Shown here in pieces: positions 1 to 64,000 of a stretch of DNA of 64,000 nucleotides. The stretch is from Folioceros fuciformis (taxonomy: Eukaryota): the NCBI GenBank assembly GCA_049999805.1, contig JBNGIO010006150.1, positions 103,661-167,660 on the forward strand, read 5' to 3'. Each line of letters opens with the position of its first letter. Within the stretch, counting starts at the first letter, position 1. Position numbers and translations under genes: made by a program. The notes under the pieces are model-generated. The model did not search any database. It was not told the origin of the DNA and saw nothing but the letters and a program-made list of their open reading frames with translations.

Positions 1-539
1 ATGCAGTTGTTGTACCATGAACTTTAAAGATGAAATTTTAAAATTATGATAAAGATGACAAGGCATGACACCACATCTTTGGAGGTAGTAGAGGCACTCT
101 AAATGTTGAGGCTATTGTCCAGGGATAGCAATTCTTTGTGGAATGATTGGGAGGGAGTATAGCAAATTATCTGCGATTCAGTTGTGGGTGTGTGAAGGAA
201 ACGTCTGATTGAGGCACCATGCTATGAAAAAGCCTTAGCCTAAGAAGATTGTGAGTATTGAAGGGCCATGGAGTAGGACATTATCTTCTATCCCCAATGC
301 AATTGCTTATGAGTTGGGTTCAAGGTTTCATATGTATGTGTGGCAAATAAGAGCATTGCTACCTATCCAATAGCGACCAAATTTAAGGGGTTTGAGTGCT
401 GCTATGAATTCAATCGTAGCGACAAAGGGATCACCTTCTATCCGCAGTGCAATTGCCGATGAGCTGGGCTCAAGGTCACATATGTATGGGTGGCAAATAA
501 GAGCGTTGTTAGCAAGCCAATAGTGATAAAGGGATTGAG

Positions 540-1330
540 TGATGCTATCGATGCTACGGATCCAATTATAGCGACAAAGGATTCAAGTGTTGCTACCTTT
601 TTTTGTACTGACAAAGAGATCAAGCATTGCTGCCATTTTTATATTGACAAAAGGATGGAGTCCTTCTACTACTTTAATAGTGAAAAAAGGATGAAAGGTA
701 TCAAGTGTTGCTACCAATTTTATATTGACCAAGGGATGGAGTGCTACTATCATTTTAATAGTGACAAAGGGATCAAAGGAATGAAGTGATACTACCATTT
801 TTATAGTGACAAAGGGATCTAAGGAATGAAGTGCTACTACCATTTTTATAGTGACAAAGGAATCAAAGGGATGGAGTACTGCTACAATTTTAAGAGTGGC
901 AAAGATATCATAGGGATCGAGTGTTGCTACCATTTTAATAGTGACAAAGTGATCATAAGAATCAAATGTTGCTACCATTTTAATAGTGACATAGTGATCA
1001 TAAGGATCAAATGTTGTTACCATTTTAATAGTGACAAAGTGATCATAAGGATCGAGAGTTCGTACCATTTTAATAGTGAAAAAGTGATCATAGGGCTCAA
1101 GAGTAGGGACCATTTTAATATTGACAAAGTAATAACAAGGATCAAGTGCAACTACCATTTTAATGGTGACGAAGGGATTAAAGGGATGGGACACTGCTAC
1201 CAGTTTAATAGTGACAAAGGGGTCAAGTGCTGCTACCATGGGGCACTGCTACCATTTTAATAGTGACAAAGGGGTCATTTTTGCTACCATGGGGCATTGC
1301 TACCATTTTAATAGTGACAAAGGGATCGAT
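540..1330. repeat. Degenerate minisatellite, mostly 45-bp units with some 36-bp units (core TGCTACCATTTTAATAGTGACAAAG)
   Basis: Core motif recurs throughout. The ORF track shows 15-aa periodic translations (CCYHFNSDKVIIRIK on +, FVTIKMVATLDPYDH on -). Confidence 0.9.
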
Positions 1331-1380
1331 GGCTCATGATGAAGCTCAGGCATCTTCGAGAGATTTGAACATCACCACCG

Positions 1381-1500
1381 ATGTAGCTTGGACTCACCAC
1401 CAATGTAGCTTGGACTCACCCTAATGTAGCTTGGACTCACCCCAATGTAGCTAGGACTCACCACCAATGTAGCTAGGACTCACCATCAATGTAGCTAGGA
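1381..1500. repeat. ~21-22 bp tandem repeat (AATGTAGCTTGGACTCACCACC)
   Basis: About 5-6 adjacent copies are directly visible. Confidence 0.9.
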
Positions 1501-2001
1501 TTGAATTAAGGGCAAAGCCTTGTAGGCTCTCCAAGGTTCTAGTGGATAAGGCACATGACCCTTGTGTGTCCATGTGCTGAAGGCTTGTGGAGATACTTTT
1601 GGAGCTATATCTAATTTGGGCTTTGCGTAATACATTTTGGTTTTCCGAGTACCAACCCAGCAGTTGCTTCTTATGGTGCTTTCTAGTGCGTATTGCAGTT
1701 GAACATTTACACATTTGATTTTCCGGATATGAACCCAACCGTTTGCGCAGTTCTCTTGGTTTGATCTTGATGACCTTCATTGGTGGATCATCGAACATCG
1801 ATTAGATATCAAAGAGCCATTTCCTCCCAAATCAGTCGAGGGCCTACTTAAGCAAAGAGATAATAGATATCCATCTCCGAACCCTTGAAGCTTTTCTCCC
1901 CATCGGATGCACTCCACGGGGCCATTGGTTCCATGACAGCAGTAACAACTGGCTCGTGGCCGAGTGGACACAAGTACAAGCCCAGGCTTCCGAGCTTCAC
2001 G

Positions 2002-3426
2002 TTATATGCCTCCCTTCATCTTCTGAGTAGTACTGATCCAGGCCAGGGTCCTCTCGCGCGCGTCAGCAGCTCGGTATATCCGGAGCTCAGGCTTGTACGC
2101 CGCGTGATCGTGCGACTCGTCGCAGCTTCGCAACAGACTTTCCAGGTCGCCACTCGACACCGTGGGCTCGGACAAACCGCGATAATCCTCCACCATCAGA
2201 TCCACCAGCTCCGCCACCGGCACCTGTGCATTCCTCCAACGAAAGAGCGGATCCTCCCGAAACCACGTCAACTGCTTCCTCACAAAATTCCTGGACGCCT
2301 TCTGGAAGGACGACAGAAAGTCGTAGAGCTCTTCCTCGCTGCTCCTACCGCCGGAATCCCGGCACCGCTCCAGATACTCCATCGCCTGCCGGTACCCAAT
2401 TGCCCGAGTCGCGGGATTCGTGTTCGGCCTCAACCTTAAGTCCAGCATCCACGAAGCTTCGTGCAGCAAGCCCCGCGGTTCCGCCACCATCTGCTCGCAC
2501 CGTGCATCGATCTGGCGGTAGAGCTCCCGCCGGCACTTGTAGAGGAAATGGCAGCGAAAATCGAAGTCCAGGCTCACGACCGGACTCCGCTTGCCTTTGA
2601 GCGCGAACGGCGCTCGCGGCTGGCCCGTGGCCCGCACGATCTCCAGCGTCCGGTGCAGCCGGTACCAGTCGTTGCGCGTGAGCCGGTCGGCGCTCTCGGG
2701 GTCACCGGCGTCCGCCAACACCTGCACCGCCTGGTCCCAGTTGCCGGTTCGTTGGAGCTCGGCGAGCTCCCTCCCCACGGCCGTAGAGAGATGATGTGAG
2801 GANNNNNNNNNNNNNNNNNNNNNNNNNNNNNNNNNNNNNNNNNNNNNNNNNNNNNNNNNNNNNNNNNNNNNNNNNNNNNNNNNNNNNNNNNNNNNNNNNN
2901 NNCTGAGGTACATTCCTGTGCCGCCCACCACTATCGGGACCTTCCCGGCCTCCAGGACCTTCTTGGTGGCTTGGCGCGCATCGTCGAAGAATGCCCCGGC
3001 TCCGTACTCCGATTCTGGAGAGATGATGTCGATGAGATGGTGGGGGATGCCCATGCGATCATCCGGTGCAGTCTTGGCACTGCCTACATCCAGCCCCTTA
3101 TACACCTGGACGGAGTCGGCGCTCACGATCTCGCCGTCTAGCCTCTTGGCCAGTGCCACCGCCACAGTGCTCTTGCCTACTGCCGTCGGACCGGCTATGA
3201 CGATCACTTTTGGCTTCTGGGTGTCTGACAGATGATGCTCTCCGTGATCAGCCCGAGTGATGATGGGTGGTACTTTCACAATTGCCTTTGGCTTCCTTGT
3301 CCGCGGGGAATGGCAGATTCGATCCAGTCTAATCCCCAGGAGCTCTGACTTGCATGCTTTGCCACATAGCGTATCGTCTGCCCCTGCCCTGACACTTGGT
3401 CCTACATGCGGAGAAACTCTTGCCAT
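2002..3426 (-). CDS. IPT9: tRNA dimethylallyl/isopentenyltransferase, IPT9/MiaA (prokaryote-type) class, with N-terminal organellar transit-like extension
   Basis: P-loop GPTAVGKS, SADSVQVYKGLDVGSAK, PHHLID, VGGTGMYL, AIGYRQ and SRNFVRKQLTWFR motifs. Likely ATG at 3426, directly after a pyrimidine tract plus CAG acceptor. The 100-N gap lies inside the CDS. Confidence 0.93.
   Translation of the reverse strand: MARVSPHVGPSVRAGADDTLCGKACKSELLGIRLDRICHSPRTRKPKAIVKVPPIITRADHGEHHLSDTQKPKVIVIAGPTAVGKSTVAVALAKRLDGEIVSADSVQVYKGLDVGSAKTAPDDRMGIPHHLIDIISPESEYGAGAFFDDARQATKKVLEAGKVPIVVGGTGMYLXXXXXXXXXXXXXXXXXXXXXXXXXXXXXXXXXXSSHHLSTAVGRELAELQRTGNWDQAVQVLADAGDPESADRLTRNDWYRLHRTLEIVRATGQPRAPFALKGKRSPVVSLDFDFRCHFLYKCRRELYRQIDARCEQMVAEPRGLLHEASWMLDLRLRPNTNPATRAIGYRQAMEYLERCRDSGGRSSEEELYDFLSSFQKASRNFVRKQLTWFREDPLFRWRNAQVPVAELVDLMVEDYRGLSEPTVSSGDLESLLRSCDESHDHAAYKPELRIYRAADARERTLAWISTTQKMKGGI
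2803..2902. other. Assembly gap (100 N)
   Basis: Run of exactly 100 N, a standard placeholder length. Confidence 1.
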
Positions 3427-4304
3427 GCTGCAGGAAAGGGAAAGGGGGAAAAAAAAACACAGAGAATAGTGGAAAATGAGATTGCCTGAAACGGACAGAT
3501 TTTCATTGAGAGCATAACCGAGCCTGCTATAGCCTAAGCGTAGGAGGAGGGAATTCTCGGGCGCAGGGGAGAAGGGGAAGGGGTAGGACATGCCTTGTGC
3601 CTGTAGTCAGTCGTTCTAGTGTCAGGACTCAAGCGGGGTCAGTCCATCTGTTCCACCTGCGGGAATTGTGATCAGGAATTGAAGCATTGCATCAAAGTTC
3701 TAGCAACCCGGCTCAGGATACGCACTCCCCTGAAACAAGCTCAGGCATTCTGTACGCTTGCGTGGGAAGCTTACGGGGAGATGTAGCCCCCGGCATCTCA
3801 TCCTCCTCACCTCCGCATTCAGGAGCGGTAGAGCTCCATCTGCAGGCAAGCATGAAGTAAATATATCAGAAGGCAAATACATCAGAAGAGTCTCCAGACT
3901 CATCCAGCAATCACTACTGCCTGTCTGCCACAGCAGGAAGGGTGGGGGTGAGTGAAGACTGTCTGTTAAGAAGAAGATGTGACCGAGCTTGTCAGCATTC
4001 TGGAAGGACGCTACATGGAAGGGGTGTGGCGTTTCCACAACAGGAAGATACAGCTGTGCTTGACATCAATGAGAGCTTTGCAGGAGACGCACCTTCAAGG
4101 CAAAGGTCTCGGCTGACCAGTCCCCTTGCTTGTCTCTTCTGAGGGCCACATCGTGCAGAGTCCATGGCTCCTGGCACATTTCCTGCCCTACAGCAGCACA
4201 CTCCCCCGGCTCCTGCTCCGGGCTCCACAACACAGTGTGCTTCCTCCGAGTGCCATCGGATCCGAGAGGAACTTGTTTGGGCACAGAAATGAACCCTGTC
4301 CCGA

Positions 4305-4358
4305 ACCGACTCAACCCGACCCGACCCGACCCAGGCCAACCCGGCCCGGCCCGACCCG
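4305..4358. repeat. (CCGAC/CCGGC)n low-complexity microsatellite
   Basis: Direct inspection. Confidence 0.75.
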
Positions 4359-5801
4359 AGCAGAAGCTTCTCATCAGCCTTCGTCGCGCCCTGCCACCGA
4401 CAAGCCAGGCGGACGATTGCACACAATCCTGGTCATCATGGAAGCGGTTGCTTCTTCCAGACGCCTGCATTCATTTGCAAGACATAGGCGGGGCCTCGTG
4501 CGGCACGCAAATTGTACCTCCTGAGAGTCGAGGCACATATTGCACCGGCGTGCCTCTTCATCGCTCTGTCGCCCATGACGGCCATGGGTTTTGGCTTTCC
4601 ACTCTGGAAGGAGCTTTGTCAGCTTCATCAGTCTACAGATTCTCCAGGGATGCAAGAGAGCAGCCGGCATGTGCCCTCAAGCTTGGCTGCTTCTGCCCAC
4701 TAGCCTCACGCCTGCACCATTTCCCGGGCAGTACTGCAAGTGGTCACGGTGGCCTTCGCGTTCTCCTGGCTTGACTACACTGCCTGACGCATGATGCGTA
4801 CGGATTACCGACTTCACCACTGCCTTGAATCATCCAGGTCCAACGCACATCTGCACTTATCATCAGACAGCACTTCACTTATATCACTGCTGTTATCACA
4901 GATCAGGCAACGATCTGCATAATGAAGAGCAGCAAGCCTGATGACAATGGACCGACTTGTTACACAACTGCTATAGCTTGGGCAGGAATCTGACGATAAC
5001 TGGGCCCAATGTCTGGCCCAGTCAAACTCGTGTTGGGGCCCACGTGACGTACATGCTCCAGACCAGGAGTTCAGACTTTGTTTTAGTGCACACGTCTCCT
5101 GGTGAGCGTGCAGCTTTTGATGAGGCGGCATGTTTGTACTGTACCGGCAATGAACCTCGGGACCGAAAGAAGAATACCCGTGCACGCGCCACCCGTCCTC
5201 TCTAAGCCAAATGGCATGTGGGCTCTTGCGGGTGTGGAAAGCTATCTAGCAGGGAATCCTCAAAGTTGGATGTCAGCTTGTCGGTGATGGCCATGTTACC
5301 CTCCATGTGCTACCCTGAACAACGCTTCCATCTGGAAAAGGGCATGCAGAAGGTGCTGCTTCGGTCTCAGGTTCCTAAGACCTTGTGATTGTCAGTCAAA
5401 AAAAGAACAGCGCACACATGGATGTCACAATCATTCTTCTTCTTATTGAGTTTTCTCATCTGGACCCACCAAGCCACCTCATCAAATCCTGAAGGCAGGT
5501 GCAAGCGAAGTCTAATGAAGCTGCCACAAGGGGAAACTACTGTAAGGCCCTGTCAAGCTGCTGCTTTCAGGGAGAGGTGAAGAGGGTAAGGCGGAGGCCC
5601 TTCGCTGTTTCACCTAGCTATAGGCCCCTTCGATGTGGACCCATTTTCCACCTCATGTTTCTGCCACCTCTGACAGATTTTTGCATGTGCCTTACGGCAT
5701 CCTGTCATGTTGAAAGATACAAACAGGAAGCGCAAGCGAGTTCAAAAACCGTTTGCCGTTAAGAATCCGCCCGAAAGTAGAGTTGTTGTCAAGTTGCTTG
5801 T

Positions 5802-8800
5802 TCAGTGCCCATCTCCACATGAACAAAACCCATTCACGAAATGGTGTACGCGGTGGGCATCTCTGACAATGATCTCCCGCTGTTCAATCTTTGACATCAT
5901 CTTGGTTCCACTGTGGCAGTCAATGCACATTCGCAGGTTCTTGGTGACGACCAGAGTGGTTCCGCCTGGGGTGTTGAGAAGACCGTAAGCCAGTGCCAGC
6001 TTCTCAGCATGTCCACACAGGGGATCCTCCTTCTCTGAAACCGATCCTGATGGCAACACCAGCTGCGCGTGTGGCACATGGGTTCCATCCTCCTCCAACT
6101 GCATATTAGCACTCCTGAGCCTGGAAGACGTGTCCAGTCTCTCTTCTCCTACGAAAAATGTGTGAACTTTGCGATTTACCTCAATCCAAGCCTGGGCGGG
6201 CTTTTTGCATGCACCTGCAGCCTTCCTTAATTCTTCCACCTTGTCTGCTTCTGTCCGCCTACCAGCACTCGAATACATGCTGGCCAGCATTGCATACGAA
6301 GATGCAATTTGAGGATCCATACGGATCAGATGGTCAAAACACCGCCTGGCACACTCTAAGCTGCCATGACTCTTGCAGGAACTCAGCAAAGATGTCCATC
6401 CCACAACGTTCTTCTCGAATGGCATGGCTTTCAACATGTCTTCCGCGGCGTGAAGGTCACCAGAACGCCCAAGAATATCCACCATGCAATTGAAGTGATG
6501 CAGGTTGGGGGTGATGCGGTAGCCCTCAGCCATCATTTTGAAATAATGCCTACCCTCATTCAGTAGTCCACTATGGCTACATGCCACGAGAAGACATAAA
6601 AATGTTGTGCCATCAGGCTCGACGCCCTGCTGTTGCATCTCTTCGAAACACTGCATCGCTTTTAGACCGTTGTTATGTTGGCCACAGCTATTCAGCAGCG
6701 CATTCCATGTAACCACATCTTTGGTTGGCAACCTATCAAACACCTGACAGGCATCTACTAAGCTCCCGCATTTCCCGTACATGTCTACCAAGGTGCTACC
6801 GATAACCACATCAGCTTCCAGACCTCGTTTCTGGATCTCACAATGGAGCTGTCTTCCTTGATCGACAGCACCCACGCTTGCACATGCTTTTAACAGGCAC
6901 ACAAGTGTATAATTATCAACTGGAGTAATGCGGTGCTTTGCCATGTCCGCATAAAGGGCAAGGGCTTCTGGCCCAAGACCCTGTTGAGTATATCCCGAGA
7001 TCATAACAGTCCATGACACCTCATCTTTGCTCTGCAACTTGTCGAAAACTTTGCGAGCATCTTCCAAGCTCCCACATTTCACATACATGTCCATGAGGTT
7101 ACCAGCAACAACTGGATCGGATTGCAGACCTTTCTTCTGCACCTGAATATGAAGCTGCCTGCCCAGATCTAAAGCTCCAATGCTCCCACATGCTTTCACA
7201 AGGCAAGCAAACGTGAAATGGTCTGCTGAGATTCTGCAACCTTCCTCCATACATGCATAAACAGCGAGAGCTTGCTGACCAAAGCCATGCTCGACATATC
7301 CTGCAAGCAGTGCATTCCATGTGACAACATTCTTTGTGGGCAGCCTGTCAAACACTGCGCGAGCAATCACTATGCTCCCACATTTTGCATACATATCGAC
7401 CAGGCTGCTACCAACAACCACATCAGCTTCTAGTCCCCTGTTCTGAATATCAGCATGAAGCTGTTGCCCTTCATGTAAAGCGCCAACAGCAGCGCATGCT
7501 TTCAAGAGGCACACAAACGTGACTACATCAGCTTGACTGATCCCCTCCTGTTGCATAAGGCAAAAAACATGAAGGGCTTCTCGACCAAGCCCATGCTCAG
7601 CATATGCAGAGATCATCGCAGTCCAAGTGATCACATTCTTCACAGGCAAACTGTCAAACAGTTTACGAGCATCTTCTAAGCTGCCACACTTTGCATACAT
7701 ATCCAGCAAGCAGTTGGCAACAGCAATCTCAGCTCCAAGCCTCCGTTCCTGAATCAGCAAATGCAGCTTCCTCCCCTGATGTAAGGCTCCAGTCTGTGCA
7801 CATGCTTTCAAGAGGCAGACAAACGTTACAGTATTTGCTGCTGCCGTGCTGTCCTTTTGCATATTTGCATACAGAGATAGAACCTCTTGTCCGAGCCCAT
7901 GGTTAGCATATCCAGACATCATCGCATTCCATGTGACCATATCCCTGCGTGTCATTGCATCAAACACTCTGCGAGCATCACCCAAGCTACCGCATTTTGC
8001 ATACATATCAATCAGACAGTTGCAAATTGACAAGTCTTTTCCGAGCCCTCTTTCCTGAATGTGGAAATGAAGCTTCTTGCCCTCTTGAAGCGCTCCAACA
8101 CTTGCACAAGCATTAAGGAGACATTTAAACGTAACCCAGTCACCCACAGTCATACCATCCTGCTGCATACTCTCATACAACGCGAGCGCTTCTCTACCCA
8201 ACCCATACTGAGCATATCCTGCTATCATAGCAGTCCAAGTGACCACATTTTTCCACCGCAATTCATCAAACACCCTGCGGGCATCCTCTAAGCTGCCAGT
8301 CTTCACATACATGTTTACCAGGCAGCTCCCAAGTACAACACTGGGTTCACCTTCACCTACCAAAACATCAGCGTGGACCTGCCTCCCAGATGCCAAATCT
8401 ACTGCCATTCCACAGGCTTTAAGAACGGCCACAAATATTCCATGGTCTGGCTTCACACTCGACAGACGCATCTGTCGATACAGTTGCAGGGTCTGCACGG
8501 GCCTCCCATTTGCAACATGCACCGCAATCATGAAACCCCACAGAGAACAGTCTGGCTCTACCACATCCAAAAACAAGCCCATGGCTTCCTGCAACCTTCC
8601 ATGAGAAGCGTACATGCGGATGATATGGTGCGCCAGATATGTGTGTGCCCCGTGCCCACCTTGGAGAGTAAGAGCATGGACACGCCTGCCAACAACCAAA
8701 TTTTTGTTCTGAACGCACCCTCGTAGAACTTGATAGAAGAGGTATTTTGGAACAGAAGACCCTCTCTGCACCAGAACATCCAGTCCTTCAATTGCCTGGC

Positions 8801-8936
8801 TGTCTGTGAGATCGCCCTGACAAAGCCTGTTCCAAATCCCAGCCTCTGACACCCGTTCGACATGGGACATTAAGCATTTTCTGGCCCCTGGAAGCAAGCT
8901 TGAGCCACTCACACATCTTACGGTGGATGCCAGCAT
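5802..8936 (-). CDS. PLS-class PPR protein with E1/E2 and DYW:KP-type deaminase domain ending DGH; putative organellar U-to-C RNA editing factor
   Basis: Intronless 1044-aa ORF with repeated P-L-S triplets (MYAKCGSLEDARxVFD / VTWNAMI). KKPAQAWIEV replaces the PG box, followed by CGHAEKLALAYG, KNLRMCIDCH and HHFxxGxCSCGDGH. Confidence 0.96.
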   Translation of the reverse strand: MLASTVRCVSGSSLLPGARKCLMSHVERVSEAGIWNRLCQGDLTDSQAIEGLDVLVQRGSSVPKYLFYQVLRGCVQNKNLVVGRRVHALTLQGGHGAHTYLAHHIIRMYASHGRLQEAMGLFLDVVEPDCSLWGFMIAVHVANGRPVQTLQLYRQMRLSSVKPDHGIFVAVLKACGMAVDLASGRQVHADVLVGEGEPSVVLGSCLVNMYVKTGSLEDARRVFDELRWKNVVTWTAMIAGYAQYGLGREALALYESMQQDGMTVGDWVTFKCLLNACASVGALQEGKKLHFHIQERGLGKDLSICNCLIDMYAKCGSLGDARRVFDAMTRRDMVTWNAMMSGYANHGLGQEVLSLYANMQKDSTAAANTVTFVCLLKACAQTGALHQGRKLHLLIQERRLGAEIAVANCLLDMYAKCGSLEDARKLFDSLPVKNVITWTAMISAYAEHGLGREALHVFCLMQQEGISQADVVTFVCLLKACAAVGALHEGQQLHADIQNRGLEADVVVGSSLVDMYAKCGSIVIARAVFDRLPTKNVVTWNALLAGYVEHGFGQQALAVYACMEEGCRISADHFTFACLVKACGSIGALDLGRQLHIQVQKKGLQSDPVVAGNLMDMYVKCGSLEDARKVFDKLQSKDEVSWTVMISGYTQQGLGPEALALYADMAKHRITPVDNYTLVCLLKACASVGAVDQGRQLHCEIQKRGLEADVVIGSTLVDMYGKCGSLVDACQVFDRLPTKDVVTWNALLNSCGQHNNGLKAMQCFEEMQQQGVEPDGTTFLCLLVACSHSGLLNEGRHYFKMMAEGYRITPNLHHFNCMVDILGRSGDLHAAEDMLKAMPFEKNVVGWTSLLSSCKSHGSLECARRCFDHLIRMDPQIASSYAMLASMYSSAGRRTEADKVEELRKAAGACKKPAQAWIEVNRKVHTFFVGEERLDTSSRLRSANMQLEEDGTHVPHAQLVLPSGSVSEKEDPLCGHAEKLALAYGLLNTPGGTTLVVTKNLRMCIDCHSGTKMMSKIEQREIIVRDAHRVHHFVNGFCSCGDGH

Positions 8937-9914
8937 TTTGAAAGCCCAGCAAACAAATCGGCACGATAGGTGCTGGGTAGTTCAGCATAAATTCGGAGGC
9001 ACCTTGGTGAACATGAATTCAAAGAGCAACTGACCCATCCTAAGCACCAGATCAGGCCCCTCCTTCCTGCCCCATTCCCCATCGTCGGGACGCAGCTGAC
9101 TCGTTAGCTGAATCCTTGAAGTGCACAGAGGACCTCCCTCCGCTGCAGCCAGAACTAGCCCAACTGAGAGCAACCATAATCATCGAGAACGCCACATACT
9201 ATACTCCTGCAAGCCTCCAGGAAAGCCCAGTTTGTCCTGATCCAACCGAAGACAGCTGTCCCCTAATATCACAAATCTCCCGAACTGTCGTGGATCAGGG
9301 GGGAGCTTTTACTGGCTCAGCCAAGAGAGTGAGAATCCCATTGCAAGACAGGAACTCGTTGAACTTGATTAGCTCTTACCATCGAAGAGCCAAAAGTTGT
9401 AAATGGCTTGCCTTCCATGAAGTGAATCGACATATACATCTGTGGAAAGGACAACTTCATGTGTGACCTGACTTGTAGCCTCCAGTTACAGCTGTGTAAG
9501 ACTATTCAGCGTGAGCTATTTCACGAAGGTTGAATCATGCTGATGAGAAATATGTTTCCCCAGTTATTCAGGCGGCGCCCACGAGGGTCCATACAGCTAG
9601 CGAGGTATATCAGATCAATGTAGCCCGGAATTAGATGCAACAAAGTGATTCCTATGCCCACGTACAAGGAGGTGTTTGTGTCTATCGTCGAAGACTACGA
9701 CATGGATATAGGAGCAATTGTGAACCAATCTTCCCAGGAGATCAAATACAAGTTGACAGTATCCTCATCCCATCCTTGCACGCACATCCTGTACTGCGTA
9801 AAGATGCATGTATTCAACCAGAGAGAAAAGATTTGGAGGAAGACATGGGACGCACCATAGCTGGATTTCGCATTCTGGCGTGACTCATGGGGCCGACGTT
9901 CGTTACTGCTAGCT

Positions 9915-12900
9915 ATGGGCGCCCGGCTTGTTGCACTTCATGTACACAGGAAGATCCTTCCAACAGCTTGCCTTGCTGGAGATGGTGGGCGTCAGGAGCT
10001 CTTGTGGCGAAGGTCTCTTGTGGACCAGATACTTCAGGGGGATCACAGGCAACATAGACAATGCTCAGGTTTGTCTGACTTCCGGCATAACCAGTCCCCG
10101 GAGGTCCTCTGGTTGAGCAACAATGACAAGCCAGCTTGGGTGGACCCGCAGCCGGCTGCTCTGGATATGCAGCAGATGGGTCGGCCCACACCTGCATCCA
10201 CTTGGAGTGTGATAGATGGTCGTGACCCTCGTCGGCCTGCAGGATACGAAACAGAAGTAACAGCGAAGAAAGTAAGCAGACTGTGGCAGGAGGGGCAGCT
10301 CACTGAGGCTGCTGAGGCTCTCGGAGCTCTGGTGCAGAGAGACTGCCGTGTTTCTCATTCTCTCTTTTACCGTTTCCTTAGAGAATGCATGGTTCAGAAG
10401 GATCTCGCTCTGGGCCGCCGTATCCATGCTCTGGCCGTGAGAAATGGGTATGGGTCGGACACTTTCTTGTGCCACCACATTTTGCGAATGTATGCTTCTC
10501 ATGCCAGGTTGCGAGAAGCAATGGAAGTGTTTACAATGGTGGCCAAACCAGACTCTTTCATGTGGGCTTCTATCATTTCAGCACATGTCAAACACAAAGA
10601 AGTCAAGCAGGCCATAGAGCTGTATCATCAAATGCGCAGGTCAAGTGTGAAGCCAGATCGCCCTGTGTTTCTAGCTGCCCTACAAGCGTGTGCCAGGGGA
10701 GCAGATTTGACATGTGGACAGCAGGTGCATGCTGATGTGTTGGCCAGTGGTGATCGTCATCTGTTTGTTTGGAATTCCTTGGTGGACATGTATTCAAAGT
10801 GTGGCAGTTTGGAAGACGCTCGAAGAGTGTTTGACGGGCTTGCTCAGAAAGATGTGGTGACGTGGAACGCCTTGATAGCTGGGTATGCCCAGCAGGGCAT
10901 GGGCCAGGAAGCCCTGAGACTTTATCGTGCTATGCAAGACGACGGCGCTGTTGAACCTACCTCAGTGACATATCTGTGCCTGCTGCAGGCATGTGCAAGC
11001 TTGGGCTCCTCGGCTTTGGAGACGGGAAAGCAGCTTCATGCACAAATCGGAGAACGAGGGCTTCATGGTGATGCATTTGTAGCCAACAGCTTGGTAAATA
11101 TGTATGCAAAGTGTGGCAGCCTAGAGTGTGCTCAGGGCGTGTTCGACGGACTTGCTCAAAAGGATGTGGTGACGTGGAATGCAATGATAGCTGGATATTC
11201 TCAGCAGGGCAGGGGTCAGGAAGCTCTCGATATTCATAGTACGATGCAAGAAGAAGGCATCGCTGCACCAGATTCTGTGACATTTGCGTGCCTCCTGCAG
11301 GCGTGCGCAAGTGTTGGCATCCAGGCTCTCACACAAGGGAAGCAGCTTCATGCACAAGTTAGAGACGGGGGACTCCAAGCTGACGTGTTTGTAGCCAGCA
11401 GCTTGATAAATATGTATTCAAAGTGTGGCAGCCTTCAGGATGCTCGGGACGTGTTTGACGGACTCGATCAGAAGAACGTTGTGACATGGAATGCCATGAT
11501 ATCAGGGTATTCCCAGCAGGGAAAGGGACAGGAGGCCCTTGCTCTTTACAGGTCAATGCAGGAACGCGGCCTTGTTTCACCCAATGCTGGGACATTTGTG
11601 TGCGTCTTGCAGGGGTGTGCAACCGTGGGCACCGCAGCTTTGGAAAAGGGTAAGCAGCTTCATGCACAAATTCGAAGGCAGGGGCTTGAAGCTGATGCGC
11701 TTTTAGCTAGCAGTTTGGTCAACATGTATGCAAAGTGTGGCAGCCTGGAGGATGCTCGGGCCTTGTTTGACGGACTTGGTCAGAAAAACGTGGTGATGTG
11801 GAACACCATGATAGCAGGATACGCCCAGCAGGGCATGGGCCAAGAAGCCCTTGGTCTTTACAGGGCTATGCAACAAGGAGGCCTTGTTGCACCCGATAGT
11901 GTCACTTTCGTGTCTGTCCTGCAGGCATGTGCCATTGTGGGCAGCCTAGCTTTGGAGGAGGGCAAGCAGCTACATGCAGAGATAGGAGAACGAGGTGTTC
12001 AGGCTGATGTGTTCGTAGCCAACAGTTTGGTAAATATGTATGCAAAGTGCGGCAGCCTGGAGGATGCCCGCAAGGTGTTTGATGGGCTGGCTCAAAAGAA
12101 TGTGGTGACATGGAATGCAATAATAGCAGGATACTCCCAGCAAGGCATGGGCCAGGAAGCCCTTGGTCTCTACAGGGCTATGCAGAAGGAAGGCGCCTCT
12201 GCACCCAGTTCTGTAACATTTGTGTGCCTCCTGCAGGCATGTGCAAACGTTGCCGCTTTGCATTTGGGAAGGCAGCTACATGCACAGGTTAAAGAACAGG
12301 GTCTTCAATCTGATATGCTTGTAGCCTGCAGTTTGATAAACATGTATGGAAAATCTGGGTACATGGCTGCGGCACAGCAGGTGTTTGAGGCATTGCCCCG
12401 CAGGGACGACGTAGCATGGGATGCATTAATTGCAGGCTACACACGTCAAGGAGAGAGCCAAGTGGTCTTCGACCTGTTTGATAGAATGACACAGGACGGA
12501 GTACAGCCAGTGGGTATCACGTTCCTTAGTGTACTTACAGTTTGCAGTCATGCAGGTCTAGTGGACAAAGGGCAAGAGTACTTCGAGGCTATGAGCAAGC
12601 ACTATGGCATCACTCCTACAGTGGAGCACTACGCGTGCATGGTCGACCTCCTGGGTCGTGCAGGCCAACTCCACGAGTCACTGACGTTGGTAAGAACAAT
12701 GCCTGTACAGCCCAATGCTGCCGTATGGCACACTGTGCTGGGTGCTTGTCGGAAGTGGAGGAACGTGGAGGTGGCTCGCCATGTCTTCGACGAAGCAGTG
12801 AAGCTCGACAAGACAGATGCTGCAGCCTATGTGTTGATGGCGAACATATACACTGACGCCCAGATGAGGAAGGAAGCACAGGAGGTGCAGGCAAGGAGAA

Positions 12901-12998
12901 TAAGCAACGGGGCTTGGAAGGAGCCTGGACAGAGCTGGTGGACAGACATGGATGGGTTGGTGCATACATTCTTGGTTGGTGATAAAGAAGCATCCTGA
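9915..12998 (+). CDS. PLS-class PPR protein with E1/E2 and WW-type PG box, lacking the catalytic DYW part (E+ type; end apparently frameshifted)
   Basis: Intronless 1027-aa ORF with regular PLS triplets, HYACMVDLLGRAG, then KEPGQSWWTDMDGLVHTFLVGD. The true start codon is uncertain and may be downstream of 9915. Confidence 0.94.
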   Translation: MGARLVALHVHRKILPTACLAGDGGRQELLWRRSLVDQILQGDHRQHRQCSGLSDFRHNQSPEVLWLSNNDKPAWVDPQPAALDMQQMGRPTPASTWSVIDGRDPRRPAGYETEVTAKKVSRLWQEGQLTEAAEALGALVQRDCRVSHSLFYRFLRECMVQKDLALGRRIHALAVRNGYGSDTFLCHHILRMYASHARLREAMEVFTMVAKPDSFMWASIISAHVKHKEVKQAIELYHQMRRSSVKPDRPVFLAALQACARGADLTCGQQVHADVLASGDRHLFVWNSLVDMYSKCGSLEDARRVFDGLAQKDVVTWNALIAGYAQQGMGQEALRLYRAMQDDGAVEPTSVTYLCLLQACASLGSSALETGKQLHAQIGERGLHGDAFVANSLVNMYAKCGSLECAQGVFDGLAQKDVVTWNAMIAGYSQQGRGQEALDIHSTMQEEGIAAPDSVTFACLLQACASVGIQALTQGKQLHAQVRDGGLQADVFVASSLINMYSKCGSLQDARDVFDGLDQKNVVTWNAMISGYSQQGKGQEALALYRSMQERGLVSPNAGTFVCVLQGCATVGTAALEKGKQLHAQIRRQGLEADALLASSLVNMYAKCGSLEDARALFDGLGQKNVVMWNTMIAGYAQQGMGQEALGLYRAMQQGGLVAPDSVTFVSVLQACAIVGSLALEEGKQLHAEIGERGVQADVFVANSLVNMYAKCGSLEDARKVFDGLAQKNVVTWNAIIAGYSQQGMGQEALGLYRAMQKEGASAPSSVTFVCLLQACANVAALHLGRQLHAQVKEQGLQSDMLVACSLINMYGKSGYMAAAQQVFEALPRRDDVAWDALIAGYTRQGESQVVFDLFDRMTQDGVQPVGITFLSVLTVCSHAGLVDKGQEYFEAMSKHYGITPTVEHYACMVDLLGRAGQLHESLTLVRTMPVQPNAAVWHTVLGACRKWRNVEVARHVFDEAVKLDKTDAAAYVLMANIYTDAQMRKEAQEVQARRISNGAWKEPGQSWWTDMDGLVHTFLVGDKEAS

Positions 12999-13747
12999 CA
13001 GTGAACGTCTATATGCCACTTTAAAGCAGCTGGAAGTCTACTGACGTGGAAAGACCATCTTTGTCATTTCCTTACTGTTTAGGATACCTTGATGGATTTT
13101 ACTGTTTAGTACGCCTTGATGGTAGCGCGAATTCTCATCATCGTGAAGCAAGCTTTGTTCTTCTGGAGGTACTAGGGCGAGTTCTTCGTGAGCACAACAC
13201 AAGCACGGTAAAGCCTTCGGCCAGACTAACCCTCTGAGTGGGACAAAGAACAAAAGAAGGAAACAACAACCTCGCCCTCATCACCTGGAGTTGATCATCA
13301 ATAATCTCTGTTACCCCTTTGTAAGGGAACTTGCTGAAGAAAAATATCATTACTAAGTTCGAAGCATTGCGAGCTTAGTCCATAAAAGGAGCTTGGTACA
13401 TGCCAGTTCAGCTCGAATTGAACCATATCTGCCACATTAGCAAATTGGGAACTATGTATCCTAACTTGAGATCTGCGTGAGCCTGTATGCATTAGTTCAA
13501 TTGGCCAGCACACATTCTACTGTGAAATGCTCCTTCCTGCTGCAATAGTAAGACAGCCAGGTAATGCCGAGTCCTAACACCATGTGGTGCCGCCTCAAGT
13601 GCAGAGCCCAAAGTGTGAATCCTAACACCTTGCTGTGCCGCCTCAAGTGCAGAACCCAAAGTGTCCACCACAGATCGCCTTCAATTCTCAGTGAGTCTCG
13701 ATGGCAAAGGGACCCGCGGGTCTTGAAGGGGATCCTCAGCGGACACC

Positions 13748-13880
13748 GGGGATTTTGCAAGGTAGTGGGGATCTTGCAAGGTAGCGGGGGTCTTGCAAGG
13801 TAGCGGGGATCTTGCAAGGTAGCGGGGATCTTGCAAGGTAGCGGGGATCTTGCAAGGTAGCGGGGATCTTGCAAGGTAGG
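13748..13880. repeat. 19-bp tandem repeat (GGGGATCTTGCAAGGTAGC), about 7 copies
   Basis: Direct inspection, 19-nt spacing. Confidence 0.95.
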
Positions 13881-15128
13881 GGATGTTTCTTCCTACGCTG
13901 AGGTTTGCTGTTGAAGAAAATTTTGGTGTTGGAGGTATTTCTAGGGAGCTAGGCTCTCTCGGCCCATCTTCACTTCTTGTTTCCGAATGTAGGATTCGTA
14001 TTTTAGATTATTTTTTTTTTCCAATCTTGACCTCTTGTTTCCTCATCTAGGATTTTTGTATTTTGGAATCTTTTTGTTATCTTCACCTCTTGTTTCCTCC
14101 TCTAGGATTCTTTGCACGTTTGAAATCGTTTTTCTTTGGTGTCAAAAGGTGTGCCTCAGATCGGCCAAAGACTCTCTTTCTTTATGTTGTTAGGGCTATG
14201 TATGAGAAGGGTTTTTCCTATAGTGAAGATTCAAGGGCTTAAGCTTTTTCACATGGCCTAGCCACAAATTGTCCTTGGCCTATGACCAAGAGCAAGGCTA
14301 CAAAAAGGATTGGGTCTGCCTAAGATGGGCCTGCCTCTCTTAGGCCGGGAACAAGTGAAATCAAGATGGAAAATTCTCCCAACCTGGCAATGCAACAAAC
14401 CACAAGAACCTCCAAGAGACAAAGATATAGCATGCAACAAACCACAAGAACCTCCAAGAGACAAAGATATAGCAGGGACGAAGTATGGCTGTCTATTAGA
14501 ACAAGACAAACATCAACAATCCAAGAATCCATGATTAGGTAGCCCATATATATTCGCAAAATTCCCAAGAACGCTCGATGAAGTGCCTCCTCGCACCCAT
14601 GGTGGGTACTTCATAATCCTACTTCTCTTTGACCTTTGGTCTATTACCAAATAATAACCAACTAAACAGCCTACTTTGTCCTTTTTTTATTCTATCATTT
14701 TTATATTTGTTTTGAAATATGTCCGCAACGATTCATATGTGCCATGGTGCTCCTCCTCACATCCATCCAACACACATGGTTCACATCCACCATGACACAT
14801 ACATCCTCTCTCTAGGCATGTTACATGCATCCACATATCATCCTTCATCTTCTCATGCACACATGCATATATGACACACACCTAGGCATACATGTCATGT
14901 GCAGGCCATCCATGGGCTATGTACATGGCATCATCAAACACTTCAGCATCAGGGCTTATGCCCAGGATGCTCCAGTCAGTATCTAGTCATAGAGGTCCTC
15001 TGTTCTTCATACAACAACAACATGACATACACCCCCTCTTTAAGCCGAATACATCTTTATCCTCTTTGCCATCAAGATCCATGAGCCCATGTACAAGTCA
15101 TTTTCTAAGTTCTCAAAGACAAGACACT

Positions 15129-15296
15129 AGGGTTTCCATTACACTGCAATGGGCAAGTATTGGAGTGTTCTTTTGGTAGAGGGTTTCCATTACACTACTA
15201 TGGGCAAGTATTGGAGTGTTCTTTTGTTGGAGGGTTTCCACTACACTACAATGGGCAAGTATTGGAGTGTTCTTTTGTTAGAGGGTTTCCATTACA
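15129..15296. repeat. ~52-bp tandem repeat (AGGGTTTCCATTACACT...ATGGGCAAGTATTGGAGTGTTCTTTTG), 3 copies plus a partial
   Basis: Direct inspection. Confidence 0.9.
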
Positions 15297-16194
15297 GTGT
15301 AATGGACAATAGCTAATACTAATGCTACATGCAAGACAATGACAATGTAGCATCAAGGACTCTCATTATAAGTAGACCCTTCCTCTTCCTAGACCGTGAT
15401 ATTTTAGGTGTTGAGGGTAGACCGTGATATTTTAGGTGTTGAGGGTACTTCTCAGGCTCAGCAATTGGATCTCTTCTATTCAATCTGCAGCACCCCACTT
15501 ACAATTCACTCAACTCCTTCTTACACGACTCAGCACTAGGCTCCAAGTAGCCCACTGTCCACTGACCACCTCCTCTAGGTGCTGCTCTTTATTATACTTA
15601 CAAAAGAGTCTGGCGATCTACGCCCTACTAGCTATTGCCCTTGACTCAATCTGACAAGGTTGCTCTTCAAGCCCTCCAGAGCTATCTCTCAACACAAGAC
15701 TTCTCACTGTCTACATATAGATAGAAAGAGGGGTGGGCAGCAATGGCCAAGGGTGATTTGTCTTAAATCTTGCCAGGTAAATATTTTCCATACTGTTTTT
15801 CTCAAGTAAAGAAAAGAAAAAAAGTCTATGACCCTTGTGGTTCTTCTCTTCATGTTTTGGGAATGTGGATCTTCCTTTTCTTTTCTTTTTAATATGATAA
15901 AACACAGCACATGAGCCGTACACGTTCATCACATTTAAGCGATTGATGGCTTAAGAAACCTAGGCCACGGTTCGTAAGATGGAAGCCGCCATATTGGTTG
16001 CCGTATTTTTTATCCAGTTTCTAGTTACGGGCTCTAGAAAAACAAAAACCTAAGTATGCAAAACCTAGTAGCTATTTATTCAATATGCTAGGGCTCCGTG
16101 ACTACGTGGAGTTTGTTCGGCACAGTGCTCCAGTGCAGGGTCGCCACTCGCCTTCTCTTCTTTCGAACGATTTTGCGCGCCAACACACGCAGCC

Positions 16195-18397
16195 ATGAAT
16201 GTCTTCTGGGGTATGCGCGCGTATTCCGTCGCAGTGTGTCTGTTTGGTTGACGATGTCGTGACGTGTAATGCCTTGTGCAATTCTGTTCTTTCGGACTGA
16301 TGAGTGAATCGTCGGCAACAGGCGTGGAGCTGACCCCGGGCAAGCCCCACAGGCATCGGGCAGATCCCTACGACTACACCAAGCTTCATTTGTCTCAGGT
16401 TGGAATGGCGCGTGGAAGACGGTGTTTTAGGTGCTTTGAGAGGGTACTGTCCTGACTGTATGATGCTTGTTCTGCAGGCTACTCTTGGCCTTGATGTGAA
16501 GTCCAAGGAGAGAGTGGTTGTAAAATGCAAAGTTGGGAACCTAGATGAGATTCTGTTGTGCTCTCTCATTCCAGGGGTTTCGGAGTCTAGTTGTCTGGAC
16601 CTTCTGTTCGACCAGGATGTCGTCTTCTCGGTGACAGGGTCAGCGAGTGTGCACTTGACGGGGTATTACATGCCTCTGGCCGATGACACCGATGAGGAGG
16701 ATGAGGATTATGACACGTATCCTCTTGAGTTTGTTGGTGCCGTTGCTCCTCAAAGGGCGATATGCCGTTAGTATGTTTGATCGTTTGATTCACGGTCTCC
16801 CTGATTTTGTGCTGTCGTTTAGCACTTGACATAAGCTGCAGGGATGAAATGACTGATGAGGACTCTGGAAGTGGGTCTAGCGAGGGGTATACTGGCGACG
16901 AGGATTCGGAAGAAGATCCGGTTCCACCTAGTTCTTCCGGTAGGTCATTGTGTTCTCTAAAGGGCCATCCAAAGTTGCTCGGGACTTCCTGTCTCATGTT
17001 GCTGTTCCTGCCATTGTGATTGGCCCCGTGCCTGATGGTTGTTGACTCGCATGAATTCAGTGAGAATAGAAGAGATCTTTGATGAGGGGCCATGTGAAGA
17101 ATCCAAGGAATTGGAAAAGCCCGGGTCAAAGAAAAGGAAGCAAGTTTTAACCATAACCAATGGGAATAAGGCCACACCTGTGTCCAAGAAGGACACGGTT
17201 GAAAAGCAAGATGAGGATGAGGGTGAGGAGCCAGAAGAGAGTGAAGATGAAGACGGGTTTGTCCTGCCCAAGAAGAAGAAGAAGGTAGTTTCAGATGCCG
17301 TCAAAGTATCAGCAGTGGAGGCCAAAGCCGCAGTTGAAGAAGGGTAAGGGTTCAGCTTGTCTGCAGGGTACTTATACACGTTTTGCAATTTCATGACAAC
17401 TTTACCTCTTGCTGTGATCCAGAGCCAAAGACAGTGCAAAGAAGAAAAAGAAGGCTGATGTTGCCAAGGCCGTGAAAGAAGTGAGTGCGGTTGCAGAAAT
17501 GAAGGCATCTCCTCCAGTAACAAAAGTTAAAGCATCTGTAGAAAAATTGGCTGTGGCAAAGGGTACTGCTACAAAGCAAGCTGGAGACAAAGCAGGAAAG
17601 ACCAAGAAGACTCAGCCCCGGAAGTATCCTAATGGTCTTGAGATTCACGAGGTTGCCATGGGGCGGCCAGATGGCAAGCAGGCCAAAGTTGGCAAAAGGG
17701 TAATGTCAACTGCTGAAGTAATTGAGGCTTGTATTGCATACCGCTGTTCAATTTCGTGACTTTGGCGCCCTTCGCTGTTTCTTTTCTCGACCCAGGTTTC
17801 GGTTATTTACACCGGAAGATTAAAGAACGGGAAGATCTTCGACTCGAATGTAAATAAGAAGCCGTTTCAGTTCAGATTAGGTACCTCCCTTTTCTCCGTA
17901 GCCAGCTGACAGTATCTTGCACAACTTTCCATCTTTCCACGTGGTTTCAAGTTCGGCTGTCTGGCTCACTGTTGTCTGTTCGCTGATACTGCCGCAGGAG
18001 TGGGAGAAGTCATCAAGGGCTGGGATATTGGAGTTGAGGGTATACGTTTTCCCCTTAATTGTTTGTTGATTTCAACTTCGAAAAGTGCTTCGAATCGTTG
18101 CGGACAACAGAAGATCCCTCAATCCTGTTGTGTACTGCTTGCAGGGATGCGTGTTGGAGACAAGAGAAAGTTGGTCATTCCTCCTGCGTTAGGGTAAGTA
18201 GCCAAATGTTTCCATGGGTTACGTCTTCCGCATTGTCGGGCATCTCCAGGTCTAGAGTAGCAGTTGCACAAACTTTTTCTCCAGTAACCATTTCTAAAGT
18301 TATGCTCCTCTTCAGGTACGAAGCTGAAGGAGTACCGAACCAGATCCCGGGGAACGCTACGTTGACATTTGATGTGGAGCTAGTCGACGTGAAGTAG
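16195..18397 (+). CDS. FKBP53: FKBP53-like nucleoplasmin-domain peptidyl-prolyl isomerase / histone chaperone (multi-exon)
   Basis: N-terminal NPL domain MNVFWG|VELTPGK...LHLSQ|ATLG...VHLTGYY, an acidic/lysine-rich middle, and a C-terminal FKBP domain (YTGRLKNGKIFDSN, GEVIKGWDIGVEG|MRVGDKRKLVIPPALG|Y...IPGNATLTFDVELVDVK). GT-AG introns are visible. Confidence 0.93.
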
Positions 18398-18689
18398 AAT
18401 CCTTAACGTTTACTCTAAAGCCTGCCTTGGCTCGGCCTGGGTGTCGGCGGCAGTTGCCCTGACGGGAATGAGCTGTGGAGACGGGAGTGAAGGCACAGGT
18501 TGTCCGCAACCTCGTTTTAACCCAAATTTTGCGTCTGGCGAGAACAGAACCATTCAATTTTGTCCCGGTAACGGATTAAACAAATAAAGTGAAAGATCCA
18601 AATAAAGTGAGAGCTGATGGAGCGTAAGATCCAAGTGATGCCTAACTCCTGGGGCAGTGGATGCCTTCGTCAGATGCTGGCTGTGGATA

Positions 18690-18965
18690 AGGCTGCGGAT
18701 ATATAACAAGGGCGAGAGGGACTGTGGATATATAATAAGGGTAAGAGGGACTGTGGATATATAATAAGGGTAAGAGGGACTGTGGATATGTAATAAGGGC
18801 AAGAGGGACTGTGGATATGTAGTAAGGGTAAGAGGGACTGTGGATATATAGTAAGGGATATATAGTAAGGGCGAGAGGGACTGTGTGGATATATAGTAAG
18901 GGCCAGAGGGACTGTGTGGATATATAGTAAGGGCCAGAGGGACTGTGGATATATAATAAGGGCGA
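18690..18965. repeat. 29-bp minisatellite (GAGGGACTGTGGATATATAATAAGGGTAA), about 9 copies
   Basis: Direct inspection, 29-nt spacing (e.g. 18716 to 18745). Confidence 0.93.
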
Positions 18966-19609
18966 AAGAGCAAGTGTTGATATATATAAGGGGAATTATA
19001 GATATGTAAGGGTTATATAGTCAACTCTCTCCCTACATGTGACCTTCCCAAATATTATACCTCTACAAATATGTTATGTTTGGGTACTCCCTAGTGGGGA
19101 GTACTCCGATGTTTGGGTACTCCCTAGTGGGCATTATATGAGGACACTAGAGATAAGCTATGGGTTTTTCATGGGATAATCATAAGTTGTAGGTCTTCTG
19201 TTGAGAGAGTTGTGGAGACCTTAAAGGACAAGCTGCTTAAGACTATGAGCTTTGAGAAAACTTATTTCTTAACAAGGAGATATGTTGGGTTTAGGGTTGG
19301 GGGGTCTTCTATGGAAAGAGTGTTGTAAATGTAGAGAGTAATGTATATAAAGAGTTGAAAAAAGGATAAGTTGTGAATCTTGTATAGAAAGAGAGAGTTT
19401 TGCAATAGCTTAGAGAGCAAATTCTTCAAGAGAAAAAGAATGATAGCTTTATATAAGGCAATAAAGAGTATTTTCTATTATTGAAAAAGAAATGGAAAGT
19501 CCTACCTACTCCAATGATTCGGGGAATAACCCGAGCATCGGGGCCAACCGAAAGGGGTACAAAAGGGTACTAGCCTCTTCTAACATCATTCTAGAAAAAC
19601 TACCTACTA

Positions 19610-19862
19610 CTCCTAAAATGTCATGAAAATACCATGATATGGAATTCCTAAAAAAAATGTTACTATTCCTAAAATCTCATGATGTGGAATTCCTAAAATA
19701 TCATGGAAATGTCATGATGATGTGGAATTCCTAAAATATCATGGAAATGTCATGATGTGGAATTCCTAAAATATCATGGAAATGTTATGATGTGGAATTC
19801 CTAAAATATCATGGAAATGTCATGATGTGAAATTCCTAAAATATCATGGAAATGTCATGATA
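19610..19862. repeat. ~35-bp tandem repeat (GATGTGGAATTCCTAAAATATCATGGAAATGTCAT), about 5-6 copies, in an AT-rich TE-like block (about 18600-20500)
   Basis: Direct inspection. Confidence 0.9.
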
Positions 19863-20846
19863 TAGAATAACAAATGGCCTACCTACTACCGATGCCAAAC
19901 AACCACTGATGCTAAATAACCACCGATGCCAAACAAGCTGCCTTATCTGCGCTTATTGTTGTTCTAAACATGGCATTGGCCAATGCTTTGGAAAAAGCAT
20001 TGAGGAAAGAACACCATTTCTATGACTACGTGTTAAGGCCACTGCTTTTTCCAAAGCACTGAGGAAAAAGGGAGAACACTACGTTGTCGAAAGAAGCCAT
20101 TATAGAGGAAAGAGGGAGAATATTATTCCTATGATTGTGATAAACCTTGGTGCACTTTTTCATGACCCTTATCCATAGCTCCATGAGTCTCAAGGGAATG
20201 AAAGTATGCCCATGGCTATGATAAAACTTGACACACTCTTGTAAGTATAAGGCTATAAGTATAGAGGTGTCATAGCCCCATGAGTCTCTAGGGGATGAAA
20301 GTATGCGCATCACTATGATAAAACTTGACACACTCTTATATAAGGCTATCACTCTTATATAAGGCTATCAGTATAAGGGTGCCATTAGGCTTGACAAGGA
20401 ATGGGGTAGTTAAGACACATCATCAACACATGATTAAAATATTCATGATATTTATTATAAAAATAAAATATAAATAATCAGATAAAAAAAATCCCACCAG
20501 CGTACATCTGTCACTCGACCCATGTGTTACCTAAACAGTACGCTATACCGAGCCTTACCATTCATTACAAGTAGGGTTTTACTTGTAGCTGTTGTCTGAA
20601 CTTGAAGGCGTTGCGTTGAAACACTTGAAGTTTCCGACACCCCTCTGAGCCTTTCCAATTGGCTTGTCCCTGCCATCTGCCGCTGTGGCGGCTTCTGTGA
20701 CCTGGACCTGAGGAAGGTGCGGAAGCCGGAGGTTCTGCCAGAGGTTTCGATTGCTGTCATCTTGTTGGCTTCGCTGTCAGCTGGCAGGCAGGCCTTCGCA
20801 GATTTGTGGGCGGCGCTGTCAGCTTGGCAAGCAAGCCTTGGCAGCT

Positions 20847-21810
20847 ATGGTGCTGTGGGAGCTGACGTTGGCCACGGCCTATGTGCTAGGGCTGAAGAGG
20901 ACGTATCGGATTGCCCTCCGTTTGCAGCGAAAATTGCTGAGCCAGAGGTTTCCTCGCGTGCGCGGCTTTGTATACAGGTATGTGGTTCTCCAAACCCACG
21001 TATCAAGTCGTGGCAGTGATTGAGTGGCAAGCACGGTAGCCTGCTCGGATTGTTTGTCCGAGCGCATGGCAGATCTGGGCAGCACTCTCTAGAGTCTTTT
21101 TTTCGCTGGAAGCGATTGTTGGAGATGAGGACATTGCTGGGAATTGGAGAGTCAACTTAGTTGTGTTCTGTTGCAGGAGGACTCGGGATGTATTTTCTGT
21201 TGCTATAAGAGTTCACAAAGAGATTCAGCAGAGAGATATAGCGATTGGAAAGAGCGTGGGGAACCGCGTCTTGAGGTTTTTGGATCGCGTTCGACCCCAG
21301 GCCAACATCAGAGGCAATGCCAGCGGTACGACCTCCGTGCCAAGAATTGAGCACGGCCGAAGCAGTGCAGGATCGAAAGGTGCGTCTGGTAGTGGCAGGC
21401 ATGCTCGCGCTGTCAGCAAGGCTGAGGGTGCAACGTCTTCTGTGGATCATGTTGACCGGCATCACACGGTTGGCCTTTCCAGAGCGTCGGTGAGGAGTAG
21501 GATAACTGATGGACTTAGTAGATTCAGGCAGAGGCCTGCCACACGCTCGTTGCCGGTGATTGCGTTGGGACTCTGGTGGCAACCTGTGAGAAGACAAATG
21601 GAAATGGTTTTACCCAACAGGAGTGTCGTAGATTGCATCGGGTGGTCATCTTGGCATCGTCTTCCGGCATCTGCGGCTGGGCAGCTTCAATCATTCGAAG
21701 TTTCCAGAAGGATGGGCTCGGCAGCCGGTAGCTTGTATCGCCCGGATATTGCCGGATTGATTTACAGATCTGAGGGAGTTATTAGGGCCTTCTCTCCCAG
21801 ACAGCGGTGA
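20847..21810 (+). CDS. Conserved plant protein of unknown function (MVLWELTLATAY... family), 2 exons (20847-20977, 21177-21810)
   Basis: N-terminus MVLWELTLATAYVLGLKRTYRIALRLQRKL...R|RTRDVFSVAIRVHKEIQQRDIAIGKSVGNRVLRFLDRVRPQANIRG matches a plant uncharacterised family recalled from memory. A GT-AG intron joins the frames. Confidence 0.75.
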
Positions 21811-22515
21811 TGCCATGCACGCCCCGTTTCACTACCAGTGCCTAGCTCAAGTGAATTTTTATCCAGGAACCATTGCTCGGCAGGGTGGGATTGATGGTCT
21901 GCGATTTACCTCGTAGGGAGCCGAGGATGGCGCTCTGACCAGAGCTTGGTAACAGAAGATGCGACGTGGATTCACGTTCATTCTCACATTGTGCTCTCTT
22001 TTATGGTTGGTCAACTGTTTTGCGGAGCTCAGCATCGGAGTCATATCGATGAAGCAATTTTGGACGGAACGCGTTGACTGTAGTCTCAAGGGGGTCCTAC
22101 GACTCTCTTAAGGCGCCCGTTCAAACAAGCATGAAGATCCGCAGAGAAAATGAGACGAAGTACTGACTTCTGATCGTATCCGCGCCGCAAGTAGTTCACA
22201 TGATTTTGCAGGCTTTGCTAGTCTGTTCTTGCGAGAATTGATTAGGTACCCATCCACGCGATCACAGTGTAAGAGAAGAACAATGGAGCAAAATGCACTA
22301 CAATATTCTTCGCAATTGTAACGCAGGGCAAAATTTTGTTTCAACCTAGACTATCCCTGTGCCTATGTGAACAGTCGAGGCCAACTCCCATACCTGAATG
22401 GGAACAAGGACATGTCTCATGTCGAAGAGTTCTAAGGTCCTTACGAAAGGTATGTATACGCAATTACATATTGTACACGCGGAAGAAGGATTGAATGCCA
22501 CAATCCCAGGAAATG

Positions 22516-23948
22516 TCATCCATTCCCAACCAGTGTAACCAAAAACTGTCTATAAGCTCCAGATGTATCGTGTGAGATCATGTACTCCAATGTTTTGCCG
22601 TAGGATTTTAGAAATTCATCCTTGATGTACAACATGTCAACCTCAGCCCGTGTGACCACCAGTCGGATAAGTCTGTTATCGTCCGTTCCAAGGCCTTTCA
22701 TGGATTTGTACAGAGCCTGTATGAGATGGAAAATGGACGACGTCAGAAACACTCTGAACAGCACATACCCAGCTGAGGCAGGAACTGGCAAAGCTAATGA
22801 CATCAAGGGGGAGACGTACCTTTGCAAAGTAGTTTGCTGGATACACAGCGCGTACAACAGCTCGTAACGCTTTCCTGAAGTGGCCTGAGGTGTTTTTCTT
22901 CACCGCCTGCAGTTCCATCTCATTTCCTGAGTCCATCTCCCAAGAAGTCACTATCTATTCGCAGAATGCCAACCTCTGCCCAAGTGCTTACCTGCTCAAA
23001 ACTATGTCTGTATGTCTGGCTATAGATACTAAAGGTGGCCACCAGTTGGGCATTGTTACGAGTGCTCAAGATCCTGATGTACGTGCACTCGCTTGTTCCA
23101 GGTCCACCCTTCCCTGCCTTCTCCAGTTCCCTAGCTTCAGACTCCGCTGTCGATATGCAGATATCCAGTGTTCCAGGTCGATTAGGATTCAAGAGGGCCA
23201 AAAGGAGCTGCAGCGAAGGGAAGGGGTGCACACGTCAGACAATATTGCAGCTTCCCACTTTGTTTCAGTGATTGCAAAACATGCCAGAGACGAATAACGC
23301 GTCTCACCTTCTCAAAATCCCCACTGGTGTCAGACCTGATGTCCATTTCAAGATTACGCCCGTACATCGTACTATACGCCTGTTTAATGAGGTTGAGCTG
23401 CCCCGGCGTTCGGGTGCAGACAACATCAATCAACGCTTTCTCATCGGTACCTGCCCCTTTCAAGGCATCCCTCAGCAGATAAGCATCCCTCTGAACGGGT
23501 TCCATCATCCATAGCAGCACAGCTTTCTGCATCATCCGAAGCATGCGAGTCTGAGAACACTCGCTGAAATGCAACTTTCGCTTCCAGCTCTCCGCCACGG
23601 TCCAGACAACCGTTACGACCCTCACCTGTAGGTTACCGTGCAGTTCCGACTTGAGCCTGTGAGTCAGCTCTTCTCCGAATATTGCCCTGTAAGCGAGAGC
23701 AAGTTCGTATCGCTGATGCGCGTTCCGACGGCCGAGTATTTCTACAACTTTTTTGTCATTGCATCCGAAACCTGCCACCGCAGAACGAAAAGCGAGAGTC
23801 ATGGCCCCGAATGCAGCATTTCCCAAGCCCAAGCCAAGCCTTCCTCAGAAGCGGGGTCCAGAGTCGAGCTCCAACCTTTGAAGGCCTTATGCAGCTCCTT
23901 AGAGTCATCGCTGCTGTTCGCGTAGCGCGGAATCACAATCGTAGCCAT
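22516..23948 (-). CDS. Annexin (multi-exon)
   Basis: MATIVIP...ELHKAFKG|FGCNDKKVVEILGRR, LKSELHG, GAGTDEKALIDVVCTR, DTSGDFEK, GPGTSECTYIRILSTR, GLGTDDNRLIRLVVTRAEVD and DTSGAYRQFLVTLVG give four annexin repeats. Confidence 0.95.
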
Positions 23949-24536
23949 CAACACAGCAGCCGGGTTTCCACGCAGTCGATCTCCGATCAGCCGTGCTAGC
24001 CTCAGACAGATCGATGCCGCACGCAAAGGGAGGAAGCCACAATTGCGATCGACGCAAATGAGCCTTTGGACATTCAGATCCCGCGTTCCCCGCTCCTGGT
24101 GCACATATGTAAGCAACATAACAGAGCTCCAGGGAACCCCGTGTCGCCGACAGGCCCTGTACGGAGGCCAGCCCATGTGAACACGTGTATTAGCTCGTCC
24201 ATCGCAGGTTCTTCGCTGAGATTTCTGACAGAAAGGAAATACAATGTACTCATCGCTGTTTCAGACGCCTCGCTGGCCACGCAAATCGATGCGTCCTTTC
24301 ACGACGCGTTTCCCTGTTCAAAATTGTTCATTGTACATTATCTCGGTCCAGTTGAAGGGAACATTAACATTAACATTAATGCCATTGAATGTGAAGATGA
24401 GAAGTGGGCCATAGTCGCAAGCTGGTGGCTTCTCTTGTGGGACAAATTGGTGGGGACATCACATCCTTCTACAAGTCCTTATTCCGAATTAAATAAAATA
24501 TCATTTTACTTTAACGTCTCTTCTATGGACACTCAT

Positions 24537-27500
24537 CTACTTACGTACTTGCCCACCTCCCCAGGCGAAGGAATTGGTATAGATTTTGGGAGCTTGTCTT
24601 CGACCAAGTGGGTCGGATTGAAATAGGCGGGAGACATGCGTCGTGGGCAAGTTAGAGGATACACGGGGCAAGCTCCGTTTGCAAACTCCTGCAAACCATG
24701 TTTTCAAGGAATCAGATGCCACCGTACTTCCCAGTATGGAGAACAGATTGCAGGACGGGAGCTTGACACGTAGCAGGTGTACCTCACATAGCAGCAGCAG
24801 AAGCGTGTCGAGATCCACAACCATACCCGATCGGGACTCTTTCAGTACTGGTTGCAAGCGTCTCAAATAAACCGGGAGCCCAACTGGAGCCGCCACGTTG
24901 TAAGCGTTACCAAGGACACAGAGTGCCAGCGCCTCAGGTATGGCTGTTGCGCCCTGATTCATACATATGGTTACCATCTGGGCTTTCATCAATCAAGACG
25001 GCACCGAAGGCGAAGAGGCTGCTCGCCAGACAGATGCTTCCTTTTCGATCGATCGGTTTAAGAACTCTAACCTGTTGCCATTCACGCACCACCGCCCGCC
25101 AGTTGACTCCCAGCAGGTGCTTGATGCAGTACAGTACCTCTAAGTGGAAACGGAAGGCTTTGTGGTCGAAAAAGGGCTGTTGTAGACCACAGAACCTGGC
25201 GAACATGCTCACCTGAGGAAAGTTGACATTTTGTTAGGAGCAGTTTGCACTCGGGGATCTCGGCACCCAATTGGTGATTTTGAATACCTTGGGATCATCT
25301 ACGTAATGTGCGCAGCTGCCCAAGCACTCCAGAACTTTCCGTGGTCCTTCTTCTAGGCCGTGAATCTGATTTTTACATCCCAGAGCATCAGATCTCGGTG
25401 CTTGGCAACCACTCCAGGATAGACGAGGTGGACGTGACCCTGCTGCTGCCATAACATACCTCTCTTAAAATGATTTGCAATTTCATGACAATTCCATCGT
25501 CTGGACGAGTCCTAGAGTTGTTAGGGATCAATTGTTGAAGCTTCTCTAGCTCGCTCACACCTTCTGCGTAGATCCTAACGGCCAGTTTAATCAGTTTCTT
25601 CCTGCTCAACGCCATATCCGCATCGTTGGACAAAGAAAGAGGAGTGGCTGCATGGATAAGTGTCTCCGCATCGATTTGCTCCAGGTCCTCCGGGACCTGC
25701 ACACAACATTTGCTCTCAGCTGAGCAGTTGTTGCATCCCAAAGTCCTTGCGTAGGCTTGTAGCTTCCTTCGAATGCAAATTTAACCTGTATGAATCTGTG
25801 CTCATATGTTGTATCTGCATAAGTCCCCAAGTCCGCGCACTGTGTCGTAGCCAGATAGGTGGGCTTAGCTAGACCTTGCTCCCAGTCATTGTGGATGCTC
25901 ATCTTCTCGATGCGTTGTTCCCACTCATCGAGAAATTTCACTTTCTTGTCCCGTGGCTGTCTAGGCTTATCTGCCTGGACTGCATCTTCCACAAGCTGAC
26001 TTGTTTCTGATTCCACATCCGCCGTCAGCTCAAGTTCATCCAAGATCTGAGTGGTTTCAGAATCCACTTTCGCCTTGAAGACGTGCTCATCTGCGCACTG
26101 CTTGCGGATGATCTGCTCTTTCCTTTTATTTTCCTTCAACACTAGCTCCGCCAGTTGGACAAGTTCGGCAAGGCCAGTTTTGAGCAAAGCCACCTGCTTC
26201 GTGATCCTTCTAAGAGCACTGCTTTCCTCTGCCCACACACAACGCATCTGTTCCCGAGCGATGATTGGATGGTTACTTGTTTACTCATCTGGACCCTGAT
26301 GGCCGTACGTCTCACCTATCTCAAGTATCGAGCCCGTCTGGCCAAAGAAATGGGCACCCATATGTACCTGAATGAACAGATCATCCTCAAAGGACCTGCT
26401 TTCAGCAATAAGTTGTTCTTCAGTCTCCACCCTGTTCTTCAGATCAATGGCCAACTGAGCCCTGTAGAACTGCACTGTCATGATTCGAGTGTAAGCGACC
26501 AACTCTGCAGATCCAGTACGTTCGTGCAAAGCATGAAATACTTGCCTGATTGGACTTCTTTAGCAAAGCAGACTTTAGCCTCAGCAGCAATGGCGGTTCA
26601 CTGCCCCAAAGACTCACGCATCAGTGAATTAAGCCATACAGTCAATCGCATATGCCGCCGTGCAGGGTATCAGATCTGTACCTTTTCACAGTACCTATGT
26701 ATGTAAGGTGTGACTGAGCTGCAACTGACTCAATATTCGTGATGTCAACTGTTTGGCCGTGATGAGGGTCACCATAGCCCACAGATGGGTCCAAACATTC
26801 GATGTGTGACTTTGCATCAATCAAATTTTTGAAGAACGCCCGCGCGTACCAGACAAGCTGATGAGCACTATGGAGATCTCGTACCAGGACTTCGTTTGCT
26901 TTCTCCAGTTCCACAACGTGGTTCTGTAGAATTATCCCAGTTAGGGCTGCAATGGACTACTGACTGTAGCTGCTCAGTCCGCAGCCAGTTGTAACAGTCA
27001 CCACAAGCTCAGCCTATTTAGTTGCTCTCAAACAGCATAGCAGACCAACAGAGTGGGAGCACCTCTGACTCCCTGAGCTGAACATCCATGGACATGGTGT
27101 CATGATTACTGGCCAAGTATGCTTGTATGGCACAATCTCTCTCCTCTTTCTCGAATACTAACTCCTGAGAAAGCCTAACAACCTGCAGAATTATGCCCTC
27201 TCAATACACACATAAATTGACCTACTTATTTTAAAGAATCGGTCAAGGGCAAAAAACGATCTTAACATGTGCCTGTTTTACGAGTCATGGGTAGAATCAG
27301 AGAACTAACCTGTGCCTGCAACTCCTGAACCTCATCTTTGAGCTTTGACATTTCATCCTTGTCTGCTGCGACCGTCAGCTGCAGAAGTCGCATCTGCAGA
27401 TTGTGATACAATTAGTTTAGGACCAAGTCACTATTGTACCTGTGTTCTTTTGCTGGACATCAGAAGACACCTCGAGGCTAGTGACTGGCGAAATACTGTG

Positions 27501-30500
27501 TGTTTATGCATGAGTGGGTGTAAAAGTCGTACCTTTTCTGTCATGTCTTCGTGATCCTTCAACAGTGCTATGCTTTCCTCATGGGCCTGAGGCAATGACA
27601 AGAACCATGAGACAAACAGCATCCTTATTAGAATCTCTGGGCCTAAAAGCACAAAGATTTCACCTGCGAAGCCCTCTCCTCTTGATGTTGAAAATCTTGC
27701 ACAAGGGTAGTTATTCTGTCTTGCAAATCCTGTAGAGCTACATTAACTTAAGGCTTGTAGTCAAATTGACCCTGGCAGTTGTGAAAGACATGAAGCACAC
27801 GTTATCCTCTTACAGTGATGAAGTTTTTTTCACTTTCAAGCTCTTCATCTTTCTTGTCCAACAATGCCTGTGTTTGGAGGTCCTTGCTAGCTGCTTCGGC
27901 CTTTTCATACTCCAAAGTTCTTGAAAGTCGTTTGCAGGCTGTCGTCTGTTCAAATAGCTGCACTTCTAGATCTCTCCTTTCCTTTGTCTCCATTTCCAAT
28001 CTAAAGCAGCAGATCGGCACAGGGATCAGACCACAGTGCAAAGTTTGCCACTGCCATTGACTTCAATGCACACACAAAATTTTTGATGAAACAAAGTTCT
28101 ACCACCTTCTTTCAACCATGGTATGTTTCCTCCACGTGGACTTGAAGACGTTTCTTAGACTCCGAATGTGCTGACTGGCCGCAATGACTATTTTCTGTGT
28201 CTTGATTAATATGTCACAACTATCCCAATCTGAAGCCAGTAGATCATCAAGACATTCAAATGCCTCGCCAAGGGCCATGGACATTTCATCTGTAGCTAAT
28301 GGGTCTGTCCGAGTTAATGAATCAATGCTCTTTCGAGCCTCAGCTACAAACAATGCGTCATTTGCACTCCCAAGGTGACATAGTCGCTGAGAAATTTTGT
28401 GCTGACATATTGGGTCCTCCGTTAAGCTGCTATGTAGCTGCTCAGCTACATTACTCATAATCTCTATCCCACCAAGAAGTTCAGATGTTCTTTTCTTCTC
28501 CTGGTGATAGAGGTTCTCCATACCCAAAACAGACTGTTCAAGAAACTTGCTCCTCTGCATCAGCTCAATGCAAACGCAAGAAAACATTAAGGCACTTTTT
28601 TAAAAGAGTAGTGGATAATGTATACACGAGAGGTGTGGAAGGTGCCCTACATTTTCGTGTTCAGTGACTTTGTTTTCTGTTCCCAATAGTGCACATTCAA
28701 ACGTTTGCCCCTTCTTCTCTAGCTGTGCGCACTCTTTGAACAACTTTTCGTGCAAAACCTCAATATCCGAACACCTCTGTGCAGAGCATCCAAAGCACAT
28801 GCCTCAAGGAAAAAAGCCATCGCAGAGGAGGCTTTCATAAAGGAGCGCACAGGCAAGGACTTTCAGGAAAGAAAATTACCTTTTGCAGGTCTCGGTACTT
28901 CACTTTTGTTTCTTCGTGCCAATCCCTTTCTCGTTCTAGTTCTTCCTCCACAGCTTCTAGTTGTGAAAGCTTCATCTTTGCGTCCAGAAACTCTGCTTTC
29001 TGGGCCATGTATGCGGCGTCCATTCTCTGATCGCCCCAACGTATGTCATTTACACTTGTGAACCTTTCTCTTCGGTGCTTAGTGCAATGACTAGCTTGAG
29101 GATTTCCTTGCAACATAAAAAAGCTCACCTGGTTCGTGCACGTTTCATCATCAAGCTCCGTCTGCAGAAGCAAACTCTGCCATATCAGATGCATCGAATG
29201 CTGACAGGTTACGTCCACCAACAAAAATTGGGTGGCAAATCAGTGCCTGAAGTCTCGTGACCAAAGCTGCTTCCTCTTCTGCCCTTTGAACAGCAACTTT
29301 TTCTGACCGGCGTAATATATGCAGCTCAGCTTGCAGGGTCTCGTATTGCTGAAGGATTGTCTTTGCAGCAGCAGCCTGCTGACCAGCTTCGGTCTCAGCT
29401 TCAAAACGAAGTGAGCTGTCCCGTTGTGATACTAAGATCAGGCCCTCTGGGCATTAAGCACCCCAAAATTTCAAACTACATGCAGCATTTTGAGGCAACA
29501 CAAGGGGAAATTGAGGTTTATCATGGAGCTAACTCTGAGGAGCGTACGGAGACAAAGGATTTTGACTCACATTTCTTTGTTGAGTGCTCTTTCCAGGCCT
29601 ATTTCTGCAGGATGAACAAATAGACAATCGTTAGCAATCCAACTTCAGAGTCGAGACGGCAAGAAAATACAACAGGACAGTCAAAACCAGCACATGGGCA
29701 CACAACCATTAGGTGAGGGCTACTCTGAAAGAAAATGGATTATGTACTAGTTTGTATCAAATCTGTTATCTGATCTTGAAACCGTGGTTGATCGTCCTTT
29801 GCTTCCTGCAATTCTTTCTCAAGTTTTGATATCCTTGTTGTTAAGTTCCTTTGCACAAATTCACTGGAATATTGCTCCTGTATTCATTACAAACCGTTGA
29901 CGTGGTGGACCTCTAAAGTTTTCCAACAAACTATTTCAGCACAACTACACCAGAAACTAGCTGGTAGTCTGAAGTAGACCTGTTCCAGCGCTGTTTCAGA
30001 AGAGGAAAGCTTCTCATGTAACTTTTTCTCCTCTTCCCCAAAACATGACAGCTCCACCTGGAAAACATTAATATCAGCACAAACTCAAGTTCAGCTCTCC
30101 AACTTCGATCAAGGGGGCCTGAGAAGAGTGCCTTCAACTGTCCTTCCAGCCTCTGTATCTCGCTTTGCAATGCTTCAAGTTGACCGTTGAATTCCATAAT
30201 CTTCAGTGCATTCACAAGGTGGAAATAGTGTGTCCAAACTGTCCACAGTAGCTGTGATCGCTCTTTGCAGTTCAATTCTACCTGAGAATTTCCAAAACCT
30301 GCAGGTCAGCTTCCTGTTGCCGTTCCTCTCAATGGGGCAGAATCACAGGAAGCTCACCTGCCTAACAATTTCACAAAACGCCGTGTTGTAAACAACCAGA
30401 GCTGCCTCTGCCATGGCTATACCGTTTCTGCTGGTGGTGGTGTCATCTTCATTATCCCTTCTCAGTCCTTTCATAGAAGCAGCCTGTACATGGCAAGCAG

Positions 30501-31541
30501 CAGGTGCAGCAGCAGGGAACCGAATCTGCTCTACGTTCAATAATATGCCAGCTAGCCACTGCTCCAGCATGAGCACATCCTCTCTACGAGTAGGGCAAGC
30601 TGATGGGAAGATAACATGCTGCCACTGGCCTGTGAAGATGCAAAAGACAAGTTCACATGCACTGAAAGCAGAAAAGGAAACAACAAAGAAACGTCAAGCT
30701 TGAGCACTTGAATGCACGTACCTGTTGGCTGGTAGACCACTTCATTGACCTTCTCATCACGAATGTAGATCGGATGGTCTTCTGCGTACTGTACTAGACT
30801 CTTGATCCAAGTGAGATCGGAGTGCTCAGTTCTCACTCTCCAAGTGACTGAAGCAGAACCCGCGCCTTTGGGGACCTCACCACTATTTTCAGTAGAATTC
30901 CCCTGAAACAAACCGCAGAACACGGATTGTAGACTCGACTACAGACCTCAGGCTGCCGTGACCAAGCAGGCTGAAAATTTTACTCCTCACCTGCTCAGCA
31001 AACCGTACCCGAGGTCCTGCTGCAGCAGTCGCTGGACGCTGCTGCTGGGTGCAGCCCTCTGCCATTGAGTCACTTTCACCCTAATCATCACAGTTTTGCA
31101 ACGGTACTCAAGAACAAAACATGCTATTCACGACCAAGCCAGGGTTTGAGACGAGTTACAGAATCTCACCTGCAGCATATCTTTAGGGGAAGCGAGCACG
31201 ATGTTCCCCAATCTAGCGTTGCTTCTAAGACCCTTGGCAATGTACTCCTTAGCCAAATCAGGCACCACATTTCCACCATCATCTTTCGGACTTTTGCTGA
31301 TCAGCTCAGGCTTCTTCCTGTCCGCACCCTTGGGGATGTTTGACAGTTTGAACGCAGATTTATCTCGACCAGCAGTAGGCTCCCCTGCACCAGCATCCAC
31401 CCCCCTTGCCGGTGCCCTCCCAGGGCTGCCAGGTTTCCGTGAGAGCAGGCCTTCGGCGGCTTCATTTGCGATGCCGGAACGTAGACTCTCCCACTGCTCA
31501 TTGATGGCTCTGACGGCCCTGCTCCAGGAAGCCCGTATCAT
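24537..31541 (-). CDS. Large multi-exon coiled-coil protein of unknown function (possibly flagellar/centriolar)
   Basis: Chain of short minus-strand exons with heptad-rich translations (e.g. FNGQLEALQSEIQRLEGQLKA, LSQLEAVEEELERERDW) bounded by GT/AG. Start MIRASWSRAVRAINEQW; C-terminal globular part containing MFARFCGL. It could be more than one gene. Confidence 0.65.
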
Positions 31542-32233
31542 TTAAGCACAAGGCGATGCTAGTCTGAGCTTCAGGAGGGCCCTGGAATCCCAGAGTTGGA
31601 CAAAAGCTTGAGACAAAGGCTAACTTGGCACGCAGATCTCTGCTGCCGGACCAAGCAGTCGAGGGTCTCCTGCTTTGCAACAAGCTGTGGCGAGGCTCAG
31701 GAATTGGCTCGATTGTTCGTAATTCCTTCTCAGTCGCCACCCGCACTTCCATCTCCCGAGCTTCGCTGTGTGGATAAGAAAGGCGGAAAGATTGTTCTCC
31801 TCCTGCCGCCCGCTTTCACCGCTCGGGGACACCACACCAAGCCAAACTTCCAGACGACAACGGAACGTGAGCCGTCCGATGCGAACCGTTACAAGCAACG
31901 GGCTTTTGGTACAAATTTCTCTCTCGTACGTAACAAAGACACCCAAAGATACCTTGTAAGAAAAAACGCGACCCCATCCCCATTACTTTAAACATGACTT
32001 CGCTTCCTGGCTTCCACGTATCGAATGTGAACAAGTGCAATTAGGTCATGGGGGGACAGGGTCCTCACCGGACTTCTGTTACTGATCTCCCCCTCAGTAA
32101 CAGCTCAGTCTGACTTCATCACCTGGGTGTGTTTTGTTAGCAGTACGTGACACACCACGACACAGTGCCATAGGAGGAGGTGGCTGCGATGTTCCTACCC
32201 CTGCTGCCAGAAGCTTGCAAGCACTAGATATCT

Positions 32234-35200
32234 TCATGGGACTCTGGACTTGTACTTGATGTACATGTCAGTGACCACCTGGACAGGATCACCTTCTGCT
32301 TTGACTGGATATAAGTCCTTCCCAAGTTGCCACACGTTTGTCAAAGTAATCCACTCCCTTCTCCACTCGAGGAAGGGGAATGATGAGTTCTTGTGGAGAG
32401 ACTGTTGGAGTAGGTGTAAGAATATGGAGGCTCGAGGTAAGTAATAGCCTCGGATCAGCCCACTCCACATTTTGTTGGCTGCAATAGCACACGAGAAGTT
32501 CAGAGCAACGAATTAGGACAGATGGTAGGAAGTTCTGTGGTTTCATACCGTAGTCATGCAAGGGGCTTGGGACTTCGGGTGTGTTGTCGAACCACATTGT
32601 GAGCTGTGTTCGTGCATTCCATTCGTACTGTGCAGGAAGGAAGACATGCAAGGTTCAGTGTCTGCAAGTAAATGGCTTCTTCCATCTCAAGGGCATGCAC
32701 CACAGGTTTGATGGGGACTGCGGATGAGATGAGGCTCACCAAGGTCTTCTCCTCCTCGTTCGTGGCGAGCTGCTTGGCAGACTCTAACCAAGGGCCCAGG
32801 AGGAAGCCGTCATCGGTTGCTAAGAGGGTATCTATATCACCCAAAAGCTCCAGAAATGTGCTGGAGAGTTTCTTCAGTTCGACGGCATTTCCGGCCTGGT
32901 AAGCCTCGATAACTTGCGAGTATAGAGAGTTCGCCAGCTTTGCCAGGACCTGACGAGTGAGATCGACCAGGTCATATCTGCCAGATGAGCTGCCGAGGTG
33001 AGAACCTTCCTGACAGACGGGGCAATGCAACTGGAAGCACGTGAAGCTGGGTGCAGAGAGATAGAACCTGTAAGTCGGGAGGTTGTTGACGGAATCTGCA
33101 GACTCAAGGAGGAGACCAAGTGCCTTCACAGCTTCGGTTGGAGAGTACCATAGGTGTGGTACATGGCCCAGGAAGTCTGCCCTGACCCTCGAGATCTCTC
33201 TGGGTTCTTCCGAGCTGACAACCAGCTTCAATGTGGCATCGGGATTTATGTCTGGGAATTCGACGACGACGTCTCCATTGTGATCCTGGCTTAAGAAAAC
33301 ATGGAGGTCAGACACGGTCAGGAGGAAGAGTTCGTATTCAAACACAAATAATGACATTAATTAGTACCGCTATGCCGTCAGAGCAGTTGTAGATTGAACG
33401 CTGGAGTATCTGCCACGAGTTATGAGCTCCTGATGATCCTGCGCCATAGCGTCGTATGTTGTAACAATCGATCCAGTCCTGATGTCATACACAGCATTGG
33501 TACATTAGAACAGTATGAGGTGCACGTGTCAGAACAGAACACTCGATTCTGGTATGCGATGCGGAACATGAAACAGGAGGAGGAAATGGGCTCACCTCTG
33601 CTTGAACTTTGTCACTTCTGAATGCCATTTCGGCCATTAGATCATAGACCACAGGATTCTGCTCGATGCCTTCCATACACATGCCAACGCCAACCTGACA
33701 TACCCAAACTGGTCAGACACGGAATGGATTCACAGATTCACACGTCTGTAATGTGTGGCAAGAGCACATCGACGAGGAGTTTACACACCATGGTTGAATT
33801 TGGAGTCGTAGCAGCCTCCACTGGTCCTGTGCCCACAGCTAGCAGCCTTCCATACATCTCAATGTTCCCTCCAAAGTTGTGGAGCATACACCTGATTAAT
33901 GTGAAGGCTAGTCACAGAGCATTTCTAAAAATGAACCGCAGAAACAGCTGCTGTGTGTTCAACACATACCAGATATACGGGACACCATAAAAGTGATCAG
34001 AGCGCAACCACACTGGCTTCACATCAGCAAACAGATCGAGAACTATCAGTTTGCCGACCGGGACTGAGTGCAGTAGGGCCTACAACAGACAAGGGCCAAA
34101 GTCAAAAGCCTTCGACGGAGGATGCCATGGTACAAATGAACTGCTGAACCCAAGCTGAGTATGAACCAGGATCTGTGGTGGTCTCCAGAATTCTTCGTCT
34201 GAGGCAAAAAGCCAGCCCTGCACAAGCAGCCGCTCAGAGTAAGTTGGGGATGGCAAGGAAGGTCATAGGAGAGCTGAGAATACTCATGGAGAAGCAAATC
34301 ACCTGCATGAGCCAGACAGCATTGCTGTCACCTGAGCTCATCGCTTCATAGACAGCAGCTCCTAAAGATGAGATATACCCAGGATCACTAGTTGGGGGCT
34401 CATTCTCGTTAAATGTGTCACTGCATGATCACACATTATACTGCCTCACTGTAAAAGAATTGAAACCCATCAAGCAGTGGTTGAACGAGGACCCGCCAAC
34501 TCACTTCAGCAAGACTTCTACAGGTGCTTAATTGGAGTTGCGCGACAGACCAACCAACCAGTTATATATATGCTGTGTTCCTCCGTACTCTGCCAGCATC
34601 ACGAGCAAGACGAGTATGTAAGAAGCACCAACCTACAAACGACCTACCAATGACTGAGATGAACACGTTGGTATGAAAGGCTTATGAATACCTTTGATTT
34701 GTAGCTCTACAAATGCTTTTCCAATGACCAAAAACAATGGATCAGTGGGGTCGAGGAGATAAGTGCAGCACCATCTTTCGTCTCCGTCTACAGTGTTCCT
34801 GCACAAGAAAAAGAGATGGATACTGGCTCAGGCCCCTTGCCTTACATTTTAATCCAAAGAACGGGATCTTTAGTATTCACCAGTTCGGTAGCTGTGCGAT
34901 CTTGGCAGAAGGAAACGCCCTGAGCAGGGCGTGGGGTACGTTTCCTGTGAAAGCGGGTAACACTGCATCCTTGCAAACGAGACAACTCAGGTTTGAAGGG
35001 TAACAGACAGACCATCCGACAGAGGAACTGGTTGCGACAGGAGGAACCACAGGCATACCTGGTGTCATCCCAAACTCGCGCATCCGAGACAAGATCAGCT
35101 TCTGCAAACTCAGTTGAGAATCAAGCCATGTCTGAGGTAAGGGACCTCCCCACCTAAAAGACAGCCAACATCATCCAACCAAAGATCGGCATGGGGATCA

Positions 35201-36347
35201 GCTAAACCGCATTTCCTTAGCTGAAAGCGCATCAATTTTCAGTCCAAAGAGGAAGTGACATTCAGTCCCACCCATGCAAATTCCCCATGCGTGCCCAAGC
35301 TAGAAAGGCTGGTCCTCCAAACCAGTCACTGAGATCTGCGTCGCTCAGGTTGAACTGACCACTCTGTCGAACAAAACCCCATACACTGAGCACACTAGAC
35401 GAGATGTCCTGCAGCTTGGTACAGAAAAGTAGACACCATCGTACCTGAAATAATTTCTGCCAGATACTCTCTTGCCCAGTTGATGCCAGAGGAAGGTTCA
35501 CTCCCTGCAATGCCATCCAGTCGATCTCCTTCTCCCACCTTTCCCAGTCCCACCAGACGAAAGAGTCTGCACCACCCAACATCAGCCTGCAGCCTGACAC
35601 AATCACAGAGGATGCTTGAGACACTCACAGCTCGAGGTCACAACATTCTGATAGTAATTCCAGTCCACAGGCCTCTGAATCCTGACAGCTCCATTAGTAA
35701 CATGAGGCAGAAAGCCGGGATCTGGCACCGTTTTCAACTGCACCCCGCCTGTCTTGTCCCACGAAACATGTGCTCCGCACCAGTACTTCAAGTACCAGTG
35801 CAGCCCAGCACTTAATTCCACACCTGTTGTTCCTGAGATTCTGCAATGCCCATCCTCTCATGAGCACCAGCAGTTCTCACGAACGGCAGGCAATGGAGAC
35901 TCTCATTTCCTCCCACGTATGGATCTACTCACCTGACTTCTGCCTCTGTCACGATGGAGTGAGACGAAAAGTCGGTGCTGATCTCAAAGCATGATTTCCC
36001 ACCGCAGTCATCCTGCATGCAACTGACATCTTTCGGGATATCCACTTCGCGCCCGGGCATTCCTGACTGGAGGAAGCCAGCGCGTCACAAGATTTGGGGA
36101 TGCTCAGGTGAAGAACCTTCGATATGATGCGGAACTCGAAGCTCTTGGTGTGGAGCGGAAGCAGGCGGCCGAGCACTCCCGTGGCTGCCAGTTCTTGTGT
36201 AGAAGCTGCTGCACGCTCGCCATTTAGCCTCTCCACGAAAGCTTCGTAATCCGGGAGCGGCACGCTCAGGCCGCCAGCCCTGAGGGCCACAACACCAAGC
36301 AGGACAGCAAGCAGACACGCCCAGAATGCGGCAGCGGGGTCCCCCAT
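32234..36347 (-). CDS. NAGLU: Alpha-N-acetylglucosaminidase (GH89, NAGLU/CYL1-like), multi-exon, with signal peptide
   Basis: Hydrophobic N-terminus, [107 protein letters not shown] and [13 protein letters not shown]. Confidence 0.96.
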
Positions 36348-37012
36348 CCTTGTCCGCTGAATCAGACGTTCACAAGACCGTGTGTCTCGAGCTTCCATTG
36401 AGTTGGGTCGATCGATTCTGTTTCAACAAGGAGCAAACTGCGTCTTGTGTTTCAGTGTCTCTGCACAACAGGATTATTTCCTGTTCAGCTCCATCTCTTC
36501 CGGTGAGCTCTTACATTTGCCTGATAGACGTAAACTACCCGAAGAACAAACTGAGCAATGACCAAGACACAACTGCCCGACCGAGAACTCCTGGTCCCGG
36601 TCATGGGACTTCATTTGTCCGTTTGTTGGCTACCAAGTCTAGTGACAAATATTCTGGGACGTGTTCGTGCAGTGCCTGAGGGGGCCAGGCCACCATCGTA
36701 TACTAACAGTATGTAGCGTGACTATGGCGGCTGATGGCTCGGTGTCCTCTTCCCCGCCACCAAGTTTGTAGAGTACAGTACATACGTGCTGCTGAAGACA
36801 TGGACACATGTGTCGGTCTCCAGGCTAACCCAAATTTGTTCCTGCGCTCATCAGGGTTCCTCTCCTGGGGGGATCTGCTCATCACGAATCCTCTGAGGTA
36901 TCATCTTCGACCGCAAAAACGAAGCCATTGTGATACCCTTCCCACCTGTGTGATTCCAACTGCTAGGTCAGTGCTTCAAAGCCGTGGAGGTATGGGCCGC
37001 GACAGCCAACAG

Positions 37013-39392
37013 TCATAGGAGCTGATGAATGGACCTGGGTAGCTTGCCGTCGGAAGGAAGCTGAAGTTCTTGGTGTGGAGGAAACGGGTGGATGGCCGCG
37101 TCCAGGGACTCTTCAGTCACTTCAGGCAAGGAAGATGGGTTCCACTGCCATAACGGACACGGTTGGAGGTGGATGGGAGGGGGAAGGAAATCATGGAATC
37201 AGGCAGCAGGAGCCGGAAAGAATGCTTGTTTACCTTTGGTTTGTTGTCCTTGTCGATCACTGTAGCGCGTATACCCTGCAAAGTGACAGATGTCGTCATG
37301 GGCAATGGTTCAGTTCAAGATGCTCTCAAGATGGGGGTGAATGCATGCGTGGTTGCACATTTGGTGTTACCTCGAACAAGTCAGTGGATATCAGTCCATA
37401 CATTATGCTCATTGTAAGTCGGAACTCTCGCTTCAGACACTCATCAAGGTCCTGAGAACGTGCTTCCCGTATCTGGCATCCAGTGACGTTCAGATTCTGG
37501 TTTAGGGTCCTGATGCAAAGAAAAATTGAAGTCTCCGAACACTGACTGAAGGTGCTGTGAATATGGCCATACCGATCTGAAGGTGACCTTCAAGCCGGTG
37601 GGAGAAGCACGCTGCATCGAGGTGATAATAGTCTTGACCCATTCATCTTGCGTTTCGTTGAACACTTCAGTCTGCACAAGAAGCTATGCTGAATATATAC
37701 AAGCGGAAAGTGCGTATGGCATGTAGCAGAAATGCAGATGACTAAATGGTTTTGACGAAGACAGGGAAGAAGAGTTGTACTAGTGTTTCCACGATATCTT
37801 CCACACTGCTCTTGGAGAACCATTTGTCAATATCAGCTTGTCTGATGATTAAGGCATGACAATGAGTATGTCTGGCTCAGATGCTCTGAGCCACAAAACA
37901 GATCGGCAGGTTTGACAGATGAAAAGAACTGACCTGTGCAATATGCTCCGTTCTCCAACTTTTGGAGATTCACTGTATTCGTCAAGGACGGCCTTGATGC
38001 TCTCATCTGATGGGGATGCCAGCGACAATAATCTCTTCTCGACTTCTTCCAATCGCTGCGGATTGACAAATGAAAGCGAATCAACATGGACGTCTCACAC
38101 GCGGATAGATAGAACATGCTCAGGATTGTGTGTAACATGTGCCGTACCTCGGCAGGGACAAAGTGTGAAGCAAGACCACAAGTAAGCAACTCAGCACCGT
38201 CCAGGCGTGCACCAGTCAGACCCATGTACTCCCCTGTACATCAAAGGATCAATGAAATGCAAGAAAAAATGTTCAGGATCGAGTTGTTGCCCCTTAGGAT
38301 GCTTGCAACTTACCAAGATGTCCTGCGAGATGAGAGAGCAAGTAGGAGCCACCACAATCTGTGTGCAAGCCAATGGCAGCTTCAGGCATAGTGAAGACCT
38401 GTGGACAAGAGAAGGCCAGCTCTGTCAACAAAACATAGGAGTCCGGATTCCCAGGCCAGATGTCTTGAAAGTTGCTTCCTGGATTCTCAATTGGAAGTTC
38501 TCACCGTCTTTTCCGTGACCACTTGATACCGTCCATGCAGTCCCAAAGTCGCACCTCCTCCAACGGAAGTAGAGTGCATGAGGCTTACCTGCAGTGGCAC
38601 AGGGAACATGTAGGGCCAGTAGTTCAACCAAACTTCTCAATCGAGTCAACACTACAGACAAGCTCACATACGTACAATGGGTTTCTTGTAGGTAGCAACG
38701 TGGTAGTCCAACCAGTACATTTGGTAGGCGAGTCCCGTCCATGCAGGATCTACAATGGCAATCCAGATCCAAAATGTCTCCACAGCAAGGAAGAACTTAA
38801 TGAATTGCAGTAGAAGGAGAGGAGAAACCGCAGATTACTTTTAGCATTCAGGGAGTAAAAGTATTTCAGGTCTCCTCCGGCAGAAAACAGTCGTCCAGCA
38901 GCCTGCAGTCCGTCATGTGAGGAGCATGCAGCAGGCGGGCATCTTTGACATGGCCAATTGTGCTAACTCAGAAACCATCATACCTTCAAGATGACAAGTT
39001 GCACATCGTCATCCTTTTCCCACTTCTCGTACAGCCCAGATACGGCCGAAAGCTGATCTCATGACCACAAGCTCCTTCAGCTGCCGTGAGCTTGCAGTCC
39101 TGGGCACCGGCTGGGCCACGGCCTGCAAGCTCGCTCCCCAAATCCACCGAGCTGAATACATACCACCAGTCGCTTACCAGTTCACCATTGATAGCATTCA
39201 GAGCCTTCGGCCGGTTCAAGGTCGCCACTCTCACAGCCCCATGCTCCTCCCACAGCACCACCTAAAGCCGGAATGCGACTCGCTCTTTAACCCATACTGC
39301 ACAGAAAATGTATAGCTCAACCCGCAAATTTCGAAACACAGGTTTACTTCTTCCTGCCCAGGGGTCGCAATGCTCGCATTTTCAGTTGCCAT
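37013..39392 (-). CDS. 3-hydroxyisobutyryl-CoA hydrolase-like (crotonase superfamily), multi-exon
   Basis: TLNRPKALNAI, FSAGGDLK, YMGLTGARLDGAELLTCGLASHFVP, ASPTGLKVTFRS and GIRATVIDKDNKPK|WNP. The 3' end is approximate and there may be one more exon. Confidence 0.9.
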
Positions 39393-39574
39393 TTTGGACT
39401 ACACCCTCTCCGCAGGGCCCGCAAATCCTTCCTGTCGAAGAACCAAATCACTGTCAGTGACTGTCTCCGCTCCTTGCAGAATTGACTCACAAGGATTGAG
39501 CATTTGAGCTTCCGTTAGCGCACCTACTGGGCCACAAAAGTTCAGTGCAGGAGCACGTGGGACAAAGAATCCTA

Positions 39575-39605
39575 CGACTCCGACTCCGACTCCGACTCCG
39601 ACTCG
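39575..39605. repeat. (CGACTC)n microsatellite in the divergent promoter region
   Basis: Direct inspection. Confidence 0.85.
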
Positions 39606-39798
39606 TCAGCCGGAGACACCAGAAGCACTCACGGCAAGGAACGTCATCGACCAGTCCATCTAATCATAAAGCAAAGCGCATGGTGGAGTACGATGACAGC
39701 TTTCCCAGCTGCGGGACAGACATGGTTGATGATTGAACCTTTTCACCCCAGGTGAATGACTACTCACTGTTACATCAGGAGCCAGTTACCGCATCTCG

Positions 39799-39811
39799 TT
39801 TGCCCGCCAAA
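39799..39811. promoter_or_regulatory. Overlapping inverted E2F-type sites (TTTGCCCG / TTTGGCGG) upstream of POLD2
   Basis: TTTGCCCGCCAAA matches the plant E2F consensus WTTSSCSS on both strands, about 85 nt upstream of a DNA replication gene. Confidence 0.55.
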
Positions 39812-39893
39812 AATACGCGAATTGAGCACTTGGACATCCGATCGCGCAAGCCCAGGCGGACAAACCGTCGCACGAAGCCGGAGCTCGGCAGCG

Positions 39894-42340
39894 ATGGACA
39901 TCGACTCTGAGGAGTGCGTTGTGCGGAAGCAAGCACAGTATGTGTCGCAGGTTCGAGAATCACGATGCTGCCTTTTCTTGTCGGAAATGATGGTTTTGTT
40001 GTCAAGAGGTTTGTGGCGTCTGTGTGATGTTGTGGTTTGATGGGGAGCAGGGCGAGAAGTATCTTCTGCGGAATCAGAAATACAGGGGGCAACAGTACAG
40101 CCAGCTCTACTTCATCCGCTTGCACAAGCTTCGGGAACAGATCAAAGCTGTGGCTAGAATGAAGTGGCCCGCCCTTCCACGTACGTACTTTCGAGTAGGG
40201 TCTAGGGTCCCAGCTGTCCATGCCGAGCATGTGTGTGGTCAGCTCTGAGAAGCTCGCTGTTCTGTGGTCCTGGCAGTTTGCAACATTCTAGGTCTTGAGG
40301 AGGGCAAGCGATGTGTGATTGTGGGCACGTTGTACAAGCACATGAAGCTGAAACCATCGATTCTCGCGGAGTATTCCAAGGAGGTGGTTGTGATTTTGTG
40401 GCATCATATTAATCGTAGTCGTGAGTGTTGCTTGGGCTGAGAAGGTTGGGGTTTTGCACCTTACAGCGGTCGAATGTGCCTCTGGTTACTCCTGACAAGT
40501 TCACACATCCTAGTGATCATCTTATTCTGGAAGATGAGAGTGGTCGAGTTACGCTCTCTGCAATTGGAGCCCAGACACAGTATTTTGTGACGGGTAAGTT
40601 GAGGCGTCCAGTACGTAAGTCCTGTGTCCATCATCCCAGCGTTGATCTGCTTGGTTGCGGTGACTTTGGCTGACTTTGTTCCGCCCAGGTGTGGTGGTAG
40701 CACTCTGTGGTCACGAGGATAGGAATGGTTTGTTTTCTGTTGAAGAGATACTGGAGGCAGGATTGCCCCCGCAGCTTCCTATACAAGCACCTGCTGGTAA
40801 GAGTCGTGAAGAGCACGGTTTGCACAGTTCTGCCATCGTCTGCAGTCTCTTTGTTGAAGAGTTTGGGGTGATTCACGTCAGTCAGCGTGAGGATGTGGAA
40901 TGTGCATTTGGCAGAGGACAAATTTGTCGCACTGGTATCTGGGTTGAAGATTGGAGCAAATGGGTCCAATCCCCTGCTCCTGCAACTCCTTGTGGATCAT
41001 TTGACTGGATACCTCGGTGACCCACAGGTACACAGTGCCTATCTCTCTTTGGGCTTGTCCAGAAAAGTTTCTTGGTTTGGGAGCATTGATACGATGTAAA
41101 CTGCAGGAAATAGGCTTGAGTGCACGAATAGTGCGGGTTGTCATTGCTGGCAATTCTGTTGACCTCCCACACATGGTCTTACACGGGCAGGTATGGAGCT
41201 TTCCCCAGAGTTCAGAGCTCCTAGCAAAGTTGAGGTTCTAACTCTCTGTTTCCTATCCAGCCTGTAACCCCGAAGGAACAAGGGAAGCTGACTGAACCGA
41301 TGAAGGAGCTCGACCTAGTTTTGACACAGGTACTTCAACTTTGGCTGCTTTTTCTATCCGCCTCAGCTTGTGGAAAAGCTAGCAACAAGACAGCACTCAG
41401 CCTGTCCAGTGGGTGTTAGTCAGGTTTTCTACGTTCATGCTTCATGCAAGGAACAGGACACCCTTTGCCATTGTCTTGTGTCTGATCAGTGAATCTATGC
41501 CGTAGATATCAGCAGCGATGCCTCTAGACATTATGCCAGGCGCTGATGATCCTGCCAATTTCTCCTTACCTCAGCAGGTGAGCCATGCTTCATTTGACAG
41601 CCAATCTAGGCTAGCAGCCGAAGTGACATTAATTGACTTGAGTTGTTGGTCATCAGCCTCTGCATAGGTGTTTGCTGCCCGGGGCTGCAGCTTACAGCAC
41701 TTTCTGCTCCGCTACGAATCCACATAACTTTGAGCTCGACAGAGTATGTTTCCTTGGAACTTCTGGCCAGAACATCAGTGACCTAGCGAAGTTCTCTGAA
41801 GCTGAAGAAGAGCTGGACTTAATGGAGAGAACTCTGAAATGGCGACACCTTGCTCCCACCGCTCCAGACACGCTAGGTAGGTTTCTTGCTCGTCTCTCTA
41901 CCTGCCCAACAGCGAGAGCAGCATCTGTAATTCTCTGTTCGTTTGCAGGATGCTACCCCTTTACTACCGATGATCCTTTCATCATCACCACATGCCCTCA
42001 TGTCTACTTCTGTGGCAACCAGGGGAAGTTTGCAACCCGGCTAGTGAAAGGTGTGGTGACTTGCACCGTCTATCCCTTCAACCTCTACCACAAGAACAGA
42101 AGGAACTCTCATCGATTGTGTCCTTCTTGCAGGTCCAGCAGGACAGCACGTGAGAATCATCTGCATCCCCCGTTTCAGTGAGACAGGCTGTGCTGCAATG
42201 GTAATGTCCTTTCTGCCCCGCTATACCCAAGTGGAAAGAATTCCAATCCAGCTCATTCCCTTGCCCTTGTCTCTGTGCAGGTGAATATCAGAACACTGGA
42301 CTGTCATGTTATCACACTCTCCACGGCATCTCTAGAATGA
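39894..42340 (+). CDS. POLD2: DNA polymerase delta small subunit (multi-exon)
   Basis: YRGQQYSQLYFIRL, VIVGTLYKHMKLKPSIL, LILEDESGRV, VALVSGL, LLVDHLTGYLG, VVIAGNS, DIMPGADDPANFSLPQQPLHRC, LGTSGQNI, WRHLAPTAPDTLGCYPF and CPHVYFCGNQ. Confidence 0.97.
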
Positions 42341-44239
42341 CTGCCTAGTGGACTTCATCCTTCTGACGCATAAGTTTTCGAGGATAGAGCAGGTGTAACA
42401 GATGGTGCCAGAATGGGAAGGCGTTTTCCATGTTCTAGCCGTTTCAGTGCGGGAACAACAGCCTCTGTTGCCATCTCGATGAGGAGGCTGTCGACAAGGA
42501 GGTGCATTGCCCATCTCCCCAAACGGGCTCTCAAGGTGCACCACTCATCCAGCCACACCAGGCACTTAAATTGTGCCTTGTGGCATGTCTTGACCATCCG
42601 AGGTTTTTTTTTCTTGCAGGAATGATGCTACAAGCCGCCTGTCAGGATGGCACTAGCAGGGACGAGGAATGGGTCTTCGCTTCCAAATCCTAGGATGGCT
42701 ACGCTGTTCTGAACTCCTCAGGACTGACGAGAACCTGAAGCAAGAATCAGTCTTAGAGTCCCCTGGGACGCAACACAATCTTAGGAACAGAACGCTGCTA
42801 AACTTCTGTAAGCTAGTGCACGCAAGCGCCATTTGTTACTATTTGCTGTTGAGGAATGTTTCAGTGGTGATTGCGACCATGGTTTCATTCCAGACATGTC
42901 TTGTAAGCATCTCCAAATATCTTCGCAAGTGTAGATGTGTCCGTGTGATCTTTCGATTTGTGCATCGCAATCACGATGTCTGATGAGTTTTTGAAATTGG
43001 ATGCAAGTGTGGCCATGGCCAAGGTGGACAGCAAGGAAGACACGGAGTGGTTCACATCTTCTCCTCGCAACAACCTGCGAGGAGATATCGTAATGTTTGC
43101 TTGCTGTGAAGTGGAGTTGGGTGATGGTTGCTGAGCGGAAGCATCACCCACATGCTGTGCTGACCGATGTGTGGGATCAACAATCTTGGCCGCTAGGGAG
43201 GCAAACCACCTAAAATCTGCACCTCAGGGTGGAAGACAAATCTGTCAGACACATGTGGTGTGTCACACTGCCTTCCACCCATCACATGCATTAGCTGCTT
43301 TCCTTACGCTCATTAAGACCAAGCAATGATAACTAATATTTCTCTAGTTTGCGTTAGCTTTGGTCTTGAAAGTCACTTAAGCAGGAGTTGTGGTCTTATC
43401 AGGCGTGTGACATGATAAACCCGAAGGAACCAGATACGTTGGTGGATACGACGTTGCGAACTCCACAGCGCAGGTGTGAAGGGTTCCATTATTTCCGGGT
43501 CGGTGAGAGCAGTAACATTGTGTATTATTACCGTCTGGTTGGGTCCAGAATTCCAGAAGCTTCACCCGTGGTAACTTGATGACGTAAAAAAGTGAAGGTG
43601 GGGTGAGAGCAGGTGGGCACAGTGTGGGCAATGATGAGACGATATGGCCCCTCGTGGCGCTGCCGGGCCTGCACTCGTGGCCCAGATCGGATTCCGTTAC
43701 GGATCTTCATTGCCATCATTTCGAATTTCCGTTCGTCCAGTCAAAATTTGCCACCGTTGTCGAATTTCCAATATCGGTTGAGCTGGTCCGCCGACCGATT
43801 AATTGGACTGGCTTGCTCTTACTCATTGATATTTGCAAGCACAATATCACAAACAGGATGAACTGATCGAACAGGCATCATATTAGTTCATGAGAGAATG
43901 CTACGGACTGCCAACGGAATGGCCATGTATGTACTGTGGCCTCCATGGTAGCTGTAATCGGGAAATGAACTTACAGGCATGGCATGCGGCAGGTCTGCAC
44001 ACTCACATGGGTGTGAAATAAATAATAACAATGTGTCTCAGCTGCAAGTGTGTATGTACATACTACATCACACGTTGATTTTCCAGAAGCCCGTCCGTCA
44101 CGGGATCTGGAGGCACGGCATGTATCCGGGTGAGTACGTCAATCACAAATCTTGCTACATGGAAGCATGACAGCGGCAGCAAAGGATGCCAGGAGGCTGC
44201 TAAGAAGGGAAGAGGAGAAATGGAAAGCGGAAATGGGGG

Positions 44240-44290
44240 AGAAGGAGAAGGAGAAGGAGAAGGAGAAGGAGAAGGAGAAGGAGAAGGAAG
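44240..44290. repeat. (GAAGGA)n microsatellite in the 3' UTR region of PHD gene copy 1
   Basis: Direct inspection. Confidence 0.95.
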
Positions 44291-44340
44291 GTGAAATTGT
44301 GCTTATCAGTCAGTGAGGGTGTTGGTGTGGGGAATTCAGA

Positions 44341-46651
44341 TCAGAGCATGGCATGGAATAAGTCTACTCCACACCGGTGGCATAGGAAGCGGAGAGGGAT
44401 GGAGTCGGCGTCGGAGATGCCTCCACATCTGGTATGCTGCCAGACCTCGCAGACATCGCATGCTATCATGCGCTCACCATCATCGTCCTTTGTACCACAA
44501 GGACAGTCCACGATCCAACTGTCGTTGCCGCCTTCATAGCGCCACTCGCTGCACAGCTCAATGCCACCGCCCTGCACGATGACATGGGACCCGGATTCAA
44601 TGGCTCCAAACAGCAGGTCTTCGTCGTCTCCTTCCAAGTCGGGAATGGACTCCACCACGAAGTTGCGCATGATCTCATAAGTCTCGCGGTATGCCCGTTG
44701 GGCCTCCTGCTTCAAGTCGCCCACAGTGGCGTGTGGGGGGAGCACCACCAGCTCGGCTGGTGGGCTGGGCCGGTTGCGCTTGGCGTCCTCGTCCTTGAGC
44801 ACCACAGTGCACATAACTCGCAGCATCTCATCATCGTCCATGCCCCACTCATTGTTGGCACACTTGCGACTGATCTCCCCCTTGTAGTCCTTGATGAACT
44901 GCTTCGTGTCCAGGATTATCCTTGTAGCAGTTGGGATTGCTGTCAGAACGCTCTTAATGCCCCGCCTTGCTGGCTTGTAGCTCTCCAACACATGCTTATA
45001 TAAATACACGATGTCCCGGAGCACCTCTGCCCGACCGACCTCGCACACAGTCTCGGACTGGCTGTTCCGCAGGTCGCGGCTCACAGCTGGGTTGGTCGCA
45101 CTCGCCGTGTTCACGTCCTCCAAGCTGTACTCCAGAACCTTGGTGATGGGATTCACAGCTCGCCGCACCACGTGAGAGCCTACAACCCGATTTCCCAAGG
45201 ACTTGAGCACAAAGTCCAGCAATCCGGTGTCCCCTATGTAGACCCGGGCTGCATCCCTGACATCCTGCCGAGGCATCCACTTCTTCTCGCAGCTCTTCAA
45301 GGCTTCCACAATCACCTGCGTGGCTAAGTCCAGCCTTTTCACAGACCAACGGCAGGGCATGTCCACAGCAGCCGGTTGAGGGCTGTTCACTGTGCTGTGT
45401 TTCTTGTCCGTGACGTACTCTTTGGAAGCTGCAGTCTTTCCGACAGTCTTCGAGGCAGTTGGATGCAGTGGAAGTCGGGCTTTGAGCTCTGTCATAAACC
45501 TCAACAGATCACCAACTGTTTGCAGAGTGTTCCCGCTAACTCGCTGGTACATTGTCACTATGGCCAGCACGTCCTGGTCGACACCATCGAAATGCTGCAT
45601 CAGTACAGTTAAAGGCATTCCCCTAATGGCCTCAATTGCCTTCATGTACATCTGAGCAGTGATTCCAAAGCTTCCATGCCCGAACTTGTAGCCCCACCTC
45701 CCGTACCAGGATTCTCCGTATGCCACAGAATGTATCAGACGGAATTCCAGTGACCTCTTTTTGGCAACATCCTCAACGCTCACCTTCCTGCAGAGTTTGA
45801 ATTCAAGCAACTCAGAGTTAGAGCTTTGACAATCACTTGTGGAGACTCACGGCCCGTGGAACAAGACTCTCATAATTCAGGTGCTTACCTCGCTCTCAGC
45901 ATGGCACAGAGCCGGTCCCAAAGATCCATGATCTCCCTTCCAGATGCGAATTTGGACCCTTTCTCTCTGCCGTTTATCCGCAGAAGATGGCCATACCCAT
46001 TGCAATGCAGAACTCCGTGCAGCAAGTGACTTTGCAAGTCTAAAATGCTGCCAATCACAGCATCTTCGCCACAGGAGGGACAGGTGAACATGTTTGTCGG
46101 AATTGGATCGCTGCATCCAGGGCACACCTTTCCCCCAACCAGCCCGACCAGTCCCATCGGCCGTTCCTCAATCTCTGGCGCTGGAATGATGAAGTGATAG
46201 CGCATGTTTGACACTGGATGATGGCTCCACCCTGGTGGGGATACGCGGTGCGTCAGCGATGAACATTGAGGGACAAAGTACCACAAAATCAACAACAAAC
46301 AGACGAACGTTATCAAACGCAAACCGATTTCAATCTTCCGAATTTGAAGTGTAAAATTGTACCTATGCAGCGGCAGTGGTCGCAGTGTGGATGCAACGAG
46401 TCGCGCATTCCTTCTTCAATAATTAGCAGTGAGATTCTTGAGCCGGTGGAATCCTCTGAGAGCCCTACCGACCACGCCGGCATGCCCTCGATGTTGTACA
46501 GCTCTGGCTCTGTGCAGTCATCCAGGAATCTCCGTATGTTATCTCTGAATGGCGCATAGTAGTCGGCAGGGCAGCCTGGATCTCCAAAGGTGTGAAAGCC
46601 AAACAGCCTGTCCCCTTTCCTCCGCTTCCTGCTGGCGTCACACGTTTGCAA
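44341..46651 (-). CDS. MS1/MMD1(DUET)-family PHD-finger protein, copy 1 (at least 3 exons; start uncertain, possibly ATG 46814 via an extra intron)
   Basis: LFGFHTFGDPG, CDHCRCIG|WSHHPVS, HLLHGVLHCNGYGHLLRINGRE, IMDLWDRLC, KVSVEDVAKKR, WYGRWGYKFG, IGDTGLLDFVLK and C-terminal PHD VDCPCGTKDDDGERMIACDVCEVWQHTRC. Confidence 0.95.
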
Positions 46652-47227
46652 CTACGTCAGGAGGTAGGTCACAAGCCACACAAGCACCTAGAACTACCTA
46701 GCTTCACGAGAGAGTGCAGAGCATGTGATAGAGCAGCCGTGTCACAAGCATTTGTGATTTCAATTCAATCCAAGGAACAGGTCCTCCAAATCCTTGCGTA
46801 GGACTGGTAGCCATGCTCTGCAGACACAAATTGGAAGTTGCCTCAAGGACGCCGTTAGGGACCTGTTCTTGAAGACCAAGTTGGATTGAGTGTCCATCGA
46901 TGGAGCGCCACTCAACCGTTGTCCAATACAGAAGCAGTGTTGGGCAGTTCACAGGCCTGCTACTGCTAAGCCACGAGAAGCCTCCGTAAGCCAAAGCTTA
47001 TGACCTACAGGTGTGCAGTCTGAACAGAGCATCTCACTCGCCAGCACTCATGGCCATTGCACCGTGTCCGACGGCTGCTGGTTGCAATCTCGTCCTCGGC
47101 CATTTTCTGTTGTTCACTCCCCGAAGACGCTCGTTCACTCACTCGATCAGGAATGTGGCCCTTGTGCCTGTGCGGATGTTGTCACCGAAATGCACATTTG
47201 CAGCGGCCTGATCTGGATCCTGCCGAG

Positions 47228-47272
47228 CTCATCTCATTTCATTTCATCTCATCTCATCTCATCTCATCTCAA
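47228..47272. repeat. (TCTCA/TTTCA)n microsatellite
   Basis: Direct inspection. Confidence 0.9.
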
Positions 47273-49150
47273 CTAAAATCAAAAAAATACAAAATCCGCC
47301 TGGCAGTGCAGCGGCCCCGAGCCTTGGCGAGCAAGAAGAATTGCGGTCGCTCCGGAATCAAACCTTGTGCACAAGCTTGTGAGATTCTGCCTTGTGTTCA
47401 GATGGAATTCATGAAAATGCCAGGCCCGGCTGTGGGAGCCTGCCAATGCGCCGCTGATCAATCCTGAAGCAAGTCGCACATTTGGGTGCGTCAAGGATGG
47501 ACGAGAGCTCGCAAGCGCAAGCGCAATCGCAAGCGGAAGCGCAATCGCAATCCGCAATCGCGGCGCGCGAGCGCGTCGCGAGAGGAGACGGCGGGGCGGC
47601 CGTCGAGGTGGCGACGCCGGAGCGTGAAAATGACAGAGGCGAGGAGGCTGGAGGGCCGCGCACGCACGCACGCTCAGAGACGGGGGCCGCGGGTACGACG
47701 AGAGGAGGGGCACACAAACTTCACAGTGGACTGGTGGGCAGTGGCAGTGGATGGATGGAATCCGTCAGCTTGCAAGACTCACCAGTGGGATGTGAGGAAT
47801 AAAGGCGGGAAGGAGAGGGCGGGCGAAATGGGCCGCGGCGAAACTCGGGCGGGGGGTGAAAGTACGGCAGGCCATCAGGTCATGATGGCGCAGCATGGGC
47901 GGGCGGCCACGTGGCGCATGCTGCACTTGTGGTGCAGATCGCATTCGGTTACGGATCTGCTGACTGTTCGAATTTTTTGAGGCCCATTACCCATTTTGAA
48001 CATTTGTTTCGAATTTTGCTGCCATTTAGGTGTATTTTTCCGTTGCGATTTTCCGCCGACCGTAATCATCCGCTCGATCTCCATCATGCATGAAAGAGGC
48101 CAGGCAGCCTGCTCATTGCCCGGGCCCGCGGGGGCTCGGGGGGCTCAGGCCAGCCCAGCCCAGGGGGTCGTCCGTCCCCGGAAGTTTAATCAATTCTCCA
48201 CCATTTTGTACCCTGCACAATCACAATTAGCGGCCTCCTCCTCCGCCTCCGCCAAAAAAAAACTCGCATCATGTTTCATTAACGGGAAACAAAATCTACT
48301 GGCCCTTTCGTCTACTCCAGTTCTCACTCACCGCTCATGAATTCAGATGCCAAGCATTTGCACCACATAGAGTGCCACAGATTCAGCGAATCAATTCAGC
48401 TCTCATTTCCAAGCCATGGACAGGGATCGACTCACTCCATGTACCTATCTCATCACCAATTGGGAACCTAACCAACCAGCTGGTACCCCACTCACCAACT
48501 AGCTACAACGTAAGGAAGTAAGCAAGCAATTCCACTAATTAGTAGCCTCACACCACCCTCCCCTCACCAATGAAACTACTTGTAGCCCACCACCGGAAAA
48601 CTGTGATGTCGGACATCACCACACTGCTGTCACTCCTGTCACTAGCAGCTGCTAACCCATCAGATGTGGACAGTCAGGACTGTGTCACAAAACATTTGCT
48701 AACTACACACAGCAAGTTTGGACCTAACCTAGACAGAAACAGAAAAACAGGCATGTTCAAAACGAAGGAGACCCGGAAATAATCAATTTGTCCATCAATG
48801 CATGACAAGGGGCCCGCATGCAGCCCATGTATACATGTACAGCCCATCTATCTCATGAATGATGCTCCGGCCAGAGGCTGTCGCTGTCAATCATAGCTGC
48901 TGCAAACTACCTCACTTCTGTGCAAGCGAAAAATGTTCACGACGATTCTATTGGATCTCGGTACACGGACAGTCCTGGAAATCCACCCAAGGCCCAAGCA
49001 AGGGTGACAAACTCTAACTCTGGACAAAGATCAATGAATCTTTGGAAACACAGGAAATTCCAGGGCAAAGAGGGAGAACGCACAAGGCACAGCTGCTGCT
49101 AAAACATGCAAAGAATTGTACAGAATACCAGTAACTCGGTCAGACCACCG

Positions 49151-52057
49151 TCAGAGCATGGCATGAAACAGGTCGACTCCACATCTATGACACAGGAAAC
49201 GGAGAGGGATGGGATCCGCGTCCGAGATGCCCCCGCATCTCGTGTGCTGCCACACTTCGCACATATCGCAAGCAATCATCCGCTCTCCGTCGTCGTCCTT
49301 TGTGCCACAAGGGCAGTCCACAATCCAACTCTCGTTGCCTCCTTCATAACGCCACTCGCTCCCCACCTCGATGCCACTACCCAGGAGAACTACATGGCAT
49401 CCCGATTCGATGGCGCCAAAGAGTAAATCTTCGTCGTCTCCTTCTAGATCTGGAATAGATTCCACTACGAAGCTCCGCATTATCTCGTACGTCTCCCGGA
49501 AAGCTCGTTGAGCCTCCTGCTTCAAATCACCCACGGTGGCATGTGGCGGTAACACAACCACCTCCGCCGGGGGGCTGGGACGATTTCGCTTTGGGTCCTT
49601 GTCTTTCAGGGCCACGGTGCACATGACCCTTAGCATTTCGTCGTCGTCCATGCCCCACTCATTGTTAGAACATTTCCGTGTGAGCTCACCTCTGTAGTCC
49701 TTGATGAACTGCTTCGTGTCCAGAATTATCCTTGACGCTGTGGGGATTGCCGTAAACACACTCTTCACGCCCCGCCTGGCTGGCTTGTAGCTTTCCAACA
49801 CTTGTTTGTATAAATACACTATGTCACGAAGCACCTCTGCGCGGCCAACCTCACATCCTGCAGCCTCAGGTGTAGTACTGTTTCGTAACTCTCGTCCAGC
49901 TCCCGAGCTTGGAGTCGCGGTGGCAACGTTGACATCTTCCAGGCTATATTCCAATACTTTTGTGATGGGATTTACAGCTCGGCGCACCACATGTGACCCC
50001 ACAACCCTGTTACCCAAAGACTTGAGAACAAAGTCGAGCAATCCCGTATCCCCGATGTAGACCCGGGCTGCATCTCTCACATCCTGCCGGGGCATCCATT
50101 TCTTGTCACAGCTTTTCAGGGCTTCCACAATCACCTGCGTCGCTAGCTCCAACCTCTTGGTAGACCAACGGCAGGGCATATCTGGAGCTGGAGGTAGAGG
50201 ACTGTTGGTACCGGTGGAGCTGCTCTTCTTTTCTGCGTAATCCTTGGATGCAGGCTTGCCGTAAGCCTTTGCTGAAACTGCCGGTTGCAGGGGCAGGCGG
50301 GCTTTCAGCTCGGTCATGAACCGGATGAGATCCCCGACTGTTTGAAGCAAATTACCACTCATCCGCTGATACATGGATACAACAGCAATCACATCTTGAT
50401 CCACACCATCAAAGTGCTGGATCAACACGCTTAGAGGCATTCCTCGAATAGCTTCTATTGCTTTCAAGTACATCTGCGCAGTTATCCCAAAACTTCCATG
50501 CCCGAACTTGTATCCCCACCTCCCATACCAGGATTCTCCATACGCCACCGAATGTATCAAACGAAGCTCAAGTGACCTTTTTTTGGCCACATCTTCAACG
50601 CTCACCTTCCTGTGCACAATGGGCGAATAAACATTGTCAGGCCTCGTGCTACCATATAACAAATTAAGGCAAAAAGTTCTCAACTGGCCCGTCGGAGCAT
50701 TGAAACGTCACGAAAAGGGAATTCAGGCTCTACCCATGTAGAGTCAAGCAACATCACTTTGCCGACTTTCAAGACACACCTTCTCTTCCACTCTTCCACA
50801 CATTCATTCATTACAAGGATGAAGACATGCTCTGACCACTACATTGGCTTCAGAACGAGAGGAAACGCTTGAGTACCTAGCTCTCAGCATGGCACAGACT
50901 CGGTCCCATAAATCCATTATCTCTCTCCCCGAAGCAAATTTCGATCCCTTCTCCCGGCCATTTATCCGCAGGAGGTGGCCAAAGCCGTTGCAGTGCAGTA
51001 CGCCGTGAAGCAAATGACTCTGTAAATCTACAATACTCCCAATCACCGCATCCTCACCACAGGTTGGGCATGTGGACATATTTGCTGGGATCGGATCGCT
51101 GCAGCCTGGGCATACCTTTCCCCCGACCAACCCGACCAGCCCCATCGGCCTCTCCTCGATCTCAGGCGCGGGAATTATGAAGTGGTACCGCAGGTTTGAC
51201 ACCGGATGATGGCTCCACCCTGCACAAGTAGAGAGCGACGTCACACAATTAGATCCAATCTCCCCCCAGGATTTCCAGTTAAGAATTCCGCCAGTGAACC
51301 TCCTACATTGATCCTACGACCCCTTGTTCATGAGCGAATTAACAAGAAGCACGTCTTAGCCAGCAACATTAGTAGTCTGTTCGCCTCAACGCGGAAACGA
51401 CCCCCGGCCTGGTCGTCAGTCAAAAGTCCATAACCAAGTCCAAACCTACAACAAAGAGTTCGCTGTCGATGCGACGGGCCCTGTCCCCAAGTTTGGCGCA
51501 TCGCTCTGACGACTGCGCTCCAGCTCTAGTTGCCATCTGGTCAGTTCGGTGCCGCCTTGAAGCGCAAACTGGCAGTCTCATCTCTCAAACTGTTCAAATG
51601 CGATATCGGTTCTAACACTGCGACTCCTACCCTGACATCTACGACGGCAGATTCGGAAGGCTGCACGCCTCCTAAACAGAAGTCTTCAATTGCATGCAGA
51701 ACGAAGAGCACGCCTCAATACAAACTACAAGAGCACGGGACGACATAGTAACATGCGCTTACCAATACAACGGCAGTGGTCGCAGTGCGGACGTAGAGAA
51801 TCTCGCAATGCGCCTTCCTCAATAATTAGCAAGGAAATTCTGGAGCCGCTGGAATCCTCTGAAAGGCCTACTGACCACGCTGGCATGCCTTCGATGTTGT
51901 AGAGCTCCGGCTCTGCGCATTCCTCCAGAAATCTCCGAATGTTGTCCCTGAAGGGACCATAGTAATCGGCCGGACATCCTGGATCTCCAAAGGTGTGAAA
52001 GCCAAACAACCTGTCTCCCCTCCTCCGCTTTCTGGTGCGATCAGCTGTCAAATACAT
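49151..52057 (-). CDS. MS1/MMD1(DUET)-family PHD-finger protein, copy 2 (3 exons: about 52057-51761, 51220-50877, 50609-49151)
   Basis: Same motifs and intron positions as copy 1. ATG at 52057 (MYLTADRTRKRRRGDRLFGFHTFG). Confidence 0.95.
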
Positions 52058-54747
52058 GCTGTTGCTTCAACGCATGAAGTGCTGCACAGCTCCAGACCTC
52101 AGCAATCGCCTGCCCCAAGGTTCGGACCCCTGTGCTGGCAAGGACGTGGTTGATTGAGGTGAAATTGCTTTGAACAAGTTCCACTGGAGGTTCAGAGGAT
52201 CAGGGAGCTCAACATTGTTCTTCCACTGAGCTGAATAGCCTTTTCTTGAAACCAAGAACCTGGAGTCATCACAGGTCCCCACGGACAGAAGAGAGGTAGC
52301 ACAGATCGGGACCGCTCAAGGCCATTTGTCTTCACAGCGGCGCACATGAGCATCAAGATGATGTGCCGACGAGTACCTGGTGCAGGATGGACATAGCGGC
52401 AATGTGAAGGGGTTCCAGTTCGTAAGTTTGCGATTGCAGGCAACCACTTTGGCTGTTCTCAATGCACTCCACCTCTCTGACGTTCATTTTGCATCCTCCC
52501 AGGACTTGTTCCGGGGGGAATTCCCGCACACAACCGCGAGCTGCCAGCGTGAATGCGACTTGTTCACAGCTCCACGAGCCTCCTTGAAAACGCGGCCTTC
52601 TCAAGATCTAATTGGCTGCGATTCCCGCAATCCTCCATGACCAGGCAAAGCTCAAGCGTGGAAGTCACTGGAAAACGCCGGAAAGAATGAAAACCACCTC
52701 CTGACCTCTCCCAGCTCCCGACAAGGGCCCTCTTCGCTGGAGGAGCTGGCGGCCGCGGAGCGGTTGGTGTGCAGTGCTCGCGGGGAGACAAGGATTTGCA
52801 AGGACATTCGGTGAGCCTCGTAGGAATCCTGTGGGAGAAAGAAGCTGAGGCAACAGGCAGGTGGGGGAGAACGCAAGGGCCCCCCGGGAGGCCGCAAGAT
52901 CTGAGCGCGAAAATGACACCAGCACCCAAGACCGCACCCGCACGCACGCACAGCGACGGGAGGAGGGAAGTATGGAGCTCGAGCTCGGAGGGGCAGACAC
53001 TTTGAAGTCTTGCAGATCACGGCAGTAGATCGTCGGTGAGCTTGCAAGACGGACGACGACGGAAGAAGCGCATCGTCGCTTGCTGCTGCTGCTCGCCAAA
53101 CAGAAAGAGGGGCGAGGAGAGAGAGAGGGAGAGAGAGAAGCGGGAAGCGGGGAACAGGGGGAAAGGAAGGGTGCGGGTGGCGAAACTGGCGAAACTGTGC
53201 CCCCGTCCACACAGCAGATTGAACTGTGACAAGAAAATGGATGCAGTTGGGTACCGATTCGTGGGAGAGGGAGAAATGGTGATTGCATGTAGGTGTGTAC
53301 GCAGACCGTTTCTGTCAAGCAACTGGAACAGGTGGTACATCTCAACGGTGACAGGTATTAGCACATTTGACCAGATGTGACTCTGACCTAACCGGACTTC
53401 ACATTATGATCGATTAGGTGGGATGGTTCCTTCCGAAGTGACCAAGAAGGGATGGCCGGAAACATGGGAAAACACCCTCCTCCGTTTCTGCTGCACCTGG
53501 TACCAACAGGAGGACCAGTATCACTTCTCGGTACATGTCTCGTCTCCTGCTGCAGCTAGTCTGTATCACATTTTTTCGTTTCAGCCTGCACATCACATGG
53601 TCCGCCCAGTTCACTACATGTATGGAATACTCTCTTGTTCGTTGTCCCTCACTCAATCAATCAATTTGTTGCCCTGATTATTTACAAAGAACAAGGTGGC
53701 AATGCATACCTACTTGCTGGAGAATGCTTACCATTGCAGGAGACTACTTGGGCACCTCCTTCATTTCACAGCACAAGTCATGTCTGTGTATGTGCTTACC
53801 ATTGCAGCAGACTGCTCTGAGGACGATCTCCATCTTTCATGGTACTTGCCATGTCTTTCTGCGGTCCTTGAATGTGCCTCTGCTGACTCCACTGGACTTT
53901 TGTAGGTTTCCAGTCCAAGGATGCTGCTCAGAGTGAGTGATGAGGTTTACCTTGCTTTGCCTTGTATTACTGGGACATTCCACCACAAGCATGTCTCGGA
54001 GAATTAGCATAGATTTGCTCATGTTCACCTGGCTGCAAGGGACGTAAGTTGCAGACGTTCTGGTCCTCGAGGTTGGGATTAACCGACTCTGGATTTCCAT
54101 GGTGGTGACGTGTTGGGCGGTCTCATGCCGTGGTAGGGACGACCCTCCTTGTTGCAGGGTCGTCTGCTGTGAGTGGGCTACATCTTGGAAAACGAGCGAG
54201 TGAGTGTGAGGAAGAAGCTGCTGCCGAATCGTGGGACCATGCAGCGTCGCTCGTTGATGGCCTGTTTAAGGATTTGTAGCAGAGTAGGATGTCCTTGAGC
54301 TCCAGCTCCCAGAGAAGGACGAGAATGAGAAGATGAATTCTCTAGACCAAGACGCCTGCCTTTCATGTTGAGGCCCTGGTGTCTGCCATGCACATGTAGC
54401 TCGATGAGACACAAAAGCATCCATGACGATGCACTGTTTCTGATGCCGGAAAGCAAACTCGATAATTCATGAAACCTACCTACAGCGTGCGTGTCGATCC
54501 TACTTGCCTGGATGCCGGTTCCTTATTCTCGCAAATGCTTTCTCTGCGTCCGGTTTTACAAGCCAAATGCGGTCCGTAACAGGAGAGCTGGAGCTAATTC
54601 CATTCCTGCCAACATCGGCAGATCCGCTGGCGTGCGAAAGATGCTACGAGAAGGGAAGACGGTGTCCCCGAGGATGGGCAGTTTGGGGTGGAGGTGGATC
54701 AGCGCAGCGAGGCCCTGACCTGGCGAACTGGGACAGCCAAGGGGTGC

Positions 54748-56718
54748 ATGGCGCTACGACTGCAGCGCCCGCCAGACAGTTTGGTGTTTCACGACCCAGG
54801 CAGCGTGGTGATCAACCGACAACGTGCACGGGTGGATGCTTTCAAGCCACACTCTGCGCTGTCCACGCTAGAGAGACTAGGGCACACCTGCAAGGTTCCA
54901 GCTTCTGCTGGAGGAACTGCAAAGTTGCTTGAAAGGGACGTGCATGTGGAAAGGCAGGAGACCTTGGACCTCTTGGTGCAGCAAGGAGGTGGTGATGTTC
55001 ACACGGGTGTGCTGTACCGGGTGCTCAAGAGGTGCATGGCACACAAGGATCTAGCTCTTGGTAGGCTTGTGCATGCTCTTGCAGTCAGGAGTGGGTACGA
55101 GTCGGATGCGTTCCTTGCTAATCACGTCATCGGCATGTATGCCTCTCACAATCTGCTGGAGGAGGCAAGGCAGGTCTTCTTCAAGGTGGCTGAGCCTAAT
55201 GCGCACATGTGGTGTTCCATCATTCTGGCCCATGTTCGGCAGGGACAGGCCGGTGAGGCCATCCATCTGTACAGGCTTATGAGGAAGACGGACGTGAAGG
55301 CAGACAATCATGTGTATGTTGCAGTTCTGACCGCGTGTGCCAGTGCAGAGGATCTGGTTTCGGGCAAGGAGGTGCATGCTGACATTCTGGCCAGTGCCGT
55401 AAGGACGGACATCTTTGTTGGCAGCAGCTTGGTGAACATGTATGCGAAATGCGGAAGCTTGGGGGATGCCCGCAGCGTATTTGATTCACTGCCGACGAGG
55501 ACAGTGGTTATATGGAATGCCATGTTGGCTGGCTATACGCAGCAGGGGTTGGGTCAGGAATCCTTGGCTCTGTATGCACGCATGCAAGAGGAGGGCATGG
55601 CTCCAGCTGATCATGTCACGTTTGTGTGCCTCCTGAACGCGTGCGCCAGCGTGGGAGCACTGGGCAACGGGAAGCAGCTCCATGCTCAGGTGCGTGAACG
55701 AGGGTTGGAAGCTCATGTTTCTGTGGGCAGCAGCCTGGTGGACATGTATGCAAAATGCGGGAGCTTGGAGGATGCTCGTGCAGTGTTCGACAGGCTGCCT
55801 GTCAGAACAGTGGTGACATGGAATGCTCTGCTCAATGGGTATGCCGGGCACAGCTGTGCTGCCATGGCCATGGAGTGCTTCGAAGAAATGCGTGGGCAAG
55901 GGGTCCAGCCAGACGGCATAACCTTCATCCATCTCCTCGTGGCGTGCAGTCATGCAGGCTTGGTGGCAGAGGGCCAACGGTATTTCAGGATGATGGTGGA
56001 GGAGCATGGCATTGTGCCCACAGACTACCACTGCACTTGCATGGTAGATTTTCTTGGGCGGTCAGGATTCCTGGACGAGGCTGAATCCATCCTTCACACC
56101 ATCCCACATGACATGGTAGGTTGGACATCTCTTCTGAGTGCCTGCAAAACCCAGGGTGATGCAGGCCGTGCACGTCGATGTTTCGACCATATTGTGGCAT
56201 TGGAGCCCGAAAAGGCCAGTGCCTACGTCCTCCTGGGCACCATGTATGCAAATGCTGGCAGGCAACTCGATGTGGTGGAGGTGGAAAGCCTGAGGAGGTC
56301 GGCGGGTGCTTGGAAGAAACCTGCAAAGGCATGCATCGAAGTGCAGAACAAGGTGCACGAGTTCAGGGTTGGAGAAGACAGATCCGACTTATCCTCCAAA
56401 CTCAGGAGCGTGGCTACAAGGTTGAAGGAGGAAGGAGGCCATGTCCCTCAAACGGAGCTGGTGCTAAAATCCGTGACTGAGCAGGAGAAGGAGGATGCCT
56501 TGTGTGGACATGCAGAGAAACTTGCCTTGGCTTATGGCCTTCTCAACACCCCACATGGCACAACTTTGCTTGTTACCAAAAATCTTCGAATGTGCGGTGA
56601 CTGCCACAGTAGCACCAAGATCATGTCCCGCCTTGAAAGGAGAGAGATCATTGTCAGAGATGCACACCGGGTGCATCATTTCCTCGACGGATTTTGTTCA
56701 TGTGGTGATCGTCACTGA
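54748..56718 (+). CDS. PLS-class PPR protein with DYW:KP deaminase domain ending DRH; putative organellar U-to-C RNA editing factor
   Basis: Intronless ORF (first in-frame ATG at 54748) with PLS triplets, WKKPAKACIEV, LCGHAEKLALAYG, KNLRMCGDCH and HHFLDGFCSCGDRH. Confidence 0.96.
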   Translation: MALRLQRPPDSLVFHDPGSVVINRQRARVDAFKPHSALSTLERLGHTCKVPASAGGTAKLLERDVHVERQETLDLLVQQGGGDVHTGVLYRVLKRCMAHKDLALGRLVHALAVRSGYESDAFLANHVIGMYASHNLLEEARQVFFKVAEPNAHMWCSIILAHVRQGQAGEAIHLYRLMRKTDVKADNHVYVAVLTACASAEDLVSGKEVHADILASAVRTDIFVGSSLVNMYAKCGSLGDARSVFDSLPTRTVVIWNAMLAGYTQQGLGQESLALYARMQEEGMAPADHVTFVCLLNACASVGALGNGKQLHAQVRERGLEAHVSVGSSLVDMYAKCGSLEDARAVFDRLPVRTVVTWNALLNGYAGHSCAAMAMECFEEMRGQGVQPDGITFIHLLVACSHAGLVAEGQRYFRMMVEEHGIVPTDYHCTCMVDFLGRSGFLDEAESILHTIPHDMVGWTSLLSACKTQGDAGRARRCFDHIVALEPEKASAYVLLGTMYANAGRQLDVVEVESLRRSAGAWKKPAKACIEVQNKVHEFRVGEDRSDLSSKLRSVATRLKEEGGHVPQTELVLKSVTEQEKEDALCGHAEKLALAYGLLNTPHGTTLLVTKNLRMCGDCHSSTKIMSRLERREIIVRDAHRVHHFLDGFCSCGDRH

Positions 56719-57311
56719 CCCTCAATTTTCCTTCACCTCCTCCATCGCTGAGCCCTCATTCCCCCTCCCAGCTACCTGTCTCAGGTGGACCCATTTTTTC
56801 CCCGGCTAAGTGCTGTCAATCCTCCGGGGGTATCATACGCTGCTTAACAAAACGGCTTTCAACACACTGTACCTATTCGAGAAGGATAACAGTCATTTTA
56901 TTAACACGACGAGGAATAAAATCAATTCTGTTTCAAATGAATTTCTGGATTCGAGTAAATGCGATTAGGGAAATTTGCATGCAACACTTCTAGACACCCA
57001 ACCCAAAGTTCACTGAGCTTGCACTTCGACCTTCTGGACCCTTACTCTCTCTTCGCGTTCGCGTATTCGAAGAGCGGCTTCACACCGCGGAGCAGGCGGT
57101 TTTGCTGTGCAGATAGTTTATTCACACCGTCGACATGCCTGGAGTAGTGGAGTTAAATAATGCGTCTGTTAGTCCTGGTTAATTTTACGAGTCGAGAACG
57201 GTAGGCAGCGATCCCGGCTGGATACACAGGCGCTCGGTCCGTCATCGTTTTTTTGAATGGGACCGTGTTGAGCAGAGGTGGAGTGCGCCCTTGCTTTACA
57301 GCCAGAGCACG

Positions 57312-60300
57312 ATGGAAGGAGGAAGTCCTGGCAACGAAGATCTCTGGCAAGAGCTGAGGAACCATATTGCCGTGCTAGCCGTCGTTGATCAGGTAGGACT
57401 GGAAAAGACCACGAGGACGAGCTCAAAAGTGTTGATTTGTGCATGGCATCTGTCGGCTTGGTTGCAATGAGCTTGTTTGACAGAGAATTAAGATGTGAAT
57501 GAACCAGTTTCTTTATCCAGGCTTCCAAGGCCCAAGCTTTGCAGTTGCTGTCAGTGTTCTTCTCGCGTGTCACAGCAAAAATTGCCGAGTCCGTAAACGG
57601 CTCCACTCAAGGATTAGAGACGCTGATGAGCCTGTGGACGGAAGATGTTCTGCTACTCCATGACTGGCTGCGTCGGGAGCTGGGAGAGCAGACGGAGTTC
57701 CTCGACTTGGTATGTTGTGAAGAAGATGCAGCTGGAGGGGACTCACTTGAGGTTCAAGTTGTCAGTGAGCTTAGGGTTCATGGTGCGGGGCTGCGGGTGT
57801 CGAATGCGAGTCTAACAGCAGGGACGTTGCGCTGTTGCATACGTATTCTTCCTCTGATTGAGTGCTTCGACACTGGTTTGAGTGCCGACTGTGCGCTGAT
57901 ACTGAAGACGCTTCTGCAGAAGCTGTGCTCACCTGCCAGGATTCGGGAAATTTTCCAACGTGCTCTGGGGAATGGAATAGTGCATGGGAAGCACTCTCCG
58001 TATATTCGTTCCTTGCTGTATTCGGAGAATATCAGTGTTTTTGAGAGCCGGGATGGACGGGAGGATGTGTGGTGCCGACAAAGGAGCTGGCAAGAGTGTT
58101 CTTCGTTTCAGGAGGTCAAGATCAACTGTCACGCGTTTGACGTCAATGGGGATTGCGGCCAAAGCGCGGGGAATTTAGAGCTCTTGAACCGTTTGGACAA
58201 TCAGTTGGATGTCATATGTGCCATGCTTGAGGTCGGTGTCGTTTCCCACTGCTTTTTTCCCGTAGGATTACTACGCTGGCTGCGTTCCTTTCTGCTAGAG
58301 GTTGTAAATGTCCACTGAGGTCTGCTGTTTCGTCTTTCAGGTGTACATGGATGAACTACTAGTAAGTCCTTACTTATTTGAGGTCTTTCTTGAAGGCCAA
58401 GGCGATGAAGGAAGCGGTGGATATGCTTTTGGCAGCCAGATGGAAATAGTGCTTGAAGCGTCTTACCTCCATGCCCTTCTGTCATTTCTTCGGAAGAAGG
58501 TTGAACCAGGTGGCGCATCTCTGTCAAATGAAGATGACAAGCTCACTCGACTTACTTGTGTGACATTACCTGCTAGTGTTCTATTGTTGGACATGGTATC
58601 TGCGGATGGAGCTCCCAGTTTGCTTCTTACACACATTGCAAACCTTGTGACTGGATCACTACAAAGATTGCATCCGCATGGCAGTCCTGTCTCAAGGTCT
58701 GATCAGCTGAGAGACAAGCCTGTAAATATCACGGAAACCAAAACGCAGGGGTTGGTTGGTTCCAATGAGTTATTTCAGTTCATGCATGTTGCTGATCCAG
58801 TTAGGGGATCATTGTCGGGTGAAGACACTGATGGCTCATGCAAGCAGAGAAGATTTGGAGACATCTTATCTCCCCGCGTAAACTTGGGACTGTCTTTGTC
58901 AGTCCTCGAAACTGCTGTTCAGTTGTTTACTAAGGTCTTCAATTCAGCATCAGTGGCAAGTCCAACGGATTGCCGCAACACTGATATCCACCCAGGGCCC
59001 AGTAGTTTCTTTGCTGCCCGCTTGCACGAGCACATGGCTTTGGGAAGGTTCTTGAGTACCAATGTAGGTGTGGCAGTCGATCGCGTGTTTTCAAGTTCTG
59101 TTGGTATTTTTACAGACGCTAAAGAGTGTGACAGCGGATGCTGTTGGGGAGAGTGTTCTGCGTCCAGTATAGAGAAGACTTCTCAGCTGTGCAGCTTGTG
59201 TCGAGATCACTCACGGGAGAACCAACATCAAGAAGCTAATATGTGCTGCAGATTGACAGAATTGCGTGACGGTGGTAAGCAACAAGAGTATGACGCTGTG
59301 GCTAGTCAGGACTTAGGCGAAGGTGTCATGCATTCGGATGGCCAGGAAACCTTGAAAAACTCAGAGGAGTTGGCCTGTGCTGTCCTGCGTTTGATCAGCG
59401 GTGCTCTGAATCGGATATCAGCCGAGATGTGTGAGGTCAAGCAAGTCTCCGTAACAAGAAGCCAACCGGATGTGGAAGTTTTAGTGGAGATTCGCAGCAT
59501 CTCCGATTGCATCTCGTCAGTCTTTCAGCGTTGTATTCAATGTCTGAAAGTAGATGATCTAGCAGGACAAGAATGTATTGCGGGCACGTGGGAAGAAACC
59601 AAATCACTGCAGTTCAAGGAAACAATCCAGTGCACTTTGAATGTTTTTTCTAAGATCATCCAGATAGAGACTCAACGAGGGGTTGGTGGTCAATTATTGA
59701 TGGAGTACATACATGTACAGAGGTCCTTGGGAGATCTGTTACGTGGGGAAGTTGGTGAACTTAGAGAAAACCATTCTTCTCAAACTGAAGCTGCCGACAA
59801 ATTCTGCAGGGATGGCTGCTCACCCATATCAACCACAGCAGACACCGAAACTACGGGAAGCGTTCCATTGGCATCAGTGTTCCCTAGGGCATCGACTCTG
59901 AAGATTTTTATGAAACTGAAGCAAGGAGTAAATCATAGCTCTTCAAAGCCAGGACAAAGTGGCAGGTTTGCCTCTAGCATACCCCGCTTCCGCCACGGAA
60001 TTTCCTGGATCTGGATTTGTGAGCTGTCATATCTTTAACGTTGATGTTTTCGCCTTGCGCAGCACATACTCAAATAAGAAGAGAGCTCCGGAAGGCAGCA
60101 CTTTGGGTAGCGGCGAGGGGGCACCTGCCAAGCAGTTGAAAGAGTGCAAGGGGGTGGGAAATTCTTTTGTTCAGGCTTGCATTGCAATGGATAAGTTCTG
60201 CGATGGAGATACTTTTAATGATATAAACGACTTCGTAGTTTGTAAGGAGGGCCGTGACTATGTTAAATATAAGAAACAACGGCAAAAGATTATGAAACGC

Positions 60301-60387
60301 AACCGAACTCGCAACTTTATGAGACGGCAAGAAGAAAGGAGGGAGCTACTTGCACAGTTGGCCCTTATCTCTGAAATGGAACAGTAG
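57312..60387 (+). CDS. Uncharacterised plant protein (multi-exon) with C-terminal DFVVCKEGRDY motif
   Basis: ATG at 57312 and a short first exon ending CAG|GTAGG, long open exons within ORFs 57539-58318 and 58308-60038, and a terminal exon in ORF 59959-60387. The motif resembles a DFxxCKxGxDY tail recalled from plant hypothetical proteins. Confidence 0.65.
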
Positions 60388-60530
60388 TAGTTGGATGCAC
60401 AATGACGGGCTGGGAATCAGAGCAGAAATCTTCTGGGCGTAAAATTTTCTTTGCACCAAGCGGGCAGTTTGTGTATCCACTCCTGTAGGTGATCCCATGT
60501 TTTTGATGCCCATGTTCTGCTCGAACCAAG

Positions 60531-61580
60531 CTAGAGCTCAAGCCTTTCAGCATATAAGGTTAGCCCCATTTTCAGTGAGTCCAGGCTAAACCCACCTGCA
60601 ACTTGCACACTGATCACTCCAAGCTCCGAGATCTGCAAGTCAAACAAAAGTCTTAAGGCAAAGGCCCATCTGGACATGTTTCGTCATGATTTGGCCATCA
60701 AATCTGTGAGGGAGACTTAATGTAACTGCGTGCTTAGTGCAGACAGACTCATGGGGCCACTTACTTCCTGGATGTTTTTCTGCTCGTCATCGAAGAAAAG
60801 GAAAGAGTTGAGTGGGAGCTTGGTCTTCTCAGAGATGGCCATGAAGTGTTCGAGCTTCGAAGGTGCGGGGAACATCTCCTGCTCCATGACCACTGATGTT
60901 AGGATAAAGAACATGGTTCGCAAATAAATTTGTCAGAATTACGGTTTCAGTTTCCAGCCGAGAACAACATCAAGGTCTTGCATGAACCACCACACCTTCA
61001 CTACAAAATGGTGACTTATGTTGAGCTTGCTGAGGAAAGCACTGGCAGTTTCTGGTGTTGGAGTTCGAGATGCGACTGCTAGGGGTATGTTGCTAGCTGT
61101 AAGTGCATGGAGAAGGCAGGGTACCTGTGGGAACAGAACTGGATTATAGTCCAGACTCCGAAACTGACTGTCGGATCCAACAGGCCACATCAGTAACAAG
61201 ACACATGACCAACCAAGCCTCAAGTGTCGCAAATGCACATACCAATAGAAGGGCCAGACAGTGTGATCCAGATCCAACACTACAAGGGATGGAAGGACTG
61301 CTGCCTGATGAAGAACCTCCGCAGCCCTTTCGATGCACCTTGCTCCTTCAATTGCAGCCAAAGCCTCCCAAGGACCATTAAGACGAGAAGACGGTTCCAC
61401 ACACTGGGCTACGACGTGCTTTGGACGAAGAAAGCGCAGCCTGCGTATATCAGCTCTGTGCCATCTGCTGGCTGCAAATGGAAGCCTTGTCGCATCCAAC
61501 GAATTATGCAATACGGAGGCCGGTACTGGCAAAGGGCTGGCCATGTCCTGGAGACGAAAATGGATGCCAAAGGTCCCCAT
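60531..61580 (-). CDS. Magnesium-dependent phosphatase-1 (MDP-1)-like HAD phosphatase with N-terminal extension (multi-exon)
   Basis: LPSLVVLDLDHTVWPFY (HAD motif I), LAVASRT (motif II), SKLEHF (motif III), FLFFDDEQKNI (motif IV) and LGVISVQV. Stop at 60531. Confidence 0.88.
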
Positions 61581-62317
61581 AAGCCTTCCAGATCAACAGT
61601 TCCTACGTCACCCCAGACTCAGTTCGGACAGAAGAAAAACTAGCGTCTATAGGAAGGACACAAGGTTAGGGATGGGCTGCAAATTGGCCGTCTACTTGAT
61701 CCAAGTATAACAGCCCTCACCATTTATAAAAGACCCATGTCACTTACAACACACCTCAAGTTTTGGATGAAGGCATTCCCTCCTTACAAAGACCATAGCC
61801 CGCTTAGATGCACAAACAGCACTTACGTGCTGCTTGTGCACCTTTGCAAAGAGCGCCCATGTACCAAAGTAAGGTAGTGGAGCCTATGGAGGATGGAGGA
61901 GGAGGGGGCTGCAAAAGGGAGATTGTACCACTCTATCTATCGAGTATGTATGTAGGAGGAGTGAACAGGATTTAGATAACGTGACAGAAAAGTAAGCGTG
62001 AATGGACAACAGGAAAAGGGATGGTTAAGCCAAGCGGAGAATTAGGGAACGGCCCCGCGCGCCTCGCTTGCAGCCGGTTCTCCCGCCGCGCCTTCTCCCT
62101 CGCAAATTCACGACACTCGAAATTTGAGCGGCAAGCGAGACGAGGTGAGGCGAGGCGACTGTGGCCCGCTTTATCATTTCCAGCCTGCACAATGCAAGCC
62201 AGGCAATCGCTCGACCGCAATCTCACAATCTTGGTGCAACATCCCGGCAGTTGAGCAACATCCAGCACTCCCCCAATCCACCACACAGCATCGCGCCTTG
62301 AAGAAGTCTGGCGGAAC

Positions 62318-64000
62318 ATGGATGTGTCTTTGGATTGCTCTTGGAGCCACCGGGGACAGTCGGCAGATCTGGCCCCTCGCAGCCTGCTCGCGCTGCGGGG
62401 AGTGGCGGCCGCCACCAGGGACAATCGGGAGCAGTACCGGGCCAGCAGGATGTCCGGGATCGAATCCGCAGCCAGCATGTTTCTTCGATCCGGCAGCTTG
62501 GCATCCCCGGAAGCAGGCCCCGCTCCCGGCCTCCCCTACGACTCCAAGTGGGGCTATGCACCGCAGCACTGCTCCAGCTGCGACCTTGGAGCGGGCGATC
62601 TCCACAGCATGCTTAGGCCCGACGGGGAGCAGACCAGAGCAGGAGCGGACTCTTGGGGGGATGGAGGTGTAGGGTGCGGGAGCGGGGAGGCCGGGTTCAC
62701 AGCCAAATTGCAAGCGCACGGGCAGGGTTTGCGGGAGGGGGAGGTGAATGGCGTCGTGGCGGGGCAGGATTTTCCAGCTCCCGGGAGCCGGGCCGCAGGC
62801 TACGGCACGTCGGCGCTGGTGCATGAGGCGGAGACGGCGAGATCATACACAGTCCAGGACCTGATCGCGGCGCTGCAAATGGGGGGGAGCAGGTCCAAGA
62901 TGGAGGCGGCCATAACTGTCAGGTCGCTGGCGGCGTCGCACAACATGCATCAGGTGGCCTTCATCTCCGCTGGAGGGATCCGGCCTCTGGTGGATTTGCT
63001 GAGCTACGAGGCCGGGGAGACGCACTGGCCTCCGGAAATGCGGGAGAAGGCCACCATAACTGTGCGGGCTGAGGCTGCCTTGGCGCTGGCAAGTCTGTCG
63101 GTGAGCAACGACGACAATAAGGGAGCAATTGGCGCCGCAGGGGCGATTCCTGTGTTGTGTGACCTAATTCAGTAAGCACGCCATCGCCCACATTGCTTTC
63201 TTGCTTTGCAGAGCGGAACAGAGGGGGAGGACTGATCATCCCAGACAACATTGTAATGAAGATGTAAGGGGGAAAAGAAAAGAAAGCACCAGTAGTGGAG
63301 AGGCAGGCCTGCACGAGTCTTTCGTCTCTCCAGTCCGTCCTAGTGTAACACTGAAGTATAAAACTCACTGATCTTCGCAAAGGTTCGATGAGGAAAGTTA
63401 CAACGCAGCATTGGCAAGCTACCAGAAGCAGGAAATGGCACCTTTCTTGGTCCTGGCCAGAGATGCTGGCGCTGGGGCGCTCTCATGCCTGGCCAGGAAC
63501 GAGAACAACAAGGAGGCTATCATCGCAGCCCAGGCTGTTCCTGCTCTTGTGCGCATGGTCGACCGGGGAACAAGCTTTGGCAGGTACCCACTTCCTCAGT
63601 CTTGTCACTGCTCGCTGCAGCATTTCCTATTTATATATTCCCTCAAGTGTGTTGATTCAGGGAGTTCGCGATTTGAGTACGCTGCTTTTCCGTCTCATAG
63701 CTAGCTCCTTGTTGCTTGTCCCCCCTCCCCATGGTGCAGGGCGGCTGCTGCCAATGTTCTCGCTAAACTGGCAACAGGAAGCAATGCTCAGAACAAGTTG
63801 CTGCTGGGAAAGGAGGGTGCTATATCAGCTATCCTTAGGCTGTTGAAGGATGGGTCTCCCAAAGCTCGAGAAACTGGAGCTGAAGCTCTGTTTAATCTGG
63901 CTATGCATCCGTGGAACAAGTCCAAGATTATACAGGAGGGGGGGATGGCTAGCCTGCTGAGAATGGTTGAAGGAGGGTCACAGCCAGAGAAAGATGCCGC
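62318..64000 (+). CDS. Armadillo (ARM)-repeat protein, 3' truncated by the window edge
   Basis: AGGIRPLVDLL, AALALASLSVSNDDNKGAIGAAGAIPVLCDLI, AGALSCLARNENNKEAIIAAQAVPALVRMV, EGAISAILRLLKDGSPKARETGAEALFNLA. Introns at about 63172-63408 and 63584-63739. Confidence 0.9.

Follow-up and report, generated by a model that had tools for sequence, protein, structure and literature searches.

To our knowledge, natural DYW:KP proteins are the sole candidates for the enzyme of U-to-C RNA editing. The KP type is described by a Lys-Pro pair that replaces the Pro-Gly (PG) box at the N-terminus of the deaminase domain and by substitution of a conserved serine (PMC11845758); its domains comprise 132-133 residues, with a deletion of 3-4 residues (loss of xHP) relative to the 136-residue PG type (PMC9478123, PMC11713852), and their tails are reported to be more diverse than PG tails (PMC11845758). 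DRH and GRP, which the earlier note had cited as the common termini, correspond to the two hornwort subgroups of DYW:KP proteins named in PMC9478123, which refers for them to Gerke et al. 2020. Seven KP proteins have been designed by consensus, and three of them converted U to C, namely the GRP-based KP2 and KP3 and the fern-based KP6; KP1, for which DRH proteins served as the model, does not figure among these three (PMC9478123). The activity of natural KP proteins is stated to be still unknown (PMC11845758), and the claim that KP-type domains have shown U-to-C activity holds only for KP2, KP3 and KP6 out of the seven designs. In the designers, Lys88 is reported to be needed for U-to-C editing (PMC11845758, PMC11713852).

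The gene considered here lies on the minus strand of the window, by which we mean the whole stretch of 64,000 nucleotides that was analysed. Pfam and a structure model agree that its product carries a C-terminal deaminase domain of the DYW family, preceded by E1/E2 motifs and a PPR array of the PLS class (Table 1). The protein ends in HRVHHFVNGFCSCGDGH, its last codons being GAT GGG CAC TGA (5813-5802), and it is matched by the Pfam families PPR (E = 8.9e-103), E_motif (3.8e-09) and DYW_deaminase (4.4e-32), the latter scoring 110.2 bits where the cut-off is 24, far above chance. With motif borders set by hand from the consensus, the array consists of about 23 motifs, arranged as a possible L1, an S1, six P1-L1-S1 triplets with a period of 102 residues, and P2-L2-S2. 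Read upstream from S2 (nucleotide -4), the P and S motifs carry at their fifth and last positions NN, ND, SD, TD, GD, ND, SN and TD, followed further upstream by NN, NN, ND, TD, SN, GD and HD. Two plus-strand open reading frames (5707-5988 and 6158-6493) overlap the deaminase domain and are read as antisense chance frames.

Table 1. Positions of the PPR-DYW:KP gene, its functional residues and the in-window paralog.
Feature	Position	Strand	Details
PLS-class PPR gene with C-terminal DYW:KP domain	5802..8936	-	Single intronless ORF, 1044 aa plus TGA stop
PPR array	6408..8747	-	Residues 64-843; MY and W anchors every 101-102 aa
Segment between PPR array and DYW:KP domain	6207..6407	-	Pfam E_motif at residues 857-919
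DYW:KP deaminase domain, 133 aa	5805..6203	-	Residues 912-1044, counted from K912
K912-P913 (KP instead of PG box)	6198..6203	-	K in 24/28 and P in 23/28 other clade rows
T952 (KP position 41)	6081..6083	-	Sole departure among 30 conserved columns; G in 181/198
P972 (KP position 61), Pro preceding LCGH	6021..6023	-	Other 28 clade rows: A 18, S 3, V 3, E 2, T 1, D 1
H976-A977-E978, catalytic zinc ligand and glutamate	6003..6011	-	A where PG-type has S
K999 (Lys88), active-site lysine	5940..5942	-	Invariant in 198/198 rows
C1004-I-D-C1007-H1008 (CxDCH)	5913..5927	-	Two catalytic-zinc Cys and His of second zinc site
D1042-G1043-H1044, terminal triplet	5805..5813	-	G encoded by GGG at 5808-5810; R in 23/28 other clade rows
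Paralog, 656 aa, 133-aa DYW:KP domain ending in DRH	54748..56718	+	In-window comparison

The features that had been listed for this domain (CKKPAQAWIEV, HAE, CxDCH and CSCGDGH) are all found in place on the minus strand; the span then given, 5802-6210, is made up of the stop codon, the 133-residue domain and the two residues that precede it. In addition to K-P, HAE (within EDPLCGHAEKLA), CIDCH, CSC and the final CSCGDGH, the domain contains K88, M92, K101 and D131, where counting 133 residues from K912 puts K88 on the TKNLRMC segment and M92 on M1003. The Ala of HAE recurs in 27 of the 28 other rows of its clade, the Ser of HSE being thus replaced, and what had been called a shortened E+ segment corresponds to a gap of four residues relative to the PG-type chain 9kfx_A, which is also present relative to OTP86 (7o4e). 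A length of 133 residues combined with this four-residue deletion fits the dimensions of KP domains.

Profiles built without the two window domains, for groups that we defined ourselves from the HxE motif and the tail rather than from published HMMs, score the domain at 227.9 bits for the HAE type, 177.0 for the HCE type and 156.4 for the PG type. In a FastTree phylogeny of 198 domains over 148 columns, for which support is SH-like only, it falls within a set of 29 rows (28 HAE and 1 HVE; support 98) that is nested in sets of 47 (support 98) and 80 rows (support 99). The alignment to KP and PG profiles that the earlier note had proposed thus groups the domain with KP and not with PG, in agreement with the tree. 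By every sequence criterion tested, by profile scores and by tree position, the domain is of the KP type, and it is therefore a candidate U-to-C factor; of the proposal that it is such a factor, the class assignment stands, while the activity itself is predicted from the sequence class.

The closest relatives of the domain end in DRH or GRP. Like the hornwort DRH subgroup and KP1, it has the K-P box, HAE, 133 residues, K88, M92 and the D131-K101 pair, and its nearest relatives terminate in DRH, as does the in-window paralog; it differs from this subgroup by Gly instead of Arg in the middle of the tail, where Asp and His are kept (DGH, not DRH), by Pro61 in place of the usual Ala, and by Thr41 in place of a near-universal Gly. 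GRP-type domains, on the other hand, are reported to have Gly131 and Glu or Thr replacing K101, whereas D131 and K101 are both retained here. By its tree position and this retained pair, the domain is a variant inside the DRH/GRP clade. It shares domain type, Lys88 and the KP-consensus residues at positions 64, 113, 116, 119 and 133 with the designers KP2, KP3 and KP6. These combine a consensus-derived domain with a short, synthetic PLS array, whereas the query is a natural protein with about 23 motifs.

The paralog reads EDALCGHAEKLA and is 72% identical to the query over 145 residues of the DYW region; it ends in CSCGDRH (codons GAT CGT CAC TGA), and the contrast between Pro before LCGH in the query and Ala in the paralog reads as had been noted. 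A tblastn search for DYW domains in the window returned only these two KP domains and a PG-box remnant of the neighbouring PPR gene (9915-12998), which has a truncated E+-like form, a class reported to be enriched in hornworts. DYW:KP proteins belong to lineages with U-to-C editing (hornworts, lycophytes and ferns), and the form of this neighbour, together with the DRH and GRP ends of the closest relatives, suggests that the DNA may come from a hornwort. Outside the window, protein searches gave no match above 71% identity and no orthologue was found among their results; a metagenome scan yielded 180 pattern matches, 0 of them confirmed, and the ESM Atlas returned generic DYW clusters of Streptophyta only. 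Under a second organism label (X4), collinear contigs cover 5773-6027 and 6377-8804 at approximately 91-94% identity and with at most two gaps per piece, the former with 20 differences from the window; X24 contributes short pieces only, at less than 90% identity, and is uninformative. No run listed for the stretch is recorded as RNA, X3 (another sample under the window's own organism label) and X4 being RNA by conjecture only.

An AlphaFold2 model of residues 741-1044 (mean pLDDT 91.7, pTM 0.86) has as its best solved match chain A of 9kfx, a synthetic PPR-DYW/RNA complex (TM 0.90 on the query, RMSD 2.4, 307 columns). At the sequence level, the solved PG-type chains 9kfx, OTP86 (7o4e/7o4f) and DYW1 (7w86) match with E = 1.1e-41, 1.6e-30 and 1.5e-28, respectively, and share with the query the fold, the P2-L2-S2-E1-E2 plus deaminase arrangement and the zinc ligands; moreover, the PG-type interface residues R568, R591, R595 and H598 correspond to R1002, R1025, R1029 and H1032. 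Against these chains, the query has KP for PG, Ala for Ser in HxE, the four-residue deletion, Met for Val before the first Cys, Val for F596 and DGH for DYW. PG-type enzymes deaminate C to U, unlike the U-to-C direction that its sequence suggests for the query.

The columns of H976 and E978, as well as those of the two Cys and the His of CxDCH, are invariant in 198/198 domain rows; in OTP86, H924 is reported to coordinate zinc. All 14 columns that are invariant across a 66-row alignment, among them H236, E238, K259, C264, C267, H268, H291, C298 and C300, are present in the query by construction, this alignment including it. The gene is intact; it lacks neither a catalytic residue nor a zinc ligand, and it retains Lys88. 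It is unlikely that we are dealing with a young paralog under relaxed selection whose deaminase is weakened or inert, and which would act at most as an RNA-binding specificity factor. Such decay could be read from the loss of the clade-typical Arg and the replacement by T952 of a Gly that 181 of the 198 domains have, from the place of the DRH-based KP1 outside the active designers (PMC9478123), and from the number of PPR genes in the lineage, truncated forms such as the neighbour included. The 1044-residue frame is nevertheless uninterrupted, zinc and catalytic residues are complete, the contigs of X4 are collinear with few gaps, and the end branch of the query (0.29) equals the median of the tree; at least 85% of the 198 DYW domains agree in 30 columns, of which the query keeps 29, as the median row does, and 134 of the 198 rows depart at one or more.

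KP-type membership leaves the direction of editing to be considered. A C-to-U or dual-direction editor is improbable for this gene, even if several observations agree with one: KP6 edits C to U as well, working in both directions in human cells (PMC11845758), and Lys88 and the entire deaminase site are common to PG-type domains. The query carries G64, V113 and H133, and the changes E64G, L113V and F133H are reported to have shifted the balance of KP6 toward C-to-U; at position 6 it has the Trp of the PG type where the paralog has Cys, and L6C favoured U-to-C in KP6. G64, V113 and H133 are, however, the consensus residues of KP domains that those mutations introduced into KP6, and A116 and V119, likewise found in the query, are reported to have pushed KP6 toward U-to-C. 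Furthermore, Lys88, whose loss turns KP designers into C-to-U editors (PMC11845758), is intact, and profile and tree put the domain firmly with KP.

The DGH terminus is unique to the query among the 198 domains. That it represents a sequencing or assembly error for DRH is exceedingly improbable: a 1250-nucleotide contig from another sample and study under the same organism label (X3) covers 5618-6867 with 0 differing letters and 0 gaps, and X1 also contains the stretch with 0 differences, although the window may itself derive from X1, which leaves X3 alone as independent, and X3 might come from the same cultured strain. Nothing was found in favour of such an error; the codons for Gly in the query (GGG) and Arg in the paralog (CGT) differ at two bases, and a single change from CGG would be enough. 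The check by resequencing that the earlier note had called for did not show DRH, X3 reproducing DGH letter for letter, and DGH is not an assembly error. A word search with the last 40 residues gave 0 candidates and is uninformative on rarity, since known relatives share those residues.

DGH is a genuine Arg-to-Gly variant of DRH. Of the other 28 rows of the clade, 23 have Arg at the middle tail position, a residue common to DRH and GRP tails, so that Gly amounts to the loss of a clade-typical residue. The tails of the 29-row clade are DRH in 13 cases, GRP in 4 and others in 12, the query included, each of the latter occurring once; DGH lies in the most variable part of the known family, of which the gene is an ordinary further member. 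For PG-type domains, reports have the middle residue of the tail facing the solvent and its change tolerated in two of three proteins tested, Phe-to-Ala in PPR65 being strongly damaging. Taken together, these observations suggest that the effect of Gly on catalysis is most likely small.

That Gly132 and/or Pro61 alter the rate or direction of editing, as the earlier note had supposed, is very unlikely, and neither residue gained support. The idea draws on the alignment of G1043 with Y609 of 9kfx, at the interface with the L2-S2 motifs, on the clade-typical Arg at position 132, on the adjacent last residue, where F133H is the change that shifted direction in KP6, and on the model, which would place the Pro in a short helix (model residues 226-234; block pLDDT 56 and 71) that immediately precedes the catalytic His. 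Both sites are nonetheless variable among relatives, position 61 accepting A, S, V, E, T or D, and 12 of the clade's 29 tails differ from both DRH and GRP; in the solved PG-type chains, three in number, the residues aligned with P972 are L, M and A. Little or no effect is reported for the middle tail residue in PG-type proteins: Y609A (9kfx numbering) lowered activity only slightly, Tyr-to-Ala in DYW1 had no effect, and OTP86 naturally has Ser. Alanine changes in the gating region of OTP86 are reported to have retained >90% of activity, and the literature on designer KP editors, as far as available, shows no assay of KP position 132 or 61. By homology to the solved PG-type complex, the Arg position corresponds to that of deaminase docking on L2-S2. 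It is highly doubtful that loss of the tail Arg, combined with T41 and P61 close to the gating region, loosens or re-sets this docking so as to shift the balance of U-to-C and C-to-U or the turnover of an enzyme-RNA cross-link. If it did, the gene would encode a naturally occurring "tuning" variant among reverse-editing enzymes.

In summary, the gene at 5802-8936 is intact, of the DYW:KP type and placed in the clade with mostly DRH or GRP tails; it is probably a nuclear gene whose product edits organelle RNA, converting U to C as the designers do, and in which DGH has little effect. Its targeting to an organelle, its RNA target and its activity on uridine, like the minor effect of Gly, are inferred. 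In such a factor, the PLS array would bind single-stranded RNA upstream of the target, with S2 opposite nucleotide -4 and E1/E2 opposite -3/-2, so as to put one uridine into the zinc site that H976, C1004 and C1007, with E978, make up in the C-terminal domain. Lys999 would then participate in the conversion of uridine to cytidine, as in the designer KP proteins, while the second zinc site (H1008, H1031, C1038 and C1040) and the D1042-K1012 pair would hold the C-terminal tail. The gene thus represents one more intact candidate U-to-C enzyme in a family in which variant tails are common, and otherwise adds nothing to knowledge of that family; together with the DRH-tailed paralog 46 kb away, it forms a natural pair for testing the role of the tail Arg.

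The KP gene (window 5802-8936, minus strand) is intact: it forms one open frame of 1044 codons, opening at the first ATG that follows a stop and closing with TGA, and its final codons at 5813-5802 read GAT GGG CAC TGA. Its product matches the Pfam PPR repeats (E = 8.9e-103), the E motif (3.8e-09) and DYW_deaminase (residues 953-1042; 4.4e-32, 110.2 bits at a cut-off of 24), with repeat anchors spaced by 101-102 residues. The features that the earlier note had named are all found in this query protein (CKKPAQAWIEV, EDPLCGHAEKLA, CIDCH and the end CSCGDGH); likewise, the paralog, a PPR protein encoded at 54748-56718 (plus strand), contains EDALCGHAEKLA and terminates in GAT CGT CAC TGA, corresponding to DRH. 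The two domains are 133 residues each and align with zero indels, their DYW regions being 72% identical over 145 aa.

Motif layout of the KP gene product (borders set by hand, using the PLS consensus)
Feature	Query residues
Possible L1	64-98
S1	99-129
Six P1-L1-S1 triplets	to 740
P2	741-775
L2	776-811
S2	812-843
E1	844-877
E2	878-910
Deaminase domain (133 residues)	K912-H1044

The rest of the window carries ordinary plant nuclear genes. The ORF at 2002-3591 (minus strand), for a putative tRNA isopentenyltransferase, encodes a P-loop-like stretch (GPTAVGKS) and has a run of about 34 X in its translation, which reflect N in the DNA and hence an assembly gap inside the gene; those at 44341-45651 (436 aa) and 49151-50473 (440 aa), both on the minus strand, each encode an At1g33420-like ubiquitin-like domain plus a PHD finger and are apparently a tandem duplicate.

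The earlier note had considered that resequencing might turn DGH, the last three residues of the query, into DRH. At least half of the words sampled from 5600-6900 are present in three sequencing runs, and four runs were compared with window 5000-13500. X1, a possible source of the window, shows 0 differences over 5598-6937. X3 has the same organism label as X1 but derives from another sample and study (2017), although possibly from the same cultured strain; its 1250-nt contig (depth 14.2) agrees with every letter of 5618-6867 and needs no gap, so that DGH is reproduced, is not an assembly slip and is real. In X4, which bears a second organism label, collinear contigs span 5773-6027 and 6377-8804 and run on between the two genes into the neighbour, at about 91-94% identity; within the KP gene no piece has more than 2 gaps. 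These observations point to an orthologue whose frame has been preserved.

For classification of the domain, 224 relatives were gathered, comprising 49 full-length and 29 shorter matches of a word-indexed search and 150 library representatives (6 already collected); the stored set, including four window proteins, holds 226 sequences. Rows were excluded if they lacked HxE...CxxC, if the His was preceded by fewer than 76 residues or if the tail past CxxC was not 38-44 residues long; this removed 28 rows, among them the two non-DYW window proteins, and left 198 domains. In a FastTree tree of 148 columns, with SH-like support only, the query lies within nested sets of 29 rows (28 HAE, 1 HVE; support 98), 47 rows (46 HAE, 1 HVE; support 98) and 80 rows (49 HAE, 21 HCE, 9 HSE, 1 HVE; support 99). 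Against profiles made from these rows without the two window domains, it scores 227.9 bits for the HAE-type, 177.0 for the HCE-type and 156.4 for the PG-type, the groups being our own, defined by HxE and tail (PG-type: HSE with a [YF]W tail), rather than the published KP/PG HMMs. Solved structures matched by the domain are those of the synthetic PPR-DYW 9kfx (E = 1.1e-41), OTP86 7o4e (1.6e-30) and DYW1 7w86 (1.5e-28); it differs from the PG types by a 4-residue gap at their xHP stretch. It also displays features given in published descriptions of KP domains: the K-P box, a 3-4 residue deletion that leaves 132-133 residues, a substituted Ser in HSE, M92 for V95 and a non-DYW tail. Clustering with PG-type domains, the alternative raised earlier, gives way to a well-supported assignment to the KP type, as judged from profiles and tree.

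The catalytic framework is conserved. All 198 domains share H976, E978, K999 (Lys88 in KP numbering), C1004, C1007, H1008, H1031 and C1040, and 197 have C1038. At the 30 columns conserved in at least 85% of domains, the query is off-consensus once, as is the median row (at least one departure in 134 of 198). That sole departure, T952 (window 6081-6083, minus strand), occupies the G of G-[YH]-V-P, which is Gly in 181 of 198 rows; Thr occurs there in no other row. The change, on which the earlier note does not comment, is rarer than either DGH or the Pro before LCGH. An AlphaFold2 model of residues 741-1044 (66-row alignment) has a mean pLDDT of 91.7 and a pTM of 0.86; the one stretch of lower confidence (56-83) is the gating region, at about model residues 190-240. 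The model's best structural match is RNA-bound 9kfx_A (TM 0.90, rmsd 2.4, 307 columns). The interface residues described on the PPR and DYW sides of 9kfx, namely R13 of S2, R568, R591, R595 and H598, are kept as R824, R1002, R1025, R1029 and H1032, whereas F596 is Val in both query and paralog.

Among the 198 domains, DGH is found in the query alone; DRH and GRP are the tails of the query's closest relatives. Within the 29-row clade, 13 rows end in DRH, 4 in GRP and 12 in one tail each (DAH, DHH, DSP, DRP, DRY, DRM, ERP, VDH, MYC, RRN, HVV and the query's DGH); KP proteins are described as varying more in the C-terminal triplet than PG proteins do (PMC11845758). The middle Arg, common to DRH and GRP, is the best-kept triplet residue of the clade (23 of the 28 other rows; 25 of 46 in the wider 47-row set), which speaks for the proposal that DGH affects activity. 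G1043 aligns with the middle residue of D-Y-W in solved PG chains. Mutational effects reported there vary: the OTP86 residue is a solvent-facing Ser whose change to Tyr is without effect, as is Tyr-to-Ala in DYW1; Phe-to-Ala badly hurts PPR65; and in the full PPR-DYW structure Y609 contacts the L2-S2 motifs, with editing only slightly lower in Y609A. The query retains Asp131 and its partner Lys (H+4, K1012). At the Pro (P972, position 61), the other 28 clade rows have A (18), S (3), V (3), E (2), T (1) or D (1), and three solved chains L, M and A; in the model it ends a short, low-confidence helix ahead of the catalytic His. On the comparative evidence, neither DGH nor the Pro, both suspected of altering activity, is likely to matter much.

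Head-to-head with the KP gene lies another PPR gene (9915-12998, plus strand; 1027 aa), whose PG-type box KEPGQSWW is followed by a stop 18 residues on (…FLVGDKEAS*); the next frame (12904-13044) continues with KKHPDSERLYATLKQL and then stops. Its end is a truncated or frameshifted, E+-like remnant of a PG-type DYW rather than a full deaminase; truncated E+-like PPR proteins are a class reported to be enriched in hornworts. Together with the DRH and GRP tails of the query's closest relatives, this neighbour makes a hornwort the probable lineage. Over its repeat part (10680-12383), summed contig depth reaches thousands in X1, X3 and X4, and joints and loose ends are numerous, a pattern that marks a very large family of near-identical PLS repeats in this genome and its relative.

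Its family makes the query a candidate factor for U-to-C editing. Of seven KP proteins designed from consensus sequences, three are reported to edit U-to-C in E. coli, namely the GRP-based KP2 and KP3 and the fern-based KP6, with the DRH-derived KP1 outside these three (PMC9478123); Lys88 is described as essential for U-to-C editing, its loss turning KP designers into C-to-U editors (PMC11845758, PMC11713852), and natural KP proteins as still untested (PMC11845758). No hornwort knock-out was among the papers listed by literature searches on the subject. The query matches the KP consensus at G64, V113 and H133, reported to tilt KP6 towards C-to-U, and at A116 and V119, reported to tilt it towards U-to-C, and has W at position 6 (C in the paralog); because these positions are mixed, editing direction is not predicted. 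The P and S motifs, read with the PPR code, suggest a target of A G n U Y n Y G n A U n n G n G U n Y at -22 to -4.
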